64,000 nucleotides of DNA from an uncultured Spirochaetota bacterium. GTDB lineage: Bacteria; Spirochaetota; Spirochaetia; SZUA-6; Fen-1364. The notes under the pieces were generated by a model that did no database searches, was not told the DNA's origin, and saw only the letters and a program-made list of their open reading frames with translations. Positions within the stretch are counted from its first letter, which is position 1; every line of letters starts with the position of its first letter. The stretch spans positions 2,528,001 to 2,592,000 of the forward strand of contig CAWGAA010000001.1 of assembly GCA_963820525.1 (NCBI GenBank), in the 5' to 3' direction. Both the position numbers and the translations under genes were made by a program. Shown in pieces: positions 1-64,000 of the stretch.

Positions 1-592
1 TGCAGAAAGGGAGAAGCTCGGCCTCGACTTCCCGCCGGAGCATGCTGTAGGGGGGCTGAAGGGAAGCGACGGGATGGATCTTCCGGATCCTGCGGATCTG
101 CTCGACGGTGAAATTGGAGACGCCGGCATGCCGGATCTTCCCCTCCTTCACGTGCCGGGAGATCTCCGCCCAGCCTTCCTCGATATCGGTGACGGGGTTG
201 GGCCAATGGATCTGATAGAGGTCGATGTAATCCGTGGCGAGCCTCCTGAGGCTCGCCTCCAGCTCCGCCCGTATGCTGTCCGCCTTCAAGCAGTGCCCCG
301 GCACCGAGTCTCCCGGATTCCACACGCGGCCGCACTTGGTAGCGATGATCACCTTATCCCGCCGTCCGGTAACGGCCTTTCCCACCACTTCTTCGGAATG
401 CCCGTAGCCATAGACCGCCGCGGTGTCGATCCAGTTGATCCCGATCTCCAGGGCGCGATGGATCGTGGAGATGGAGCTCGCGTCGTCCTGGGGACCCCAG
501 GCGAACGCCCATCCGGCGCCTCCCATGGCCCATGTGCCAAGGCCGATTCGCGAGAGTTCGAGGTCCGTATGTCCGAGCTTCCTTCGCCTCAT
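1..592 (-). CDS. Aldo/keto reductase (runs off the left edge; not in the ORF track)
   Basis: Manual translation from ATG at 592: MRRRKLGHTDLELSRIGLGTWAMGG...GINWIDTAAVYGYGHSEEVVGKA, the AKR N-terminal signature with the DTAxxY motif; GAGGG SD upstream. Confidence 0.92.
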   Translation of the reverse strand, partial: MRRRKLGHTDLELSRIGLGTWAMGGAGWAFAWGPQDDASSISTIHRALEIGINWIDTAAVYGYGHSEEVVGKAVTGRRDKVIIATKCGRVWNPGDSVPGHCLKADSIRAELEASLRRLATDYIDLYQIHWPNPVTDIEEGWAEISRHVKEGKIRHAGVSNFTVEQIRRIRKIHPVASLQPPYSMLRREVEAELLPFC

Positions 593-636
593 GCGGATGC
601 CCTCTTCAAAAATATGCGGATTTCCCGCGCAACCGG

Positions 637-1623
637 CTACCGGAAGCGAAGGCGGCCTCCCGTATCCGCCGCCTCCCGGCTTTTCAGCGCGAGCTCGCAC
701 ACGTCAAACGCCTGCCCCGCGGTGATCGAAAGCTTCCGCTCGCCGCCGATCGAACGGATGAACTCCTCGAATAGCGAGTGGGACGCCCCCAGGGGAAGCT
801 TCCGCGTCGGGGAATCCTCGGTGGTGATCGTCGCTTCCCCCTGGGCGATCTCCACGATCCCCTTCTCTCCCGCGACGCGAAGCCTGTCTTCGCCATGGGT
901 CGACGCCGCGGCCGGCCTGAAATAGTCGAAGCTCACCGCCGCGACCCCGGAGTTGGAAAGGCTGTAGAAGCAGATCCCGCAGCTCTCAAGCTCTCCATGC
1001 CCACGGTTTCCCCGGGCGGTCTGGCAGGCAGTCACATGCGTGATAGCTCCGCCGGTGAACCAGTAGACCCAATCGATGGCATGGATCGCCACCCATGGGA
1101 TGCTTCCCCCATAGGAAGCTCGGCGCGTATACATGGGGTGGCGCGTCCCCAGCTTGTACGACTTGTGGGCGGTGATCAGAAGCGGCTCGCCGAGCAGCCC
1201 CTGCCCCACGGCCTGGCGGGCCGCCATGAACTCGGGGTGATACCGGTAGGGGAACATGGGGCAGAGCGCGACGCCGCTCGCCTCATGGACAGACCGCATG
1301 CGATCCAGCTGCTCGAAGGAAACCGCCATGGGTTTTTCAACGAACACGGCGATTCCCCGCCTCATGCAGTCGCAGGCCACGGGAGCCTGGAGAGAGAAGA
1401 ACGGGGCCACGACCGCCACATCCGGCTTCTCGCGGTCGAGCATCTCTGTGTAGTTGTCGTAATAGGGGATCAGGGAGGGCTCCATCAGCTCGATGAAGAA
1501 CTCCCGGGCATCTTCGTCGGGAGAGCCGGGAGCGATTCCCACGAAGGAGAGATCCGGTAGCCTGTCGCGCACGGAAAGGGCGAGGTCGATGTGGCCGCTG
1601 GTGCCGATGATCACCGCCTTCAC
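637..1623 (-). CDS. Gfo/Idh/MocA family oxidoreductase
   Basis: VFVEKPMA motif, N-terminal Rossmann fold, 'AIHAIDW' motif; GTG start at 1623 with GGAGG SD. Confidence 0.88.
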   Translation of the reverse strand: MKAVIIGTSGHIDLALSVRDRLPDLSFVGIAPGSPDEDAREFFIELMEPSLIPYYDNYTEMLDREKPDVAVVAPFFSLQAPVACDCMRRGIAVFVEKPMAVSFEQLDRMRSVHEASGVALCPMFPYRYHPEFMAARQAVGQGLLGEPLLITAHKSYKLGTRHPMYTRRASYGGSIPWVAIHAIDWVYWFTGGAITHVTACQTARGNRGHGELESCGICFYSLSNSGVAAVSFDYFRPAAASTHGEDRLRVAGEKGIVEIAQGEATITTEDSPTRKLPLGASHSLFEEFIRSIGGERKLSITAGQAFDVCELALKSREAADTGGRLRFR

Positions 1624-1757
1624 GGTCGCCTCCCTGTTCATCGGAGAATACCATAAAACGGCTGTGTCTCACAGGCTGAAGCGCTCGCGCTTCGTGTTGC
1701 CCTTTCACCCTCGGCTCAGGTACTGTAAGAGAAGGGAACGGGCCAGGAGGAAAGTGA

Positions 1758-2942
1758 ATGAAAAAGGGAGCTCTGGGAGCCCAGGCGGCATTGTTTTTCG
1801 TGATCCTTTTCGGCTGCGTGAGCCTGTTCTCCGACATGACCTATGAGGGAGCCCGCAGCATCACGGGGCCGTTCCTCAAGGTCTTGGGAGCCAGCGCAAC
1901 GGTTGTCGGCATCGTGGCAGGGCTGGGAGAGCTCATCGGCCATATCTTCCGCCTTGTCTCCGGCTTCATCGCGGACCGGACCAAGCGCTATTGGACCCTC
2001 ACCATCCTCGGTTACGCGGTGAACCTCGTGGCCGTTCCACTTATCGCGCTCTCGGGAAACTGGATCGTCGCCTCCCTGCTCATCGTCATGGAACGGTTCG
2101 GCAAGGCGGTCAGGAAGCCGTCGGGTGACGCAATGCTGTCCTTCGCGCGGGAGAAGGTGGGAAGCGGCTGGACCTATGGGCTGCACGAGGCAATGGATCA
2201 AATCGGAGCCGTGGCCGGGCCCGTCATCGTGGCCGGCGTGCTCTTCCTGCGCTCCGACAACTATCGGCTCGGCTTCGCCGTGCTTGCCGTTCCCGCCCTC
2301 ATAGCGATCGCCATCGTGCTGATCACGCGTTTCCTCTACCCCAACCCTTCCAATCTCGAGGTGAAGAAGCTCGCCCTCGAATCCCGCGGCTTCCAGGGGC
2401 GCTACTGGCTGTACCTCCTGGCCGTCGGCTTTGTCGCCCTCGGGTTCGCAGACTGGGCTTTAGTGGCGTATCACTTTCAGGCCAAGGGGCTCTTCTCCGA
2501 GACCACCATCCCTCTGCTCTATGCCCTGGCAATGGCCGTCGACGCTCTGGCCGCCCTGTTCTTCGGCTGGTTCTATGACCGCGCGGGTCCCGGGAGCCTT
2601 GTCATCGCGGCCCTCATCTCATCCGCTTTCGCTCCCTTCGCTTTCCTGGGGGGGCCCACCGGGGTGATCGTGGGGGTGGTTCTCTGGGGAATCGGGATGG
2701 GATGGCAGGAGTCGATCATGCGCTCCGTTGTCGCCGATCTCACTCCCAAGGAAAGACGCGCATCCGCATTCGGCGTGTTCAACACGGGATATGGGATCTT
2801 CTGGTTTGCCGGAAGCGCCCTCATCGGGATTCTCTACGGCGCTTCGATCCTCGCCGTGGTCATCTTCTCCGTGGCCGCACAGCTTGTTTCGCTTCCCCTG
2901 TTTGTCGCCATCACGCTGAAGAAGGGGAGGGCGGGCGCCTAG
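1758..2942 (+). CDS. MFS transporter
   Basis: About 12 hydrophobic segments, motif A 'GFIADRTKR' and 'GWFYDRAG'; AGGAGG SD. Confidence 0.9.
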   Translation: MKKGALGAQAALFFVILFGCVSLFSDMTYEGARSITGPFLKVLGASATVVGIVAGLGELIGHIFRLVSGFIADRTKRYWTLTILGYAVNLVAVPLIALSGNWIVASLLIVMERFGKAVRKPSGDAMLSFAREKVGSGWTYGLHEAMDQIGAVAGPVIVAGVLFLRSDNYRLGFAVLAVPALIAIAIVLITRFLYPNPSNLEVKKLALESRGFQGRYWLYLLAVGFVALGFADWALVAYHFQAKGLFSETTIPLLYALAMAVDALAALFFGWFYDRAGPGSLVIAALISSAFAPFAFLGGPTGVIVGVVLWGIGMGWQESIMRSVVADLTPKERRASAFGVFNTGYGIFWFAGSALIGILYGASILAVVIFSVAAQLVSLPLFVAITLKKGRAGA

Positions 2943-2943
2943 C

Positions 2944-3390
2944 TTATCGATTGAGCTCTCCGGCAGTCGCCGTCGCTCCCCGGGCGCGCCCTCCGAGGGC
3001 ATAAGCCGTATACCCTCCGAACGCTCCATTCAGCGCCAGCCACGGCAGGGTAAAAAACCATTCCTTGTCAAAGAAGTGAAGGTGCCCCACCGCGACAGCC
3101 GAGTTGAGATAGAGGTACTTCAAGCCGACGAGCATGGTGATGAAGGCGACGATCTGAACAACCGCTCCGGTCGTCGCCATGCGCGCCCCCTCGCGGAGCC
3201 TTCGGGCCGCCAGGCATGCAAGGTCGGCGAAGAGGCCGATCAGGAGGCCCGAAGCCGAGAAAGCGAAAACAGCCCACAGCCCCACGAGAGATCTCTGCTG
3301 GAGCCAGTCGTAGTAGTACAGGGGGATGAAGCCGAGCGCGAAGTAGGGGATGAAAGCCCCGGTAATCGCGCCGAAGCGCTTCACCTTCAC
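2944..3390 (-). CDS. Small multi-TM membrane protein, probably 5'-truncated remnant
   Basis: About 4 hydrophobic segments; GTG start without SD, in-frame TAG three codons upstream of it, and overlap with the ABC fragment on the opposite strand. Confidence 0.5.
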   Translation of the reverse strand: MKVKRFGAITGAFIPYFALGFIPLYYYDWLQQRSLVGLWAVFAFSASGLLIGLFADLACLAARRLREGARMATTGAVVQIVAFITMLVGLKYLYLNSAVAVGHLHFFDKEWFFTLPWLALNGAFGGYTAYALGGRARGATATAGELNR

Positions 3391-3403
3391 GGCCGGCTAC
3401 GGC

Positions 3404-3904
3404 GTGGAGCTGAAGGACATCTTCATTGCCAGGAAGACCTCCTCGCGGATCTCACTCGACGATATCGGCTTTTTGTACCGGGGCGGGCAAAAGCTTCTGC
3501 AGAGAGTTCGCCTCTCTGTCTCTCCCCGGGAGATCGCCGTCATCACGGGGGATTCCGGAGTGGGAAAGACGACCCTCCTGAAGCTGATCGGCTCGCTTCT
3601 CAAGCCCACCGAGGGGCTGGTCGGCTGCCCTCAGGGGATCGGGTTCGTGTTCCAGGACGACCGTCTCCTTCCCTGGCGAAACGTGTCGGCCAGCGCAGCG
3701 CTGCCCCTCATCTACCAGGGCTTCAGCGGGCTTCACCGCGAGGCGCGCCGCATGCTCTGGGACAAGCTGCTCCGCCTTCTCGCCCTGCATCCGGTTCCCG
3801 TGGTCGTGGTGACCCATTTTCCCGAGGAAATCTCTTCGACGAAAGCCTGCCGGCTGTATGAGCTTCGAGGCGGGCCGGCCACCCTCGCGCGCATCGCTTT
3901 GTAG
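3404..3904 (+). pseudogene. Internally deleted ABC ATPase (nitrate/sulfonate-type), start uncertain
   Basis: Walker A GDSGVGKTT, Q-loop FVFQDDRLLPW and H-loop VVVTH are present, but LSGG signature and Walker B are absent (YQGFS joins directly to GLHREARR). Confidence 0.75.
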
Positions 3905-3966
3905 GCGGGGCGGGCGAAGCGAAGCCTCCTCCCGCCGGCGCTTGGAGAGGCGGGCCCCCGTCGTCA

Positions 3967-3996
3967 TTGCGAAGAATCGACCTGTTGCTGTAGAAT
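3967..3996 (+). promoter_or_regulatory. sigma70-like promoter, probably leaderless
   Basis: TTGCGA-18-TAGAAT followed 7 nt later by ATG 4004; no SD. Confidence 0.6.
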
Positions 3997-4003
3997 CACT
4001 GTC

Positions 4004-4492
4004 ATGAGCCGAGCAATCGAAAGCCGGGAGAACTCCTTTATCCAGGTCCTCCTCAAGCTGATCCCCAGCGAGGTCATCGCCGTCTTCATCTTCATCCAGG
4101 GGGTCATGCCCTACAGGCTTCTGCCTCACCTGATCGTTGCCCTGCTCCTCCTCGCCATCACTCCCGTGTACCTCTCCCGGGTCATGGGGGTTCGCTCCCG
4201 AGCGCAGCTCATCGTCTCCACGCTTTCCCTCGCCGTCTGGATCTACGCCATGAGGGGAGGACCCATCCAGTTCATCAAGCCGCCGTTCTACGAGCCCTGG
4301 TACGGCGCCGTGGCCCTTGCGGTCTGGACTCTCATTCCCCCCTTGTTTCTGGCAAACCCGGCCAGGGAAAAGACCGGAAGCGCCAGGATCCAAGCCGCTG
4401 CCGGAGGCGGCGCCAAAACCCCCACCTCATCCCGGGCCTCAGGCCGCTCCACGGCCGCCGCGCGAGGCACGAGGAAATCCACCCGTCACTAG
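4004..4492 (+). CDS. Hypothetical 4-TM membrane protein with basic low-complexity tail
   Basis: LLKLIPSEVIA N-terminus, four hydrophobic helices, promoter directly upstream. Confidence 0.75.
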   Translation: MSRAIESRENSFIQVLLKLIPSEVIAVFIFIQGVMPYRLLPHLIVALLLLAITPVYLSRVMGVRSRAQLIVSTLSLAVWIYAMRGGPIQFIKPPFYEPWYGAVALAVWTLIPPLFLANPAREKTGSARIQAAAGGGAKTPTSSRASGRSTAAARGTRKSTRH

Positions 4493-4554
4493 CGCCCCCG
4501 CCGCGTTGGACCGCCGCCTTGCCTTCGGGTGTATATTAGGCGGGGAGGTACCCT

Positions 4555-5289
4555 ATGTCGAAAACGTCGTCCGCTTTTCTCGTCGCAATGGCCGCCCACG
4601 CGGCGTTCGCCCCCCAGGGCTACGAGGAGGACATTTTCAATGCGGGAGACTCGACGACCCTGAAGATCACTTTCTTCGGGCACGCCACCCTGATGATCAC
4701 TCACGGAAAGACGGTGATCCACGTCGACCCCGTCGAGGAGTTTGCCAACTACGCAAAGCTGCCCAAGGCCGATCTCGTCCTGGTGACCCACGCCCACTCC
4801 GATCACTTCAGCCCGAGCGCGATCTCCGCCATACGCACGGCGGCCACCGAGATCGTCCTTACGGAGGCCTGCTCATCGAAGGTCCAGGGCGGAACAGTCC
4901 TTTCAAACGGCAATGCAAAGATCGTGAAGGGGATCCGCGTCGAGGCGATCCCCGCGTACAACATCGTGCACATGCGCTCGGCCGGGGCGCCGTTCCACCC
5001 GCGGGGAGAAGGAAACGGCTACCTGCTTTCCCTGGGAAAGATGCGGGTATACATCGCGGGAGACACGGAGAACACTCCGGAAATGAAGGCCGTGAAGGAT
5101 ATCGACATCGCCTTTCTCCCCATGAATCTGCCCTACACCATGACGCCCGAGATGGTGGCGGACGCCGCGCTCGCGATGCGGCCCAAGGTGCTCTACCCCT
5201 ATCACTTCGGGAGCACGGAGGTCTCGAGGCTTACCGCCCTCTTGGCGGGAGCCAAGGACATCGACGTGAGAGTGAGGAAAATGCAGTAG
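4555..5289 (+). CDS. MBL-fold metallo-hydrolase (UPF0173/UlaG-like)
   Basis: FFGHA, THAHSDH metal motif, YIAGDT, PYH; GGGGAGG SD. Confidence 0.9.
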   Translation: MSKTSSAFLVAMAAHAAFAPQGYEEDIFNAGDSTTLKITFFGHATLMITHGKTVIHVDPVEEFANYAKLPKADLVLVTHAHSDHFSPSAISAIRTAATEIVLTEACSSKVQGGTVLSNGNAKIVKGIRVEAIPAYNIVHMRSAGAPFHPRGEGNGYLLSLGKMRVYIAGDTENTPEMKAVKDIDIAFLPMNLPYTMTPEMVADAALAMRPKVLYPYHFGSTEVSRLTALLAGAKDIDVRVRKMQ

Positions 5290-5340
5290 GGGTCCCGTCC
5301 CCGGCCGCTGATGGCCTTCCCGGGCAATCGCCGCGACCCG

Positions 5341-7272
5341 CTAGAGGGCCCTTTTCGAGGGTTCAAGACACGTGATCATGTACAGCTCGATGTAGCGAAG
5401 CAGCGGCTCTTTCTTCTTGATCTTTTCCAGGCTGCGGGAGCCCGACAGCTGCTCGGCAAGCGCATGGATCCGGGCCATATCGGGAGGGTTGACCAGAAAG
5501 GTGCGCTTCACCGGCCTTAAAAAGTCCCGTACGAGGGCGTTCACGTCCTCAACCAGCTCGCGCTTGGGCCCCTCCGCGAAAAGAGGATTCCATTTCTCGG
5601 CCAGCTCATCCAGGGTCTTCTCCGCGCTCTTTCCCAAAGGAACGAAGCGGTCGCGCAGAAGCTGCAGGGCCCTGCGGTAGCGCGCCTGGAGGTCGCGATC
5701 CGCAGCTGCGGTGCGCGCCGCCTGGGAGCGCGCTGCGGGAGCCTTGTCCTCCCAGGATTGCCGGGGGGCGGGCTGCGAGCGGCGTACGGGAGTCCCTGCA
5801 CTCTGCTCCCTGGCCGCTCCATGAGTTCCTGAAAAAAGCCGGCGGAAGAGGGCGACGATCTGGCTGAGAACCGGCATGGTTTCCCAGATCGGCAGATAGG
5901 AGCGGGCTTCGGAGTAGAGAATCTGACGGAAGAGGCCCATGAGCTCGGCGAGCGGCCTCAGGCTGTTGTCGTGCTCGAAGCAGCGGCGGATCTCCTCGCG
6001 CGCCTCCGGGGTGAGGTTCGCCTCGCTCTTGGCCAGGTAGAGCAGGGGGGCATTGGCGAGCACCGCAAGAAGGGGAAAGCCCTGCCGTACCTTCGCATCC
6101 ACATCATTTTCAAAGGCCGAGTCGTTCTTCATCACCGGCTGGCTCATGTGACGCCGGAGAGCCGCCACCCAGTCCGTGATGTATTGATCGCGAAGCTCTT
6201 CAGCCGCCTCCGACAGCTTCTTGAGGAACACGGGCACCAGGATATCCTTTTGAATGAAATAGTCCTTGCCGCGGGCGCTGTCGTGGAGCCGGATGATGAA
6301 GGGGAGGCTCTCGTCGCCCGTTCTGCGCGTCTTCTCTTGTAGAAAGGAATGGATGAACTCATGGGTGTGCTTGGTGACGAACGGCACTCCCTTGTCATCG
6401 GCCAGGGCGTACAACCCCTCGAAGGTGAAGATGTACGGCGGCTTTCGAACGAGGATCTCCAGGCTCTTCCTGTCCGCCGACCTCTCCTGCTCCTTCTGCG
6501 CCTGACTCTTGCGGAAGAACGCGTAGTAGCCGACGATGTACGCGGACTGGCAGACACCCTGGTCCTGGCTCGTCTTTTCCTTTTTCTTCCTGAAGTCCTG
6601 GAGCACGAGGTTCACCAGATAGGTCCAGAATCTGAAACCGAAATCCGATGGGGAGAACACGCTCTGTGCCGCCTTCTTGGGGCGCGTTGCCGCATCCTCG
6701 ACCATCTGCCTGACGATCACGTCGTTTCCCCGGAAGATGGACATCAGCTTGCTCTCCACGAATCCGGCGTTCTTCGGATCGCTTAAGTACGCGGCGAGCT
6801 TCGTCACGGCAGCCTCGATGAGGTCCCCGCCGGCCGAGCGGCGCGGGACAATGAGGATGTCTATCCCTTCGGGAAAGACGAGCTTGGCCACGACGTGCTC
6901 CGAGTCTCCCGGCTCAGCCAGAAGCGAGGCGAAATCGGTCTTGATATCCACCGTGAAGATGCGCGAGGGAGGAATCGGCGCGGCGAAAGTCCCCTCCTGG
7001 GGGAAGGGCTTGGAAGGCTCCACCGTGAGTACTCGAAACTCTTCCTCGAGGAGAATGAGGAAGTAGTCGGAGAAGGTCGCGGTCTGCGGCATGCCGGAGT
7101 CGGGAGCAAGCACGCATTTGCCCGCGCTCTCCAGCTCCCGCAGAGCTGTTTCGATCTCCGCGTCGCTCGCCTTGGGCCGCGTGGAAGCGATGAACTTCCG
7201 CAGATCGATTGCCGCGGACCTGCTTTTCACGGAGAAGGCGTAAAGTGCCTGGAGGAGCTCCTGCGCAACCAT
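5341..7272 (-). CDS. Large helical hypothetical protein
   Basis: 643-codon ORF with normal composition; likely ATG at 7272 (MVAQELL) preceded by TACACT -10 element. Confidence 0.8.
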   Translation of the reverse strand: MVAQELLQALYAFSVKSRSAAIDLRKFIASTRPKASDAEIETALRELESAGKCVLAPDSGMPQTATFSDYFLILLEEEFRVLTVEPSKPFPQEGTFAAPIPPSRIFTVDIKTDFASLLAEPGDSEHVVAKLVFPEGIDILIVPRRSAGGDLIEAAVTKLAAYLSDPKNAGFVESKLMSIFRGNDVIVRQMVEDAATRPKKAAQSVFSPSDFGFRFWTYLVNLVLQDFRKKKEKTSQDQGVCQSAYIVGYYAFFRKSQAQKEQERSADRKSLEILVRKPPYIFTFEGLYALADDKGVPFVTKHTHEFIHSFLQEKTRRTGDESLPFIIRLHDSARGKDYFIQKDILVPVFLKKLSEAAEELRDQYITDWVAALRRHMSQPVMKNDSAFENDVDAKVRQGFPLLAVLANAPLLYLAKSEANLTPEAREEIRRCFEHDNSLRPLAELMGLFRQILYSEARSYLPIWETMPVLSQIVALFRRLFSGTHGAAREQSAGTPVRRSQPAPRQSWEDKAPAARSQAARTAAADRDLQARYRRALQLLRDRFVPLGKSAEKTLDELAEKWNPLFAEGPKRELVEDVNALVRDFLRPVKRTFLVNPPDMARIHALAEQLSGSRSLEKIKKKEPLLRYIELYMITCLEPSKRAL

Positions 7273-7461
7273 GGCGTCGGCAAAAGTGTAATGGATAGGG
7301 GCCGGCGGCGCAAGGCGGCTCTCGCCGTGCGGCGGCACGGCCGACGCCGCCCCATGGCCGTGTGGGCGCCGCTCTGCCGACATCTTGCGGACCGAGGGGG
7401 CCGGCGGGAACCCGGCGGACCAGAGGCCGCCCGGCTCGGGTCATGCCGCGAAACCGGATTC

Positions 7462-7490
7462 TCGAAAAGCACGAATAAAAGCACTATAAT
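7462..7490 (+). promoter_or_regulatory. sigma70-like promoter, probably leaderless
   Basis: TCGAAA-17-TATAAT (perfect -10), GTG start 7 nt downstream, no SD. Confidence 0.6.
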
Positions 7491-7497
7491 CGAAGAA

Positions 7498-8739
7498 GTG
7501 GCCGACCTGAGACCCCTCCGGCGAACGACGTTCTTGAGTTGCGCCCTCCTTCTCGCTGCTGCCCTGCTATGGTGCGATGCTGAACCGCCCGCGGGCAAGA
7601 GCGCCTGCGTATTTCCCTTTGCGGACCTTTCTCCCGCGGCGGGCGATGCTGAACGCAGGAACGCGCTCTCCGATGCCTTGAGCACGGAGCTTCAGACCGC
7701 AGGGATCACCCTCCTGCCTCAGGAGAAATGGCAGGGGATCGCAGAAAAGCTGTCCATCACACCGATCGATCTCCTGGAGGGGCCGGCGGCGGCGCGTCTC
7801 GCTGCCGAGGCTGGAGCTGAGCTTGCTGTCAGCGGCTTCTTCTCCATGGAGAAGGAACGCATCCTGATCTGCGTGTCCTTCTACGACGCGAAGGCGAACG
7901 ACCTTGTCGCCGGGTTCATCGGCTCGTGGCGCTTCGATCTGGGGCTCTACAATTCCCTGCACTCTGAAGTCGCCGCCCTGCTTCCCAAGATACGGCTTTC
8001 CGACGCGACGCCTCCGGCAGCGGAAGGGGAAGCCGCCCCCGGGCTCCCCCTCTCGCGGATCGCCTTCACGTCCATGCAGGACGGAATCGAGGTTGTGCTG
8101 GCGGGAGACAAGAGCGCGGGCGTCACGGAAGGCGGCGAGCTCGTTGTTCCCATGGAGGGCATGAAGGCGGGGACCCCTCTGTTCATTCTCAAGCGCAAGG
8201 ATGGGTTCCACGCCTCGTGGCAGGCCGTCCGCGCGGCACCGCAGGTGACCCTCTCCCCGCTTGCGAAGAAGACCACCCTCGCCGCCGAGGCGATTTGGAC
8301 CTACGGCCAAATTCTCGGGGTTGGCGGCGCGTTCCGCTACTACCCGATTCCCGACTGGCTCTTCATCGCCGCCTCCGCCTACCCCTCGGTGCAGAGCCCC
8401 TTTACCCCGGGCTCCGTCCTGGTCCTTCACTCGGACATCGGTATCCAGGCAGGGCTCTATCTCATCTTCGCCCCGGAATCCCCCTTCCGGCTCGGCTTCT
8501 CAACCGGGGCGGGAGCGATTTTCACGAATGTGCTCACGCCGGCAATTCCCGCTTCCACGGACTTCTACCTGAATCCCCTCAATCTCTGGGTGGAATGGAA
8601 CCTGCCCGGCGTTTCATTCTTCCTGCGCGAGGAGATCAAATACGCCCTGGGAGGCTCCGACAGCCTGCTCGGCATGGGAATCATCAGCATCAGGTCCATT
8701 CCCCCGATAACACTCGGAGCGTTGTTCAAATGGCAGTGA
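7498..8739 (+). CDS. Exported protein: N-terminal TolB-N/CsgG-like alpha/beta domain, beta-sandwich linker, probable C-terminal outer-membrane beta-barrel (module A)
   Basis: Signal peptide; 'ACVFPFADLS...AAEAGAELAVSG' pattern; alternating hydrophobic beta-strands ending ITLGALFKWQ. Confidence 0.6.
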   Translation: MADLRPLRRTTFLSCALLLAAALLWCDAEPPAGKSACVFPFADLSPAAGDAERRNALSDALSTELQTAGITLLPQEKWQGIAEKLSITPIDLLEGPAAARLAAEAGAELAVSGFFSMEKERILICVSFYDAKANDLVAGFIGSWRFDLGLYNSLHSEVAALLPKIRLSDATPPAAEGEAAPGLPLSRIAFTSMQDGIEVVLAGDKSAGVTEGGELVVPMEGMKAGTPLFILKRKDGFHASWQAVRAAPQVTLSPLAKKTTLAAEAIWTYGQILGVGGAFRYYPIPDWLFIAASAYPSVQSPFTPGSVLVLHSDIGIQAGLYLIFAPESPFRLGFSTGAGAIFTNVLTPAIPASTDFYLNPLNLWVEWNLPGVSFFLREEIKYALGGSDSLLGMGIISIRSIPPITLGALFKWQ

Positions 8740-9761
8740 AAGGGGCCCTCCGCGCCGCGGTCTTCTCCGCCATCCTCTCCCTGGTCTCCTGCGGCTTTTT
8801 CGACGTTCTCCTCGCCTCCCCCTTCCCGGCGGCTCTCGCGTTCACGGTCGCCCGCAGGGACCTCTCGGGATACGTGCAGGCGGATCTGGCGGATTCGTAC
8901 ATCCCCAGCATCGTGGAGGCGAACGGCATCGACTACGTCCTGCTCGCCTCTCCATCTCCCGGAGGCGGGCCATGCATCATCGTCATGGATTCGGGCCTGA
9001 ACGTCGTGCAGACCCTCACGTCGGCGGACTTGGGCGGCATGATGCTGAGCGGCCCCCATGCCATGGCAGACGCCGGGAATCCGCAGCAGATAGTGGTGGG
9101 AAACAGCCTCTTCCTTCCAACCCCTGACGGGAAGCTCTCGTATCAGGGAAACATCGGCAGTACGCTCAGCGGTTCCTGGGGATTCGGATTTGCAATGCTC
9201 GACCCGGCGGATGTTTCCAACTGCCGAAACGTTACACACGTATCGGGGGATGGCAATACCCTCTCCTATGCTCTGTGGGGGTGTACCTGGGGCAGCACGC
9301 CCCAGCAATTCACGGCCCAGATCAGCCAGGATACAAACGCAATATTCTACCTTCACGCCGTATTCTCCGATCCGTCACAGAAGCGCGCTTTCATCGTGCT
9401 GTACGAGGCGAACAGCTCAAACGATCATTATCTTTCGATTCCCTGGGGCGATTTCACGGCCGGGCTTGCCAGCCCCCTCCTGAGCACCTACTCGGCCAGC
9501 CGCTTCATCAAGACGGTAATGCAGGACGATCTTTTGGGATTCTCCCAGGGCGGCTTCATCGGATTCGTGAGCACCTCAGGCGATCAGAGGTATGGCGACT
9601 TCATCAGGTTCGACGAGACGGGAACCGAGCTCCCCTCCCGGCTGCACTACGACAGGCTCCCCGAGATCAAAGCCGGCTACCGGGTCACGGGGGGCTACTA
9701 TGTCATCTTCGATCAGGAGTCGCGCATAATGTCGAAGATCAACTCGTGGTGGGCACAATGA
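8730..9761 (+). CDS. Putative lipoprotein, beta-rich (module B)
   Basis: MAVKGALRAAVFSAILSLVS-C lipobox; overlaps end of the upstream gene; Ser/Gly/Thr and aromatic-rich. Confidence 0.7.
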   Translation: MAVKGALRAAVFSAILSLVSCGFFDVLLASPFPAALAFTVARRDLSGYVQADLADSYIPSIVEANGIDYVLLASPSPGGGPCIIVMDSGLNVVQTLTSADLGGMMLSGPHAMADAGNPQQIVVGNSLFLPTPDGKLSYQGNIGSTLSGSWGFGFAMLDPADVSNCRNVTHVSGDGNTLSYALWGCTWGSTPQQFTAQISQDTNAIFYLHAVFSDPSQKRAFIVLYEANSSNDHYLSIPWGDFTAGLASPLLSTYSASRFIKTVMQDDLLGFSQGGFIGFVSTSGDQRYGDFIRFDETGTELPSRLHYDRLPEIKAGYRVTGGYYVIFDQESRIMSKINSWWAQ

Positions 9762-11014
9762 GAGCGGCTCGCATTCCGGCGGCGCTCCTTCTGGTCCTGA
9801 CCGCCGGCTTCTGCTACGCCCAGGAGCCGCAACGGAGCGCGGGCGCACCGCGCCGAGTCCTCGTCTCGGTCCAGGGGCAGCAGGGGGACGCGTATTCGCC
9901 GGTGGATCTTCTGATCCTTGAAAAATCCCTTGCCCTCGCCCTTCGGGAATCGAGTGAAGAGCTTCACGTCGTGGAGTCCGGCAAATCGGGCTTCCCCGCC
10001 TCGACGGCGCAGCGCAGCGAGGCCGCCCGCGCAATGGGAGCCGACTGCTGGCTGTGGGTGGGAATCTCGGGCTCCCGCGATTCGCCCTCATTCGCCGTGC
10101 AGTCCTTCGATCTTCTGCGCAACGCTATGAGCTTCGAGCAATCCATCCCGCAAGAAGGCCCCATTGTCCTCTCCGGCGCCCGAAGCGCCGCAATGGATCA
10201 GATCGCGCGTCTCATGCTGGAGAATTACGGAGTAGCCCGTACCGCTGCTTCCCCCGAGCCGGGCCAGACCGACCAAGCTCCTCAGAACCCCACGAGCGCC
10301 ATCCTCAGGATCCATGCGCGCCCCGGCACCGCCATCACGGGGCTTCAGGCGGAAAAGATCAAGGTCGGCCTCGATGGAGTGGCCGTGGTGGCGGTCGACG
10401 CTCCCGCCTCGTACATCATCGTGGCGAGACTCTCAGGCTATTATCCGGCCCAGCGGAGCTTCTACGTCGATTCGAGCAGGGACGTGGAGATGAGCCAGGA
10501 GCCGGCCTCCCTCTGGTCGCTGGAGGCCTCCTCATTCAACTCATTCTTTCCCGCCATTGACGCATCGTACTTCTTCGTGCCCAACTGGGCCTACGTGAAG
10601 CTAGGACTGACGAGCTTTCTCTTCGGCCTGCGCTTCGACAACAACGCGATCATCTACAGCTTCCCCCTCATCGACTTCACCCTTCAGGCCGGCAGCTACC
10701 TTGCCCCCGAGGACAGTTTCCTTCGGCCTTACGCGTCCGCCGGCGCCTTTCTCCGCTTCATCTTTCCCCCCGATTTCACGCCGCGCCTTGACCCGGTCTC
10801 TCCCTTCGGGTTTCAGCTCACCCTCGGAAGCGAAGCCCAGGTCACGATGAAGCTGCGGCTTTTTCTCGAGCTTGTCCCCATGCTGTATCTCAGCCGGCAT
10901 ACGGACCTTTTCCTGGCCTCCCTGGGCAGATCCACAGCCGGCGGCTACCTCTTCATGCCTTGGGCCGTGATCGGATTCTCCAACCTGCGATTCGGTTTAA
11001 GGTGGCTGTTATGA
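9758..11014 (+). CDS. Exported protein with PEGA-like linker and probable C-terminal beta-barrel (module A')
   Basis: Signal peptide (FCYA-QE), 'AARAMGADCWLWVGISG' pattern resembling module A, ends LRFGLRWLL; ATGA coupling. Confidence 0.6.
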   Translation: MRAARIPAALLLVLTAGFCYAQEPQRSAGAPRRVLVSVQGQQGDAYSPVDLLILEKSLALALRESSEELHVVESGKSGFPASTAQRSEAARAMGADCWLWVGISGSRDSPSFAVQSFDLLRNAMSFEQSIPQEGPIVLSGARSAAMDQIARLMLENYGVARTAASPEPGQTDQAPQNPTSAILRIHARPGTAITGLQAEKIKVGLDGVAVVAVDAPASYIIVARLSGYYPAQRSFYVDSSRDVEMSQEPASLWSLEASSFNSFFPAIDASYFFVPNWAYVKLGLTSFLFGLRFDNNAIIYSFPLIDFTLQAGSYLAPEDSFLRPYASAGAFLRFIFPPDFTPRLDPVSPFGFQLTLGSEAQVTMKLRLFLELVPMLYLSRHTDLFLASLGRSTAGGYLFMPWAVIGFSNLRFGLRWLL

Positions 11015-12132
11015 CGAGAGCCCTCACGCGCGCAGCGCTTTTTGCATCATTCGCTTTTGCATGCTTTACCTGCGCGCCTCCCTTTGACCCGGAAATCAGC
11101 ATGTCGGTTGTGACCATAGACCGCTTGACGCTGGAGGCAAGCGTTGGCCCCGTCGGAGACTCCTACAGCATCCCGGACGACGAGGCCGTATTGCTTCCGG
11201 TACAAACGTCAGCCGGGATCGACACCCTGAGGGCCTTCATAAGATTCGATAATTCCTCTTCCACCGGGCTCTGGTTCGCCGTCAGCGCGGCGGGCGGCGG
11301 AATCACGATCTACAATCAGCAGACCTGGTGGCGATCATTTGGCGGCGAAGACCCGAACTACCCCGTGTTTCTCCTTCAACCACTGATCAGCGGCGACTCC
11401 ATCGGCATCGTTTCCCTGTATTCGAATTTGTCCTCGGATCAGGTGGATATACAGTACTTCAACGCGGATTCGACTCCTCCGGGGCTTTACAGCCAAGCCG
11501 GCTATCCGGTTGCAGTGAGTTTCGGCGCCTCTTCCACGGCACGAGTGCTCGGAGCGAGCTTCTCTTCCGACCCGACGCATTCCTACAATCCGCTGGTCTG
11601 GCTGCTGGAAGATTCCTCGGGCACATGCTCCGAATACGAATCCTCGATGGGAAGCACGAGCGGATTCATCGCCACCGGAACCGCCGTCAACCCCACCTTC
11701 AGCCTCACGTCGATCCTCCAGGGTTCCACGAAGTGCCTCTACTACCACGTTCCCGGAACCTCGGGCGTGATCAACAAGAGCTGCATCAGCGTGTTCGTAA
11801 ACGGCGGCTGGCAGGCCTGGACGTGGAGCTTCGACTCAAGCGGGAATCTGAATGCCACGCGCTTGACGGGAGTCACGCACCGCATAGATGCCCTGCTGTC
11901 AACGGGTGAGCTTCTTTCCACGGAAGGGGGGATGGGGAGGGTTTACGACCCCTCGGGAAACGGGACACAGCTTGCCGCGTTCCCCCTGGGAAACCTTCGC
12001 TTCGTGTACGAGACTTTCGCGAGCGGCGCCCCAAAGGTCTACTTCTCCCAGATGCTCATCTTGGGAAAGGTCGTCTCCTTCAGGCTCTACTCTATTCCAA
12101 CAGCGGATTTGAAGACGTTGTCCGGCGGCTAA
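11011..12132 (+). CDS. Putative lipoprotein, beta-propeller-like (module B')
   Basis: MTRALTRAALFASFAFACFT-C lipobox; ATGA coupling; Ser/Thr/Gly-rich beta strands. Confidence 0.7.
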   Translation: MTRALTRAALFASFAFACFTCAPPFDPEISMSVVTIDRLTLEASVGPVGDSYSIPDDEAVLLPVQTSAGIDTLRAFIRFDNSSSTGLWFAVSAAGGGITIYNQQTWWRSFGGEDPNYPVFLLQPLISGDSIGIVSLYSNLSSDQVDIQYFNADSTPPGLYSQAGYPVAVSFGASSTARVLGASFSSDPTHSYNPLVWLLEDSSGTCSEYESSMGSTSGFIATGTAVNPTFSLTSILQGSTKCLYYHVPGTSGVINKSCISVFVNGGWQAWTWSFDSSGNLNATRLTGVTHRIDALLSTGELLSTEGGMGRVYDPSGNGTQLAAFPLGNLRFVYETFASGAPKVYFSQMLILGKVVSFRLYSIPTADLKTLSGG

Positions 12133-12137
12133 GCGCC

Positions 12138-14406
12138 TTACCTGAGCAATCCCCGAAGCTCGGTGAGCAGGCTCGTCATGTCGGGGTCTTTTGAATACAG
12201 GGCGAGCTTCTCGTCGAAGAACTTCCGCCGCGCATCGGAGGTGCGGGCGCTGGAAAGCTCGATGACGGCGTCGATGGCGTCCTGAAGGGCTCCGCTTCGC
12301 CCCGCGGACTGGAACCCCTGATCGTACCTCTTTATCCTGGCGAGAAGACCGGGGAACGTATCGTCTACGGGCTTGGAGCCGAGAAACGAGTCGAGATAGG
12401 CCTTGCTGTCCACAAGGCCCCGGACGCCCCTGTCCGCCAGAATCGGATCCTCCAACGAGGTGTAGTCCCGATAGCTCTTGTCCAGCGAGCTGAGCCTCCC
12501 CTGGAGGTCACTTCGGCTTCCGGGAATCCGCGGCCGGGGAGCCTGACTGTCCCGCCTTGTTCAGCTGGGAGGTGAGGGAGTCGATCTGAGCCAGGAGCTT
12601 CTTGTTGTCCTCCTGAGCCTTGTGAAGATCGTCCGAGACTTTCTGCTGCGAGGGGTCAGGCTGCCGCGATGCAAGCTCCTTCTCCAGTGCCGCGATCCGG
12701 GAGGCGAGATCCGCCTGGATTTTTTTCTCTCTTTCAGCGGCCGCCGAGGTGATCCTCTTCACGGCGGAATCGATGCCCCGGGCGGCCTCATCGGTGCGGG
12801 AGCTCAACGGGCAGGCAGCCAGGACTTTCACGTATACGACCAGGGCGTCTTCGGGCCGATCCTGCGCCAGAAAGCCGGCGCCTTGGGCGATGAGGGGCGC
12901 CGCCGCCCGGGATTGCTCCTGCCGCGACCTGCGCGTTTCCCTCTCCACCGCCGCCGCCTCGATATTCGCCATCGTCTTGGCCAGTCTCTCCGAGCTTTCA
13001 GGAAGATACGCGAATGCCTCCCGGTAGGCGGCGAGGGAATCTGCCGTGTTTCCCGCAGCGAGGGCCGCTTCAGCCCGCGCCAGCGCGTCACGCAGGCGCA
13101 GCTGCCGGTTCGCCTCGGTATCCTTCTCGGCTTGAATAAGGAAGGAGAAGCTCTTGACGACGTCGGGGATCACCTGGAGGGCAAGGCCGTAGGATTTCTC
13201 GGCATCCGCGACCCTCCCCTCACGCAGAAAGGCCTCCGCATCGCTCACCCGTGCCCTGATCTCGCCGACCTGATTCGCCGCGTCCACGAGCGAGGAAGTG
13301 TCCGCCTTCTCGCTGGCCTGCTTTTCGCGAACGAGAGCGGCGAGGGAGTCCACGACGAAAAGATCGAACTCACGCCGCTGGGCAATCGCGGGAAGCGAGA
13401 TCACGTCGGGACTGCTCACGTAGTCGCGCACGGCCTGGAGGCTCAGGAGGGCCTTCGGGTAGTCGCTCCTGTCGATGTCGGCCCGGGCAACCTGGTACAG
13501 GCCGATGAGCTGGCCGCTTGCCAGATCCTCCCGCGCCCGCTGGGCTGAGATTGTAGTGAGGACCTGCTCGGCCCGGGCTCTCTCCGATTCCAGGGCCTGC
13601 GTCTTCTGCTCCAGCTGTCGGCGAAGCTCGTCCTCGCGCTTTCGGGAATCAGACAGAACCTGAAGCCTTTCCTCGTTCGCCTTGGCCAAGTTGGCGGTGA
13701 ACTCGGCCTGGAGGCTCTTCAAGCTCTCCTCTGACTTCTTCCTCTCCTGCTCGGCCTGCGTGCGATACGCGTCCAGCTGCCTGGCGAACTCGGCATTCTG
13801 CCTGGCTTCCAGGTCCTGGATCCTCTTCTCGATGGCCCCCTCGGAGAGTCCCTGCCCCTTGAGCTTCTCCCGCTCCGCTTCAAGCTCGCCCGCCATCGCG
13901 TCGCGCAGCTCCTTCTCCCGCTGGCTCACCTTGGCATCCATCGAGGTTTGAAGGTTCTCCCGCTCCCTGTCTATCTCCGTGAGCCGCTGCTGGATCGCGC
14001 CGATCTGGCGGTTCTTCTCCTGCAGCTGCGCTTCGGCATCCTTCTTCACTTCCTCGATGAGCCTGCCCTCTGCCGTGATGGCGGAGGGCTGCTCCCTGCT
14101 TATCCGCGTCTCCCCGCGCTGGAAAAGGAAATAGAAGCCGAGGGCGCAGATGCCCAGGGCAAGGATGGCCGAGACATTGACCGCAATGGGGAAGAGAACG
14201 CCCCGCTTGACGGAGCGAACGACGAACGCCTCCGGCGTGACCTTCATCCTGCTCGCCGTGGCAACCTTTTCGATCTCCTTGAGGATCTCCCTCTGGTCTT
14301 CCTTGGAGATTCCCGATTCGGAGTCGAACTGGATGTCTTCCCGGAGCCTTCCGTCGCGCGAAAGGACGTCCCTGAGTCTATGAGCTTTCGCGAGCAGCCC
14401 GATCAA
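12138..14406 (-). pseudogene. Single-TM coiled-coil/TPR protein split by a 1-nt frameshift near 12510 (or sequencing error)
   Basis: ORF 12508..14406 ends abruptly at ...DSRKPK*; the adjacent frame continues SDLQGRLSSLDKSYRDYTSLEDPIL into ORF 12138..12455. Confidence 0.65.
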
Positions 14407-14470
14407 AGCGGTTTACCCCGGATCAAATTTCGGCGGCCGCCCCTGAGTTCTTGAGCCCGAAGGAGGCGCC

Positions 14471-16129
14471 TCATTTTTCGGTCATCACCTCCACGCCGTC
14501 CCAGGTCGGCGGAGGGGGGTTCTTCTGGTAGGCGATGCAGCGGTTCATGAGAAGGCCGCTCACGTAATCCTCCGGCATGATGATCGACGCGTTTCGAAAA
14601 AGCCCCACCGCCTTCTCGAAGTTGCGCTTATAGTACTCCTCCATGGCGGCATTATGGTAGTCCCAGGCTTCCTTTTCCGCGGCGTCGAGGCCTCTCTTTA
14701 CCGCGTAGATGCGGTCTCCCCTGGTCTTGCCCTTCACCGCAACCAGATCCAAGAGCCTGCAGGGAAGCGCGTCCTTCACCTTCATGTAGAGGCTCTCCGA
14801 GATTATGAGATCCTGATGGTAGAGCTTCGTGAGCCCCTCGAGGCGGGAGGCGAGATTCACCATCTCCCCGATCACGGTGTAGTTCATCTTCTTTTCCGTG
14901 CCGATGTTGCCCACCGTCACCACGCCGTAGTTTATCCCTACGCCGATTCGGAAGGGGCGTTTCCCCGCCGCCGTCTGGCTCTTGTTGAACTCCACCAGCG
15001 CTTCCCCCATCTCGATGCCCGCCATGACGGACTGCAGGGCGTCGTCCTCGTGCTTCACGGGAGCGCCGAAGAACGCCATGATCGCGTCCCCGATGTATTT
15101 GTCGACGATACCGTTTCTCGCCATGATGGTGTCAACCATAACGGTGAAGTAGCGGTTCAAGGCGTTCACCAGGTCATCGGGGGGCATGGTCTCGGAAATC
15201 TGCGTGAAATCCCTGATGTCCGAGAAGAGGACCGAGAGGACCCTGTTTTCACCCACCAGCATCGATTCCGGATTGGAGAAGAACTTCTCGATCACGTCCT
15301 TGGGAACGTACATCTGGAAGATGTTCCTGATCTTCTGCTCCCGCTTCTGGGCGAGCACGGCCTTGAAGGCATAGCTCTTGATCTGCCCATAGGCCTTTTC
15401 GAGTTCGCCAACCATGAGGTTGAAGGTCTGGGCGAGGGTGCCGATCTCGTCGTGGTACTCAACCACGACCCTCTCGGAGAGGTCATTGGTGGAGATGATG
15501 TCCTTCATCGTGTTCATCACCCGGGTGAGAGGCCGGGTGAGGTAGCTCGCGAAGACCAGGATCAGGATGATTCCCAGGGCGATCGAGGCCATGAGGATGA
15601 TGCCGGTGCGCATCGTGATCTCGTTCACCTGCCCGTAGAAGGTGCCGCGCTCCTCTGTCACCATGAGGTACCACCGGAAAGGATCGAACCAGAACCCCTT
15701 TGCCACGCGGTCCTTTCCGCCGAGCCGCAGCGCGAGAAAGTCGCTGTTTCGCGAAGAGATGAGCTTCAGGATGGCGGGCTGCTCGCTTCTGAGGAGCATG
15801 AGCTTGGAGGTGCTCATCGCCGCGCTTCCGTCCTCTGTAAAGGCGACGATCAGCTCCGTGGGGCTTCCGATTATGCTGCGGGCATAGCCTTCCACGGCGG
15901 CCTGGGTGGCGGCCACCATCTCTTTTCTGTCCGTGAGCTTGTTCTCCACCAGGAGCGTCCACTGGCTGGCCGCCTGGTTTTCCAGCTGCAGGGCCTTGAA
16001 GCCGAGAAAGTCCTTTGCGATGCGGCTGATCCCGTTGGTGGCCGAGAAGAAGGAGGATATTCCGGTCAGCACGAGAGTTGCGATTAGCAGGGGCAGGACG
16101 ACAAGGATTATCTTCAAGCGGATGCTCAT
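14471..16129 (-). CDS. Class III adenylate cyclase: 2 TM + extracytoplasmic domain, HAMP, cyclase, C-terminal TPR-like tail
   Basis: FSDIRDFT, VDKYIGD, YTVIGEMVNLASRLEG; Lys/Thr purine determinants (class IIIb type); ATG 16129 (MSIRLKIIL). Confidence 0.92.
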   Translation of the reverse strand: MSIRLKIILVVLPLLIATLVLTGISSFFSATNGISRIAKDFLGFKALQLENQAASQWTLLVENKLTDRKEMVAATQAAVEGYARSIIGSPTELIVAFTEDGSAAMSTSKLMLLRSEQPAILKLISSRNSDFLALRLGGKDRVAKGFWFDPFRWYLMVTEERGTFYGQVNEITMRTGIILMASIALGIILILVFASYLTRPLTRVMNTMKDIISTNDLSERVVVEYHDEIGTLAQTFNLMVGELEKAYGQIKSYAFKAVLAQKREQKIRNIFQMYVPKDVIEKFFSNPESMLVGENRVLSVLFSDIRDFTQISETMPPDDLVNALNRYFTVMVDTIMARNGIVDKYIGDAIMAFFGAPVKHEDDALQSVMAGIEMGEALVEFNKSQTAAGKRPFRIGVGINYGVVTVGNIGTEKKMNYTVIGEMVNLASRLEGLTKLYHQDLIISESLYMKVKDALPCRLLDLVAVKGKTRGDRIYAVKRGLDAAEKEAWDYHNAAMEEYYKRNFEKAVGLFRNASIIMPEDYVSGLLMNRCIAYQKNPPPPTWDGVEVMTEK

Positions 16130-16136
16130 ATCGTAT

Positions 16137-16165
16137 ATTCTAACGTTCGGCAGAATGCCTCTCAA
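16137..16165 (-). promoter_or_regulatory. sigma70-like promoter, probably leaderless
   Basis: TTGAGA-17-TAGAAT, then 7 nt, then ATG 16129; no SD. Confidence 0.65.
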
Positions 16166-16187
16166 TAAGCAGGAAGAGGAGCCTGAG

Positions 16188-16712
16188 ATGGTGCACAGGA
16201 TCGCAGAGAAGATACCGGATACCGGCCGTGCGTCGTTTATTGCGTGGAACGCTGAAGTGTCCGGGAGCGTCACCCTCGGCCGGGACTCCAGCGTTTGGTT
16301 CGGAGCGGCGCTCCGGGGAGACCTGGCCCCGATCGAGGTGGGAGCCCGGAGCAACATCCAGGACAACGCCACGCTCCACGTGGACACGAACGCCCCCTGC
16401 CGCCTCGGTGATGGGGTGACGGTAGGTCACAATGCCATCCTCCATGGCTGTACCGTGGAGGACGGCTGCCTGATCGGCATGGGAGCGGTTGTGCTTACCG
16501 GCGCGCTGATCGGCAGGGAAAGCATCGTGGGAGCGGGAGCGCTCGTGACCGAGGGGAAGAGCTTCCCCCCGCGATCGCTCATCCTGGGAAGCCCCGCCAA
16601 GCTCGTCCGGCAGCTCGATGACGGAGCCGTCGCGAAAAACAGGGAAAACGCGGATGTGTATATCGGCCTCGCGCGCGAGGCTGCGATACAATACGCCGAG
16701 ATGGACGGGTAA
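16188..16712 (+). CDS. Gamma-carbonic anhydrase family protein (YrdA/CaiE-like)
   Basis: Hexapeptide repeats, LRGD, NIQDN, three His ligands (LHVD, VGHNAILHG); AGGAG SD. Confidence 0.92.
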   Translation: MVHRIAEKIPDTGRASFIAWNAEVSGSVTLGRDSSVWFGAALRGDLAPIEVGARSNIQDNATLHVDTNAPCRLGDGVTVGHNAILHGCTVEDGCLIGMGAVVLTGALIGRESIVGAGALVTEGKSFPPRSLILGSPAKLVRQLDDGAVAKNRENADVYIGLAREAAIQYAEMDG

Positions 16713-16720
16713 GGGCGGGG

Positions 16721-18013
16721 CTAGCGGCCGCCGCTTCCCTCTCCCTCGCCCTCAGCATCCTTGACATAGTCGGGATAGAGCTTCTTCATGCACTCGTCGC
16801 ACAGGCCGTGGCTGAACTGGGCTTCCGAATGCTCCTCCACGTACTGCTCGATGTTGCTCCAGTAGCCCTTGTCGTCCCTGATCTTGCGGCAGTTGACGCA
16901 GACGGGAAGGAGGCCGCGGAGCACCTTGATGTCCGCCATGGCGGCCAGGAGCTCCTTGATCAGCCACTCCTTCTCGTTCTCCGCCTGTTTCCTTTCGGTG
17001 ATGTTTCGAAGGATGACCATCCGCCCCCCCAGCTTGCCCCGCCTGCCCCGAAGCGCGGAGATGCGAAGGTCGTACCAGGTGGGGTCCGCTGCCGGAAGGG
17101 GCGTCTCCACCTGAAAATCCTCCTTGCCTTCCGCCAGGGCCAGAGACGGACGGAGGATGGGCAGCGCCTCGAGGGCCGACAGGCCGATCGCTTGTGGTCC
17201 GATCCCGAGAATTGCCTGAGCGGCAAGGTTCACGTCCACGATGCGTCCCTTCTCGTCCATGACGAGAAGGCCGTCGTTCATCCGCTCCAGCAGGGCGGCG
17301 TGAGCTACGGGCATGATATCGAAAAGCTTGAAGCGGGAAATGCCGAAGATGAGCAGCGCGCCGGTGAGCGCGAAGCCGATGACGGGAAAATTGAGACCGG
17401 GAAAAGGGTTTGCGGCCGAGAGGTAGATCGCCTCTCCGATCCAGGGCAGCGCGACGCCCGTCAGGAGAACGACCGTTTGAAGCGCGTAGAGTCTCTGGGA
17501 CCTGAAGGCAAAGCGCGCGAGCACCACCGTCCCGGTCAGGACCACCGACACGTAGTACACCACGGAGATCCAATACCAGAGCCCGTGGCCGTAGATCAGG
17601 ACCGTCTCTCCGGCGACGGTGATTTGCCCAAAGCTCGACCACACCAGCCCGTGAAGCTCATTGGTGGCGGCCAGCGCGATCGTGATGACGGGAATCACCC
17701 AGAGAAGCATCATGCGCACCGGCGTGATCCGCCCTCTCCATCCACTGTACCTGAGGGCAAAGACAAGAAAAAAGGGCGCCACGCTTGCGTTTCCGAGATA
17801 GCTGAGCTTGGCGAACATGATCTTGCCCTGGAATCCATCAGCTGCCGCCGCGAAACTCGCCATCAGGGACCAGATGACCACGGCGCTCATCATGAGCGCG
17901 AAGGAGGTTCCCCCCGGAGAGCTTCGCTTACGAAATGCGACCATGGTAGTGGTTAGGGAAATCAGAGATGCGATCCATAAGACGACGGCATACGGAGTGG
18001 GACTGAGGCTCAT
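16721..18013 (-). CDS. HisKA_7TM-type 7-TM sensor + PAS + C-terminal CxxC...CxxC domain (no kinase core)
   Basis: 7 TM N-terminus; PAS 'DGLLVMDEKGRIVDVNLAA...RNITERK'; tail LLPVCVNCRKIRDDKGYW...FSHGLCDEC. Confidence 0.8.
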   Translation of the reverse strand: MSLSPTPYAVVLWIASLISLTTTMVAFRKRSSPGGTSFALMMSAVVIWSLMASFAAAADGFQGKIMFAKLSYLGNASVAPFFLVFALRYSGWRGRITPVRMMLLWVIPVITIALAATNELHGLVWSSFGQITVAGETVLIYGHGLWYWISVVYYVSVVLTGTVVLARFAFRSQRLYALQTVVLLTGVALPWIGEAIYLSAANPFPGLNFPVIGFALTGALLIFGISRFKLFDIMPVAHAALLERMNDGLLVMDEKGRIVDVNLAAQAILGIGPQAIGLSALEALPILRPSLALAEGKEDFQVETPLPAADPTWYDLRISALRGRRGKLGGRMVILRNITERKQAENEKEWLIKELLAAMADIKVLRGLLPVCVNCRKIRDDKGYWSNIEQYVEEHSEAQFSHGLCDECMKKLYPDYVKDAEGEGEGSGGR

Positions 18014-18072
18014 ACCCCTCCCAGTATAGACCCGCTCTGGAGGAAAGCCAATGGAGAGGCTATGATGAGCGC

Positions 18073-19002
18073 ATGAGCGTTGCCGCGATGGTCTTCACCG
18101 TCCTCGGCCTTTCCCTCTTCGAAACCGTTTCGAGCATTGACAACGCGATCATCAACGCTGAAATCCTCTCCGGCATGCGGGGCAGGGCCCGAAGATGGTT
18201 TCTCACCTGGGGGGTTGCATTCGCCGTCTTCGTACCACGGGGAGTCCTTCCCTGGCTGATAGTCTGGCTCACGGTTCCGGGGCTGGGACCCGTGAAGGCC
18301 CTGACCGCGACCTTTCAAGCTGACCCGATCGTCATTGAAGCAATCGAGCGATCCGCGCCCCCCCTGCTCATGGGCGGGGGAGTGTTCCTCGTGCTGCTCT
18401 TCCTTCATTGGCTCTTTCTCGAGCCGAAGAGCTTCGGGCTGGCTGCGGAGCGGTTTTTCCTCCGCCGCGGCGTCTGGTTCTACGCCGTCGCCTCACTCTT
18501 CCTCGCCGCCACCGTCTGGTTCACGCTTCGCCTGAGCGGGACCGTCGCCTTCGCGGCCGTGATCGGCTCCACCGTATTCTTCATCACCCACGGCTTCAAG
18601 GAGAACGCGGCGGAACAGGAACGGCGCCTTCTCTCCTCGGGCGTTTCAGACCTGAGCAAGATATTCTACCTGGAGATCCTGGATCTCACCTTTTCCGTGG
18701 ACGGGGTCCTGGGGGCGTTTGCCTTCACGCTCTCGGTGCCGCTGATCCTCGTGGGAAACGGGCTGGGCGCCGTCCTGGTCCGACAGATTACGATCGGGAA
18801 CATCGAGCGGATCAAGAGCTACCGCTACCTCAAGAACGGCGCGATGTACTCGATCCTTTTCCTCGGGGTGGTCATGATAGGCGACGGCTTCGGCCTGCGC
18901 CTTCCCTCCTGGCTCTCGCCCGCCATCACCTTCGCCGTGATATCGTTCTTCTTCGCCAAATCCGCGCTCGAGCTCAAGAGAGACGGCATTCGGGAAGAGT
19001 AG
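18073..19002 (+). CDS. TerC-like / DUF475 integral membrane protein
   Basis: FETVSSIDNAIINA and YLEILDLTFSVDGVLGAFA motifs; TATGAT 6 nt before ATG. Confidence 0.88.
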   Translation: MSVAAMVFTVLGLSLFETVSSIDNAIINAEILSGMRGRARRWFLTWGVAFAVFVPRGVLPWLIVWLTVPGLGPVKALTATFQADPIVIEAIERSAPPLLMGGGVFLVLLFLHWLFLEPKSFGLAAERFFLRRGVWFYAVASLFLAATVWFTLRLSGTVAFAAVIGSTVFFITHGFKENAAEQERRLLSSGVSDLSKIFYLEILDLTFSVDGVLGAFAFTLSVPLILVGNGLGAVLVRQITIGNIERIKSYRYLKNGAMYSILFLGVVMIGDGFGLRLPSWLSPAITFAVISFFFAKSALELKRDGIREE

Positions 19003-19008
19003 AAGGCC

Positions 19009-19581
19009 TCAGCGAGACGGCTTCTCCAGAAGATCCTTCAGCCTCCCCAGGGCGCTTGCCCAGAACTCCCGCAGGCGCTCGCTCTCCTGGGCGTTGGCAA
19101 GGCGCGAGTGCTCCACCGTGACCGAGCTCTTGTCCGAGCTCTTCGAGGTGAAGCGGACCTCCACGTTGGTGGAGCCGTTGTTCCAGGCGATGTACAGTGA
19201 CTTTCCGGGAGTCGATGAGCGAATGACGAGCCCCGAGGCATCCAGCCAGGAGCGGCGCAGCGTACCGTCCTGCCAGGCATCGAATGCATGCTCCAGCGGA
19301 GCGCCGATCGTCCGGGAAACCTGGGCCCGGAACCCGGATGTCGTCTGATGCTTTTCGCGCAGCCCCCTCTCCCGTTCGTATTCTACGCTGACCATCTGCT
19401 GCCACCAGGGGGAAAGCCGGTAGCGGGACTTCAGAACGGAAACGATCTGTTTGTGATCCAGATCCTTGGCTCCCGCCGAGTCGAGTATCCGAAACCATTG
19501 TGCCCAGCTCTTGCCTGTCCTGAGAGCGACCGATTTCTCTGAAATAGCCGCGGCGCTCTTCGCGGTTTTTCGTGCGGGCAT
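19009..19581 (-). CDS. DUF4287-like + SRPBCC/AHSA1-like protein
   Basis: RTGKSWAQW...HKQIV N-terminal domain; START-like C-terminal half; GGAGG SD before ATG 19581. Confidence 0.7.
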   Translation of the reverse strand: MPARKTAKSAAAISEKSVALRTGKSWAQWFRILDSAGAKDLDHKQIVSVLKSRYRLSPWWQQMVSVEYERERGLREKHQTTSGFRAQVSRTIGAPLEHAFDAWQDGTLRRSWLDASGLVIRSSTPGKSLYIAWNNGSTNVEVRFTSKSSDKSSVTVEHSRLANAQESERLREFWASALGRLKDLLEKPSR

Positions 19582-19655
19582 GGGGAGACCTCCAGTCAAT
19601 GAACTCTCTCGGGATAAATATACGCGTGCCGCGGCGCACCGGCTTACCGATTCGA

Positions 19656-19684
19656 TTGACTCTTGAAATCGGGGAAAGTACCTT
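19656..19684 (+). promoter_or_regulatory. sigma70-like promoter of the MDR MFS gene
   Basis: TTGACT-17-TACCTT. Confidence 0.5.
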
Positions 19685-19755
19685 TTCCACCATCGCGACA
19701 CCCTCCCCGCGGCGTGGCGAAAACGCGCGGTGAGGAAGAATAAGGAGTCTCTTCG

Positions 19756-21828
19756 ATGTACACCCTCACGCCGCGCGAGCGGGTCTTCACGCTCACGGGC
19801 ATCCTTGTCGGCCTCTTCCTCGGCGCCCTCGATCAAACCATCGTGGGCACGGCAATGCCGAGAATCCTGCAGGACTTGAACGGCCTGAATCTCTACAGCT
19901 GGGTTGTCACCGCGTATCTTCTGTTTTCCACTTCCATGATTCCCATCTACGGGAAGCTCTCCGACCTGTACGGCAGGAAGCTCATCATCCTCATCGGGAT
20001 CCTCATATTCCTGACAGGCTCCGCGCTCTCCGGCCAGTCCCGCTCCATGGTGGAGCTGATCGCGTTTCGGGCCGTGCAGGGCCTGGGAAGCGCCGCCATC
20101 TTCTCCACCGCGTTCACGGTCATCGGGGACATCTTCACGCCGGCGGAGCGCGGAAAATACCAGGGCCTGTTCGGAGCGGTTTTCGGGATCTCAAGCGTTA
20201 TCGGCCCCTGGCTGGGAGGCCTCCTCACCGACAACCTTTCCTGGAGGTGGGTGTTCTACGTCAACCTTCCCATCGGCCTGATCGCGGCCGTCTTCATTAT
20301 GCTGCAGATGCCAGCCCTCAGGAGCGAGGTGAAGAGAGTCGTCAGGATCGACTGGTGGGGCTCCATCACCCTGATCCTGGGAATCGTGCCCCTGCTCCTC
20401 GCCCTCACCCTCGGAGGCAACAACTATCCCTGGGACTCGGCGCAGATCCTCGGGCTGTTCGCTCTCGGCGCGGCGGGAAACGCCCTGTTCATCTGGATCG
20501 AAACCCGCGCGGCCGAGCCCATTGTCCCCTTTGACCTGTTCTCAAACCGCACCTACGTGATCGGCAACATCGCGGCGCTCCTGGTGGCCGGAGTCGCTTT
20601 CTTCGGCGCCGTGGTTTTCCTTCCCATCTTCATGGTTCTCGTGGTGGGAGTGTCGGCGAGCCAGGCCGGCCTCACGGTAACCCCGCTCACCCTCGGCGTC
20701 GTTGTCGGCAGCTTCCTGGCCGGCCAGATCGTGAGCAGGCTCAAGCGATACAAGGTGGTTGTCCTCATTGGCGTGGGGCTGGTCTTCGTCGGCTACCTGC
20801 TCATGCAGGGCATCTCTTCCGCAACCACGCAGGCCCAGATGACCTGGCGGATGATCATCCTCGGGCTTGGAATCGGCCCCTCGCTTCCCGTTTTCACCCT
20901 TGCCATCCAGAACGCGGTGCACTCGCATGAGCTGGGCGCGGCGACGAGCTCCAGCCAGTTCTTCCGCCAGATCGGATCCACCATGGGAGTGGCCGTCTTC
21001 GGCACGATCCTCACGACGGTCCTGACAGCGCAGCTTCCCAAATACCTGCCGGCGGAAATGCGCCAGATGAGCGCGGTGGCGGGCCAATTCAATGCGGCCC
21101 AGCTCCAGTCAGGGAACATTATTGGAGTGGGAGATCAGATCAAGGCGGGAATGCAGGGGACGTACCAGACGATCCAGCGCGCTCTTGCCGACAACGATCC
21201 CGCCGCCGTGAAGAGCCTCCTCGACAACCCCCAGGTGCCCGCCGGCCTCAAAGACTCGCTTCGGCGGGGCGGTATCCCCGCCGAGGTGAGGGCAGGCCTC
21301 GATGCCCGGTATGCCGCCGTGGCGGCGTCTTTTCAGAGCGGCAGGCCGGACGCTGTTGCCGCCCTCATCTCGGACCCTCGGCTTCCCGCGGGATTCAAGG
21401 ATCAGCTTCGAAGGATTGCGCCGGCCGCCCTCTCTGACCCGCGAACCGGCCGGGCTGACCTCCAGGAAATCAGGGCCGCCCTCTACGCGCAGGAGCCGCT
21501 CATCGTCCGGCAGGCGACGCAGGATGCCCTCAAGCAGGTGAAGACCGCAATGGATACCCAGGCGGAAACCCTTACGGCAGAGATAACCTCAGCACTGAAA
21601 CACGCCTTCACCGATGCGATCAAGACCGTCTACTTCTGGGGTCTCTTCGTGGTCGCCCTGGGTTTCCTGGTAACGCTTTTCCTGCCCGAGCTGGCTCTTC
21701 GCGCTGCACCGAGCGCCCGGATCGCTGCGAGGGAGGCGGTCCCCGCGAATGATCCCCGGGACGGGCATGGGGCTGGGGAGAAGCCGCTCGAAGTTGCCCA
21801 GCCCGCGCCTGCGGACAAGGTACATTAA
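19756..21828 (+). CDS. DHA2 (EmrB/QacA-type, 14-TM) MFS efflux transporter with a large extramembrane insertion
   Basis: LDQTIVGTAMP, GKLSDLYGRK, WRWVFYVNLPIG motifs; TAAGGAG SD. Confidence 0.93.
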   Translation: MYTLTPRERVFTLTGILVGLFLGALDQTIVGTAMPRILQDLNGLNLYSWVVTAYLLFSTSMIPIYGKLSDLYGRKLIILIGILIFLTGSALSGQSRSMVELIAFRAVQGLGSAAIFSTAFTVIGDIFTPAERGKYQGLFGAVFGISSVIGPWLGGLLTDNLSWRWVFYVNLPIGLIAAVFIMLQMPALRSEVKRVVRIDWWGSITLILGIVPLLLALTLGGNNYPWDSAQILGLFALGAAGNALFIWIETRAAEPIVPFDLFSNRTYVIGNIAALLVAGVAFFGAVVFLPIFMVLVVGVSASQAGLTVTPLTLGVVVGSFLAGQIVSRLKRYKVVVLIGVGLVFVGYLLMQGISSATTQAQMTWRMIILGLGIGPSLPVFTLAIQNAVHSHELGAATSSSQFFRQIGSTMGVAVFGTILTTVLTAQLPKYLPAEMRQMSAVAGQFNAAQLQSGNIIGVGDQIKAGMQGTYQTIQRALADNDPAAVKSLLDNPQVPAGLKDSLRRGGIPAEVRAGLDARYAAVAASFQSGRPDAVAALISDPRLPAGFKDQLRRIAPAALSDPRTGRADLQEIRAALYAQEPLIVRQATQDALKQVKTAMDTQAETLTAEITSALKHAFTDAIKTVYFWGLFVVALGFLVTLFLPELALRAAPSARIAAREAVPANDPRDGHGAGEKPLEVAQPAPADKVH

Positions 21829-21858
21829 GCCGGGGGACGGACTATTCCCCCCGGCTTG
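21829..21858 (+). terminator. Possible hairpin terminator
   Basis: GCCGGGGG...CCCCCGGC stem directly after the stop, with only a short T tail. Confidence 0.4.
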
Positions 21859-21904
21859 TGGGCCGATGGACGGGGTGCTACACTCATGCGCGCGGAACAT
21901 CGTC

Positions 21905-22180
21905 ATGAGCGAAATGAGCTTCTATTCCACCGTTTTCGAGCTTGTCGAGTTCCTCATCAAAACCACGCTCACCACGACGAGCAAGAAGCTCATCATCACC
22001 TACATTGACGATGCGCCCGATGAAAGCCTCGCTGAACGGGCGCGCTCCGCGATCCGCCGCTACATGCAGAAGGAGCTGCCCAGCCTCGACGAGGTCCGCG
22101 AGAAATCAAAGAGCGAGGAGCTCTCCCGGATGGACCACCTCGTCTTGAAGATGGAATACGAGGCGACGCGGGTGAAATGA
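21905..22180 (+). CDS. Small hypothetical protein (91 aa)
   Basis: Helical composition; TTGTGG-17-TACACT promoter (extended -10) upstream; ATGA coupling to the PAP2 gene. Confidence 0.65.
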   Translation: MSEMSFYSTVFELVEFLIKTTLTTTSKKLIITYIDDAPDESLAERARSAIRRYMQKELPSLDEVREKSKSEELSRMDHLVLKMEYEATRVK

Positions 22181-22992
22181 GGCGCGGGGAAGGCGTGGCA
22201 ACAAAACGCGGGACACTCGGGGCGCTCGTTCTGTTCATCCTCGTCGCGGCGGTCGGGCGCGGGAACGCCGACGGCTACGCCATCGATCCCCTGTGGGACG
22301 GTCTTGCTTTGGGAGGAGGCCTCGCGTTCGCCGCGGCAAGCGAGTACCTCGTTCAAACCGCCCCGGCCCCATCCCTCGCCCCCGCGGACATCTCCCAGGT
22401 GAACGGCTTCGATCGACCGGCCCTCTTTCCCTTTTCAACCGGCCTGGACCAGGCCAGCACGATACTGCAGTACGCAACGGCGGCCGTTCCGGCTCTGTTC
22501 GTCTTCGTTCTTCCCTGGGATCAAATCGTAAGCGTCGGTGTCATCTACGGGGAGGCTCTCTCCTGGGCATACTTCGCCAAGAACATGCTGAAGTTCTTCC
22601 TGCCCCGCTATCGCCCCTTCCTCTACTCCGATGGCGGCACGGCGCCGGGGGTTGCCTCCAATGAATACTACGACTCGTTCCCCTCGGGGCATGCCACCAT
22701 TGCCTTCACCGCCGCGACGTTCAGCGTCGCGGTCTTCGCAGCCTTCTACCCTGACTCTCCCTACTTTCTCCCCTTCGCCCTCATGAACTACGGCCTTGCC
22801 GCTCTTACGGCCTCGTTTCGGGTGCTCTCCGGCATGCACTTCATGAGCGACGTCGCATCAGGGGCTCTCCTCGGCGTGGCCTGCGGATATTTCGTGCCCT
22901 TCTTCCACCGCGTGAAATCCGACACAGAAGCCGCGGGGGCTGTTTCCCTGGTTCCCGGCGCCCAGGGCCTTGCGCTGCGGATCAGGATGTAG
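22177..22992 (+). CDS. PAP2 family phosphatase
   Basis: K...RP, SFPSGH, R...H..SDV motifs. Confidence 0.9.
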   Translation: MRRGEGVATKRGTLGALVLFILVAAVGRGNADGYAIDPLWDGLALGGGLAFAAASEYLVQTAPAPSLAPADISQVNGFDRPALFPFSTGLDQASTILQYATAAVPALFVFVLPWDQIVSVGVIYGEALSWAYFAKNMLKFFLPRYRPFLYSDGGTAPGVASNEYYDSFPSGHATIAFTAATFSVAVFAAFYPDSPYFLPFALMNYGLAALTASFRVLSGMHFMSDVASGALLGVACGYFVPFFHRVKSDTEAAGAVSLVPGAQGLALRIRM

Positions 22993-23012
22993 GGCGTGAG
23001 GCATCGTTTCCC

Positions 23013-23519
23013 GTGCCGCGCGACGATTTTCCGATAACCCCCTGCGTACGCGTCCTCCGAAGCGCCGGGATCGCTTTCACGCCCTTCACATACCGCTACC
23101 AGGAGCACGGCGGGACCGGCCTCGCCGCCCGCGAGCTGGGCGTGGAAGAGCACGCGGTGGTGAAAACGCTCGTGCTCCAGACCGACGCCGGGCGGCCCCT
23201 TCTCCTGCTCATGCACGGAGACCATGAGGCGTCCCTGAAGGCCTTCGCGCGAGCCATCGGCGTGAAGCAGGTGGAGATGTGCGACGAAAAGGCGGCGCAG
23301 AGGCACACGGGATATCTTTTCGGAGGGACGAGCCCTTTCGGCACACGCCTGCCGCTTCCCGTTTTCGCCCAGAGATCGATCTTCGATCTGCCGAAGATCC
23401 TCATCAACGGAGGCAAGCGGGGATTCCTCATTGAAATGGATCCGAAGGAGATGAGGAAAGCGCTTTCCGTGATCGAGGTGGATGCCGCGCAGCCCGCGGG
23501 CAGGACCGCGGCGGAGTGA
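23013..23519 (+). CDS. ybaK: YbaK/EbsC family aminoacyl-tRNA deacylase
   Basis: VVKTLV, GYLFGGTSPFG, INGGKRG motifs. Confidence 0.88.
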   Translation: MPRDDFPITPCVRVLRSAGIAFTPFTYRYQEHGGTGLAARELGVEEHAVVKTLVLQTDAGRPLLLLMHGDHEASLKAFARAIGVKQVEMCDEKAAQRHTGYLFGGTSPFGTRLPLPVFAQRSIFDLPKILINGGKRGFLIEMDPKEMRKALSVIEVDAAQPAGRTAAE

Positions 23520-23522
23520 ATC

Positions 23523-26154
23523 TCAGCGGTCGTCGAGAATATCGCGGACCTTGGCGGCGAGCATCTTCGGCAGGAACGGCTTCTGGAGGAACGAAATCCC
23601 TTCGGAGACCACTCCGTGCTGGACGATCGCGTCTTCCGTGTACCCCGAGATGAACAGGACCTTCACGCCGGGATGGCTCTTCAGGATCGCCTCCGCCATC
23701 GCTCTTCCGTTCATTCCCGGAAGAACCACGTCGGTCACCACCAGATCGATGTGATCCGCCATCTCGGCATAGCGCACGGCTGAGCTTGGATTGGCCTCCG
23801 AATGCACGCAGTACCCCGACTGGCCGAGGACCATCTCGATCATCCTGCGCACCGACTCCTCGTCCTCCACCACAAGCACGGTCTCGCTCCCCGTGAGGTT
23901 GTCCGGCTGGGCGGGCTCGGATTCAAGCTCCGGGCGCGGGTCACCGGCGGCGGCGGGAAGGTAGATCGTGAAGGTGCTGCCCCGGCCCGGCTCGCTGGAT
24001 ACGCCGATATGGCCCCCGCTCTGCTTGACGATGCCGTAGGCGGTGGACAGTCCCAATCCCGTGCCTTTTCCGATACCCTTTGTCGTGAAGAAAGGATCGA
24101 AAATCCTGGTTCGGGTCTCCGCGTCCATCCCTATCCCCGTGTCACTCACGGAAAGGACAACATAGAGCCCGGGGGCGAAGCTCGGGGTACTGCTGGAAGG
24201 AGTCCGCCTTGAGGGTGACATTGCACGTCTCGAAAACAATCTTCCCCCCCTGCGGCATCGCATCGCGGGCGTTCACCGCGAGGTTCATGATGACCTGCTC
24301 GATCTGGTTCGGGTCAGCCTTGACCGCCAGGAGGTCCGGCGCCGGCCTTGTTGAAAGCTCGATGTCTTCCCCGATGAGCCGCTTGAGCATGTTCTGCATG
24401 CCTGAAACCAGGGAGTTCAGGTCAACCGTCTTGGGCTGCAGCATCTGCTTTCTGCTGTAGGCGAGGAGCTGCTGCGTGAGAGAGGCTGCCCGCGTGGCGG
24501 CCTTCCGTATCTCCAGCACGTATTCGCGCGAGGCGGACTGAAGGGGGCTTTCCTCCAGGAGAACGTCGGAGTACCCGAGCACTGCGGTGAGCAGGTTGTT
24601 GAAGTCGTGGGCGATCCCTCCCGCCAGTCGGCCCACCGCCTCCATTTTCTGCGCCTGGCTCAGCTTCTCCTCGAGCTGGTGCCGCTCCGTGACGTCCCGA
24701 GCGTCAATGACGATCCCAGCGATCGCGGGATGGCTCAGGAGATTCCTGCCGGTCGCCTCCAGCACGCGCCAGCCTCCCCCCTTGTGCGCGAGGCGAAACA
24801 CAAGGGGCCGGGGTGAAGATTCGCTTGAGGGAAGGCCATGGGCAACTTGTGCGGAAATCCACTCTCTGTCTCCGGGATGAAGGAGGCGGAAAGGATCGGT
24901 CCCGACGAGCTCCTCGGGGCTGTACCCCAGCACCCTCTCCACGGCGGGACTGACAAATACCACCCTGAAGCGCTCGTCGAGAACAGCGATGATGTCCGAA
25001 GAGCTTTCGATGAGCGAGCGAAAGTGCTCCTCCTTGCGCTTCAGCTCGTCATAGAGCTCCCTCACCTTCACCGCCATGAGGTTGAAGGCTTTGGCAAGCT
25101 CCCCGATCTCATCGCTGGTCAGGACCGGCGCCTGTGCGCTCAGCTCTCCTTGGGAGACGCGCAGGGCCGCCTGCTGCACGGCGAGAATGGGCGCGGCAAT
25201 CCGTCTGGCGAGCAGGTAGATGCTCGCCGCCGCGGCAAGGACCATCCCCAGGCCCAGAATGACGAGGATGATGGTCTGGGTTTGCGCCGGGGCGAATACC
25301 TCCTCCTGGTGGATCTCCACCAGGAGGGCGAGGTCTCTCTCTGAGACCCACCGGTACACCCCGATGACGGGCATCCCGGCATAATCGCGGTACATCCCGG
25401 AGCCGTTTTTCCCGGTCACCGCCGCGTCGATGCCCACGGAGTGCACTCCGCGGGGGTAGCTTTCGCTTCCGAACCTCTCGCTTGAAACGAAGACGTTATA
25501 GTGGTCGACGAGATATGCCTGACCCGTCTTACCAAGGCCCGTTCGGTCCCTGATGATGGTGTCCATCGTTTCCAGGTCGAGGTTCGCGGCAAGGACCGCC
25601 ACGGTCCGTCCGTCCCTTTCCCTGATCGGCGTTGAGATCGTCAACGTCGGCTGCAGCGTGATGGGAGAGGGGTACACGTTTTCGATGTACGTCCCCTTCT
25701 TCCCCTCGATAAAGAAGGCGTCCAGGACGCGGTACTGTCCCTCGAGCGAGCTCCTCGTTGAGAACAGGATACGCCCGCCCTCGGCGGACAGGATCGATAT
25801 CTCCATCAGCTGGGGCAAATTGGCGGCCTGGGCGATGAAGAAATCATGCAGCCCTATGTATGCCGCATCGTACCGGGACCGCAAGGCATCGACCGAGGAA
25901 AGCTCCTTTGCGGCCCCCACGACCTCGGAAAGCTGCGCGAGGATAACGGTGTCTCGTTCCCGTTCCGCGACCCAGCTGTTGAGCATATTCGCCTTGATCG
26001 TCGCCAATCCCGTCATCTGCTCCATCGCCCTCTTCTCGGTGCCCGTTATGAAGAAGAAGTAGCTGAAGGCGGTGAGAAGAAACACGATCAGGGAGGAGAG
26101 GAGGAAGAAGTACACCACGATGCGGGCGAGAAGGCTCTTGGAAGGAAGCGCCAT
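23523..26154 (-). pseudogene. Hybrid sensor kinase (dCache-HAMP-PAS-HisKA-HATPase-REC), frameshifted at a G5 run near 24171-24175
   Basis: H-box AHDFNNLL and N-box NLAVNARDAM in ORF 24142..26226; G1/F/G2 boxes and REC (TDVVLP, FLQKP) in ORF 23523..24263; removing one base gives ELRPGLYVVLSVSDTG. Confidence 0.85.
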
Positions 26155-26198
26155 GGCGATGACCTTTTTCCAGCGGCTCTCACGTTCGCCGCGTATCA

Positions 26199-27368
26199 TC
26201 AGGGGTCGATCCGTGCGAAAAAACAATTCTCGCCGTTCTGGACGCGGACTATCACGACGCTCTTTTTTGGGTCCGGAGAGCCGTTGAACCGCGAGACCCC
26301 CGTGACCCCCTCGAACTGCACCGTCTTGCGCAGGCCGTCCCCAAGGGCATGCGCTTCGATGCTCTTTTCGCTCTGGGCGGTCTCGAAGAGGAGCCGCAAA
26401 GAATCATAGGTCAAGGCGCCGGCCTGCGCAGGAGGCCTGTGGAAGAGAGCCTGGTAGGCGGAGGAGAACGCGCGGACACGATCCGAGGGGATCTCGGCGG
26501 AGAAATGGGTGGAGTAGTACGATCCCTCGTTTCTCGCGATGTCCCCGGCCTGGCGGAAGCTCATCGTGTCGGTCCCGATGATGGGGGTGGCGAGCTTCAT
26601 CTGGTGGATCTGATCCAGCTGGACGCGAAGGTCCCCCACGTAGTTGGGCAGGAAGAGCACGTCGGGGCGGCGCGCCCTGATCCGCTCGAGCTGGGGGCGG
26701 AAGTCCTCGACCCCGGTGACATAGGTCTCCGAGGCCACGATCTGCCCGCCAAGCTCCTTGAATTTGCGGCTGAAGATTCCCGCCACGGTTCGGTTGTACT
26801 CGCCGGCGAGATCGTAGAGGACCGCGGCCGTTGCCGCGCGCAGGTTATTGCGCGCGAAAACGGCCATCACCTCGCTCTGCAGCTCGTCGGTGAAGCACAT
26901 CCTGAAAACACAGCGGGTTCCCCTGGTCACCTCGGGGTTGGTCGCGATCTGCGTGATCATCGGCACCATGGCCTTGTCCGCGAGCTTTGCCACGGGTATC
27001 GCGGAGCGGCTTACCGGAGGCCCGATGATCGCGGCGACATTCTCCTGGTTGATGAGCTCCTGGGCCGCGGTCACCGCCTTCTCGGGGATCCCCTGATCGT
27101 CCCTGACGACGAGAACCACCTTGAACCGTTTGCCCGCCACGAGGAGCCCCCCCTCGTCGTTTACCCCTTGGATGGCGAGTGTTGCGCCCTCCAGGGACGA
27201 TGCGCCGTAGTCTTTCAGCTCTCCCGTGAAGGGAGCGATGAGCCCGATGCGGAACTCAAGGGCCCCGGCGAGAGTCCCTGCCAGGAGGAAGACAAGGACG
27301 CACAGCCAGAGCGTCCCCCTTCGTCGTCCCCGCTGCGCCCCGCGCGCCGAACCTTTCTCGGCTTTCAT
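26199..27368 (-). CDS. LivJ/LivK-type (periplasmic binding protein type 1) solute-binding protein
   Basis: RIGLIAPFTG, AIIGPPVS, FRMCFTD, ALTYD; signal peptide; GAGGG SD. Confidence 0.9.
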   Translation of the reverse strand: MKAEKGSARGAQRGRRRGTLWLCVLVFLLAGTLAGALEFRIGLIAPFTGELKDYGASSLEGATLAIQGVNDEGGLLVAGKRFKVVLVVRDDQGIPEKAVTAAQELINQENVAAIIGPPVSRSAIPVAKLADKAMVPMITQIATNPEVTRGTRCVFRMCFTDELQSEVMAVFARNNLRAATAAVLYDLAGEYNRTVAGIFSRKFKELGGQIVASETYVTGVEDFRPQLERIRARRPDVLFLPNYVGDLRVQLDQIHQMKLATPIIGTDTMSFRQAGDIARNEGSYYSTHFSAEIPSDRVRAFSSAYQALFHRPPAQAGALTYDSLRLLFETAQSEKSIEAHALGDGLRKTVQFEGVTGVSRFNGSPDPKKSVVIVRVQNGENCFFARIDP

Positions 27369-27381
27369 CCCAGGATGTCCC

Positions 27382-28530
27382 TCATGGCTCGACCACAGCA
27401 TATACCGACTCGACGCCATTGCGGAACCGCACGATCACGCCGCTTTTTATCGGGTCTCCCGTGCCGCTGTACAAGATACTCCCGGTCACGCCGGGATAGT
27501 CGCGTAGGCCGAGGAGCCCCTGTCGGATCGCCTCAGGGCTTGTTGAGCCCGCGCTCTCCGCGGCGGCAAAGAGAAGCTGAAGTGCGTCATACGTCGTGGC
27601 CGCCACGTCCTGAGGCAGACGCTGGAAGGCGGCGAGATATGCCTCCGTGAAGCTCTTTGCTTTGGCCGTTTGCAGGTCAGGATGCCAGTGCCTCGTGGCA
27701 AAGGCCCCTTCGAACGCCTTCTCTGCCGCGAACCCCTTTGTATCCCATCCGTCGCCGCCCAGGAGCACCGCCGTGATACCCAAAGAGCGCGCCGTTCTGG
27801 CCTGAAGCAGCGCATCGGCGGCATAGTTGGGAAGAAAGAGCACGTCGGGTTTCACGGCCGCGATTCGGGTGAGCTGGCGGGTGAAATCCGTGTTTCGATC
27901 CGTCGTGTAAGTCTCCTGTGCCACGACGCGGCCGCCCTTTTCGCGGAAGACCTTCATGAATACTTCCGACAGGGTCCGGTTGTAGTCCTGGGCCTCGTCG
28001 TAGAGGACCGCCGCGGTACGGGCCAATAGCTTCTCGCGCGCGAAATGGGCGATCACGGACCCCTGGAATGTGTCGAGATACGGGACGCGAAACACGAAGC
28101 GCTTGTCCAGAGTTGTCTGAGGGTTGGTCGACATGGGAGCCACCATGACGACACGCGCCCTTTCCGCCAGGAGGGCCACGGGGATTGCATGACTGCTGAA
28201 TTGAGGCCCAACGATTGCGGCCACCCTGTCCTTGTAGATGAGCTTGCGGGCCGCGTTGAGCGCGGCCTGCGGCCCCTCGCCGTCGTCCTCCACGACGAGC
28301 TCGACCTTCTTTCTGGATCCGGCGACAAGAAGCCCACCGCGGCCGTTCGCCTCACCAGCGGCCAGGCCGGCGGCGTCCGTCATGTCCATGCCGTTTGAGG
28401 CATTCTGCCCGCTTCTCATTGCGATGACGCCTATCCTGAAGGTTTCAGCCTGGTAATGGCATCCCTGGGCAAAGAGAAAAACGAGAAAGAAGATGGCGAG
28501 ACGGCTGAGTACGGCTATTGCGCGCGGCGT
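27382..28530 (-). CDS. LivJ/LivK-type solute-binding (lipo)protein with apparent ACG start codon
   Basis: IVGPQFSS, FRVPYLD, ATTYDA; frame open upstream of ATG 28419 through a signal peptide (FLVFLFAQG-C) to ACG 7 nt after GGGAGGA. Confidence 0.85.
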   Translation of the reverse strand, partial: TPRAIAVLSRLAIFFLVFLFAQGCHYQAETFRIGVIAMRSGQNASNGMDMTDAAGLAAGEANGRGGLLVAGSRKKVELVVEDDGEGPQAALNAARKLIYKDRVAAIVGPQFSSHAIPVALLAERARVVMVAPMSTNPQTTLDKRFVFRVPYLDTFQGSVIAHFAREKLLARTAAVLYDEAQDYNRTLSEVFMKVFREKGGRVVAQETYTTDRNTDFTRQLTRIAAVKPDVLFLPNYAADALLQARTARSLGITAVLLGGDGWDTKGFAAEKAFEGAFATRHWHPDLQTAKAKSFTEAYLAAFQRLPQDVAATTYDALQLLFAAAESAGSTSPEAIRQGLLGLRDYPGVTGSILYSGTGDPIKSGVIVRFRNGVESVYAVVEP

Positions 28531-28534
28531 GGGT

Positions 28535-30289
28535 CTATCCTCCCTGCGGCTTTGCAGCGGCGCGCTTCTCGATCCTGGCCCAGGTGTCCTTCAGAGAGAC
28601 CGTCCGGTTGAACGCCAGCTTGCCGGCGGTCGAATCGGGATCCACGCAGAAGTAGCCAAGACGCTCGAACTGGAACCGGTCTCCCGGACGGGCGGCCTTC
28701 AGGCTCGGTTCCCCCTTGCATTCGGTCTCCACCACCAGGGAGCCGGGATTGACGGTGTCGATCCAGTCGGCGCCGGGAGGGACCTCTTGAGGATACTCGG
28801 CTGAAAACAGATGGTCGTATAGCCGGGCCCCAAAGTTGATCGCCTTTACGGCGGATACCCAGTGGATAGTTGCCTTCACGGCGCGGTTGTCCGCTGCATT
28901 TCCACCGCGGGTGGAAGCATCGTAGGTGCAGCGCACTTCGAGGATTTCCCCGGTTTTCGGATCCTTTTCCAGGCCGGTGCACGTGACGATGTAGGCATAG
29001 CGCAGCCGCACCTGCCGGCCCGGCGAGAGCCGGTAATACTTGGGGGGCGGCACCTCGCGAAAATCATCCTGCTCGATGTACAGCACCTTCCCGAAGGGCA
29101 CCTTCCTCGTTCCGGAGGCAGGATCTTCGGGATTGTTGACCGCATCCAGCTCCTCGCTTGAGTTTTCGGGATAGTTCTCGATTACGAGCTTCAGCGGCTT
29201 GATCACTGCCATGACCCTGCGGGACCTCCGGTTCAAGTCCTCGCGGAGGCAATGCTCCAACAGCGCAATGTCCACCGTGCTGTCGGCCTTGGCCACGCCG
29301 ATGCGGGAGGCGAAGTCCCTGATGGCCTCGGGGGTATAGCCGCGACGGCGAAGGCCCGCCAGGGTGGGCATCCTCGGATCGTCCCAACCCCGCACCTTCT
29401 TCTGCTGAACGAGCCCCAAAAGCCACCTCTTTGAAAGCACGGTGTGGGTGAGGTACAGCCGGGCGAACTCGATCTGCCTGCTCCTGAAGATCCCCAACTG
29501 CTCCAGGAACCAGTCGTAGAGGGGCCTGTGCACCTCGTATTCCAGGGAGCACAGCGAGTGGGTGATTCCCTCGATGGAATCCGAGACGGGGTGAGCGTAG
29601 TCGTACATGGGATAGATGCACCACTCATCTCCCGTCCTGTGGTGCGTCGCATGGCGGATCCTGTACATCACGGGGTCCCTCATGTGGAGGTTGGGGTGCG
29701 CCATGTCGATCTTTGCGCGCAGGGTATGCGAGCCGTCGGGAAACTCGCCCGCGCGCATTCTTCGAAACAGGTCGAGATTCTCCTCCACCGAGCGGTTCCT
29801 GGAGGGGCTGTCGCGCCCCGGAGGGGTCACGGTTACGGGGCCCTTGTCCGTCACGTCGGTTCCGCGATACTCGCGGATCTCCTGATCGTTCAAATCGTCG
29901 ACGTAGGCCTTGCCCTTCCTGATCAGCTCTTCCGCGTATCCGAAGAGCCGCTCGAAGTAGTCCGACGCGTAAAAGAGACGGTCTTCCCAATCGAATCCGA
30001 GCCAGCGGACATCATTGAGAATGGAATCGACGTACTCGACCTCTTCCCTGGTCGGGTTGGTGTCGTCGAACCTGAGGTTGCACTTCCCGTGGAACTGCTC
30101 TGCGATGCTGAAATCGATGCAGATCGCCTTGGCATGACCGATGTGGAGGTAGCCATTGGGCTCGGGAGGGAAGCGGGTATGCACGCGATCGAATCTTCCC
30201 GTTCGCAGGTCCTCCTCGACGGCCTCCCGGATGAAATCGGAAGCCGCGGCCGTGCGCGGGCTCTCTCCCGAGGCGATTGGATCTGTCAT
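28535..30289 (-). CDS. glnS: Glutamine--tRNA ligase
   Basis: [52 protein letters not shown] before ATG 30289. Confidence 0.97.
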
Positions 30290-30385
30290 AGATGGTTCCT
30301 CCTGCCGAGCTTCAGGGGCTCGGTGAATACACTCATAGCCTTGCACCGGTCGAGATGTCAAGCATGAGCCTGCGGGAGAAAAGCC

Positions 30386-31066
30386 TTACGCCGCCGCGAC
30401 CGCCCATCCAGAATCCAGGCCGGCCGGCCCGTCCGGCGGGATCTCGGAGACTATCGAGAGCCGCCATGGGTGAGGTTCCTCCTCGAGGCTGCGCCGCTTT
30501 GCCTTGGGTACCTTGCGGTACAAAAGGAGAAACATGCCGTAGACGAACAGCGTCTGAAGCACTCCAAGGGCGGCTATCGCCACCGGGTCGCGCAGCCGTG
30601 CCATGGCCACGATGCTCACGGCGGAGCCGGCAAAGGAGCCGAAGGCGTCCGCCATCGCGTAGCGGCGGTCGAAGGCGGCCCGGTTCCTGCGGTACTTCAC
30701 CTCCTTGATCTTCTGCATGAGGAAAACCACAGAGGCTGAGAACACCCCCATGATGAACATCGTGAGAAGGTAGTAGGCCATCAGGTCCACCGCGGCAAGA
30801 ACTGCGGATGCCGTTGTGACGGCGAGCTCGGCGACCATGAGCGCCGGCAGGACGGCGTAGAGCCTGCCGAAGAGCTTCCGGTTTCCGAGCATGGCGCCGA
30901 TGAGCACGGGAAAGGCCGATGACATGAACGAACCCAACGCGATGATGCGGCCGTCGAGACGCGAAAGGATGACGCTCACGTACAGAGGATTGAGAAAACC
31001 GTAAAAGAAACTGGCGATGAAGCCGCTGAGAACGAAGACGTCGAGGTAATGCTGTAATTTCTTCAT
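30386..31066 (-). CDS. Half-size (about 6 TM) MFS-like membrane protein
   Basis: Six hydrophobic segments with MFS-like N-domain pattern; AGGAGGTG SD before ATG 31066. Confidence 0.7.
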   Translation of the reverse strand: MKKLQHYLDVFVLSGFIASFFYGFLNPLYVSVILSRLDGRIIALGSFMSSAFPVLIGAMLGNRKLFGRLYAVLPALMVAELAVTTASAVLAAVDLMAYYLLTMFIMGVFSASVVFLMQKIKEVKYRRNRAAFDRRYAMADAFGSFAGSAVSIVAMARLRDPVAIAALGVLQTLFVYGMFLLLYRKVPKAKRRSLEEEPHPWRLSIVSEIPPDGPAGLDSGWAVAAA

Positions 31067-31229
31067 TTCCCACCTCCTGCGCGTGGACGGGACACGCATA
31101 GGAGATGGAAGAGACATCCCCTATGCCCTAAGCGAAGCTGTTACTCCCAGGATCTTCGGAATGATCCATTTTCCCTCCCCCTTTGAAAAAGGGCATAACG
31201 TACGGCTCCCAAATGCCGAGCCGCGGGAC
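31067..31229 (-). promoter_or_regulatory. Putative translational attenuator (structured 5' leader)
   Basis: Mutually exclusive helices: UAUGCCCU/AGGGCAUA; GCAUAGGGGAUG/CAUCUCCUAUGC; UUCCAUCUCCU pairing with the SD region AGGAGGUGGGA. Confidence 0.7.
31128..31169 (-). CDS. Putative leader peptide MDHSEDPGSNSFA
   Basis: GGAGG SD 4 nt before ATG; stop TAG abuts the anti-anti-SD helix. Confidence 0.55.
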   Translation of the reverse strand: MDHSEDPGSNSFA

Positions 31230-31235
31230 ACCACA

Positions 31236-31265
31236 AGCGTACCACCGGGGCAGGCCCTGAGTCAA
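31236..31265 (-). promoter_or_regulatory. sigma70-like promoter with extended -10
   Basis: TTGACT-18-TACGCT with TG just upstream of the -10. Confidence 0.55.
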
Positions 31266-32014
31266 CTTCGAAGCAGCTCGCCCCCGGACCCCACATCCCG
31301 GTTGGCATCATCGGCAGAATCGAGAAGCTCGATGAGCTCGCGCCAGTGCGAGATGGCTTTGAACTCTCCGACATCTTCAGGCATGTCCTGCTTGCCGTCG
31401 TACACGATGGGGAGCATGCCGACCGCCGAGGGGCCCTGTACGTCATAGACGATGTTGTCTCCCACGAACCAGGCTTCCTGCGGCGAGACTCCCAATCGGG
31501 CAAGCGCCACATCGAAGATGACCCTGTCGGGCTTTCGAATCCCATAGTCCGCGCTGGAGACGACGAACCGGAAGCGCGGCAGGAGCCCTCGCCCGCCCAG
31601 TTCCCTTTCCAGCGTAGCGCTCATGAAGGAAGAATTGCTTACGATGCACTTTTCAATCCGCCGCGCGTCGAGCTCGGCAAGAACCTCCCCGATCCCGTCG
31701 GTCAGGCTTATTCTCAAGGATGCGGCCCAGAACGCCCATTCCAGCTCGGAAAGGGAGACGCGAAAGCGAAGATCGAACGTATCGGCCAGGATTTTCAAGA
31801 GCGATTGCTCGGTGAACTCCAGCCTGCTCTCCTCCTCCCAGGGCGAGACGGTCGTGACCACCCGGTCCGCCAGCTCCTGCACGCTTTGAAGGGCTGCGCC
31901 GGAGGGATTCTCCGCCAGGGCAAAGACGGCGGCGTTTCCCCGCGCAGGATCGAACTCATCGGAACGGATCACCGTGCCCCACAGGTCGAAAAGAATCGCT
32001 TTCGGTTTCCTCAT
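31262..32014 (-). CDS. HAD-superfamily hydrolase (subfamily IA)
   Basis: ILFDLWGT, IVSN, RKPD, FVGDNIVYDV; ATGA coupling with the SDR gene. Confidence 0.88.
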   Translation of the reverse strand: MRKPKAILFDLWGTVIRSDEFDPARGNAAVFALAENPSGAALQSVQELADRVVTTVSPWEEESRLEFTEQSLLKILADTFDLRFRVSLSELEWAFWAASLRISLTDGIGEVLAELDARRIEKCIVSNSSFMSATLERELGGRGLLPRFRFVVSSADYGIRKPDRVIFDVALARLGVSPQEAWFVGDNIVYDVQGPSAVGMLPIVYDGKQDMPEDVGEFKAISHWRELIELLDSADDANRDVGSGGELLRS

Positions 32015-32805
32015 TCCGCTCTCGCAGCGATCCGATAGTAGAGCCGGCGAGGCAGGAGGCTGACGAGCCGCAAAAGGATCCGGTTCAGGAGGCCGGGAAT
32101 GCAGACGGCCTTTCCCCTCTTCAAGGCCTTCAGGGAGGCATCGACCACCTCGTCCGCTTCCATCCACCGCAGAAGCCCCCGGTTGGGCTGCCTTCCCTTC
32201 ATCCCCAGCTTGTTGTGGAAATCGGTGTGGGTAAATCCCGGACAGAGGCTCTGCACTCTCACCCCGTTCTGCGCCACCGTCATGTGCATCGATTCGCTGA
32301 AAGAATTGAGGAAAGATTTCGTCGCCGAATAGAGCCCGCTCCCGGGCAGCGGCAGAAAGGCGGCCATCGAGGCGACATTGATGATCGTCCCCTTCCGCCG
32401 CTTGATCATCGGGGGGAGGACCGTTTTCATCAGCCTCACGGGGGCCAGAACATGGACCTGCATCATTGCCAGCCCTTCCGCGATGTCCCCTTCGAGGAAG
32501 CCGTCCCGCGCCCCGAAGCCCGCGTTGTTGACGAGGACCTCGATGTCGGTGCGCCCGCGCGCCGCCTCGATCACCTTCAGGAGGTCTCTCTCCCTGGCGA
32601 ACTCCGCGATGATGGGCCTGACCTCCACGCCGTGCGCCTTCTTCAGCGCCGAGGTGACCTTGCGAATCTCCCCGGCCCTTCTGCCCGTGATGATCAGGTT
32701 GTAGCCCAGCCTCGCGAAGCGCTCCGCGAAAGCCTTCCCGATCCCGCTCGTCGCTCCCGTGATCAAGGCGCTCGGCGAAGCGCCACCTTTCATAATGGCG
32801 TTCAT
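32011..32805 (-). CDS. Short-chain dehydrogenase/reductase
   Basis: TGATSGIG, NNAG, YSATK; TATAAT upstream (alternative start 32793). Confidence 0.92.
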   Translation of the reverse strand: MNAIMKGGASPSALITGATSGIGKAFAERFARLGYNLIITGRRAGEIRKVTSALKKAHGVEVRPIIAEFARERDLLKVIEAARGRTDIEVLVNNAGFGARDGFLEGDIAEGLAMMQVHVLAPVRLMKTVLPPMIKRRKGTIINVASMAAFLPLPGSGLYSATKSFLNSFSESMHMTVAQNGVRVQSLCPGFTHTDFHNKLGMKGRQPNRGLLRWMEADEVVDASLKALKRGKAVCIPGLLNRILLRLVSLLPRRLYYRIAARAE

Positions 32806-32848
32806 TCCTCTATTATTATACTGAAAGCTGAATCGAATCGAGAAGCAG

Positions 32849-33853
32849 GTGGAATGCAAAAGAACGGCGGCGCGCGCCGCAGGGCGGGAAAAATTGGCGC
32901 TCCTCGGGAGGGCGGAGCTCTTCTCCACGCTGGACGAGGAGGAGATCGCGATCATCGCGAGATACAGCGGATACCATTCCTTCGACGCGGGCCAGGTGAT
33001 CTTCTCCGAGGGCAGCCAGGTTGAGGAGTTGTACCTCATCAAATCGGGGACCGTGGTTATCCGCAAGAAGACCGAAGGCGGAGAGGATAACGACATAGCG
33101 CGATTCCTCGAAGGAGAGCTGTTCGGGGAGATGGACCTTCTGGACACCACTCCTCGTGACGCCTCCGCCATCGCGGAAACCCCCACGAACCTCCTCATCT
33201 TTCCCCGGCGCGGGTTGCTCTTTCCCAACATCCTTGAACGGCACCCCAACATCTTCGCCCGTATCCTCCAGAAGCTCCTGGGCATCGTCGCCGGAAGGAT
33301 TCGCGCAACCGACAGGCTCATCTCGGAGAAGACCCCGTGGATACAGGAGCTGAAGAGACAGCTCTTGCGGGACAAGCTCACCAGCCTCCATAACAAGGCC
33401 TACCTCGAGGAGGAGCTTCCGAGGATCCTCGCCAAAATCCCGCAGACGAGCTTCCTCGTGGTGAAGCCGGACAACTTCAAGACGATAAACGACGTCCATG
33501 GGCACGATGCCGGCGACAAAGCCCTGGTCCTCATCGCGGAAACCCTGAAATCCGGCTTGAAGGATGCGGACATCGCGGTCCGCTACAGGGGGGACGAGTT
33601 TTGCATCATCCTGAACGGCAGGCCGTGCAATGAGGCGGTGCGGATAGCCGCTGATCTCCTCGTCGTCTATAAGGGTATTGACGTCACGCCTCTCATTGCC
33701 GGCGAGCGGCTTACCCTCACCGCCAGCATCGGAGTTTCCAGCTTCCCCGACCTCGCCAGGGACGCGGCCTCCCTCGTGTCCAACGCTTTCGAAGCGATGA
33801 TGGAAGCGAGAAACTCCGGGGGAGACGGTTTTCGCGTCAGGGGGGGAGCATGA
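32849..33853 (+). CDS. cNMP-binding + degenerate GGDEF (RGDEF) protein
   Basis: Phosphate-binding cassette FGEM...PRDASA; KPDNFKTINDVHGHDAGD; RYRGDEF. Confidence 0.9.
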   Translation: MECKRTAARAAGREKLALLGRAELFSTLDEEEIAIIARYSGYHSFDAGQVIFSEGSQVEELYLIKSGTVVIRKKTEGGEDNDIARFLEGELFGEMDLLDTTPRDASAIAETPTNLLIFPRRGLLFPNILERHPNIFARILQKLLGIVAGRIRATDRLISEKTPWIQELKRQLLRDKLTSLHNKAYLEEELPRILAKIPQTSFLVVKPDNFKTINDVHGHDAGDKALVLIAETLKSGLKDADIAVRYRGDEFCIILNGRPCNEAVRIAADLLVVYKGIDVTPLIAGERLTLTASIGVSSFPDLARDAASLVSNAFEAMMEARNSGGDGFRVRGGA

Positions 33854-34821
33854 GGGAGATTGCGGTATTGGAAAAGGCCGCCATCTTCTCACTCCTGGAA
33901 CGCCGAGAGCTCGGCGAGCTGGCCGAGCACCTGGCCACGGTGACCCTGCACGATGGGGAGATACTTTTTCTGGAGGGAGACGAGGGCAACGACCTGTATA
34001 TCGTGAAGAACGGGAAGGTCAGCGTCGGCATCCGGCTTCCCGACGGAACGGATCACGAGATCACGCGCTTTTCCGCGGGAGATTTCTTCGGGGATATGTC
34101 GATTTTCGACAATGCTCCCCGCTCGGCCACATGCAGGGCGGTGGAGGAGACCTCGCTGTACAGCCTGTCGAAAGCCGCTTTCTCCGACATCATCAGGGAT
34201 CACCCCCGCATCGCCCTGAAGCTCATGTACCGGATGCTCAACGTCACGACGCAGCGCCTGCGCAACACGAGCGAGCTGGTCTCTGACATGGTGATCTGGG
34301 GTGAAAGCGCTCGCAAGCGCGCGGTCACCGACGAGCTCACCGGCGTCTACAACAGGCGATTCCTGGAAGACTCTCTGGGAAACTACATGGCCGAAGCCCG
34401 GGAGAAAGGGGAAGCGCTCTCCCTCATCATTGTCGACCTCGATTATTTCCGCCGCATCAATGAGCGCTATGGAAACGCAAAGGGCGACGAGGCCATCCGG
34501 GAGGCGACGCGCCTTTTCACGCGATTCCTCCGGCAGCGGGACGTCGTTGCCCGCTACGGCGGGGACGAGTTCATGATCCTCCTGCCCGGCGCGGTATCCA
34601 CGGAGGCGATGGCCGTCGCCTCTGCGATCTGCGCCGAGGTTTCGACCCTCAGCATCGCCGCGGGAGCCGACGGAGCGACCATCGGGGTTACGGTGAGCAT
34701 GGGCATCGCCTCCTATCCGCAGCACGCGGGAGACCTTCCGTCGCTTCGAAGCGCGGCGGATGCGGCGCTGTACAGGGCCAAGGAGGGCGGGCGCAACCGC
34801 GTTCTGTGCGCGGAAGGCTGA
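33850..34821 (+). CDS. cNMP-binding + GGDEF protein
   Basis: FGDM...PRSAT; DELTGVYNRR; DLDYFRRINERYGNAKGD; RQRD I-site; RYGGDEF; ADAALYRAKEGGRN; ATGA coupling. Confidence 0.92.
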   Translation: MREIAVLEKAAIFSLLERRELGELAEHLATVTLHDGEILFLEGDEGNDLYIVKNGKVSVGIRLPDGTDHEITRFSAGDFFGDMSIFDNAPRSATCRAVEETSLYSLSKAAFSDIIRDHPRIALKLMYRMLNVTTQRLRNTSELVSDMVIWGESARKRAVTDELTGVYNRRFLEDSLGNYMAEAREKGEALSLIIVDLDYFRRINERYGNAKGDEAIREATRLFTRFLRQRDVVARYGGDEFMILLPGAVSTEAMAVASAICAEVSTLSIAAGADGATIGVTVSMGIASYPQHAGDLPSLRSAADAALYRAKEGGRNRVLCAEG

Positions 34822-34855
34822 CGGCAGGAGGACTCATCGCCAGCGGGAGCCGACT

Positions 34856-36013
34856 ATGAGCAAGACGGGGATCGCGCGGATTGGGGAGAAAAACAGAGTC
34901 ATCGCCAATATCATCGAGGCAATCGACACGCGATGGCACTTCCTCATGCTCGGCCATACCAGCCCCGACGACGACTGCATCGCTTCCATGATCTCCTTCG
35001 CTCTGATTCTTCGCATGTTCGACAAGGAGGCGATGATCCACCTCGACGGCCGCGTCCACGATCACTTCAGCTACCTCCTGGACATCTGCTCCTACAACTC
35101 CATCCGCGTCACCTACACGGGCTCCCCTCTGCCTTCACCGATCGACACGATCGTCCTCTGCGACACTCCCAAGCCTTCGATGATCGGCGTGACGCCGGGC
35201 GAAGGCGGACGGCTGGCAGACCCCGCCCTCCTCCGCATCGAGATCGACCACCATCTGGGCGCTGACAGCAACTACTTCGGAGACGACGGCTACAGGCTGG
35301 TGAGCGAGGCATCCTCGGCGAGTGAGCTCGTCGGTCACCTGCTGTTGAAGCTGCGCGACCGCAGGGACCTCTTGGAGAGATACCAGATCGCCGAGGTTCT
35401 CCCGCGCAACCTCGTCTTGACCATTCTTACCGGAATCATCGGCGATTCCAACATGGGTCAGTTCCTCAAATCCCGCCGGGAGAGAAGGTACTACGAGATC
35501 TTCAGCGGCATGTTCAATGATCTGCTGGCGAAAACGACCACCAAGAGGTCGAACTTCTTCACCAAGGACCAGGTGCACGACGAGCTTCAGAGGCTCTCAT
35601 CGTGCGAGGTGGCCTGCTTCCGTTTCATGATGGACAGGAAGCGCTTCTCCTCTTCCGTCGGCTACGTGGCACTTTCCCAGGAATCGACGGCCGCAATGCA
35701 CGAGTCCTTCGACGCGGAGACGATCGTCTCCACCGCGCGCCTCGTGGCGGATCACCTGGCGGAGGAGAGCGCGCGCGTCAGCCTTGTGGCGTTCTACGAT
35801 GCGCCGGAAAAAGGCGACCTCATCCAGTTTCGCGTCCGCAGGGCGGGTGCCTACAAGGGCTACGACCTTCGAAAGCTCATTGGGCTTTTCTCGATCGCAA
35901 ACGGAGGAGGCCACGAGGGGGCCATCGCTTTCCGCGTGCCTCGGGATCAGGTGCCGGACTTCGACGGCTATATCGCGGGGATCGTTTCGGGAATCGAAGC
36001 GGCGCTGGCCTAA
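34856..36013 (+). CDS. DHH/DHHA1 phosphoesterase (NrnA/Pde2-like)
   Basis: GHTSPDDD, CDT, IDHH, GIIGDS, GGGH motifs. Confidence 0.88.
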   Translation: MSKTGIARIGEKNRVIANIIEAIDTRWHFLMLGHTSPDDDCIASMISFALILRMFDKEAMIHLDGRVHDHFSYLLDICSYNSIRVTYTGSPLPSPIDTIVLCDTPKPSMIGVTPGEGGRLADPALLRIEIDHHLGADSNYFGDDGYRLVSEASSASELVGHLLLKLRDRRDLLERYQIAEVLPRNLVLTILTGIIGDSNMGQFLKSRRERRYYEIFSGMFNDLLAKTTTKRSNFFTKDQVHDELQRLSSCEVACFRFMMDRKRFSSSVGYVALSQESTAAMHESFDAETIVSTARLVADHLAEESARVSLVAFYDAPEKGDLIQFRVRRAGAYKGYDLRKLIGLFSIANGGGHEGAIAFRVPRDQVPDFDGYIAGIVSGIEAALA

Positions 36014-36015
36014 AG

Positions 36016-38154
36016 TCACTTCACCGCGAGGGCGAAGACCCCATCCCAGTTCCTGCCCGGCGGGTTCGTCTTGAAAAGGGCGATGCGCCGGAGAAAGATC
36101 TCGCTTGTCTCGTCCTTGAACTTCTCATGGAGGAACACGAAGGCCTTCTCCGCGGCCTGCCACTTCTGGTTTCTGTACAGCTCCAGCCCCTCCTCGAAGA
36201 TCTTCTTGATGTTATGGAGCTTTTCGGAGGCCAGCTTTTTGGACTGGAGGAGCTCGAATATCCTCACCGGTTTGGTCTTGCCCTTCACGGTGAGCATGTC
36301 GATCTCCCGGCAGAGGTAGCTCTCCTTCACCTTATCGAATACCGCCTCCGTGATCAGGGTCTTGGTTCCGTAGGTCTTGTTGGCCCCTTCCAGGCGGGCG
36401 GCGAGGTTCACCGTGTCGCCGATGCTGGTGAAATCCATGCGGTTCTTCGCGCCGACGCTGCCGAAGACGACGGGTCCCGTGTTGATCCCGATCCCGATGG
36501 ACACCACGTTCCGCTTGGCGAGCCGCGCGATCTCCCGCTCCTCCGCCATGCTCTTTCGGATTTCGAGGCTGGTCTTGCAGGCATTGAGCTCTTTGCGCGC
36601 CCCCTCGTACATCGCCATCACCTCGTCACCGACGAACTTGTCCACGTCTCCGCTGTTGGCAAAGATCACCGAGGATTGGATATCGAGGAAGTGGTTGAGC
36701 ATTTCCACCACCTTGTCCGGCTTCATCCCCTCGCAGAGGGTGGTGAAGCCCCGGATGTCGGTGAACAGGAACGTGAGGTCCCGCTTTTCCGTCGACGGCG
36801 TTTCGCGCTCGGAGTGTTTCAGCGTGGAAGCCGAGATGTAAGGAACGATCCCCCGGATCACCGTTGTCATGTTGCCGATCTCCGTGGAGAGGCTCTTGAT
36901 CTCATCCCGGGTGGCCACCCTGTCCCGGTATTGAAGGAGCTCCGAGGAGATCTTCAGCTTGCCCTTCACCATCCCGGCCAGAACGTTGGAGATGGAGTTC
37001 ACGCTCATGCGCAGGAAAAGGATGGGAAACACGATGGACCTGCCGGATACGTAGATCAGGAATACCGCGAGGTACACGAAGATGGCGGCGATGGCGAACA
37101 CCTTTACCTGCGTCCTGAAGAACTGCTCGTAGATGTCGTCCCGCGCGTAGTCGACCATGACGAATCCAAGAAACTTGGTGGCGAGGGTGACGGGGGCGAG
37201 AAACTCGTAGACGTCGTGCGACGGCTCGTAGCGCATGATCGTTTCGCTGAAGGGGGCGGTGGGCCGCTCCAGCTTCGTGCCGACCAGCACGCGGTCCGTG
37301 CTCGCCGCGACCGTGAAGACCTCGCCCCGGGGCTCCCGCTGGAAGAAGGACATGGTCTTGAAGCGCAAGGAGGAAACGAGATTCTTCTTGGCCTCGATGG
37401 AGAGATAGTCGTCGGCCCCTATCATGTCGCTGGGGTTCGCCTTGATCACGCTCGCCGTCCTGTCGGCGAGGTTCTTGCCGTCCTGGATCACGAACCCCAT
37501 GATCGTGTTGCTGAAGTTCTGCATCAGCACGAAGCTCAGCACGACGATGATGACGAGTATCAGGGGAACGAAGGAGAGGATCAGACGCTTCTGGATTCCC
37601 TGGCGCAGGAGAACCCGGAACAATCCCCGCGGTTTCTGCTCGGCGCTCCTTCGAAACTCGAGGTACTCCTGGTAGGTGGGGTTTCGCGTGCTGATGCTCG
37701 TGACCAGGAAATACAGAAAGTACGCGTTATATGCCAGGGAAGCGAAGAGCACTCCGTAGAGGATCGGCGAAGAGGCCATGAAGTAGCCGGTGCTTCGGGC
37801 ATTGACCACGATATGAGCGGCGATGATGCCCAGCACGATCCCCGAGCAGATGATGTTCAAAAGAATCGGCACAAGCCGGAGGGGCGACGTCAAAGCGGGG
37901 ATCCGCCGCTCGAGGAAGGAGGCGGAGAGCTTGAACAGACAGATCAGGGGGATCAGGAAGACGAGGAACCCCGAGACGATGAGAGGGACGAGCTTTTCCG
38001 CGGGACCTCCGAACAGCTGCAGGGGCATGTCGGGGGCGGAGAAAAGCCCTTCGAAGGTGATGAAAAGCGGGAGGAAAAACCACGCCAGGATTCCAAGGGA
38101 ATAAAGACTCTCCACCACGTGGAGAACGATCGAGATCCGTTCTTTGCGGCCCAT
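36016..38154 (-). CDS. Membrane-bound class III adenylate cyclase (multi-TM, Cache-like domain, HAMP, cyclase, TPR-like tail)
   Basis: FTDIRGFT, VDKFVGD, FTSIGDTVNLAARLEG. Confidence 0.92.
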   Translation of the reverse strand: MGRKERISIVLHVVESLYSLGILAWFFLPLFITFEGLFSAPDMPLQLFGGPAEKLVPLIVSGFLVFLIPLICLFKLSASFLERRIPALTSPLRLVPILLNIICSGIVLGIIAAHIVVNARSTGYFMASSPILYGVLFASLAYNAYFLYFLVTSISTRNPTYQEYLEFRRSAEQKPRGLFRVLLRQGIQKRLILSFVPLILVIIVVLSFVLMQNFSNTIMGFVIQDGKNLADRTASVIKANPSDMIGADDYLSIEAKKNLVSSLRFKTMSFFQREPRGEVFTVAASTDRVLVGTKLERPTAPFSETIMRYEPSHDVYEFLAPVTLATKFLGFVMVDYARDDIYEQFFRTQVKVFAIAAIFVYLAVFLIYVSGRSIVFPILFLRMSVNSISNVLAGMVKGKLKISSELLQYRDRVATRDEIKSLSTEIGNMTTVIRGIVPYISASTLKHSERETPSTEKRDLTFLFTDIRGFTTLCEGMKPDKVVEMLNHFLDIQSSVIFANSGDVDKFVGDEVMAMYEGARKELNACKTSLEIRKSMAEEREIARLAKRNVVSIGIGINTGPVVFGSVGAKNRMDFTSIGDTVNLAARLEGANKTYGTKTLITEAVFDKVKESYLCREIDMLTVKGKTKPVRIFELLQSKKLASEKLHNIKKIFEEGLELYRNQKWQAAEKAFVFLHEKFKDETSEIFLRRIALFKTNPPGRNWDGVFALAVK

Positions 38155-38164
38155 GATGCGCTCC

Positions 38165-39418
38165 TCAGTATTCTTCTATCAATTTTTGCTTTGCCTTTGC
38201 TTTTTCCAGGTAATCCGCCGCCTGCTCGTAGTCGACGTCGATCTGAACGATGGACTGGAACAGCTCGATCGCGTCCTTGAAGTCCTCGTTCCTATAGCTG
38301 TCGACGGCCTTGGCATAGATGTCCTTGAGGCTCGCCGCGATTGTCTGGCGCCGGCTGTCCAGCTGATCGAGCTTCGACTGATCAGAGGTGGTTTTGGCGA
38401 CGGCATTGATCCTGGCGTTGGCGCTCACCAGCTCTCCCGCGGAGATGAGGGAGTCGATGTCGCCGAGCGAGGCGTCGAAGGATGCTTCCTGCTCCGCCTG
38501 ACCGGCGATATCCGAGATCTTTTTCTTGAGGGCGAGCGCCTCGTCCGTCTTGGTGATCGAAAGGGCCGCGCTCACCTTTGCGTCCGCTTTCAGGTAGTCT
38601 TTCCGGGCGAAAAAGCTCCTGGCCCATTGGTAATTCAAGGAGTAACGGGTGCTCCGCACCTTGGAGTCGAAGCCGCCGCCCAGCTTCTTGTTGAGATCCG
38701 AAAGGACGGCAATCTCCGCGTTCGCCTCGTCGAACTTTCCCCCCGCGATCAGCTTGTTGGCATTGTCAACGTGCCGGGAGAAGATCTTTGCCAGCTCCTC
38801 CCGAAGCGAGCGCATCTGCTCCGTTGCCGCGGAGTTCTGCGGGTCGATTGCCACGGCCTTGCTCAGGTTCTGATAGGCATCGATGGAGTTCGCTTCCCGG
38901 GCTGGAGGCGGGGTGTCCCGCGTGATCTTTCCCAGGGAAGCCTTGGCACGCGAGATATAACTGTTCAGCAAGTTCGTTCGAAGCGGTGTTATGTCCCGCT
39001 GGAGCTTCACCACGGCCGCGTTGGTCGGATCCAGGCGCGCTGCGGCCTGAACGTCCATGCAAATGGCGTAATCCTCCGCCTCGCGCCGCTTCGGCTTCGC
39101 AAGGTAGCCGGAGGCCTCCTTGAGCTTCGCTTGCAGCCTCGTGGCCTTGAAGCTGTCGACGAGCTTCCGGTACTGGATGGCGAGCAGGTTGTCGGGGTCG
39201 TAGCGCAGAGCCATGGAGAAGTATTCCCGCACATCGGAAACCTTTCCATAATCTTCCCTGCGGACAAGCTGAAGCTGGTACTGCTCGATCCCCTGGTCTA
39301 CGAGGACCTTCGCCTTGTCCTGACCGTCGAGCTTTCGAAGGAGAAACTCATCCGGCGCCGAAACGCAGCCAAGAATAACGGAAGAAAATGCAACAAAGAG
39401 AAATAGACACCTTTTCAT
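38165..39418 (-). CDS. TPR-like helical lipoprotein
   Basis: MKRCLFLFVAFSSVILG-C lipobox; repeated TPR-like helices (AARLDPTN, AVAIDPQN); 10 bp upstream of the cyclase gene. Confidence 0.8.
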   Translation of the reverse strand: MKRCLFLFVAFSSVILGCVSAPDEFLLRKLDGQDKAKVLVDQGIEQYQLQLVRREDYGKVSDVREYFSMALRYDPDNLLAIQYRKLVDSFKATRLQAKLKEASGYLAKPKRREAEDYAICMDVQAAARLDPTNAAVVKLQRDITPLRTNLLNSYISRAKASLGKITRDTPPPAREANSIDAYQNLSKAVAIDPQNSAATEQMRSLREELAKIFSRHVDNANKLIAGGKFDEANAEIAVLSDLNKKLGGGFDSKVRSTRYSLNYQWARSFFARKDYLKADAKVSAALSITKTDEALALKKKISDIAGQAEQEASFDASLGDIDSLISAGELVSANARINAVAKTTSDQSKLDQLDSRRQTIAASLKDIYAKAVDSYRNEDFKDAIELFQSIVQIDVDYEQAADYLEKAKAKQKLIEEY

Positions 39419-39749
39419 ATATCCCTGCCGAAGAGAATCACTCGTTTACCCTAAATATACGAGGGTTAATTGGCGGGAGACAAACCGATGCCCCTCTCGG
39501 CATGCCTCCCCTTGTGACCCAATATAGCACGCATTCCCCGATTTGACAGTTTTTTTCAGCGGAAACGATATTCTTTAAAAAACGCGTGGATTCACCACCT
39601 GCACTGTGCCGCGCTCCGCATTTGTGCCGACATCCGCTTTCACCCACGAAAGAGTCACGGCGGTTCTCTTGGAAAGGCCGGAGCGGCCCTGACAACTCTC
39701 CCCTTGAGGGATTCGGCTTGCATGAATACTCTCTCAGATACGGAAAGGT

Positions 39750-41744
39750 TTGGGTAGCACAGTGAAAAGGGTTCGTCTCCCGGTCGTTCTGGCAATCGGG
39801 ATCATTTCACTTCTCGCGGCAGGCCTCATGCAGCTTTTCAACGGAATCTTCTTTCTCCGCGACCTGCAGGCGATCGTTCCCGATCTGCCGCGCTTCGCCC
39901 TGGTCGTGCTGGGCATCACGGGCGCCGCCTGCGTTCTCATCTTCTTTCGCATGAGCACCCTCGCGCGGACCCTGTCGGCGATCTCGCGCGGAGATGCTGT
40001 TCCGCTGGACAGGCGGTTGGGCGCCCGCAGGGTGCTCACCGAAATTCCCCGCCTGATCGTCACGGTGAATATCGTGGGGTTCGTCGCCGGGCCGATCATC
40101 AGCATCGGCCTGACGGCGCTTTTGGCGGGAAAGCCCATCGTCCTCGTCGACACGCTCCTCTACGTAGCCCTCAACGTCTCCATCGGGCTTATGGCGGCGC
40201 TCCAGGAGATCACCCTCATTGATTACCAGATGGTGAGGCCTCGAGAGGCGCTCGGGATCGTCGAGTTCAGCGATTCTCACGGGGAGATCGATCTTCGCAT
40301 CCGGCTCCTGCTGGTGGCCCTGGGATCGACGCTGCTCACGGGAATCCTCATCGCGATGGCGGGGCTGGGCTTCTACCATGAGCTCCTGCGCTGGTTCGCT
40401 TCCCGGTCGGCGGACACGGGCTCATTGGTGACTCTTCTGGCAGGCTCATCGGTCCAGACCAACAACTGGAGATTCCTCGGCCAGATGGGAATCCTCATCC
40501 TCGTGGTGGCATCCTGGGCGCTCCTTCTCATGGCCACGCTGGCCTACGGACTTCTTGCCCAGATCGAATCCCTCAAGAAAAGGATGCAGAGCATCGCTTC
40601 CGGCGACGCGGACCTGTCGCAGCGCGTCGCCATCGTGCAGTTCGACGAGATCGGCAGGCTCACCGATGCCATCAATTCAGTCATCTCCCGTCTCCAGGGC
40701 CTCGTTGTGAATGTGCGCGACGCAGCCCGGGGTATCTCCTCCTCCAGCATCTCTTTAGTGGGATCCACGGAAGACGCCCGGCGATCCGTCGAGGAGATCA
40801 GCCGGTCCCTGGAGCGGGTGCACGCAGCCGTTGAGAATCAGAACGGAACAGTGGATTCCTCGAAGGGCTCCATCTCCCGGCTCTCCGCCTCGATCGCGAA
40901 CATCTCCGAGCAGGTAACGACCCAGGCGAGCTACGTGGAGGAGAGCTCCGCCGCCATTACCGAGATCGCGGCGAACATCGCCTCGGTATCGAAGCTCGCC
41001 GAACAGGCCAACGGAATCACCCGCTCCCTCAACGAGGTGGCCGCGAAGGGAGACTCCGACGTGCGGGAGATGGAAAAATCGATGGAGGAGATAACCCGCG
41101 CCTCCTCGGCGGTAAGCGATACGGTCAGCGTGATCTCGCGCATCGCCTCCCAGACCAACCTCCTGGCGATGAACGCGGCGATCGAAGCGGCCCATGCGGG
41201 GGAGGCGGGCCGGGGATTCGCCGTGGTGGCGGACGAGGTTCGCGGCCTGGCGGAGACGAGCGCGCAGAGCGCCAAACAGGTCATGACCGTGATCCGGCAG
41301 ATGCGGACAAAGATCCAGACCGGAACCGTGCTCTCGGAGCAGGTCAAGGATGCCTTCCGAAATATAACGAAGGGCATCGGGTCAGCCGCGGGCCTCATCG
41401 AGACGATCACTCACTCGATGAGCGAGCAGAAGGCGGGCGCCGAGGAGGTCCTCAAGTCGGTCGGCTCCCTGATCGAAGCGACGGAAAAGATCAAGGCCAG
41501 CGCCGGGGAGCAGACAGAGAGCTCGCGGGACATGGAGGCGGGCATGTCGCGAATCGTCGAGGCGGCGCGTCAGATCGACGGGGCGCTGCGCGAGCAGGTG
41601 AAGGGGGTTGAGTCACTGGCCCAGCTCGTCATGCAGGCGGACGCGGACGCCAACGAGAACAGGCGGAGGATGGAAGAGCTGGAGGGGGCCGTCGGCGGAT
41701 TCTCCCTGGCCAAAGGGGAATCCTCGGGGAGGCTCAGAGCCTGA
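39750..41744 (+). CDS. Methyl-accepting chemotaxis protein (multi-TM, HAMP, MA)
   Basis: [34 protein letters not shown] hairpin tip; HAMP 'DEIGRL'. Confidence 0.95.
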
Positions 41745-42624
41745 GCGCCGCGTGCTCACGCGCGGAGAGGACCGTGTTGTAGAGCAGCATCGTGACTGTC
41801 ATGGCGCCTACTCCGCCGGGCACGGGCGTGATGGCCGCGCACTTGGCCGCCACCTCGTCGAACTTCACGTCCCCCGCGAGGCGGTATCCCTTGGATCGCG
41901 TGGAGTCTTCGACGCGGTTGATCCCCACGTCGATCACCGTGGCTCCCTCCTTGACCATGCCGGCGGTGATGAACTCGGGCCTTCCCATCGCGGCGATCAG
42001 GATGTCGGCCTCACGGGTGATGGAGGCGAGGTCCCGGGTGCGGGAATGACAGAGAGTGACGGTGGCGTCGGCATCGCTTCCCTTCTGGGCGAGCATCGCC
42101 GCGATGGGCTTTCCCACGAGATTGCTCCTGCCCACAACGACAACGCGGCTCCCCTCGATGGGAATCCCCGAATATACGAGGAGCTTCTGGATGCCCAGCG
42201 GAGTGCAGGGCCTGAAGCCTCGCTCCCCGCTCAAAAGCCTCCCGAGGTTCAGGGGATGAAGCCCGTCAACATCCTTGTCCGGCCTAAGCGAAGCGATGAC
42301 TCGCTTTTCGTCGAGTCCCGCGGGCAGAGGAAGCTGGACAAGGATGCCGTGGATGGCGGGGTCGGCATTGAGAGTCTCCACCAGGGCGAGCAGCTCTTGG
42401 AGGGATGTCTCGTGCGGAAGGTTGTGCTGCTGGGAATGTATTCCGATCGCGCGCGCCGCCTTGTTCTTGCCGCGAACATAAGACATTGAAGCCGGGTTTT
42501 CCCCCACCAGCACTACGGCGAGGCCGGGAGTCACACCGGCTTCCTTCTTGAGGGACTCTATGTCGGCTGCGAGCTCGGCCAGTATCCGGGCTGAGATCGC
42601 AGTGCCGTCGATGATCTTCGCCAT
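41734..42624 (-). CDS. folD: Bifunctional methylene-THF dehydrogenase/cyclohydrolase
   Basis: [34 protein letters not shown]. Confidence 0.97.
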
Positions 42625-42643
42625 CCCCGCCCCCTTTCCTTGA

Positions 42644-43441
42644 TCAATCCTCGAGCTTTCCCGAGCGTTCGGCGGTGATGTAGCCCATGCAGAAAGGATC
42701 CTTTCCCGCCAGCATCTCCGCAGCGAATATCGCCGCCATCAGGCTCCTGTCCAGCGGATCCACGATCGCCGCATCCATTCCTCTGGCCACCGCCATAGTC
42801 ACGAACACCCGATTGACCAGCTTGCGCCGGGGAAGGCCGTAGGAGACGTTGGAAAGTCCGCAGACCCTGTGCACCTGAGGGTGGCTTGCCGCGAGCCTCT
42901 CCACGACCGAAAGGGCCCCGGCCGCGGAGTCCGTGTTCGTGCTGACCGGGCGGATGAGCGGATCAGAGAATATGTGGTCGGGAGGCACTCCATCGTCCTC
43001 GAGGCGCTTGATGAGGGCGTCTGCCACGGCATAGACCTTGTCCATGTCGTCGGTCATGCCGCTGTCGTCGAGGCTGAGGGCAATCACGCGCGCGTCGTGG
43101 GCGCGAACCAGAGGGAGGATGGCCGTATAACGGTCCCTCTCCGCGGAAATCGAGTTCACGAAGGGATCTTTACCGGCAAGGGCGAGGCCCGCCTCCACGG
43201 CCTCGAGACGCGGAGAGTCGATGGACAGGGGAGCGTCCGTGGCCCTTCGCACGGCCGCGATCATCCATGCAAGGGCTTGCGGCTCTCCCGAGGCGAAAGC
43301 GCCGGCGTTTACGTCGATCCACTGGGCGCCGGCTTCCGCCTGCTTTCGGGCAAGGCCCTCGATGACGGAAGAATCCCTCTCTTCGACGGCCTTCCTCACC
43401 CGCGCGCGCGTGGAGTTGATGAGCTCTCCAATGATGAGCAT
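42644..43441 (-). CDS. Pterin-binding methyltetrahydrofolate:corrinoid methyltransferase (AcsE / MetH folate-domain-like)
   Basis: MLIIGELINSTR, IDVNAG, LSIDS, VNSIS, GLSNVSYGLP, DAAIVDP. Confidence 0.88.
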   Translation of the reverse strand: MLIIGELINSTRARVRKAVEERDSSVIEGLARKQAEAGAQWIDVNAGAFASGEPQALAWMIAAVRRATDAPLSIDSPRLEAVEAGLALAGKDPFVNSISAERDRYTAILPLVRAHDARVIALSLDDSGMTDDMDKVYAVADALIKRLEDDGVPPDHIFSDPLIRPVSTNTDSAAGALSVVERLAASHPQVHRVCGLSNVSYGLPRRKLVNRVFVTMAVARGMDAAIVDPLDRSLMAAIFAAEMLAGKDPFCMGYITAERSGKLED

Positions 43442-43516
43442 GGCATTCCTCACTCGGGAGCGGCTGTGGGCTCGGCGGCTCGAAAACCCGTCTGCTGCGG
43501 CCCACGGGGACTTCCC

Positions 43517-43546
43517 ACTATACGGAGGAAGGAGAGCCAAGGTCAA
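43517..43546 (-). promoter_or_regulatory. sigma70-like promoter of the methyltransferase-folD operon
   Basis: TTGACC-18-TATAGT. Confidence 0.65.
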
Positions 43547-43604
43547 TAATGGAGCCGTCGTCGCCGCCTGATGCCGGTTTGCTTATCTTAAGGGAGAGGA
43601 ATTC

Positions 43605-44672
43605 ATGTTCGAAAAATTCGACCCGCGGGAAGGAAAGCGGATTTCCCTGCTCGACCCTTCTGGAGTTCTTTTGGCCGATACTCAGGGTTTGCCCCTGTTG
43701 AGCGACGAACTTGCCCTGGCCGCCTACCGTTCGATGGTCCTCGCGAGGGAGGCGGACCAGTGGGCCGTGAGCCTGAACCGCCAGGGAAGGATGCCCACCT
43801 ACGTCGTGAACAAGGGCCAGGAAGCGAGCTCGGCCGGTGCTCTCATGGCAATCAGCGGCGACGACTGGTTCGTCCCGGCGTATCGGGAGCTCGCGGGGAT
43901 GATTGTCCGAGGAGTCCCCTTGAGGCAGATCTTCCTCTACTGGTACGGCAATGAAGAGGGAAGCCGCCTGCCCAGAGACGAGCTTCACATGCTGCCCCTT
44001 GCCGTGCCCGTGGGCAGCCAGATCGTCCACGCGGTCGGGATCGCGTACGCCGAGCGCTTCCTTGGTTCAGGGAGAATCGTTCTCACATTCATGGGCGAGG
44101 GTGCGACCTCCGAGGGCGACTTCCATGAGGCATGCAATCTGGCCGGGGTCTGGAAATCGGGAGTCATCTTTTTCGCTCAGAACAACCAATGGGCAATCAG
44201 CCTCCCGCGCGAGAAACAGACCGCCTCCCGGACCCTGGCCGAAAAGGCCTTCGCGTACGGCTTCGAAGGGGTCGTGGTTGACGGAAACGACATCTTCGCG
44301 GTCTACGCGGCTGTCAGCCTTGCAGCGGCAAAGGCGCGCGAGGGCGGGGGACCGACGCTCATTGAGGGCTTCACCTACCGGCTCGGCGCTCACACGACGG
44401 CCGATGACCCCTCCCGCTATCGGCGGGACGAGGAGGTGAGCAGATGGATTCCCCTGGACCCCATCCCTCGGCTGGAGCGGTATCTCCTTTCAAAGGGGCA
44501 TCTTTCGGAATCCCAAATCGACTCGATCCGCGAAGAATCGCTCGCCTCGGCGCGCCGTGAGTTCGAGGAAGCCGAAAAGACGGCGGACCCGGCCCTGGAG
44601 GAAGTCTTCCGCTACCTCTACGAGCGGATGCCGGAGAGCCTCTCCGCTCAAATGGAGAGGAGGAGGCGATGA
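43605..44672 (+). CDS. pdhA: 2-oxoacid (pyruvate/branched-chain) dehydrogenase E1 alpha
   Basis: GQEA, ThDP motif GEGATSEGDFHE...NNQWAIS, YRLGAHTTADDP. Confidence 0.88.
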   Translation: MFEKFDPREGKRISLLDPSGVLLADTQGLPLLSDELALAAYRSMVLAREADQWAVSLNRQGRMPTYVVNKGQEASSAGALMAISGDDWFVPAYRELAGMIVRGVPLRQIFLYWYGNEEGSRLPRDELHMLPLAVPVGSQIVHAVGIAYAERFLGSGRIVLTFMGEGATSEGDFHEACNLAGVWKSGVIFFAQNNQWAISLPREKQTASRTLAEKAFAYGFEGVVVDGNDIFAVYAAVSLAAAKAREGGGPTLIEGFTYRLGAHTTADDPSRYRRDEEVSRWIPLDPIPRLERYLLSKGHLSESQIDSIREESLASARREFEEAEKTADPALEEVFRYLYERMPESLSAQMERRRR

Positions 44673-45652
44673 GGGCCCTGACGATCCTCGATGCCGTGAC
44701 CGAGGCGATCTCCACCGAGATGGAGAGAGACTCTTCCGTGGTTGTGTTCGGAGAGGACGTGGGCCTGGAGGGCGGGGTCTTCCGCGCCACCGCCGGGATC
44801 CAGGAAAGGTTCGGCGAGGCGCGCTGTTTCGACACGCCGCTGTCCGAATCGGGAATCGTGGGGGCCGCCATCGGAATGGCCGTAGCGGGCCTCCGCCCCG
44901 TCGTGGAGATCCAGTTCGCGGGATTCGCCTACTCCGCCTTCAATCAGATCGTCAACCACGCGGCGCGGATGCGTAACCGGAGCCGGGGAGCGCTCTCCGT
45001 ACCGCTCGTGGTCCGCATGCCCTACGGAGGGGGGATCCGGGCCCCGGAGCACCACTCCGAGAGCATGGAGGCGATATTCGCGCACGTTCCCGGCCTCAAG
45101 GTCGTGATCCCTTCGACCCCCCACGATACGAAAGGCCTCCTCGCCGCGGCGATTCGCGATCCCGACCCCGTCATCTTCATGGAGCCGGCGCGGATCTACA
45201 GGTCGGTCAGGCAGCACGTCCCGGAGGAGCCCTACACGGTGGAGATCGGCAGGGCGAAGATCGAAAGGCCCGGCGCAGACCTCACGATCGTATCGTACGG
45301 CGCGCAGATGAAAGAGGTGCGGGAAGCGGCGGCCGCGCTCTCGGAGGATGGGATCTCGGCCGAGGTGATAGACCTCAGGACCATCTATCCCGTGGATGCT
45401 CCCCTCGTCGTGGAATCGGTGAAAAAGACGGGCCGCCTGCTCGTGGTCCATGAAGGGCCCCAGAGCTTCGGCGTGGGAGGCGAGCTCCTGGCGACAATCG
45501 CGGAAGAGGCCTTCGAATACCTGGAAGCCCCTCCGGCCCGCCTGTCGGGCGCCGACTGCGTTTTCCCCCTGCCCAGAAGCGAACGACACTACCTCATCGG
45601 CGCGCCGCTGATCCTGGCGGAGTCCAGGCGGGTGATGTCGTACCAACCATAG
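44669..45652 (+). CDS. pdhB: 2-oxoacid dehydrogenase E1 beta
   Basis: FGEDV..GGVF, DTPLSE, EIQF, HHSES. Confidence 0.88.
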   Translation: MRALTILDAVTEAISTEMERDSSVVVFGEDVGLEGGVFRATAGIQERFGEARCFDTPLSESGIVGAAIGMAVAGLRPVVEIQFAGFAYSAFNQIVNHAARMRNRSRGALSVPLVVRMPYGGGIRAPEHHSESMEAIFAHVPGLKVVIPSTPHDTKGLLAAAIRDPDPVIFMEPARIYRSVRQHVPEEPYTVEIGRAKIERPGADLTIVSYGAQMKEVREAAAALSEDGISAEVIDLRTIYPVDAPLVVESVKKTGRLLVVHEGPQSFGVGGELLATIAEEAFEYLEAPPARLSGADCVFPLPRSERHYLIGAPLILAESRRVMSYQP

Positions 45653-45668
45653 GCCCCGGAGGTCACCC

Positions 45669-46865
45669 ATGCGCTTTTCCTTCGCCTTCCCCGACATCGG
45701 AGAGGGCCTCACCGAGGGAAAGATCATCCAGCTCAAGGTCAAGCCCGGTGACATCGTGCGCCAGGGAGACGCTCTGGCCATCGTGGAAACGGACAAGGTC
45801 GTGACGGAGATCCCTTCACCACGGGACGGAGTGGTCGTGGAGCTTGCCATGAGCGAAGGCGGGACCGTGCGGGTGGGCGAGATGATTGCCGTTATCGAGA
45901 CCGCTCAGGATGGGAGCGCCTCCGTGGTGGGAAAACTTGAGAATACCGGGGACATGCTTGCTCCAAGCGAAGAAAGCGGAGACCTGCCGCCGGCTGCCGA
46001 ACGCCCTGCTTCCCGGGCCAAGCCGCTCGCATCTCCCGTTGCCCGGAAGCTCGCGGCAGAGCGCGGCATAGAGCTGGATGGCTTTCCCGGTTCGGGCCCG
46101 GGAGGCAGGATATTGAAAAAGGACATCGAGCAGGCGGCCGCCAAAATGCGCCGGCCGGCCGGCCCCGAGCCTTCATTGCAGGCGGCAGGAAGCCAGGAGC
46201 TTTCCACGATCAGGAAGGCCATCGCTTCCAACATGGAGAGAAGCCAGGGAATTCCCGCTGCCGTGGTCCACGATTTCATCGAAGTGGACGGACTTGTTGC
46301 GCTGAGGAAGGAGCTTGCCGCTCAGGCGGGGAGAAAGATCGGCTTCCTTCCGTTCTTCGTCAAGGCCGCGGCAATCGCCCTCGAGGAGCATCCGCTTCTC
46401 AACTCGAGCTTTACGCCCGAATCCATGACATACCAGCGCAATGACGCTGCCCATATCGGGGTGGCTGTGGACACGGAGGAGGGGCTCGTCGTACCTGTGA
46501 TCCGTGACGCGGCCCGCCTTCCCATCATAAGGCTTCAGGAGGAGATCGACGGCCTTGCGGAGAAGGCGCGAGGGCGCCGCATCTCGGTAGGCGAGCTCCG
46601 GGGAGGGACGTTCACCGTGAGCAACTTCGGGGTGTTCGCAGGAACATACGGCAAGCCGATGATCCTTCCCCCCCAGGTGGGCATCCTGGGGACGGGACGG
46701 ATCCACCAGGCCGCCGTGGTTCGGGACGGCGCGATCCAAGCGGCGCATATCCTGCCGCTGTCTCTCGTCTTCGATCACCGCCTGATAGACGGGATGTACG
46801 CCTGCCGCTTCCTTGCCCGCTTCATGGACCTTGTCGCGAAGCCGCTCATGATCCTGTCCGGCTGA
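45669..46865 (+). CDS. pdhC: Dihydrolipoamide acyltransferase E2
   Basis: Lipoyl ETDKV, PSBD 'ASPVARKLA...GSGPGGRI', catalytic DHRLIDG. Confidence 0.88.
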   Translation: MRFSFAFPDIGEGLTEGKIIQLKVKPGDIVRQGDALAIVETDKVVTEIPSPRDGVVVELAMSEGGTVRVGEMIAVIETAQDGSASVVGKLENTGDMLAPSEESGDLPPAAERPASRAKPLASPVARKLAAERGIELDGFPGSGPGGRILKKDIEQAAAKMRRPAGPEPSLQAAGSQELSTIRKAIASNMERSQGIPAAVVHDFIEVDGLVALRKELAAQAGRKIGFLPFFVKAAAIALEEHPLLNSSFTPESMTYQRNDAAHIGVAVDTEEGLVVPVIRDAARLPIIRLQEEIDGLAEKARGRRISVGELRGGTFTVSNFGVFAGTYGKPMILPPQVGILGTGRIHQAAVVRDGAIQAAHILPLSLVFDHRLIDGMYACRFLARFMDLVAKPLMILSG

Positions 46866-48123
46866 ACAGCGGCGATACCTTCTCCGCGTCGAAGGAGTAG
46901 AGGACCTCCTGGAAGCCGGACCGAAACTCCTTCACCTCGTCCCCCATGTATTTCTTTTCGATGAGGATCTTCTTGAAGAAGGTGGCGATCCTTTCCATCT
47001 CCGGCTCCTTCATGCCGACCCGGGTCATCTCCTGCACGCCGAGGCGCACCCCGGCCGGATTGGTCACCTTGTCCAGCGGCTCGAAGGGAAGGAGGTTCAT
47101 GTTGGTGATGATCCTGTTGTCCTTCAGGGTCCGTGCGGCGGCGTCACCGCCGCTGAACTCCGACATGTCGATCGCCACCTGATGGCTCTCCGTGAAGCCG
47201 AACTTCTCCGCCTGGACCTTGAAGCCTTCCTCGAAGAGCCGGGCGGCCAGGCACTTGGCGTTGGCCACGACCTGCCGCGCGTACTCCGCGCCGAACTCCA
47301 TCATCTCGTAGGTGGCAATGGAAAGGGCAACGAGAGTCTCCAGGTGATGGTTGGACGAGGAGCCGGGGAAGGCGCCCTTGTCGATCCGCCGCCATTCCTC
47401 GTCGTCCACGTTGCTCATGATCAGGCCGCGCTGGGACCCGAAGAAGGTCTTGTGGGTGCTCGCCGTCATGAGGGGCGCCCCCTCGGCGAGGGGATCCTGG
47501 AACTGGTGGCCCGCAATGAGCCCCAGCACATGGGCCGCGTCATAGATGAGGGCGATCCCCTTCCTGCGGCACAGCGAGGAGAGCTCCTTCACCGGCTCCG
47601 GGAAGAGGAACAGGCTCTTGCCCATGATGAGGACCTTGGGCTCCAGAGACTTCATCAGCTCCACGGTACGATCCACGTCGATATGGTAGCCGTCCGCGGT
47701 GAGAGGAAAGTTCACGATGTTCTTCGTGTACTTGCCGACGGAGCCCGCGCGGTGATGGCTGATGTGACCGCCCGCCGGGGTGGAGTTCACCATGACGACG
47801 TCTCCCGGCCGGATGTAGCGGCTGAACACCGCATCGTTGGCGATGGTGCCGCTGATGGGGCGCACGTCGGCGTGCCTGCAGCGGAAGATCGTCTTCACCT
47901 GCTGCTTGAGGAGGCCCTCGATCTCGTCGATGATCTCGGTCCCCTGATAGTAGCGTTCTCCCGGATGGCCCTCGGCGTAGCGGTGGGCGAAGTCGGAGCC
48001 CATGATGCCCCGCGTGCGCAGGCTCGTCACGTTCTCGCTGGCGATGAGGTTGATGCACCTGCTGCGCCAATCGTTTTGCTGCTTCACCAGCTCCTCGATG
48101 TGCGCGATATTCATTTCGTACAT
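46846..48123 (-). CDS. glyA: Serine hydroxymethyltransferase, archaeal-type sequence
   Basis: LIASEN, YAEG..G.RYY, STHKT (PLP Lys); archaeal-style ADVRPISGT, SLFLFP, QFQDPL, SNHHL. Confidence 0.92.
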   Translation of the reverse strand: MYEMNIAHIEELVKQQNDWRSRCINLIASENVTSLRTRGIMGSDFAHRYAEGHPGERYYQGTEIIDEIEGLLKQQVKTIFRCRHADVRPISGTIANDAVFSRYIRPGDVVMVNSTPAGGHISHHRAGSVGKYTKNIVNFPLTADGYHIDVDRTVELMKSLEPKVLIMGKSLFLFPEPVKELSSLCRRKGIALIYDAAHVLGLIAGHQFQDPLAEGAPLMTASTHKTFFGSQRGLIMSNVDDEEWRRIDKGAFPGSSSNHHLETLVALSIATYEMMEFGAEYARQVVANAKCLAARLFEEGFKVQAEKFGFTESHQVAIDMSEFSGGDAAARTLKDNRIITNMNLLPFEPLDKVTNPAGVRLGVQEMTRVGMKEPEMERIATFFKKILIEKKYMGDEVKEFRSGFQEVLYSFDAEKVSPLFSRTGS

Positions 48124-48182
48124 CCCGCTTCTCTCCAATCCCTTGAGCGTTGTTTACAGCGCGCGCGAGGCGGGCCACCTCG

Positions 48183-49436
48183 CTAATGCTTGAAACTCCT
48201 CTGGCCCGTGAACACCATGGCGACGCCGGATTCGTTACAGGCCTCGATTGATTCGAAATCACGCTCGGAGCCCCCGGGCTGCACCACGGCCGTGACCCCT
48301 TCGCGGATCCCCACGTCCACCCCGTCGCGGAACGGGAAAAAGCCGTCGGATACCATGCAGGAGCCCGCGATCCCGCCCTTCTGGCGCGACACTTCCCGGT
48401 CTATCTCGGCCCGCGCCTCAGGCTTGGCAAGGCCGCTGTACGGGGTCGTGAAGGCTTCCCACGAGAGCCTGTCCGCGAGCTTCCTGTACGCCTTGTCCCG
48501 CGCGATCTCGGCCACTCCCACCCGATCCTGCTCGCCCGTGCCGATCCCCACCGTCGCGCCGTCCTTGACGTAAATCACGGAGTTGCTCGAGACGCCCGAT
48601 TCGACCAGCCATCCGAAGAGCAGATCCTGGTATTCCCGCTCGGTGGGCATCCGCGCGATGCGATACTCCTTGCCCTTGCACGAGGCCTGGGCGGGGAGAA
48701 AGTCCCCGATCTCCAGGGTCCTGGGGACGAAGGAGGACTGGGCCACGATCCCGCCGTCGATGAGGCTCTTGAAGTCCACGTACCGCTCGCCGATGAAATC
48801 ACGCAGGCGCGCCATGTTGGCGATTCGCATCACGCGGAGGTTCTTCCACGTGGAGAAGATCTCCATGACCCCCGGCGCAAACTCCGGCGCCACGACAACC
48901 TCGGCGTAGGTTTCCGCGATGAGCTCGGCCGTCCGCTTATCCACTTCCCGGTTCAAGGCGATTGCGCCCCCGAAGGCGGCCAGCCTGTCGGCCATGTGGG
49001 CGCGCTGATACGCATCTGCAAGGCTCTCGCCCTTTGCCACACCGCAGGGGTTGTTGTGCTTCACGATCACGGCGCAGGGGGTGTCGCTGAAATAGCGCAG
49101 GATATTGATCGCATTGTCGCAGTCCGTGATATTGATCTTGCCCGGGTGCTTGCCGGACTGCAGGAGCTCCACGTCGGAGGCAAGGTACCTTCCGGGCTGG
49201 ATCGTCGTCACCTCACCCAGGGCGAGGTTGCCGTTCACCAGGCGGTACAATGCGGCCTCCTGACCGGGATTCTCCCCGTAGCGAAGGCCCTTCTCTTCTC
49301 CCCCGATGACCCAGCTCACCTTCTTGAAGACCAGCGTCTGCCTTCCCGACTCCCCGACAAAGGAAATTTCCATCCCGTCGGGGAAATGATCTTCCATTAT
49401 TCTCTTGTAGGCGGATTTGAAATCGGGCGCGCTCAT
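48183..49436 (-). CDS. PurH C-terminal half (AICAR transformylase-like domain)
   Basis: LRYGENPGQ, VKHNNPCG, AFGG, SDGFFPFRDG, VQPGGS, FTGQRSFKH. Confidence 0.85.
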   Translation of the reverse strand: MSAPDFKSAYKRIMEDHFPDGMEISFVGESGRQTLVFKKVSWVIGGEEKGLRYGENPGQEAALYRLVNGNLALGEVTTIQPGRYLASDVELLQSGKHPGKINITDCDNAINILRYFSDTPCAVIVKHNNPCGVAKGESLADAYQRAHMADRLAAFGGAIALNREVDKRTAELIAETYAEVVVAPEFAPGVMEIFSTWKNLRVMRIANMARLRDFIGERYVDFKSLIDGGIVAQSSFVPRTLEIGDFLPAQASCKGKEYRIARMPTEREYQDLLFGWLVESGVSSNSVIYVKDGATVGIGTGEQDRVGVAEIARDKAYRKLADRLSWEAFTTPYSGLAKPEARAEIDREVSRQKGGIAGSCMVSDGFFPFRDGVDVGIREGVTAVVQPGGSERDFESIEACNESGVAMVFTGQRSFKH

Positions 49437-50131
49437 GACGAGGAGCTCCGGTTCTTCACGGAATAGCAGGCTGCCATGTCCTGGAATGAAAGCCGGGAAA
49501 GATGCGCGGCGATGGCCCCGTCATAGTCCGCCGTGAGGCGGAAGGCCTTCTGGGCCAGGCGGAAACGCGTGGCCAGGGAGAGAAGCCCGCCGGTGGATGA
49601 AAGCTCCTCAACGACTCCCCTGTAGTCCGAGGGATCGGTGACCGCCGCGACCCTGTGGAAATTCTTTGCTGCGGCGCGGACCATGCAGGGCCCGCCGATG
49701 TCGATGTTTCCCCGTGCCGCCTCGGGGCTTGCGCCGGCGGCGGCGATCGTCTTCTGGAAGGGATAGAGATTGACCACGACCATGTCGATGGGTGACGCGC
49801 CCAGCCGTCCGAGGTCGTCCTGGTGGGCCGGATTGTAGGTCTCGGAGAGAAGGCCGAGATAGATCTTGAAGTCCAGCGTCTTCACCAATCCGCCCTGCAT
49901 CTCCGGCTGACCGGTGTACGCGGAGACCTGCATGAGGGTGCCGGAGGCGCGCGGGCCGAGGATCCGGGCGATCTCGGCATGGGTTCCGCCGGTTGAAAGG
50001 ATCCGCGCCTTCGGGTTGGCGGCAAGGAGGCCGGTCACCAGAACCTCGAGCCCCGCCTTGTCGGAAACGCTCACGAGTACGGTCCGTAGCGCGACGCGAT
50101 CGTCGATGGATTGGACTGTGTTGATGGCCAT
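49433..50131 (-). CDS. PurH N-terminal half (MGS-like IMP cyclohydrolase domain)
   Basis: LVSVSDKAG, STGGT, GGLVKTL, VVVNLYPF, IDIGGPCMVRAAAKN; ATGA coupling to the next gene. Confidence 0.88.
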   Translation of the reverse strand: MAINTVQSIDDRVALRTVLVSVSDKAGLEVLVTGLLAANPKARILSTGGTHAEIARILGPRASGTLMQVSAYTGQPEMQGGLVKTLDFKIYLGLLSETYNPAHQDDLGRLGASPIDMVVVNLYPFQKTIAAAGASPEAARGNIDIGGPCMVRAAAKNFHRVAAVTDPSDYRGVVEELSSTGGLLSLATRFRLAQKAFRLTADYDGAIAAHLSRLSFQDMAACYSVKNRSSSS

Positions 50132-50166
50132 GGCGCCTCCTTTGCCGGGGATTGTCTTGAGCCGCC

Positions 50167-50210
50167 ATGCTATTCGTTTTTCGATCCTGATTCAAGGGAG
50201 AACTCAGGAT
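50167..50210 (-). promoter_or_regulatory. Promoter of the purH-halves/glyA operon with a flanking inverted repeat
   Basis: TTGAAT-17-TAGCAT; ATCCTGA (50184-50190) / TCAGGAT (50204-50210) bracket the -35. Confidence 0.5.
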
Positions 50211-50230
50211 GAGAGCGCCCCCGCGGCGCT

Positions 50231-51424
50231 TTACTTTCCGCCGGAGAGCAGGGCCGTGATCCAGGGGATGGCGATGAAGTTGCCGATCATTCCGCCTATG
50301 CTGGAAAGAAAGAAGACGAGGAGAATATGCGTGACGCGGTTCCTGTAGAACCCCGTGAAGCTCGCCACGTCATCCTGGAGCCTCTCGAAGTCCTGGACCC
50401 GCGGCTTTCTCAGGAACGCCTCTGAGATTCCCGTGAAAAGCCCGATGCCGACAAACGGGTTCAAGGTGGCGATGGGGGCGCCGAGGAACGCAACGAGGAT
50501 GGTGAGGGGATGGGCAAAGGCGGCCAGGGCGCCGAGCGCGGCCAGCCCTCCATTGGCCAGAAGCCATTTCAACGCGAGATCCAGGCTCATCTGCCAGCCG
50601 GACTTGAGAAAGCCCAGGGCGAAAATGGCGACGAGCGCCGCGGGGACCACCCAGGGCAGGATTCGGGAGGCCGCCGTTTTTTGGGGAAGCCGGTCCAGGG
50701 GGGAGATGTCCTCGGACTGCCGTCCCTGCGCCAGGGCATCGATGTGGGCGCTGATCCCCGACAGGTGCCCCGCCCCGACCACGGCGACCAGCTTCTTTCC
50801 CTCGGCCTGGAATATCTTCGTCGCGAGGTAGCGGTCCCGTTCGTCGATGAGGACCTCCTTGGCGGGCGGCAGGTATTCGGCGAGCTCTTCCATCATCGTG
50901 GCCAGGACGTCCTTCTGCTTGAGCTTCTCGATCTCGGCGGCATCGAGCTTCTCGTCGGAGAACACGGCGGAAACCATGGCCGCCAGCATCTTGCTCTTTC
51001 CCCAGAGGCCGGTCCGCCCCCACGCCCTGCGCAGCGTGACCTGGATGTTCCTGTCGCACAGCGAGTAGGGGATACCCAGCTCCTCTGCAGTTTGGACCGA
51101 AGCGAGCATCTCCTCCCCCGGTCTCACCCCGAGGTCGGAGCCCAGCTTTCGCTGAAACGAGGCCAAGACGAGGTTTGCCAGGAGGAGAAATCCCTTCCCT
51201 TCGCGCAGCACCTTGCCGACATTCAAGTTTTGCCAGGAGCTTCCCTGGGTCATGGATGCGTGGCGGCTCGCGTCGAGCTCCACGCACACCCGATCGGGGC
51301 GTTCCTCCGTAATGACGCGGCGGACCTCCTCGACGCTCTCGCGCGAGACGTGGGCGGTGCCCACCAATACGATCTCCTTGCCGCCCACGTTTAGCCGAAC
51401 GATCCCCTGCTCCGTGGCTTCCAT
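50231..51424 (-). CDS. TraB/GumN (PrgY-like) family protein
   Basis: LVGTAHVS, VCVELD, ERDRYLA, VVGAGH, C-terminal TM region. Confidence 0.92.
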   Translation of the reverse strand: MEATEQGIVRLNVGGKEIVLVGTAHVSRESVEEVRRVITEERPDRVCVELDASRHASMTQGSSWQNLNVGKVLREGKGFLLLANLVLASFQRKLGSDLGVRPGEEMLASVQTAEELGIPYSLCDRNIQVTLRRAWGRTGLWGKSKMLAAMVSAVFSDEKLDAAEIEKLKQKDVLATMMEELAEYLPPAKEVLIDERDRYLATKIFQAEGKKLVAVVGAGHLSGISAHIDALAQGRQSEDISPLDRLPQKTAASRILPWVVPAALVAIFALGFLKSGWQMSLDLALKWLLANGGLAALGALAAFAHPLTILVAFLGAPIATLNPFVGIGLFTGISEAFLRKPRVQDFERLQDDVASFTGFYRNRVTHILLVFFLSSIGGMIGNFIAIPWITALLSGGK

Positions 51425-52834
51425 CTATTCCTTGCCTTTCAGTTTCTGGAGCTCCCGCATGGCAATTCCGATCTCGGGAGCATCTGATGAGGCGGCGCCT
51501 TCCATCTCGAAGAGGTAGATTGTTGCCGGGGCGATCCGCCCGTCCGCGAGGGAGAGCGCAGCCATGTAGAAGAGCATGCGGGCGGCGAGCGCCTTGTTTT
51601 TCTCCTTGGCAATCCGCGCGCTGTATGAGCCGTCCATGGACTGCGGCTCAATCAGGAAGCGCGCAGCGTCGAAGTACCAGGAGTCCCGGGGAATTGCGCT
51701 CATCACCCCCTGGAGATAGCCGGCCGCCTGCTTGGCCTGTCCCGCCCTGCGCAGCGCGAGAGCGGAAAGGAGTGCGAAGGAATGTTCCTCCGGTTCCGCC
51801 TTGTACGCCTGGAGGAAGGCGGCACGCGCCCCCGACCAGTCCTCCTTCATGTAGAGAAGAACTCCGAGGGGCTCGTACGCGAAGTAATAATCGGGCCTGA
51901 GGCTCACGAGCCTCTTGTAATCCGAAAGCGCCTGATCGTCGGCGTGCCGCAGGTAGAGGATCCCCGCCCGCATCGCGTAGCCGATGAACTCCTCGGGCGC
52001 CAGCTTGATCGCCATGGAGAAATCCTCCAGGGCCTGGTCGGGTTTTCGCGCCTGCAGATACAGCCTCCCTCGGTCGATGTACGACCACGAGTAGCTGGGA
52101 TCCAGCCCTATGGCCCGGGAGAGGTCCTGGATGGCCCCGGCGGAATCGCCTTGGGCGCCCCTGGCCCGCGCCCTGTCGATGTAGGAGAAGGGATAGTCGG
52201 GCTGGACATCGATCGCCTTGGAGAAGATCTCCGAGGCTTTCGCGTACTCCTTCCTCTGGGTGGAAATGGAGCCCTCGCCCATGAGGGCGACAAGGTTGGC
52301 CGGGTCGCTTGCCAACGCCCTCCTGAAATAGCCCAGGGCCGTCTCCGGGTCCTTGTCTTCCAGGGCGAGATCTCCGAGAGCGGCGAGGGAGTCGGAATGT
52401 GAAGGATCCAGCGCTATGGCCTTCTGGAGATACTCCTTCTGCCCCCTCTTGTTTTCAGCCAGAGCCTCGAGTATCGAGAGGTTGTAGAGAACCTCCGCGT
52501 CCCTGCCATCCTCGGCCAGGAGCAGGTCGAACTCCTCCCGCGCTTCATCCATCTTTCCCGCCATCATGAGCAGCCGGGCGTGAAGGAGGCGCGTCTCGCG
52601 GCTCTGGGGCCGCTCCTTGAGCGCCTTGTCGTATTCGCTCAAGGCCTGCTCGGGATTGCCGACAGCTATGGAGGCGGCAATGCTCTCGTAGGGGGCCTCC
52701 GGCTCCTTCGGGGCCGGCCTTTGCGGCCGGGATGGAGCCATACAGGAGAGGAAGATCGCGGCGACCAGCACGACGGGCAGGCAGAAAAGAGATTTCTGCG
52801 CGACAACGAGTAAGGAGCATGGCGAGGGAATCAT
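51425..52834 (-). CDS. TPR lipoprotein
   Basis: AAIFLS-C lipobox; many TPR repeats (AIALDPSH, ALASDPAN, AIDVQPDY); start could also be 52852. Confidence 0.85.
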   Translation of the reverse strand: MIPSPCSLLVVAQKSLFCLPVVLVAAIFLSCMAPSRPQRPAPKEPEAPYESIAASIAVGNPEQALSEYDKALKERPQSRETRLLHARLLMMAGKMDEAREEFDLLLAEDGRDAEVLYNLSILEALAENKRGQKEYLQKAIALDPSHSDSLAALGDLALEDKDPETALGYFRRALASDPANLVALMGEGSISTQRKEYAKASEIFSKAIDVQPDYPFSYIDRARARGAQGDSAGAIQDLSRAIGLDPSYSWSYIDRGRLYLQARKPDQALEDFSMAIKLAPEEFIGYAMRAGILYLRHADDQALSDYKRLVSLRPDYYFAYEPLGVLLYMKEDWSGARAAFLQAYKAEPEEHSFALLSALALRRAGQAKQAAGYLQGVMSAIPRDSWYFDAARFLIEPQSMDGSYSARIAKEKNKALAARMLFYMAALSLADGRIAPATIYLFEMEGAASSDAPEIGIAMRELQKLKGKE

Positions 52835-52863
52835 GGAAACCTTCGATTTCATAGCCCAACGCG

Positions 52864-52892
52864 TTGAATCTTTCAAGCCCCCCTGATAGAAT
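52864..52892 (+). promoter_or_regulatory. sigma70-like promoter with extended -10
   Basis: TTGAAT-17-TAGAAT with TG just upstream of the -10. Confidence 0.55.
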
Positions 52893-52904
52893 ATCAGACG
52901 CCCA

Positions 52905-54746
52905 ATGCCTGACGCTTCCCGCAGACTCCGCTTCATCAGCTTTCTCGTCTACGGCGCAGCCGTGCTGCTCCTCTTCTATCTCGCATTGTTTTCCCGCGGG
53001 TTCTCGCAGAACGTGGGGGAGGTCCGCATCCACGGCCGCTACGCGCCTTTCCCGCTCCTCGGCGAGCGAAGGGTGAGGGACCTGGAAATCTCCTACCATG
53101 GGCTCAATCTCTCCTTCTCCCGCTCCCGGCCCCTTGTCATTCGTACGGCCGACGGCAGGGATGCGGCCCGCTCGATAGACTCGATACGCTTCTATTCCGA
53201 CGAAGCCGATATCCTCTTCGAGGGGGGAGTCGCTCTCCACCTCACGGCAGATCCCGGCGGCACCTCCTCCTATACGATCGCCATTTCCTCTCCTTCGGCC
53301 GAAGAGGCGTCACTGCTCATCGCCTTCTCGCTCAGGGAGCGCGCCGGCAAGGGTGATGGGGCACCCGTGCTCTCGTGGAGCGGCAGCGGAAACTCCTATA
53401 TCCTGTCGGTATCGGAAAGGTCGAAGATCGATTCCCCCGCCGGCTCGCTCGTAATCGCCTCCGGAAAGCAGGGAAAAGCGGCCATCCGGCTCGGCGCCGA
53501 CGTCTCGCCCCTTGCCGGTCCCTACGCATCCTGGCTGTCTCAGCAAGCCGCGCTCGCGACGCCCGAGGCGCTCCAGAAGTCGTTTTCCGCGTTCGCCGAC
53601 GCCTCCTTCAGCGGCTGGACAAGAACGAGAATATCGACCGACGGCGCCTCGTGGCGCGGTGCGGACGGCGCGTTCGGGGTAAGCGAGGATCTGGGCCAGG
53701 CGCTGATCGCCGAATCGATTGCCCGCGGCACGTATCTGAAGTACCGCGCCCTCTACCAACAGGCAATCGGCCAGCGCCTCGTGCAGAGCCCCCAGCTCCC
53801 ATTCACGCTTTCCTCCAGCCCCTACATCGGAAACCTGGCCGAGTTCTCTCGGCGCCTCGAAGCTCGGCAAGCGGCCGAAGTGGAGAGACTGCGTCGGCTT
53901 CTGGCCGCCCCTGACGCCTCCCTCGGGGACGCCGGTGCCATTGTGTCGACCCTGCTCGACCACGGTCCCTTCTCGCTGGTCCAGGACGCCCTGGCGCTCT
54001 TCGAGCAGCGGGATATGAAGCGGGCGGACCTCTCCCTCCTCCTGGTCATGCTGGAATCGTTTCTCGACTATGCCTCCTTCGCAGACGAGACCGGCAACAG
54101 CCTCACGGAATGCCGCTCGATAATCGAGAAGGGAATCCTCCCCGCGATCCGCAATACTGACCAAGGGATGTTCCTCGTCGGAGGCAAGGATGGCACGGTG
54201 GACGTGGCGATGAGCCTGCACGCGGCATCCCTTCTCCTGCGCTGCGGTGACGAGCTCAAGATGCCCGTGATTTCCTCTCTTGGAAGAAGCCTCATGATAG
54301 GGTCTCTTGGCCTGGTGCGCGACGAGGGGTTCCTTCCGGCGACGCTCACGCTTTCTGCCGACGCCGTCGTTTCCCAGGACGGCTTGCTCGCTCCGGAATC
54401 GATCTACCGGTATGTGGCAATCGACGGCTACATTCCCCGGGAGCGCCCCCTCTACAGATATCTCGGACCCGGGACATGGATCTGGTCGGCGGCGAAGGTA
54501 CAGTCCATAGAGTCCACGACGGAGACGCTGCGCATCCTTTTCTCGTTTCCCGCAGGCCTGCCTCATTACGCGATAATCCAGGGAGTGAAGCCCTTTCGGG
54601 AGCTCCAGATGCACGGGACCGCCTGGAGAACAGACCCCGAGTATGCACAGTACTCGGACGGGTGGATGTATAGCGCCCTGAGCAAGACGCTGTACCTGAA
54701 ACTGACGGAAAAACAGGAAAAAGAAGAGATCCTGATCACCTACTAG
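52905..54746 (+). CDS. Hypothetical membrane-anchored/exported protein
   Basis: 613-aa ORF with an N-terminal TM/signal segment and promoter upstream. Confidence 0.75.
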   Translation: MPDASRRLRFISFLVYGAAVLLLFYLALFSRGFSQNVGEVRIHGRYAPFPLLGERRVRDLEISYHGLNLSFSRSRPLVIRTADGRDAARSIDSIRFYSDEADILFEGGVALHLTADPGGTSSYTIAISSPSAEEASLLIAFSLRERAGKGDGAPVLSWSGSGNSYILSVSERSKIDSPAGSLVIASGKQGKAAIRLGADVSPLAGPYASWLSQQAALATPEALQKSFSAFADASFSGWTRTRISTDGASWRGADGAFGVSEDLGQALIAESIARGTYLKYRALYQQAIGQRLVQSPQLPFTLSSSPYIGNLAEFSRRLEARQAAEVERLRRLLAAPDASLGDAGAIVSTLLDHGPFSLVQDALALFEQRDMKRADLSLLLVMLESFLDYASFADETGNSLTECRSIIEKGILPAIRNTDQGMFLVGGKDGTVDVAMSLHAASLLLRCGDELKMPVISSLGRSLMIGSLGLVRDEGFLPATLTLSADAVVSQDGLLAPESIYRYVAIDGYIPRERPLYRYLGPGTWIWSAAKVQSIESTTETLRILFSFPAGLPHYAIIQGVKPFRELQMHGTAWRTDPEYAQYSDGWMYSALSKTLYLKLTEKQEKEEILITY

Positions 54747-54761
54747 CTGATCCGCCCCCGG

Positions 54762-55517
54762 CTATGCCAGATGGAATGTCTTTCCCGAGAACCCGGGGTC
54801 TTTCGCGCGGACCAGGGGAGGGAGATCTCCGATCACGCCGAAGCGGTCATCCTTGATGATGAGAAGCCCGCGCACCCCCGGGATGGCGGAGACCCTGTGC
54901 AGTGTCGGCTCAACGTCGTGGACGCTCTTCACGCAGTTTCCCGTGAGGGTCGCGGCCGCGTCGGCCAGGGCGCCATCCCGCGCCACGACTGTTGCCAGAT
55001 CGCAGTCTCCGAAGCTCAAGCTGTGGCCGAACCGGCTGGATGAGGAGCAGATCGAGAGGGGCATCAATGGGGGGTCCACGCGGAAGGCAAGGGTGCCGGA
55101 GAGCGGGTGGTCTCCCGCGTACAGCCCTACGGTGACGGCGGCCGGCGAAGTGAGGAAGATGTCGCCCCCATTCTCAATTATGGCCTCATCGGCTCCCGCC
55201 GCGATGGCCGCCTCGGCGCACATCTCCGCAACGGCCCCGGCAACTGCGGCCATCGGCCCCACGCCGCAGGCAGCCGCAGCGCGGGCCATGCGGAGCGCGA
55301 TCTCGGGAGCGTTCACCAATAGCTGGATCGGGACCAGGGATGTGCGAAACTCCGGCTGCCGCTCGATGTAAAGCTCGAGCACTCCACGAAGCCGCTTCAC
55401 CTCTTGGCAGATCAGCCGCGAGCGGGGCGAGCAGATCCGCAGGTTCGCCTCTTTCCAGCTGAAGGTGGCGTAGCGGCGGGGTGAGCCCGGCACGCGCGTA
55501 TGTCGCGGAACCTCCAC
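54762..55517 (-). CDS. UPF0280 / ApbE-like protein (MA1715-like)
   Basis: GPMAAVAG, IIENGGDI, ICSSS, ADAAAT; GTG start after GGAGG. Confidence 0.87.
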   Translation of the reverse strand: MEVPRHTRVPGSPRRYATFSWKEANLRICSPRSRLICQEVKRLRGVLELYIERQPEFRTSLVPIQLLVNAPEIALRMARAAAACGVGPMAAVAGAVAEMCAEAAIAAGADEAIIENGGDIFLTSPAAVTVGLYAGDHPLSGTLAFRVDPPLMPLSICSSSSRFGHSLSFGDCDLATVVARDGALADAAATLTGNCVKSVHDVEPTLHRVSAIPGVRGLLIIKDDRFGVIGDLPPLVRAKDPGFSGKTFHLA

Positions 55518-55539
55518 ATCTCCTCCCGCCTGGCGGCAG

Positions 55540-55950
55540 CTAGAAAAGCGATGAACAGGCGCCGAAGGGGCAGTTCTGGAGGCAGGAGAGGCATTCCACA
55601 CAGTCGCCGGGGTAGAACGCCACCGTCCTGCTCGCGGCATCGGAAAAGCGCAGCGCTTTCGTGGGACAGTGGGGGAGGCAGTTGCCGCAATGGGTGCATT
55701 TCTGGACGTCCCACCGCACCCCGACGCCCGCCTCATCGACGTCCACCTTGAAGGTCTGAACGTACTCGATGCCCCGCCGGATGTCCTGCTCGCTTCCCGA
55801 TAGGTCCAGGACGAGGTAGCCGTACTCCTCGGGGGTCACCTTGGCGCGGAAGATGTTGATCACGAGGTTGTAGTTCTTCACCAGGTTGTAGACGATCGGC
55901 TTTTCCGTCTCGCTCTTGGGGAATGAGAACATCACCCTCTTGGTGGTCAT
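55540..55950 (-). CDS. NIL domain + 2x[4Fe-4S] ferredoxin (MA1822-like)
   Basis: PIVYNLVKNYNLVINIFRA NIL domain; CTHCGNCLPHCP and CVECLSCLQNCP; ATGA coupling. Confidence 0.9.
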   Translation of the reverse strand: MTTKRVMFSFPKSETEKPIVYNLVKNYNLVINIFRAKVTPEEYGYLVLDLSGSEQDIRRGIEYVQTFKVDVDEAGVGVRWDVQKCTHCGNCLPHCPTKALRFSDAASRTVAFYPGDCVECLSCLQNCPFGACSSLF

Positions 55951-57137
55951 TTCTTCTTCTCCCTGACAACGAGCGGCTTCATCGACTGGGCGCGAGGAAG
56001 AGGCCGCCATGGCCGCGACAGGAGGAACTCTCCCCGCTTTATCTCGTCCTGGAGCACATGCGCGATCTCCAGCGCCATCGCGTAGGAGGAAAGGGAACCT
56101 ACCTCGACCGTCTTTCCCAATACGGTCGCCTCGCCGCGCTTCAGCTCCTCATAGGAGAGGCGGCAGAGGACCTTCCCCGTCCTGTTGGGGTAGTCGCTGG
56201 AATAGTCGACAACGGGCGCCAGGATGTCGCGGTCGCGGACCGTGGTGCGCGCGAGGATCCGGGAATTGAGGATGGGGATGGGAATGCCCACGCCGAGAGA
56301 GAGGGAAACCCCATAGCCGATGAGGCTCAGGCCGCGGAGGTACTTGCCCTTCATCTCCTTCATGTTGGCCGTCAGCCCCAGGGTGCCGGCCCCCTCCGTG
56401 GGTACATCGTTGGGCCCGCGCTCACAGGTGGAGGCATACTGCGTGCCCTCGGCGTGCACATGCCCGTGCGCCCCGGCCAGCCACACGCTTGTGCCGATCC
56501 CGATGGTCTCGTAAAGGGGATCGTTCAGAAGAGGGGAGAGCTGCCCCGCGGAGGAGTAGGTGATGTTCTGCATGCTCGGCTTGAGAAGCCCGAAGTAGGT
56601 GTAAAGCGGCCGCTCGCCGCAGTTGATGGCCACGTTGTAGTTCTGGTAGCAGTTTCTGGGATTCACCATGATGGCCTGGTTCACGTCCTTTATCGTGAAC
56701 CAGGTGCGAAGCTCCCTCAGGGGATACTCGTCGGTGCCGTAGGAAATCGCGTGAAGCTCAAGCCTCTCTCCGGCCACGAGCCTCTCTATAACGTGCCCTC
56801 CGCCATAGCGGAACTCGCCGGGGTAATAGAGGTTCGCCGGGTCGTTGCGCCGAAGCTGGGTGGCGCCGAGATACACGTCCACCGCCGCAATGCCGCAGTA
56901 GGCCTCCACCTCGTCGATCCATGCCTGGGTCATGCGGATCCGCGGCTTCGAATGGCCGAAGTTGATGAAGCAGCCGGAGGAGCACATCGGGCCGAAGGTT
57001 GCCGTTGTCACCACGTCAACCTCTTCCGCGGCCTCTTCCAACCCTTTCTTTTCGACGTAATCGATGACTTCCTCGGCCGTGAGGACCAGGGCTTTCTTCG
57101 ACTCGATTCTGGCGTTGATCTGCTCGTACGTTTTCAT
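55947..57137 (-). CDS. DUF39 L-aspartate semialdehyde sulfurtransferase (homocysteine biosynthesis; MA1821/MJ0100-like, no CBS domains)
   Basis: MKTYEQIN, VDVVTTATFGPMCSSG, YGGGHVI, RNCYQNY, SPLLNDP. Confidence 0.92.
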   Translation of the reverse strand: MKTYEQINARIESKKALVLTAEEVIDYVEKKGLEEAAEEVDVVTTATFGPMCSSGCFINFGHSKPRIRMTQAWIDEVEAYCGIAAVDVYLGATQLRRNDPANLYYPGEFRYGGGHVIERLVAGERLELHAISYGTDEYPLRELRTWFTIKDVNQAIMVNPRNCYQNYNVAINCGERPLYTYFGLLKPSMQNITYSSAGQLSPLLNDPLYETIGIGTSVWLAGAHGHVHAEGTQYASTCERGPNDVPTEGAGTLGLTANMKEMKGKYLRGLSLIGYGVSLSLGVGIPIPILNSRILARTTVRDRDILAPVVDYSSDYPNRTGKVLCRLSYEELKRGEATVLGKTVEVGSLSSYAMALEIAHVLQDEIKRGEFLLSRPWRPLPRAQSMKPLVVREKKK

Positions 57138-57150
57138 CGTTGGGTGGGTT

Positions 57151-57180
57151 ACTGTAGCGCAGGCGGGGCGGCGCTTGCAA
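57151..57180 (-). promoter_or_regulatory. sigma70-like promoter of the DUF39 operon
   Basis: TTGCAA-18-TACAGT, 13 nt before ATG, no SD. Confidence 0.5.
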
Positions 57181-57286
57181 GCGGGAAGGCGCTGACAACC
57201 GGCTCGAGCGTTCAGGCGGGCCGCGCTCAAAGCGCCGCGGCTGAAGCGTCCGAGGCGCCGTCAAGCCCGCGCCCGAAGCACCCGCT

Positions 57287-57796
57287 TCAGAACGTGAAGA
57301 GAATCCCCGCGTTCACGTGGAAGACCCCAATGTTCTGGTCTCCCACGAACAGCCACGCGTACTTCGCCTGCACGAACGCGTCGAGGTTGCTGATCAGCCG
57401 GAAGGTGCCTCCGGCGAGCACGCCGACGTGGATCGCCAGGACATCCGCCACGGCGGTGAGCCCGGGCGCCAAGCCGGCGTAAAGGCTGAAATCGGAGAGA
57501 GGGACGATGAACTTGAACGCGATATCGAAATCCGTGGCGTTCTGCGTGCCGAACTTGTACAGCTCAGATGAAGGAGTCAGGTGGAATGTATAGACCAGAG
57601 GGATATTGACGTAGAAGCCCCAATTGAAGCTGGTCTGTGTATCGACGCCGGGAACGCCGGCAGGGCTTGCCTGCGGCAAGGCGGCTCCCAGAGAAATCCC
57701 CAGCCCCACGGAGTTGCCCGAGACTTGTGCAAAGAGCGGGAGAGCTAGGAAAAGTGCCACCGCTGCAAGAGCAAGAATGAGAGCCGTCCGTTTCAT
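57287..57796 (-). CDS. Small outer-membrane beta-barrel protein
   Basis: Signal peptide, amphipathic strands, C-terminal Phe (NAGILFTF); AGGAGG SD. Confidence 0.75.
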   Translation of the reverse strand: MKRTALILALAAVALFLALPLFAQVSGNSVGLGISLGAALPQASPAGVPGVDTQTSFNWGFYVNIPLVYTFHLTPSSELYKFGTQNATDFDIAFKFIVPLSDFSLYAGLAPGLTAVADVLAIHVGVLAGGTFRLISNLDAFVQAKYAWLFVGDQNIGVFHVNAGILFTF

Positions 57797-57874
57797 GAGC
57801 GTCTCCTCCTTCGCCGGATTCTATCCCTTTCTCCAACCCCATGGAAAGCCCCGGTGGACACCGGGGCCGAAGCA

Positions 57875-58585
57875 TCACTTCTGGCCGGCGGCTTCGTCGA
57901 GATCGCCGCGGTCTTCGAGGGACGCATAGAGGGTGGTGATCGTCGCTTCCAGCTCCCTCTTCAGGCGGATCTTTTCCTCGGGAAAGGGAACGCTGCCGTC
58001 GAATCTGATCGGCTTTCCAATGAGGATGCTCTTGACCCTGCGGTTGACGGCAACGGGAAGGAAGGAGACCGCTTTTCGCGTCTTCTCGAAATAAAGCTTG
58101 GCCAGATGGAGGAATCCGGTGCAAAAATCGAAGAGCACCTCATTGATCATTGGTTTCTGCGAGTCTTCGGGGAATACCAGGATGTTCTTCCCCTGTTCCA
58201 TGAGGCGGAGGCTCTGGTCTACCGTGGACTTGATCTTCTTGCTCTTGTCATAGACGGGAATGGCATCGATGTCCTTCATGAGCGCCACGCAGATACGGCC
58301 GATCACGCGGGCGAAGAACCTTGCAAGGGGTGGGCTCAGGTGCAGCTCGGCCTCGAAGAAATCGGCCTGGATCCTTTTTGCGACGGTGCGGACATCGGTG
58401 ACTTCATGGGCTACCCAGGGGTAGAGCTTCCAGGGAAAGGAGGTGATGATGGAGATCGGCCCGAAAGATCCCGCGTGATTGGAGACCAGAATGACCGGCT
58501 CTCCACGGCTGATATTCTTCATCCCTTTGATCCGGATCTTGAAGAGGAGATAGCGGAAGACTTTATAGAACAAACGGGCAACCAT
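57875..58585 (-). CDS. PlsC-like lysophospholipid acyltransferase family protein
   Basis: VSNH block I (variant NHAGSFGP), AIPV, LVFPE. Confidence 0.8.
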   Translation of the reverse strand: MVARLFYKVFRYLLFKIRIKGMKNISRGEPVILVSNHAGSFGPISIITSFPWKLYPWVAHEVTDVRTVAKRIQADFFEAELHLSPPLARFFARVIGRICVALMKDIDAIPVYDKSKKIKSTVDQSLRLMEQGKNILVFPEDSQKPMINEVLFDFCTGFLHLAKLYFEKTRKAVSFLPVAVNRRVKSILIGKPIRFDGSVPFPEEKIRLKRELEATITTLYASLEDRGDLDEAAGQK

Positions 58586-58611
58586 GGAAACCTTGCACCA
58601 TCGACTATACG

Positions 58612-58660
58612 GGCATAGGCTGTCTATGCCTAAACTAATCCACAGAGCGAATGATGTCAA
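58612..58660 (-). promoter_or_regulatory. Promoter with palindrome at the transcription start
   Basis: TTGACA-17-TAGTTT followed by GGCATAG-N5-CTATGCC. Confidence 0.55.
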
Positions 58661-58710
58661 GGCGAATTGTCAGGATGGTTGAGAGAGGCGGAGCGGCGCG
58701 ACCCGGCCTG

Positions 58711-59682
58711 CTATGTTTCCTTGGGGGTCACTTCGTGCGCGAAGAAGGTATGGATGAACAGGGGGGCAATGAGGACCAGGAAAAGCCCGAGAGAAACCAC
58801 AAGAAGCTGAGCAAGCCCCAGATCGGTCCAGAGGCTTCTCACCACCAGGGAACCGCTCACGATCCCGATCGTGATGAGGGCGCCGGCCTTCAGGACCCTC
58901 TGGCGCAGGCGGACAAAAAGCGCCGATGTGATCCCTAGGATGATGCAGAAGTAGGCCATCGCGGCATCCCACTGACGGAACTGCTCGACGCCCTTTGTAA
59001 GCAGCCGGAAAAGCGAGTCTCCCGTATGCTCAACGGTAAGGGCCCAGATTATCAAGACCGGCAGGGGAAGAAGCATGAGGGAGAGAAAGAGCCAATCCCG
59101 CCTTGCCACCCGAACCGATGACATGACGAAGAGCCCGACGATGAATACGTAGAACAGAGCGAGAAGGGCCAGCTCCCAGACGGGAGCCGGCATCCCGGTT
59201 CCCGTGAAAACGAACGAAAAGGTGGATGCGAATGGATGGCGGGAGAGAAAGCCGATCATGAGCAGAGGGAAGAAAGCATAGCCCGCCCAGGAATACATCC
59301 ATGTCGGGGAGCCCATCCTCCAGCCCTGGATGGTAATCACGGCGATCGCCCCCAGGGCTATGCCCAGAAGGATAGGATCGTGCCAGAAGTGCGTCGCGAA
59401 GAGCACGGCGACGATGAAATGGGGCTGCGAGCCGATGAACGCGTCCACCCAGCTCCCCCGGCTGTACGCCTCGTACATGGCCCGTGCTATCGACCGCGCC
59501 TCTCCGAAGGACGAGATCGCTTCCTGCTCCGCCTGCTCCATCGAGAATCCGGCGCACTCCAGCTCGCTCACCTTCTCCTGGAAATGTGTGGAAAGCTCGT
59601 TCACCACCCTTCTTTCCATCTCGGGGCTGAGGTGAAGATGAGCGCGAACCTCGTCGAGATAGGTATCGATCACTTCAGCCAT
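58711..59682 (-). CDS. Permease-prefix/HAAS-domain membrane protein (PadR-associated)
   Basis: IDTYLDEV...ELSTHF...AISSFGEARSIA N-terminal helical domain followed by about 7 TM. Confidence 0.8.
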   Translation of the reverse strand: MAEVIDTYLDEVRAHLHLSPEMERRVVNELSTHFQEKVSELECAGFSMEQAEQEAISSFGEARSIARAMYEAYSRGSWVDAFIGSQPHFIVAVLFATHFWHDPILLGIALGAIAVITIQGWRMGSPTWMYSWAGYAFFPLLMIGFLSRHPFASTFSFVFTGTGMPAPVWELALLALFYVFIVGLFVMSSVRVARRDWLFLSLMLLPLPVLIIWALTVEHTGDSLFRLLTKGVEQFRQWDAAMAYFCIILGITSALFVRLRQRVLKAGALITIGIVSGSLVVRSLWTDLGLAQLLVVSLGLFLVLIAPLFIHTFFAHEVTPKET

Positions 59683-59707
59683 GCTGCAAGCACCGCCGCA
59701 CCAGCGT

Positions 59708-60061
59708 TCATCCCTCGGAAGGCTTGAGAATGAGGTCCATGGCGCTGGAAAAGCTCTGCCACATCGCAAGCTTCCTGGCCAGGAATTCACGACCCTGCTC
59801 GGTCATGATGTAGTACCTGCGTTCCTGCCCGTTGGAGAGCTTCTTCCACTCTCCCTTGATGAGCCCGTCGTTCTCGAGCTTGCGAAGAGCAGGGTAGACC
59901 GTGCCCTCCCGGAAGCGGAAGTAGCCCCGGCTGCGTTCTTCTATCTCCTTGATGAGTCGATATCCATAGATCTCACCGCGCTCATTGATGAGGTAGAGCA
60001 GGAGCGAATCCGTGTTCCCCCGAAGCAGATCGGAATCGTAGCCGAGCCCTTCTCCAGCCAT
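59708..60061 (-). CDS. PadR family transcriptional regulator
   Basis: YGYRLI, EGTVYPALRKLE..GLI, RRYYIMTEQG; TTGACA-18-TATCCT promoter at 60093-60122. Confidence 0.92.
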   Translation of the reverse strand: MAGEGLGYDSDLLRGNTDSLLLYLINERGEIYGYRLIKEIEERSRGYFRFREGTVYPALRKLENDGLIKGEWKKLSNGQERRYYIMTEQGREFLARKLAMWQSFSSAMDLILKPSEG

Positions 60062-60162
60062 ATCCGCACCCTCGCTTTCCCTTTTCATATCAAGGATACG
60101 TTCGCTCGAAAGATGCTGTCAATACTTCTCGGGGTGGTGTATCCTCCTGTCCGGAGACATTC

Positions 60163-60753
60163 ATGAGGGAAAAGAGGGCAAAAAAAACGGGGACGGCCCG
60201 CGCGCTTGGGGCGAAAGCTGCAAGCCCGAGGGGCAAACCGGCGAGCCCGGGCGGCCAGAGAACCCGGCTGCTCAAGGATCTCACCGCCGCGATCAGGCAG
60301 ATCGATGAGGAGGGGCTTCTGTTCCTGCTCCGTCAGGCGAATGTTCTTATCCATAATGCCAGGGTCGACGTCTTGAACCGTGAAGCGGAGGAGTTGGAGA
60401 AGAAGGCGACAAAGACCCGCGGATCGGGAGCGGCCGCATCGGTCTCCTCCCGGGGGCTTCGAATGGCGGGCTCCGCCCCTTATGCAGCCGTCGAGGAGTC
60501 TCCCGACGGGAAGGTCATCTTCCTGGTCCTGGGAAAGTCGCGCAAGGTGATGAACGTCGAGGAAATCAAGCAGCTGGTGCGGATCTGCTATGGTGCCGAG
60601 ACGAAAAGTGATGCCCAGCGCCAACTCTTCAATGTTCTCGCCCGCGAGCGCAAGGACGTTCTTGTGGACGCGGGAATCGGGGCTCCCGCAAGCCCCATCC
60701 TGGAGGCTCTCTTCCATGCCTTGCGGGAGAAATACAGGCTCAAGGACAGGTAG
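60163..60753 (+). CDS. Hypothetical protein with basic N-terminus
   Basis: 196-aa ORF, GGAG SD, divergent from padR, 9 bp before the next gene. Confidence 0.65.
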   Translation: MREKRAKKTGTARALGAKAASPRGKPASPGGQRTRLLKDLTAAIRQIDEEGLLFLLRQANVLIHNARVDVLNREAEELEKKATKTRGSGAAASVSSRGLRMAGSAPYAAVEESPDGKVIFLVLGKSRKVMNVEEIKQLVRICYGAETKSDAQRQLFNVLARERKDVLVDAGIGAPASPILEALFHALREKYRLKDR

Positions 60754-60762
60754 ACGGGAAAG

Positions 60763-61293
60763 ATGTCACTGCGGGAAATCGACGGAAGGTACTACTTCAG
60801 CTACAACCACATCCACGACACCGTGAAAAAGCTCGCGGGCATGGTGGAGGCGTCCGGCTTCGCCGCCGACGTCATGGTGGCCATTGGAACGGGAGGGTTC
60901 ATCCCCGCCAGGATCCTGAAAACCTTCCTCAACAAGCCGATCCTGACCGTCGGGATCACCTACTATGGGACCGACAACAAGCCCTCGAGCTCTCCCCGGA
61001 CCATCCAGTGGATCGATGAGGTCGAGAAAAAGCTTTCCAACAAGCGCGTGCTTCTCGTGGACGAGGTGGATGACTCCCGGGTGACCCTCGAATACTGCCT
61101 TCGGGAGCTGCTCCAGCACGGGCCTCGCGAAATCGCCGTGGCGGTGCTCCACAACAAGATAAAGGAAAAGCGCGGGAGCCTCCCCGCCGAGGTGCACCAT
61201 TATTTTGTCGGGGAGGTTCTGGAAGACCGCTGGATCTGCTACCCCTGGGATGCACAGGACATCGAGAGGCACGAAGAGCTGGCGCGGGGCTGA
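60763..61293 (+). CDS. Purine phosphoribosyltransferase (type I PRT)
   Basis: AIGTGGFIPAR, PRPP motif VLLVDEVDDSRVTL, WICYPW. Confidence 0.88.
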   Translation: MSLREIDGRYYFSYNHIHDTVKKLAGMVEASGFAADVMVAIGTGGFIPARILKTFLNKPILTVGITYYGTDNKPSSSPRTIQWIDEVEKKLSNKRVLLVDEVDDSRVTLEYCLRELLQHGPREIAVAVLHNKIKEKRGSLPAEVHHYFVGEVLEDRWICYPWDAQDIERHEELARG

Positions 61294-61304
61294 CAGGAGC
61301 CGCG

Positions 61305-62303
61305 CTACTCCGTATCGAAGGGCGTTCCCAGGGCGGACGGCGGGGTGGCGTTGAGGGCGCGCAGGAGCCTCGCCGCGATCCGCCGAAGCGGTTGGGGCAA
61401 TCTCGCCAGAGTCCTTTCCACCCATTCGGCATTACCGATGTTGACTAAGAGCAGCGTCAGGATCATCAGGGGGAAGGGCGCCACCTGCAATACCTGGGAG
61501 GGGACGCCGGGCAGGAGAGGCTGCAGCACGAGCCCAAGCCACTGGAGCAGGGAGAAGAGGTAGGCCCCGAAGGCGGCTCTGAACGGATTCCACCCGCCGA
61601 AAATCGTGATGGCAAGCACTATCCAGCCGATCCCATCGAGACCCGAGATGGTCCCCTTCCAGCCCGCTTTCACGGAGAGCGAGTAGATCGGTCCGGCCAG
61701 GCCCGCGATAGCTCCGCCCGCCACTGTATAGAGGTAACGGAGCCGGTTGACGTTGGCCCCCCTTATGTAGGCCGCCGCGGGCCGCTCGCCGATTCCTCTG
61801 AGCATGAGTCCGGGACGGGTTCTGTAGATGAACACCCACGAGGCGATGACAAGGATGAAGCTGAGATAGGTCATCACGTCCAGCCTGAAGATCAACGGGC
61901 CGAGCACCGGAATGCGGTCGAGCAGGGGGATGGGCATTGTCGAAAGGCGGGGGGCGGTCTCCCCCATGATGGGGTTTCCCAGAAAATAGGAAAGATCCCG
62001 GCACAACAGGGCGAGGACGAAACCCACCGCCACCTGTGACTGCTTCAGCGTGATACTGGCAAACGCCACCACCAGGGCCACCAGAGCGCCGATCAGCGCT
62101 CCGGCGAGAAATCCCAGCGCGATCGACTGCGTCATGAAGGCTGCCGCGAATCCCCCCATAGCGCACAGGAGGATTGTGCCGTTCATGGAAAGGTTGATCA
62201 CCCCCGCGCGCTCCGACACCGTCTCGCCGATGACGGCAAAAAGAACGGGGGCGGCGGCTGAAAGGACCCCGGAAAGGCTGATGAGCAGAACGTCGGAGCT
62301 CAT
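61305..62303 (-). CDS. Sugar/nucleoside ABC transporter permease
   Basis: SERAGVINL, RGIGERPAAA, GWIVLAITIFGGW. Confidence 0.9.
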   Translation of the reverse strand: MSSDVLLISLSGVLSAAAPVLFAVIGETVSERAGVINLSMNGTILLCAMGGFAAAFMTQSIALGFLAGALIGALVALVVAFASITLKQSQVAVGFVLALLCRDLSYFLGNPIMGETAPRLSTMPIPLLDRIPVLGPLIFRLDVMTYLSFILVIASWVFIYRTRPGLMLRGIGERPAAAYIRGANVNRLRYLYTVAGGAIAGLAGPIYSLSVKAGWKGTISGLDGIGWIVLAITIFGGWNPFRAAFGAYLFSLLQWLGLVLQPLLPGVPSQVLQVAPFPLMILTLLLVNIGNAEWVERTLARLPQPLRRIAARLLRALNATPPSALGTPFDTE

Positions 62304-62310
62304 TGCGCGC

Positions 62311-63381
62311 CTACCCCCTTTTCAAAAGCCGCTGGCGAGCGCCCTGAGCCAGCATCACGAACAGCACCAGCGTCCCCTGCAGGACGCCGGCCAGGGATGA
62401 GTCCAGCTTGAGCATGATGGGAAGCTGAATGCTGCCCACGTTCAGCCCCGCGAAAAAGAGGGCAACGGGCGCGGCAAGGGATGCCCTGTAGTTTGTCAGC
62501 ATGGCCACCATGAGCCCCAGGTACCCATACCCGCTTGAGATCGACGGGATGAGGCGGTGATACACCGAAGTGACCTGCACCGCCCCGGCAAGGCCGGCGA
62601 AGATCCCGCACAACGCGAACGATATCATCATGTGCTGCCAGGTGGGGATTCCCAGCAGATACGCGGCCCTTGGGTTCCTGCCCACCGCCTTCAAGCGCAG
62701 CCCGAAATAGGTCCCCTGGATAAGGGAATAGATTATCATGATCGACAGGATCGCCATCACGACGGCAGCGGGGCTCAGCCGGGACTGGGCCGTCAGCGTG
62801 GGCATCCAGAGGGACTGCGGGAAGGGCATTGTCCCCGACATGGATGCCACGCCGGGCCGCTTCCAGGGACCGAAAATCAGCCACAGGTTGAGCGCCGTTG
62901 CCACGAAGTTGAGGCCGAGACCCCCGAAGATCTCGTTCACCCCTCCGAAGGTTTTGAGCGCTCCGGCAAGCATGGCCCAGAGGGCGCCGCCGGTCATGCC
63001 CGCCAGAACGCTCATGCCGATCACGAGCGCGGGATTCCAGCCGCTGCTTTGAAGAAGGCGAAGCATCCAGGTCGAGAAGATGGCCCCCAGCGTAATCTGG
63101 CCTTCGATTCCGATGTTCCACAGCCCGACCGTGAAGGTGAGAAGCAGGCCGGAAGTCACCAGGAGCAAAGGAACCCAGGAGACGAGCACGTTCGAGATCT
63201 CATCCCAGGATCCCACGGCGCCGGAAATGATGTCCTTGAAGGCATCCAGGGGCGGAGCCTTGGAAGCGAACAACACGACGGTGGTGAGCGCCAGGGCAAG
63301 GGCGATGGCCCCGATTCGAAATAACGCTTCGGTCCACGGGGAGTTTCTCAAAGCGCCGCCTCCATGGCGAAGCGTTCCCAT
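62311..63381 (-). CDS. Sugar/nucleoside ABC transporter permease
   Basis: WNIGIEGQ, KAVGRNPRAA, GYGYLGLMVA; exact start uncertain. Confidence 0.88.
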   Translation of the reverse strand: MGTLRHGGGALRNSPWTEALFRIGAIALALALTTVVLFASKAPPLDAFKDIISGAVGSWDEISNVLVSWVPLLLVTSGLLLTFTVGLWNIGIEGQITLGAIFSTWMLRLLQSSGWNPALVIGMSVLAGMTGGALWAMLAGALKTFGGVNEIFGGLGLNFVATALNLWLIFGPWKRPGVASMSGTMPFPQSLWMPTLTAQSRLSPAAVVMAILSIMIIYSLIQGTYFGLRLKAVGRNPRAAYLLGIPTWQHMMISFALCGIFAGLAGAVQVTSVYHRLIPSISSGYGYLGLMVAMLTNYRASLAAPVALFFAGLNVGSIQLPIMLKLDSSLAGVLQGTLVLFVMLAQGARQRLLKRG

Positions 63382-64000
63382 CCCTTTCCTCCGATCAGGG
63401 TTCCGAGCTGCTCCACTGTAAGCTCCGAGGCCGAAAGCGGCGGGGAGACCCGGCCGGAGAAGAACACCAGCACCCTGTCGCTGTATTGCAATATCTCGTC
63501 CAGGTCCGACGAGATGAACACGATCGCCGTGCCGCCGGCGCAGCGTTCCTTGAGCTTGCTCCAGATATACATCGTGGACTCGATATCCAGCCCCCGGGTG
63601 GGATGCTCCAGGAGTATCAGCGAGAGGCGTGTTGGAAGGAGCGCCATCAACATGCGCTGCTGGTTTCCGCCGGAGAGCGACTCCACGGTGCTTGCCGGCA
63701 TTCCCTTGATGTTGTAGGTGGCGATGCGCTCGCCGGCCAGGGCTGCCGCCTTTCGCCGGTCAATGAACAGGCCTTTCATTCCCTCGGACAGAACGAAATG
63801 CTCGGTCAGCGTCAGCCCGGGAACCAGGCCCTGCTCCAGCCGCGCAGCCGGCAGATACACGACTCCCCGCTTCTTGAATGCATGGTGCGACTGGCCGGAC
63901 ACGTCGCTCTCATCGATGCATATCCTGCCGGCCACGGGTCTCGACAGGCCGGCGCACGTCCCCAGGAATATCGACTGCCCGGAGCCTTCCATGCCGGCGA
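63348..64000 (-). CDS. Sugar/nucleoside ABC transporter ATPase, C-terminal part (runs off the right edge)
   Basis: LSGGNQQR, EHPTRGLD, ISSDLDEI. Confidence 0.9.
   Translation of the reverse strand, partial: AGMEGSGQSIFLGTCAGLSRPVAGRICIDESDVSGQSHHAFKKRGVVYLPAARLEQGLVPGLTLTEHFVLSEGMKGLFIDRRKAAALAGERIATYNIKGMPASTVESLSGGNQQRMLMALLPTRLSLILLEHPTRGLDIESTMYIWSKLKERCAGGTAIVFISSDLDEILQYSDRVLVFFSGRVSPPLSASELTVEQLGTLIGGKGWERFAMEAAL

Follow-up and report, generated by a model that had tools for sequence, protein, structure and literature searches.

The locus described here lies on the minus strand of a 64,000-nucleotide stretch of DNA from an uncultured Spirochaetota bacterium (hereafter, the window, or WIN in lists of loci). 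It comprises a promoter, a leader of about 160 nt between promoter and gene, and a gene for a six-helix MFS-like protein of 226 amino acids (P0001; 30386..31066, with its ATG at 31066). An original prediction had described a leader-peptide attenuator at this site, and each of the elements that it named was found on the minus strand where it had been placed. The promoter, predicted as TTGACT-18-TACGCT, occupies positions 31236..31265, with the -35 element TTGACT at 31265-31260, an 18-nt spacer and the -10 element TACGCT at 31241-31236; within the -35 element lies the stop codon (31264-31262) of the HAD-hydrolase gene upstream. This promoter is missing from the list returned by a consensus promoter scan of the window, because its -10 element matches at only three of six positions. 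Between the transcription start and the first of the leader segments discussed below, folding gives a 5′ hairpin (31204..31223) whose sequence differs among loci; analogous G+C-rich 5′ hairpins were recognised by eye in the other loci.

The window was compared with 16 related loci from Spirochaetota genome assemblies, which together make up 17 sources; about 150 further metagenomic homologues of the six-helix protein lie outside this set of leaders. The 17 leaders are mutually related and fall, by eye, into about nine lineages, so that the shuffle counts reported below are not probabilities. Thirteen of them form a close clade (WIN, L001, L002, L010, L014, L008, L003, L004, L005, L007, L009, L006 and L011). 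In all 16 related loci the same six-helix membrane gene is preceded by a short upstream reading frame (uORF), by helices B and C (see below) and by a counterpart of the promoter at the same place; a TTG[A/C]C.-17/18-TA...T pair, scoring 7-10 out of 12, was the top match 5′ of the uORF in 16 of the 17 sources and tied for the top in L006. The leader stays with the gene as the neighbouring genes change (65 of 128 listed ORFs scanned): in the same scan glnS was found downstream of the gene in the window and nine loci, TRAP-transporter genes are downstream in L012, L013, L015 and L016, and the neighbours in L008 and L014 are different again. Co-regulation of glnS by this leader was considered and rejected, since a conserved promoter-like site and 5′ hairpin belong to glnS itself; an Rfam search of the glnS leader gave no usable match. 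A covariance model of the leader (R1) recovered only its 17 training leaders, with the next match at E 0.037, and thus no second copy of the leader was found in the 64-kb window or in the loci.

The gene had been called a half-MFS gene, a description for which the support comes from the fold only and not from Pfam. No Pfam family matched P0001 at E 0.01, nor did any NCBIfam family, and among 22 family members and distant relatives Pfam gave no match at the cut-off, with MFS_1 below threshold in four of the 22; a precomputed PF07690 label is carried by two of 120 listed homologues. The AF2 model of P0001 (pLDDT 79.5) has six long helices, and nearly all of its top Foldseek matches in the PDB are MFS transporters (NorA, SotB, LmrP and others); the best NorA, SotB and LmrP matches reach query-normalised TM-scores of 0.55-0.59 over about 185 columns with probabilities of 0.99-1.0, but all Foldseek E-values are at least 0.18. 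Language-model leads for P0001 also point to MFS_1 clusters, and a profile search of PDB sequences with the protein gave no match at E up to 10. P0001 lacks the 12-helix, two-bundle arrangement of MFS proteins, and a profile search of 1.84 billion representatives returned 48 relatives, all of 270 amino acids or fewer except two repetitive proteins, so that no fused 12-helix form was found. A homodimer prediction for the six-helix protein scored 0.23 against a mark of 0.42, and weighs neither for nor against. In the open-access literature, including excerpts of PMC8154325, we found no description of stand-alone 6-TM MFS halves. As far as sampled, the family is, by the sequences recovered, restricted to uncultured Spirochaetota. 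Its members commonly end in Ala-Ala (100 of 120 listed), a C-terminus that resembles a degradation tag.

The short upstream reading frame

The uORF (31128..31169) has 13 codons and a TAG stop, with the ATG at 31169 and the TAG at 31130-31128, and codes for the peptide MDHSEDPGSNSFA. As predicted, it has its own SD, GGGGAGGG (31173..31180), with GGAG at -9 from the ATG. All 17 sources have an in-frame uORF of 11-15 codons, from ATG to stop, and in 15 of them an SD-like tetramer precedes the ATG by 8-16 nt; the two others, L012 and L013, have none, and in both the uORF begins 6 nt past the -10 element, so that it is effectively leaderless. The uORF thus appears translatable, and its peptide has a conserved core. 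In the window the core is E-D-P-G-S, at codons 5-9 (31143..31157), at which we propose that a ribosome may stall while Pro7 or Gly8 occupies the P site; over the 17 sources it reads [E/D]-[D/N/Q]-[P/S]-[G/W]-[S/G/W], with DP(G) in 11 and DP(W) in four, and with the Pro of the motif replaced by Ser in the two remaining leaders (N-S-G in L008 and Q-S-G in L011). In the codons for [E/D], [D/N/Q] and [P/S], positions 1 and 2 are invariant or nearly so, and the variation lies mainly at the third positions (entropy 0.87-1.38 bits). Conservation extends to residues upstream of the core, His3 being kept in nine of the 13 close-clade peptides, and the residues just before the stop show no conservation among the 17 sources. 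Codons 8-10 are also conserved at the nucleotide level: Gly is GGG in 13/13, Ser is AGT in 11/11, although AGT accounts for 5% of the Ser codons in four window genes, and the next codon starts with A. A model based on the peptide leaves this conservation unexplained.

The position of the stop codon is a further constant of the leader. It is UAG in 16 of the 17 sources, and in all of them its distance from the helix B 5′ arm is between -7 and +7 nt, a placement kept despite a frame relative to this arm's segment (segment 2, see below) that is not the same in all lineages and despite the use of different UAG triplets. The distance from core to stop varies (15, 18 or 24 nt), as does the number of codons between codon 9 and the stop (three to six), and the variable distance speaks against an action of the motif at termination. 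Between codon 8 and the helix B arm lie 17-22 nt in 12 of the 13 close-clade leaders, and 26 nt in L008.

Alternative helices in the leader

Four segments of the leader make up the arms of three helices, A, B and C. Segment 1 (31190..31198), UUAUGCCCU, is the 5′ arm of helix A and resembles the 3′ arm of helix B. Segment 2 (31115..31130), the anti-anti-SD, combines the 3′ arm of helix A (31130-31122) with the overlapping 5′ arm of helix B (31126-31115), and has the uORF stop at its 5′ edge. In segment 3 (31096..31110) the 3′ arm of helix B (31107-31096) overlaps the anti-SD arm of helix C (31110-31100), and segment 4 (31068..31078), AGGAGGUGGGA, is the SD region of the gene and the 3′ arm of helix C. 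The gene SD itself, GGAGGTGG or a near variant, is found in all 17 sources.

Helix B, predicted as a hairpin at 31126-31096, is formed by 12 bp (31126-31115 with 31107-31096) around a 7-nt loop, and 91.1% of its 190 cells in the alignment of the 17 sources are paired, as compared to 36.6-61.6% in six controls with slid partners. Five of its 12 pairs are changed on both sides (compensatory), and its covariation score of 0.278, against a shuffled mean of 0.228, was reached by only two of 500 shuffles. Helix C, in which the anti-SD was predicted to pair with the SD over 11 bp (31110-31100 with 31078-31068), is paired in 91.6% of the cells over the 17 sources, with three of its 11 pairs compensatory, and it is the only helix that RNAalifold predicts without guidance. 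As judged from these alignments, helices B (2:3) and C (3:4) are mutually exclusive and both are maintained by compensatory changes. The alignment of homologous leaders thus came out in favour of the original prediction, in that leaders without the uORF and helices were looked for, and the uORF is present, and helices B and C kept, in 17 of 17. The hairpin of helix C also has a 6-bp inner stem (31080..31098), seen on folding and unmentioned in the original prediction, in which UGCGUG (31098-31093) pairs with CACGCG (31085-31080) around a 7-nt loop; an inner stem is found at the same place in the other loci, with a sequence that differs.

Helix A is less constant. It lies where it was predicted, at 31197-31190 with 31129-31122, and can be extended to 9 bp (31198-31190 with 31130-31122), a length also reached by 114 of 1000 shuffled upstream windows. 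Homologous helices of 8-12 bp are present in 11 sources and an interrupted version in L008, so that helix A is clear in about 12 of the 17; it is weak or absent in L010 (5 bp) and in L006 and L011, whose best helices are non-homologous, and segment 1 is deleted in L012 and L013, which retain the uORF and helices B and C. Helix A beats 95% of shuffles in nine of the 15 sources tested, and cognate arms pair over 9-12 bp, as opposed to 6-8 bp when an arm from the L003-type clade is combined with one from the WIN/L001-type leaders. Pairing of helix A in the MAFFT alignment reaches only 67.6% of cells, in part because of misalignment. The misalignment was not repaired by R1, which left segment 1 of WIN, L008, L014, L015 and L016 unaligned; helix A was therefore judged by the helices of individual sequences and by shuffles. 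On this comparison helix A is accessory, and not universal.

In the window alone the case for the element is modest, and it is the comparison with relatives that lifts it above chance. The window leader folds with a z-score of -2.0, and seven of 200 shuffles fold as well. RNAfold of positions 31235-31055, a check suggested along with the prediction, gave a minimum-energy fold with helix C and a centroid with helices A and C. When the folded RNA began at the edge of a stalled ribosome and stopped just short of the SD, helix B was the minimum-energy fold in 17 of 17 leaders; with the full RNA behind the stalled ribosome, helix C was the minimum-energy fold in 11 of 17. Helix C is the more stable of the two in 14 of the 17 leaders, and the cost of opening the SD is higher by 4 kcal/mol or more behind a terminating than behind a stalled ribosome, also in 14 of 17. 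The SD is largely paired at equilibrium even with segment 2 free, which forces a kinetic reading; moreover, since helix C is usually the more stable, an ON state can only be a kinetic, co-transcriptional trap. Helix C would be the ground state and helix B the co-transcriptional trap, with direct-path barriers from B to C that a heuristic estimates at 9.0-19.4 kcal/mol, and at only 9 kcal/mol in the window.

None of the hairpins is followed by a U-tract, no terminator-like site was found on the minus strand of the leader, and the sequence past helix C is A-rich. Sequestration of the SD in the absence of a U-tract fits translational, and not transcriptional, attenuation. A transcription attenuator with an intrinsic terminator was also considered, and was ruled out because no G+C-rich hairpin with a U-tract precedes the gene. 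The combination that characterises translational attenuators, a short conserved uORF, a sequestered SD and a competing helix, was found across the 17 sources.

Ribosome position and the proposed switch

We propose that the element is a ribosome-mediated translational attenuator, with an erm/cat/trp-like logic, for a single six-helix MFS-like gene, and assign to this reading a probability of about 0.7. On geometric grounds, the availability of helix B would be set by the position of the ribosome on the uORF. If the uORF is free of ribosomes, helices A and C would form, burying the SD, and the gene would be OFF. A ribosome that reads the uORF to its stop would cover segment 2 while segments 3 and 4 are made, so that helix C would form and the gene would again be OFF. 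A ribosome arrested at [E/D]-D-P-[G/W], its P site at codon 7 or 8, would end 2-10 nt short of segment 2; it would leave segment 2 free, keep segment 1 away and block the ribosomes that follow. The local hairpin B would then form first and trap the anti-SD; the strong SD would stay accessible for a while, and the gene would be ON. The original prediction, OFF in the absence of leader translation or with a ribosome at the stop and ON upon an early stall, is consistent with the presence in 17 of 17 leaders of the uORF, helix C, helix B and a stop at which a ribosome would cover the helix B arm; the erm/cat-like logic that it invoked is likewise supported by an SD-sequestering helix C and a competing helix B in 17 of 17. 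Both ribosome stalling on the uORF and induction of the gene we infer from the sequences.

That conservation is at the peptide level, in a nascent chain of only seven to eight residues, points to a small molecule with its site of action in the peptidyl-transferase centre or the upper exit tunnel. Natural antibiotics that target the ribosome are candidates for the inducer, as are metabolites, perhaps the substrate of the pump itself. By analogy, a macrolide-type compound is the one concrete candidate for the trigger, and only a lead. Section 7 of PMC6238534, on E. coli ribosomes, describes four motifs, +X(+), XP(X), +X(W) and XP(W), at which arrest depends on erythromycin and occurs when the second residue occupies the P site; it ranks DP(P) first in strength among the intrinsic XP(P) pauses. 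DP[G/W], which would fall in the XP(X)/XP(W) class, a very permissive one, is present in 15 of the 17 leaders; the Ser that replaces Pro in L008 and L011 makes a strict XP(X) reading fail in two of 17. We tentatively suggest, as a possibility well short of an even chance, that M-x-H-x-[D/E]-D-P-G-[S/G] may be a new ligand-sensing arrest peptide, in which a chain of seven to eight residues would jam the peptidyl-transferase centre in concert with a metabolite or natural product from peat and soil habitats, and would switch on an undescribed stand-alone six-helix 'semi-MFS' exporter built for transient expression; the Ala-Ala ends are counted as one sign of such expression. In the open-access literature we found no described equivalent of this leader, and nothing relevant that links hygromycin A to context-specific stalling in spirochaetes.

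The logic of the RNA switch would be identical if the uORF were a general sensor of its own occupancy by ribosomes, with no specific arrest peptide or ligand. The SD would then be freed by whatever slows early elongation, be it low Mg2+, an elongation inhibitor of any type, a lack of EF-P activity or too little aminoacylated tRNA for Asp, Pro, Gly or Ser, and the core would be an intrinsically slow stretch. The strength of the D-P context among the intrinsic XP(P) pauses, as given in PMC6238534, speaks for such a sensor, as does the use of codons that are minor in this genome (AGT, 5% of Ser; CCT, 20%, and CCA, 4% of Pro; GGT, 8% of Gly), and the fixed third positions of minor codons are expected if decoding speed matters. 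However, the core has a single Pro, so that the strong intrinsic motifs PP(X) and XP(P) are absent, there is no run of identical regulatory codons of the kind seen in classical amino-acid attenuators, and conservation extends upstream of the core, to His3. We consider a general sensor unlikely, if the first among the rivals. An opposite polarity, in which a stall would lock the gene OFF, has less to recommend it. The uORF would then be a constitutive repressor, or would act at termination, through a peptide that works with the ribosome on UAG or as a functional micropeptide; the UAG, found in 16 of 17 sources, always abuts segment 2, and a ribosome held on it would favour helix C. Yet the conserved, covarying helix B would be given no role, the last residues before the stop are unconserved, and the variable number of codons between codon 9 and the stop would place the core at a different depth of the exit tunnel at termination, all of which makes this polarity improbable.

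Two further readings dispense with the ribosome as the sensor. It had been suggested as an alternative that helix A closes a ligand-binding aptamer, in which case the uORF would be incidental, and the approximately 60 nt that helix A encloses do hold conserved nucleotides, some of them at third codon positions. This alternative did not hold up: an Rfam search of the leader, with E up to 10, returned eight matches, all at chance level, far below their gathering scores and with E of 0.59-9.8, so that the suggested cmscan gave no family; RNAalifold finds no conserved structure within the enclosed region; codons 5-7 vary at third positions only, a coding pattern; the start and the stop of the uORF are each kept in 17 of 17 sources and its SD in 15 of 17; and L012 and L013, with segment 1 lost, keep the uORF and helices B and C. 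A riboswitch is thus very improbable. The least probable of the readings, to which we give hardly any weight, is a passive SD-masking hairpin, be it an RNA thermometer or an mRNA-stability element, which would need helix C alone; helix C is indeed the strongest and most conserved structure, but the conserved uORF, the placement of its stop and the covarying helix B would be left unexplained.

Under the preferred reading, that of a ribosome-mediated attenuator, the leader is of interest in several respects. Few short arrest peptides are known to sense small molecules, and each of them is informative on the catalytic centre of the ribosome; the candidate described here comes with natural variation in about nine lineages and with a clear RNA read-out. 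The switch also marks an orphan family of six-helix MFS-like proteins, whose tight, transient regulation suggests a response to stress or to antibiotics, and the inducer, once found, would probably reveal the substrate of the transporter.

Comparison with known attenuators

The cat-86 and cmlA leaders, the latter preceding a gene for an MFS exporter, mediate chloramphenicol-inducible translational attenuation with a very short nascent peptide at the stall and a sequestered SD, and in both a single hairpin is melted directly by the stalled ribosome. Here, in contrast, a separate anti-anti-SD hairpin competes with the SD hairpin. The erm leaders (ermC, ermB and ermD) are alike in having a short uORF with its own SD, alternative pairing as 1:2 plus 3:4 or as 2:3, a gene SD buried in 3:4 and an arrest after 7-10 codons that redirects the pairing, as proposed here. 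The arrest of ErmDL, with residue 7 in the P site and dependent on residues 4-5 according to excerpts of PMC8298421, has the same geometry as that proposed for this leader. The leader peptide described here, however, is unrelated to those of erm; segment 1 lies upstream of the uORF and not inside it; the stalled ribosome would cover no segment, and would instead free segment 2 and block traffic to the stop; since helix C exceeds helix B in stability, the effect must be co-transcriptional; and the gene codes for a six-helix membrane protein and not for an rRNA methyltransferase.

With trp-type attenuators the leader shares the logic by which a ribosome at the stop masks segment 2 and gives 3:4, a ribosome held earlier gives 2:3, and no ribosome gives 1:2 plus 3:4; it differs in that the output would be masking of the SD and not an intrinsic terminator, there being no U-tract, and in that it has no run of regulatory codons. 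As described in excerpts of PMC4335068, mef(E)/mel combines a leader peptide with macrolide-inducible MFS efflux; the likeness lies in the control, by a leader peptide, of an MFS-type efflux gene upon exposure to a ribosome-targeting drug, a response that is only proposed for our leader, and a difference, on the same account, is that mef(E)/mel acts by transcriptional attenuation. Its gene codes for a full-length 12-helix MFS protein, and its peptide is another one. In TnaC the ribosome senses a nascent peptide together with a small molecule (excerpts of PMC8429421), as may be the case here. Unlike our peptide, whose core-to-stop spacing varies, peptides of the TnaC type are longer, and they act either at the stop codon or at a constant distance from it. 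The kind of control is already known, and this leader would be a new example of it, in front of a small transporter-like gene of soil spirochaetes. As a variant of the attenuator, with segment 1 upstream of the uORF, an ON state that would be a kinetic trap and a version that is leaderless, it illustrates how the logic of erm and trp can be rebuilt from different parts.

Layout of the leader in the window

On the minus strand, the promoter, the uORF and helices A, B and C were each found at the positions claimed in the original prediction. The promoter has a -35 hexamer TTGACT (31265-31260), an 18-nt spacer and a -10 hexamer TACGCT (31241-31236) that is too weak for the promoter to be picked up by a consensus scan. 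The HAD-hydrolase gene upstream has its stop codon within the -35 hexamer (31262-31265), which leaves no space for an intergenic terminator, so that read-through from upstream may reach the leader. The uORF runs from ATG 31169 to TAG 31130-31128, codes for MDHSEDPGSNSFA and has GGAG 9 nt 5' of its ATG. Helix A (31197-31190 with 31129-31122, extendable to 9 bp) pairs segment 1, upstream of the uORF, with segment 2; helix B (31126-31115 with 31107-31096; 12 bp including one G-U, loop of 7 nt) pairs segment 2 with the anti-SD, segment 3; and helix C (31110-31100 with 31078-31068) pairs segment 3 with the SD of the regulated gene, segment 4. Helix C runs on into a 6-bp inner stem (31098-31093 with 31085-31080) absent from the original prediction, and the SD thus lies within a 17-bp interrupted hairpin. 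The gene starts at ATG 31066, 5 nt past the SD region, a start backed by alignment (26/26 homologues begin M-K/R/N/S).

The RNAfold MFE structure of the entire leader contains helix C, and the centroid contains A and C. The z-score is -2.0, with 7 of 200 shuffles folding equally well, and the 9-bp helix A is equalled in 114/1000 dinucleotide shuffles of the upstream region. By itself, the evidence from the window is suggestive, not compelling.

Conservation of the uORF and of the helices

A one-genome-per-species scan gave 16 related loci (L001-L016; protein identity 40-69%), all in Spirochaetota assemblies. In all 17 sources, the window included, an ATG-to-stop ORF of 11-15 codons occupies the same place, and an SD-like tetramer lies 5' of its ATG in 15. 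The expectation that homologous leaders would retain the uORF was thus borne out. The peptides, MDHSEDPGSNSFA in the window, MEHNDDPGSRLVLLA in L001, MQHTDDPGGKLT in L003, MEHPDDPGSSPH in L010, MDRSEDPGSRTST in L014, MEHDDNSGWCPVVPA in L008 and MDNGDQSGSSVDLTA in L011, and in the distant clade MIEDPWSSPAA (L012, L013, L015) and MFEDPWSSPAA (L016), share the core [E/D]-[D/N/Q]-[P/S]-[G/W]-[S/G/W]. In each of the first three codons of this core, positions 1 and 2 vary little or not at all, while the third position does vary (entropy 1.38, 1.22 and 0.87 bits), indicating selection on the encoded amino acids. In codons 8-10 (31140-31148 in the window), conservation extends to the nucleotides: Gly at codon 8 is GGG in 13/13, codon 9 is AGT whenever Ser (11/11) and GGT whenever Gly (5/5), and codon 10 starts with A in 15/17 sources; an out-of-frame UAG or UAA therefore results in 15/17. 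AGT and GGT are minor codons in four genes of the window (5% of Ser and 8% of Gly codons, respectively). RNAalifold on the leader alignment found no pairing partner for codons 8-10, for which decoding speed, tRNA identity or an SD-like GGAG may matter.

Sixteen sources end the uORF with UAG and one with UAA. A UAG within the conserved downstream segment is in frame in L001, L002, L006, L008, L011 and the distant clade, and a separate stop slightly upstream is used in the window, L003-L005, L007, L009, L010 and L014; the frame of the uORF relative to that segment varies by lineage. The distance from the stop to the 5' arm of helix B nevertheless stays between -7 and +7 nt in every source. That this placement has survived shifts of frame is the best indication that the endpoint of translation matters. 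Compared with L015 and L016, the leaders of L012 and L013 have lost segment 1 and the uORF SD to a deletion (at 3899-3907 in both), and the uORF ATG begins 6 nt past the -10 hexamer; these are effectively natural leaderless variants of the putative switch, devoid of helix A. All five leaders whose segment 1 is of the UAUGC type (window, L001, L002, L015, L016) have within it an AUG (31194-31196, minus strand, in the window) in the reading frame of the uORF, which would give an N-terminally extended peptide; as they amount to about three independent lineages, the agreement may be due to chance.

The helices were also recovered in the homologues. For helix B, 91.1% of 190 cells are paired in a MAFFT alignment (A3) vs 36.6-61.6% in six slid controls, and both sides have changed in 5 of the 12 pairs; its covariation score of 0.278 (shuffled mean 0.228) was attained by 2/500 shuffles, the 17 leaders being related (about nine lineages by eye) and shuffle counts not being probabilities. 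Helix C, 91.6% paired with compensatory changes at 3 of 11 pairs, is the sole structure predicted by RNAalifold unaided. Moreover, segments 1, 2 and 3 vary jointly, segment 2 staying complementary to both others: UAUGC, GCAUA and UAUGC in the window type; UGUGCG, CGCACG and UGUGC in the L003 clade; CUCCCGCG, CGCGGGAG and CUCCCGUG in L014; GGCGG, CCGCC and GGCGG in L008. Helix A stood only in part: the longest ungapped helix at the homologous place is 8-12 bp in 11 sources, but helix A is not universal: L006 and L011 lack it or have only a non-homologous helix, L010 has a weak one, that of L008 is interrupted, and L012 and L013 have lost it by deletion. Nine of 15 tested exceed 95% of shuffles (L016 at 84/1000, the window at 114/1000), and cognate arms form 9-12 bp vs 6-8 bp when arms are swapped between the L003-type clade and the window/L001 type. 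In A3, only 67.6% of helix A cells pair, partly through misalignment, which a covariance model of the leaders did not repair.

Switching, folding energetics and candidate triggers

We read the element as a putative four-segment leader-peptide attenuator governing the SD of the regulated gene. Its parts, their conservation and their mutual exclusivity are established at the level of sequence. A ribosome would stall at the peptide core and prevent helix A, and helix B would then last long enough for initiation at the gene; with no ribosome, or with one at the uORF stop, helix C would keep the gene OFF. We put at about 0.7 the probability that uORF translation controls SD accessibility via helices B and C, with the gene ON upon stalling.

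A ribosome with codon 8 in the P site should, from the established footprint, protect mRNA to about +13 to +15. Codon 8 lies 17-22 nt from the 5' arm of helix B in 12 of the 13 close-clade leaders (window, L001-L011, L014) and 26 nt in L008, so segment 2 would be just free behind a stall at this codon. With the uORF stop in the A site, at least 5 nt of this arm are covered in 17/17; opening the SD behind the terminating ribosome costs 8.7-24.4 kcal/mol, in 14/17 exceeding the cost behind the stalled one by 4 kcal/mol or more. At equilibrium, the MFE fold behind the stalled ribosome has helix C in 11/17 leaders (B persists in 6), and the C state lies below the B state in 14/17. When the RNA ends just 5' of the SD, as during transcription, helix B is the MFE fold in 17/17. 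To pass from B to C along the direct path, a barrier of 9.0-19.4 kcal/mol has to be crossed (9.0 in the window), a heuristic estimate that bounds the best such path from above. With C favoured at equilibrium and B the preferred fold before the SD is transcribed, the ON state would, in these folding models, be a kinetic trap set co-transcriptionally.

The core-to-stop spacing is variable (15, 18 or 24 nt from codon 8), which argues that the peptide would act with its core at the catalytic centre rather than at termination; a nascent chain of 7-8 residues cannot extend deep into the exit tunnel. Short arrest peptides, such as those of the erm, cat and cmlA leaders, normally require a small molecule. 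Seip et al. (2018; PMC6238534) report +X(+), XP(X), +X(W) and XP(W), the second residue sitting in the P site, as motifs at which E. coli ribosomes arrest in an erythromycin-dependent manner, and DP(P) as the strongest intrinsic XP(P) pause. The leaders read DP(G) in 11/17 and DP(W) in 4/17, the XP(X) class being very permissive, and Ser replaces the core Pro in L008 and L011. The match to these macrolide motifs is only a lead to compounds worth trying first, and our confidence in any particular trigger is low.

The regulated gene, its surroundings and comparison with known systems

The 226-aa product, P0001, has no family in Pfam or NCBIfam. A word-indexed search gave 165 relatives; the 120 listed are of 207-254 aa and 59-74% identical, and the named ones among them are all from 'Spirochaetia bacterium' assemblies. 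A profile search over all 1.84 billion representatives returned no more than 48 proteins with E at or below 0.001, of at most 270 aa except for two long proteins that match partially and repeatedly, 9 and 11 times; a fused 12-helix form was not found among these 48. AlphaFold2 models P0001 (pLDDT 79.5) as six long helices plus a disordered tail. The model's top Foldseek matches in the PDB are nearly all MFS transporters (NorA, SotB, LmrP, VMAT, GLUT and others), the best NorA, SotB and LmrP matches having query-normalised TM-scores of 0.55-0.59 over about 185 columns, with every E-value at least 0.18. 'Half-MFS' is therefore reasonable as a description of the fold, but membership of the MFS family is not demonstrated. 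The C-terminus (30386-30450, minus strand) carries an acidic-His-Pro motif, EEPHPW; such a motif occurs within the final 45 residues of 91/120 listed proteins. Of the 120, 100 end in Ala-Ala and 46 in Leu-Ala-Ala. This ending is similar to the degradation signal at the C-terminus of ssrA-tagged proteins and would suit a protein expressed only briefly.

In the window (62% G+C), the gene is flanked 5' by the HAD-family hydrolase gene and 3' by glnS. From 65 scanned of 128 ORFs, picked by a greedy longest-ORF rule, glnS lies downstream in the same orientation in the window as well as in 9 loci and is replaced by TRAP-type transporter genes in L012, L013, L015 and L016; L008 and L014 have neighbours of other kinds, and the downstream scan of L002 gave no informative match. 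The leader accompanies the six-helix gene in every gene context seen. The translated ORF at 32849-33853 (plus strand) has, by eye, what resembles a cyclic-nucleotide-binding domain and, after it, one of GGDEF type. In L001, L004 and L011, the leader has adenylate/guanylate-cyclase genes upstream.

In the window, glnS (ATG 30289) has its own promoter-like site (TTGACA-17-TATGAG) and, 1-3 nt 5' of its SD, a hairpin (30307-30325, minus strand) with a 6-bp stem and a 7-nt loop, CCCUGAA, containing CUG, the tRNA-Gln anticodon. Found in 8/10 glnS-linked sources (window, L003, L004, L005, L007, L009, L010, L011), with a compensatory change in the stem (CCGAGC/GCUCGG in the window, CCGCGC/GCGCGG elsewhere), the hairpin looks like an anticodon-arm mimic; such mimicry is known from thrS autoregulation. 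Against this, the hairpin is not the MFE fold of the window sequence (z-score 0.32) and has no match in Rfam.

The Rfam check suggested for the leader likewise returned no matching family, and full-text searches of open-access papers found no published description of the element. Its switch logic is like that of the erm, cat and trp attenuators and, judged on sequence, it has every feature by which a leader-peptide translational attenuator would be recognized. Whereas erm induction is usually described on pre-made mRNA, the ON state here would be set during transcription. Particular to this leader are a new conserved peptide, a segment 1 placed 5' of the uORF and the modelled kinetic ON state, together with the naturally leaderless variant that lacks helix A and an orphan six-helix target gene.

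Follow-up and report, generated by a model that had tools for sequence, protein, structure and literature searches.

Why would a spirochaete encode, in overlapping genes, two proteins of the same cyclic nucleotide-sensing GGDEF architecture when only one of them retains a metal site? In the window, a 64,000-nucleotide stretch of DNA from an uncultured Spirochaetota bacterium, the ORF list and Pfam place P1, a protein of 334 aa with a GTG start, at 32849..33853 (+ strand) and P2, a protein of 323 aa with an ATG start, at 33850..34821 (+ strand). Each combines a cNMP_binding domain with a GGDEF domain that is degenerate in P1 and, by residue counts, holds the full catalytic set in P2. At the junction the sequence reads ...gagcATGAggg..., with the P1 stop and the P2 start sharing ATGA (33850..33853, +; a 4-base overlap of ATG and TGA), and a GGGGGAG run lies immediately 5′ of the P2 ATG. 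A promoter-like site 5′ of P1 (TTCATA, a 16-nt spacer, and TATTAT; 32789..32816, +) is weakly supported, at 1 site versus 0.5 expected from shuffles. The cNMP-binding domain spans residues 43-123 of P1 (32975..33217, +; Pfam cNMP_binding, 71.6 bits), with the phosphate-binding cassette FGE...PRDASA, and residues 31-118 of P2 (33940..34203, +; 87.2 bits), with the cassette FGD...PRSAT. With a PF00027 match and a Gly-Glu/Asp...Arg cassette in each, both proteins are predicted to bind cNMP. The cassette is kept in both clades, with G in 59/59, E in 55/59, and R in 46/59 of the P1 sequences and G58, E51/D6, R57, S57, and A57 among the 58 P2 sequences, where the Asp of the window protein is the minority form (6/58). 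The GGDEF-fold domain of P1, without a metal site, occupies residues 174-325 (33368..33823, +; 111.6 bits) and that of P2 residues 158-317 (150 bits), both exceeding the PF00990 cut-off of 23.8 bits; TIGR00254 scores are 115.6 bits for P1 and 163.6 bits for P2. Over their full length the two proteins share 29% identity (E 1e-53), and the coordinates, overlap, and Pfam domains all agree with the preliminary description of ATGA-coupled genes of one architecture.

That description also held that P1 had lost the metal- and triphosphate-binding set and kept an intact helix, and that P2 had kept the set and altered the same helix. The P1 translation contains VVKPDNFKTINDVHGHDAGD, RYRGDEF, NKA, and AFEAMMEARNSGGD; in the window sequence K206-P207-D208 (33464..33472, +) puts Lys at the position of the metal-binding Asp (PleD D327), and R247-G-D-E-F251 (33587..33601, +) reads RGDEF where GGDEF is expected. 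The P2 translation contains VDLDYFRRINERYGNAKGD, RQRD, RYGGDEF, NRR, and AADAALYRAKEGGRN, with the metal strand D196-L-D198 and the altered helix FRRINERYGNAKGD at 34435..34488 (+), RQRD at I-site spacing five residues N-terminal of GGDEF (34531..34542, +), and the GGDEF loop G237-F241 (34558..34572, +), which is invariant in P2 alignment A2. Equivalences between P2 and PleD were taken from a HMMER alignment of P2 with PleD chains (D196=D327, R201=K332, N204=N335, E205=D336, N209=H340, D213=D344, R228/D231=R359/D362, G237-F241=G368-F372, K311=K442, and R315=R446), and residues were counted, in PleD numbering, over 59 P1-type and 58 P2-type sequences from Spirochaetota. Position 327 is Lys in 59/59 P1 and Asp in 58/58 P2 sequences, and the other metal ligand, position 370, is Asp in 58/58 P2 (D239 in the window) and D39/N20 in P1. 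Position 368 is never Gly in the 59 P1 sequences (R48, Q4, M3, K2, T1, A1) and is Gly in 57 P2. At the phosphate clamps P1 has Arg in place of K442 in 51 sequences and Gly in place of R446 in 58/59, and P2 has K57 and R54. R300 is never Arg in P1 and is Arg in 52 P2, Y439 is Tyr in 1 P1 and 57 P2, and the Glu at the fourth GGDEF position is kept in 56/59 P1. The I-site RxxD is found in P2 with R in 37/58 and D in 50/58; it is unconserved in P1 (R 17/59, D 38/59), where the window protein has KDAD.

The helix tells the reciprocal story. K332, D336, H340, and D344 are each present in 59/59 P1 sequences and N335 is Asn in 58-59/59, while in the 58 P2 sequences position 332 is never Lys (R48, G9, T1), position 336 is mostly Glu (E42 and others, D in only 3/58), H340 is kept in 33/58, N335 in 57/58, and position 344 is D53/N5. 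All of D327, K332, N335, D336, H340, and D344 are present in 20/20 other spirochaete GGDEF domains, among which R300 is variable, and each of K332, D336, and H340 is present in 11/12 other GGDEF domains of the same genome. Of the genes retrieved with P1 alone as query, 4 were true relatives and 76 were unrelated GGDEF genes, and the latter, having been picked via patterns containing FK..ND, were excluded as background. Both the P1 losses and the set retained by P2 are therefore borne out, and the pattern, which recurs in 59 P1 and 58 P2 sequences, is not random decay. Co-conservation across homologous pairs extends to Lys327 and non-Gly368 in P1 and to non-Lys332 in P2; K>R and D>E in the P2 helix stand to the extent that Lys332 is absent throughout and D336 rare, but the H>N change is not conserved. 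The phrase "complementary active-site losses" likewise captures an old and real reciprocity, but its P2 side is better called relaxed constraint, given the retention of N335 and D344 and the conservative nature of K>R. By the residues expected of an active cyclase, P2 has the metal ligands, GG[DE]EF, N335/D344, and K442/R446 and lacks only K332, which makes it a candidate diguanylate cyclase in which the conservative substitution by Arg is of uncertain adequacy; judged by its sequence, it has lost no residue called essential for base or metal binding in the literature searched. P1 lacks the metal ligands, GG[DE]EF, and K442/R446, retains N335/D344, and is not classed as a cyclase. T. denticola DgcA (TDE0125) is a characterized cyclase (cited in PMC12878829).

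The two proteins are old companions. A 109-row quick tree separates them by one branch (SH-aLRT 100), with the subclades on one side mirrored on the other, and on sequence grounds P1 and P2 are the products of one old duplication. In one even set of 200 Spirochaetota genomes plus genome G000, the P1 query matches 47/200 and G000, full-length P2-type matches occur in the same 47 and G000, and no genome of this sample has only one of the two at the thresholds used, with the qualification that related genomes are non-independent and such counts overstate the number of events. Stop and start overlap by 4 bases or 1 base in 25/49 unfused pairs elsewhere; P1-P2 is a single ORF of 662-687 aa in 7 loci, which group together as a clade on the P1 and on the P2 side of the tree, and the representatives include two more fusions (650 and 681 aa). 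Co-occurrence, coupling, and fusion fit a joint enzyme. Linkage is not universal: in G096, and for one copy in G228, the two genes sit on separate contigs, and "orphan" P1-type genes are present in G228 and G123, which argues against a heterodimer. When a natural P1-P2 fusion was modeled with AlphaFold2 (alignment A4, 9 rows; pLDDT 81.8, pTM 0.48), the domains folded but their mutual arrangement was not fixed. The two linker helices of the model have 41 and 40 residues, and in both clades the linker is the best-conserved region, with mean pairwise identities of 0.49 and 0.58, which favors the heterodimer; fused chains could also pair like with like, as a dimer of chains.

We propose that P1 and P2 form an asymmetric heterodimer with one catalytic center and with the donor nucleotide bound by P1, a reading to which we give roughly even chances. 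Its observed basis is the architecture, the residue pattern, the co-occurrence, the coupling, and the fusions; beyond this we infer that the two proteins pair, which of them acts as donor and which as acceptor, what product is formed, what the DHH protein cleaves, and how cNMP acts. The two proteins would be subunits of a cyclic-nucleotide-sensing asymmetric GGDEF enzyme, co-made from overlapping genes and most likely paired via their equal-length linker helices, with one P1 GGDEF domain facing one P2 GGDEF domain. Since only P2 has D196 and D239 as metal ligands, the GGDEF loop, and K311 and R315 as phosphate clamps, such a pair would have a single catalytic center. In P1 the metal Asp has become an invariant Lys and the clamps are lost, and the predicted guanine pocket is strictly conserved (N214 and D223, with K211, D215, and H219). 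A guanine nucleotide may be held there, its 3′-OH activated across the interface by Glu240 of P2 and attacking the GTP bound in P2, with cAMP or cGMP on the N-terminal domains setting the activity.

Published residue roles allow this arrangement to be examined position by position. The fourth GGDEF residue is described as the general base acting on the 3′-OH of the GTP of the other monomer, and the NRR Arg as a stacking partner for the base bound in the opposite site (PMC6456294); N335 and D344 are given as guanine contacts and K332 as a transition-state stabilizer (PMC12943098). The K332 side chain is further reported to bind the beta-phosphate, H340 to adjoin the 3′ substituent, and R300 and Y439 to reach across from the other domain, with PleD activity lowered by R300A and R300K (bioRxiv 10.1101/2025.08.22.671821). 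By these roles, the elements that would act in trans on a P1-bound nucleotide are all in P2, and the cis elements of the P1 pocket are kept except for the metal site. Several observations speak against the heterodimer. Its sole catalytic center would be without K332 (Arg in 48 and Gly in 9 P2), and P1 is without R300 and Y439, the residues expected to act on GTP bound by P2, although the loss of R300 counts for little because this residue varies in the 20 background domains.

A regulatory role for P1 is the alternative that we would regard as rather unlikely, though worth serious weight: a P2 homodimer would be the working cyclase, and P1, a pseudoenzyme, would titrate P2 into inactive heterodimers or report GTP or cNMP levels, as degenerate GGDEF domains do for EAL in PdeA (CC_3396) and FimX. 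Every residue listed for catalysis and the RxxD site are in P2, the guanine pocket of P1 is intact, orphan P1-type genes exist, and GTP-sensing degenerate GGDEF domains are known (PMC12943098, PMC8846402). This leaves unexplained, however, why K332 is absent from 58/58 P2 sequences and D336 and H340 are relaxed there, when all three are kept in 20/20 other spirochaete GGDEF domains, and why the trans-acting residues are kept in P2 and lost in P1; a fixed complex also accounts for the 1:1 fusions and exact co-occurrence better than titration by an inhibitor would. There is a slim chance that P1 is instead a receptor whose metal-free pocket binds a finished signal, be it c-di-GMP, pGpG, or (p)ppGpp, and relays it to P2 or another partner. 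Receptors with degenerate GGDEF domains have been described (PMC12943098), and (p)ppGpp is described as sitting in the PleD GGDEF active site via N335, D344, K332, R300, Y439, and R446 (bioRxiv 10.1101/2025.08.22.671821), but R446 and Y439, used for pppGpp, are lost in P1, and the unconserved RxxD noted above is a further difficulty for a receptor. That the two are separate proteins and mere neighbors, P1 being a decaying duplicate, is hardly to be expected: tandem duplicates are common and this genome has 15 GGDEF matches, yet the constraint on P1 is of the same order as that on P2 (mean pairwise identity of the GGDEF part, 0.42 versus 0.47), 14 positions are invariant among 33 P1 sequences, and P1-type proteins occupy 108 of the best 150 clusters at 50% identity, besides the coupling, co-occurrence, and fusion. 

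For the heterodimer, the product may be c-di-GMP, if the one center works through two rounds, or else linear pppGpG. The preliminary description held that a cAMP-gated heterodimer might form only one phosphodiester bond and so give a linear or asymmetric dinucleotide, which was overstated; a single catalytic center does not force a linear product, as the intermediate could, by analogy with cGAS-type enzymes, rebind in reversed orientation for a second round. A strict one-bond model also gives no use to the Glu at the fourth GGDEF position of P1, whose retention argues against it. We consider it quite improbable that the pair is a one-bond enzyme releasing a linear dinucleotide as a signal of its own (pppGpG, or a 5′-variant set by the metal-free Lys/Arg pocket of P1), with the linked DHH/DHHA1 protein as dedicated hydrolase and cAMP or cGMP gating synthesis.

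Whichever dinucleotide is made may be removed by the DHH/DHHA1 phosphodiesterase-like protein encoded next (385 aa; 34856..36013, +), in the window a separate gene 34 bases 3′ of P2. Pfam DHH gives 37 bits against a cut-off of 28.1, the IDHH and GGGH motifs are invariant in alignment A3 of this protein, and Foldseek matched its model (pLDDT 80.6) to TmPDE TM1595 (E 1.8e-15), B. burgdorferi DhhP, NrnA/Pde2, and the GdpP catalytic domain (5xt3/5xsi), the top matches ranging from E 1.8e-15 to 1e-13. No NCBIfam equivalog scored above cut-off for this protein. By fold, motifs, and profile it is predicted to be dinucleotide-phosphodiesterase-like, and it shares an ORF with P2 in 17/19 family-level loci (sister genera).

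GGDEF cyclases are taught as symmetric homodimers. A close parallel to a live/dead pair comes from the class III pseudo-heterodimers, mammalian adenylyl cyclase C1/C2 and soluble guanylyl cyclase alpha/beta, in which one site is catalytic and the other degenerate and whose homologous palm domains occur as two chains or one fused chain. P1 and P2 resemble these in combining a catalytic and a degenerate homologous domain, separate or fused. In class III cyclases, however, each site is built from both domains and one nucleotide is cyclized, whereas each GGDEF domain binds a whole nucleotide and two are joined. In the literature searched we found neither a description of the P1/P2 pair nor a GGDEF live/dead heterodimer of the C1/C2 type.

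Alike in domain order is XC_0249 of Xanthomonas campestris, which like the pair has a cNMP-binding domain followed by GGDEF and places c-di-GMP synthesis under the control of a cyclic mononucleotide; it is a cGMP-activated diguanylate cyclase whose gene, as in the window, adjoins a class III cyclase gene (PMC3770947). By its description XC_0249 is one active protein (PMC3770947), whereas here two co-inherited paralogues are found, one without a metal site, and the class III cyclase neighbor is not conserved beside P1 and P2. GdpP/YybT (PAS, degenerate GGDEF, DHH/DHHA1) joins a GGDEF fold to DHH/DHHA1 as the P2-DHH fusions do, but its GGDEF is degenerate and it degrades c-di-AMP (PMC12943098), whereas P2 has a full catalytic set, a cNMP sensor, and a putative dead GGDEF partner. 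PdeA (CC_3396) and FimX, like P1, have a noncatalytic GGDEF domain with a nucleotide pocket (PMC8846402, PMC12943098), although theirs regulates an EAL domain of the same chain and P1 would be partnered with an intact GGDEF paralogue. In the Hypr enzyme GacA, cross-dimer residues (the general-base Glu and the NRR Arg) decide the product, and the NRR Arg is replaced in Hypr enzymes and in P1 alike; the Hypr enzymes, however, are described as homodimers with Ser at D344 (PMC6456294), a position kept in P1 and P2. A Hypr/cGAMP synthase reading of the pair was rejected for want of Ser there (P1 D59, P2 D53/N5).

The strict co-occurrence of P1 and P2, their coupled genes, and the fusions at some loci point to a second-messenger enzyme built of two subunits, for which the literature searched gives no precedent in the GGDEF family. 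If this is true, a conserved live/dead heterodimer, present as pairs and single-chain fusions across the phylum, would bring the logic of adenylyl cyclase C1/C2 to c-di-GMP signaling. It would also assign a job to the ultra-conserved GGDEF residues K332, D336, and H340, because here they are naturally separated from the metal site. One cassette is predicted to combine a cAMP/cGMP sensor and a dinucleotide synthase with a DHH/DHHA1 hydrolase, and it raises the testable possibility of a linear dinucleotide as product rather than by-product.

Two further readings of the surroundings were considered and set aside. The class III cyclase gene adjoining the cassette in the window (36016..38154, −) was rejected as a member of it, as its orthologues lie on contigs other than that of the pair in G013, G014, G015, and G019; this genome has at least 8 class III cyclases. 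A defense system was rejected as well, since PADLOC matched only Pycsar effector models, at 22-46 bits and within the cNMP domain, and the DHH protein had no match. Upstream of the pair, the gene on the minus strand encodes a short-chain dehydrogenase.

The paralogous genes lie in tandem on the + strand, P1 at 32849..33853 (GTG start, 334 aa) and P2 at 33850..34821 (ATG start, 323 aa), and the TGA of P1 shares bases with the ATG of P2 in an ATGA string at 33850-33853 immediately preceded by a purine-rich run. The preliminary description had this arrangement right in both its coordinates and its overlap, and every motif it quoted is found in the translations. Both proteins match the Pfam cNMP_binding and GGDEF families far over the cut-offs and align with each other over their full length at 29% identity (E 1e-53), and no NCBIfam equivalog model reached its cut-off for either. 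Their cNMP domains also match PADLOC Pycsar effector models (22-46 bits), a likeness of the shared sensor domain only. There is weak evidence for a promoter-like site at 32789-32816, a short-chain dehydrogenase gene is divergent 5' of P1, and a 243-aa hydrophobic protein encoded at 30389..31117 on the - strand matches none of the Pfam families at E <= 0.001.

Residues, numbered as in PleD by alignment of P2 to PleD chains, were tabulated for 59 P1 and 58 P2 sequences, after removal of pieces shorter than 300 aa and of the P2 sequences from loci L014, L015, and L020, whose frames are broken. P1 has Lys at D327 in 59/59, never Gly at 368 (R48, Q4, M3, K2, T1, A1), Asp or Asn at E370 (D39/N20), Arg at K442 in 51/59, Gly at R446 in 58/59, never Arg at R300 (A25, T20, S7, and others), and Tyr at Y439 in just 1/59; it retains K332, D336, G339, H340, G343, and D344 in 59/59 each and N335 in 58/59. 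P2 retains D327, D329, G369, E370 (as Asp), and E371 in 58/58 each, G368, K442, and Y439 in 57/58 each, R446 in 54/58, and R300 in 52/58, and it varies at K332 (R48, G9, T1; never Lys), D336 (E42, K4, R4, D3, and others), and H340 (H33, Q8, N5, A4, L3, T2, and others). The K>R and D>E helix changes first noted in P2 are therefore features of the clade, but H>N, present in only 5 sequences, is not. Among 20 GGDEF domains of other spirochaete genomes, selected solely by best match to the P2 GGDEF domain, D327, K332, N335, D336, H340, and D344 are present in 20/20, and K332, D336, and H340 are each present in 11 of the 12 other GGDEF domains of the window's genome, the exception reading FR..NE with both changes together. 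A large protein encoded in this genome outside the window (G000:C1:1159184-1163302, + strand, 1373-aa open frame) combines FRRTNE (K332R plus D336E) with an intact GGDEF loop in its GGDEF domain, and in light of it the two changes may be mutually compensating. Mean pairwise identities of P1 (sensor 0.40, linker 0.49, GGDEF 0.42) are near those of P2 (0.43, 0.58, and 0.47), which indicates that P1 is not decaying. The cyclic-nucleotide cassette is kept in both sensors, more strictly in P2 (G58, E51/D6, R57, S57, A57; n=58) than in P1 (G59, E55, R46; n=59). The P2 residue that follows the DxLT Asp (position 162) is acidic in 47/58 and its P1 counterpart basic in 55/59, and these residues could form a hetero-specific salt bridge.

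In published accounts, two Mg ions are held by D327, the I328 backbone, and E370, the guanine is bound by N335 and D344, the phosphates are bound by K442 and R446 together with the 330-332 backbone, and K332 is named as a stabiliser of the transition state (PMC12943098). A general-base role is proposed for the fourth GGDEF residue, which would take the proton from the 3'-OH of the other monomer's GTP, and the NRR Arg, found in 94% of predicted cyclases but replaced in Hypr enzymes, is described as stacking against the base held by the opposite site (PMC6456294). When PleD holds (p)ppGpp, the side chain of K332 binds the beta-phosphate, H340 lies beside the 3' substituent, and R300 and Y439 reach across from the other domain, with R300A and R300K lowering activity (bioRxiv 10.1101/2025.08.22.671821). 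The known reaction intermediate is pppGpG (PMC7825114).

From the residue pattern, we infer that P1 is most likely the 3'-OH donor side and P2 the single catalytic centre of the pair. The P1 pocket would be complete save for the metal site, with its own N335, D344, K332, and H340 and a Lys at the metal position, and the Glu, Arg, and Tyr of P2 would reach over into it. The P2 pocket would keep its metals and clamps, with relaxed residues beside the beta-phosphate and 3' side and little supplied in trans by P1. The 3'-OH of a guanine nucleotide bound to P1 would attack the alpha-phosphate of P2's GTP, the reverse attack being impossible, and one-way attack of this kind would be expected to produce the pattern seen in the two pockets. 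Single-site dinucleotide cyclases, in which an intermediate rebinds the other way round, offer an analogy by which one centre could yield c-di-GMP if pppGpG rebinds reversed, and the linear dinucleotide proposed earlier is by this analogy possible, not implied. In sum, the reciprocal pattern reported in the preliminary description holds, save for H>N, across the tabulated sequences, and its interpretation as a heterodimer with a linear product is borne out in part.

Several observations count against one-way attack: P1 retains Glu371 in 56/59, the sole centre would be one without K332, and the loss of R300 and Y439 in P1 should weaken the P2 site, with R300 variable in the 20-domain background as well. 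The main rival explanation, in which P2 forms homodimers and P1 regulates them as a pseudoenzyme, accounts for the complete catalytic set of P2 but leaves the clade-wide relaxation of its K332, D336, and H340 unexplained.

The nearest relatives are MAGs labelled as Spirochaetia or Spirochaetota, along with one labelled as Treponema. A P1 match (E <= 1e-20) with a P2-type match directly adjoining was found in 37 of 41 genomes (40 relatives and that of the window), the four lacking a P1 match being 77-97% complete, and both types are present in all 36 distinct loci (L002-L035, L038, L039), some cut or frame-broken. On two draft MAG contigs (L014 and L020), the P2 orthologue is divided between two frames, and L020 also has a truncated P1 orthologue, in each case through frameshift or assembly error. 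Among 200 evenly drawn Spirochaetota genomes plus that of the window, 48/201 (47 and the window's) have a P1-type match (E <= 1e-40), and the P2 query has full-length matches in the same 47 and the window's genome and GGDEF-domain-only matches in 14 additional genomes; no genome with either type alone was seen in this sample. Two complete genomes of the same class (G105 and G125) both carry the pair. A library of 1.84 billion representative proteins yielded only 203 at E <= 1e-30, and the best 150 of these comprise 108 with the P1 signature without GGDEF, 3 with both, 17 with GG[DE]EF only, and 22 with neither.

Linkage is usual, not universal, and the unlinked and orphan copies count against the proposed heterodimer: P1 and P2 are on separate contigs in G096; G228 has a fused copy, a P2 and DHH pair lacking P1, and a P1-type orphan; and G123 carries an additional P1-type orphan gene. 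Orphan P1-type proteins (L140, G228:C3; L142, G123:C23; and protein P0010) carry the Lys substitution of the metal Asp and GG at R446, retain RYGGDEF or RFHGDEF, lack an adjoining P2 gene, and form a sub-branch, which shows that the Lys swap either predates the change at G368 or is more essential than it. Regions L021-L035 and L116-L135 were chosen from tables where both matches already appeared and are thus no test of linkage; L002-L020 were excised around P1 only, and P2 is present in 19/19. Stop and start overlap in 25/49 unfused pairs, by 4 bases in 19 by script plus L003 by eye and by 1 base (TGATG) in 5. In seven loci (L026, L116-L121), P1 and P2 form a single ORF of 662-687 aa. A quick maximum-likelihood tree (109 rows) places P1 and P2 on opposite sides of a single branch (SH-aLRT 100), with mirrored subclades. 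In each half, the fused forms group as one clade, pointing to a single fusion.

A 385-aa DHH-family protein begins 34 bases past the P2 end. Its model (pLDDT 80.6) best matches stand-alone DHH/DHHA1 dinucleotide phosphodiesterases, with T. maritima TM1595, B. burgdorferi DhhP, NrnA/Pde2, and the GdpP catalytic domain at the top (E 1.8e-15 to about 1e-13), and a linked hydrolase of this predicted type fits a linear product and c-di-GMP alike. P2 and the DHH protein share one open frame in 17/19 family-level loci (L002-L020), and in locus L037, this frame was checked over its full length (753 aa stop-to-stop). They are separate genes in the window and in more distant genomes, so separate genes are probably the ancestral arrangement. 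A gene for a membrane class III nucleotidyl cyclase (36016..38154, - strand, 712 aa) converges on the DHH gene, with at least 8 matches in the window's genome and 4-13 in relatives; we rejected it as part of the unit because its orthologues sit on other contigs than the pair (G013, G014, G015, and G019).

A cNMP-GGDEF cyclase, the cGMP-activated XC_0249, is already known (PMC3770947), as are degenerate GGDEF sensors (PMC8846402, PMC12943098) and the GdpP architecture (PMC12943098). In a search of literature mostly from outside the subscription journals, we found no description of a GGDEF heterodimer or heterodimeric diguanylate cyclase and nothing on the P1/P2 pair itself, and the pair is of real interest for the c-di-GMP field and directly testable. 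The c-di-GMP network of the window's genome (5.05 Mb) is ordinary, with 15 GGDEF, 1 EAL, and 15 HD_5 matches, alongside 6 DHH-family matches, and only P1 and P2 among its 20 cNMP-domain ORFs have a GGDEF domain. Outside the window, a 352-aa ORF (G000:C1:2929192-2930247, - strand) joins a cNMP-binding domain (residues 18-134, HMM) to HD_5/HD-GYP; it is a putative cNMP-gated phosphodiesterase for c-di-GMP that would mirror a P1/P2 synthase.
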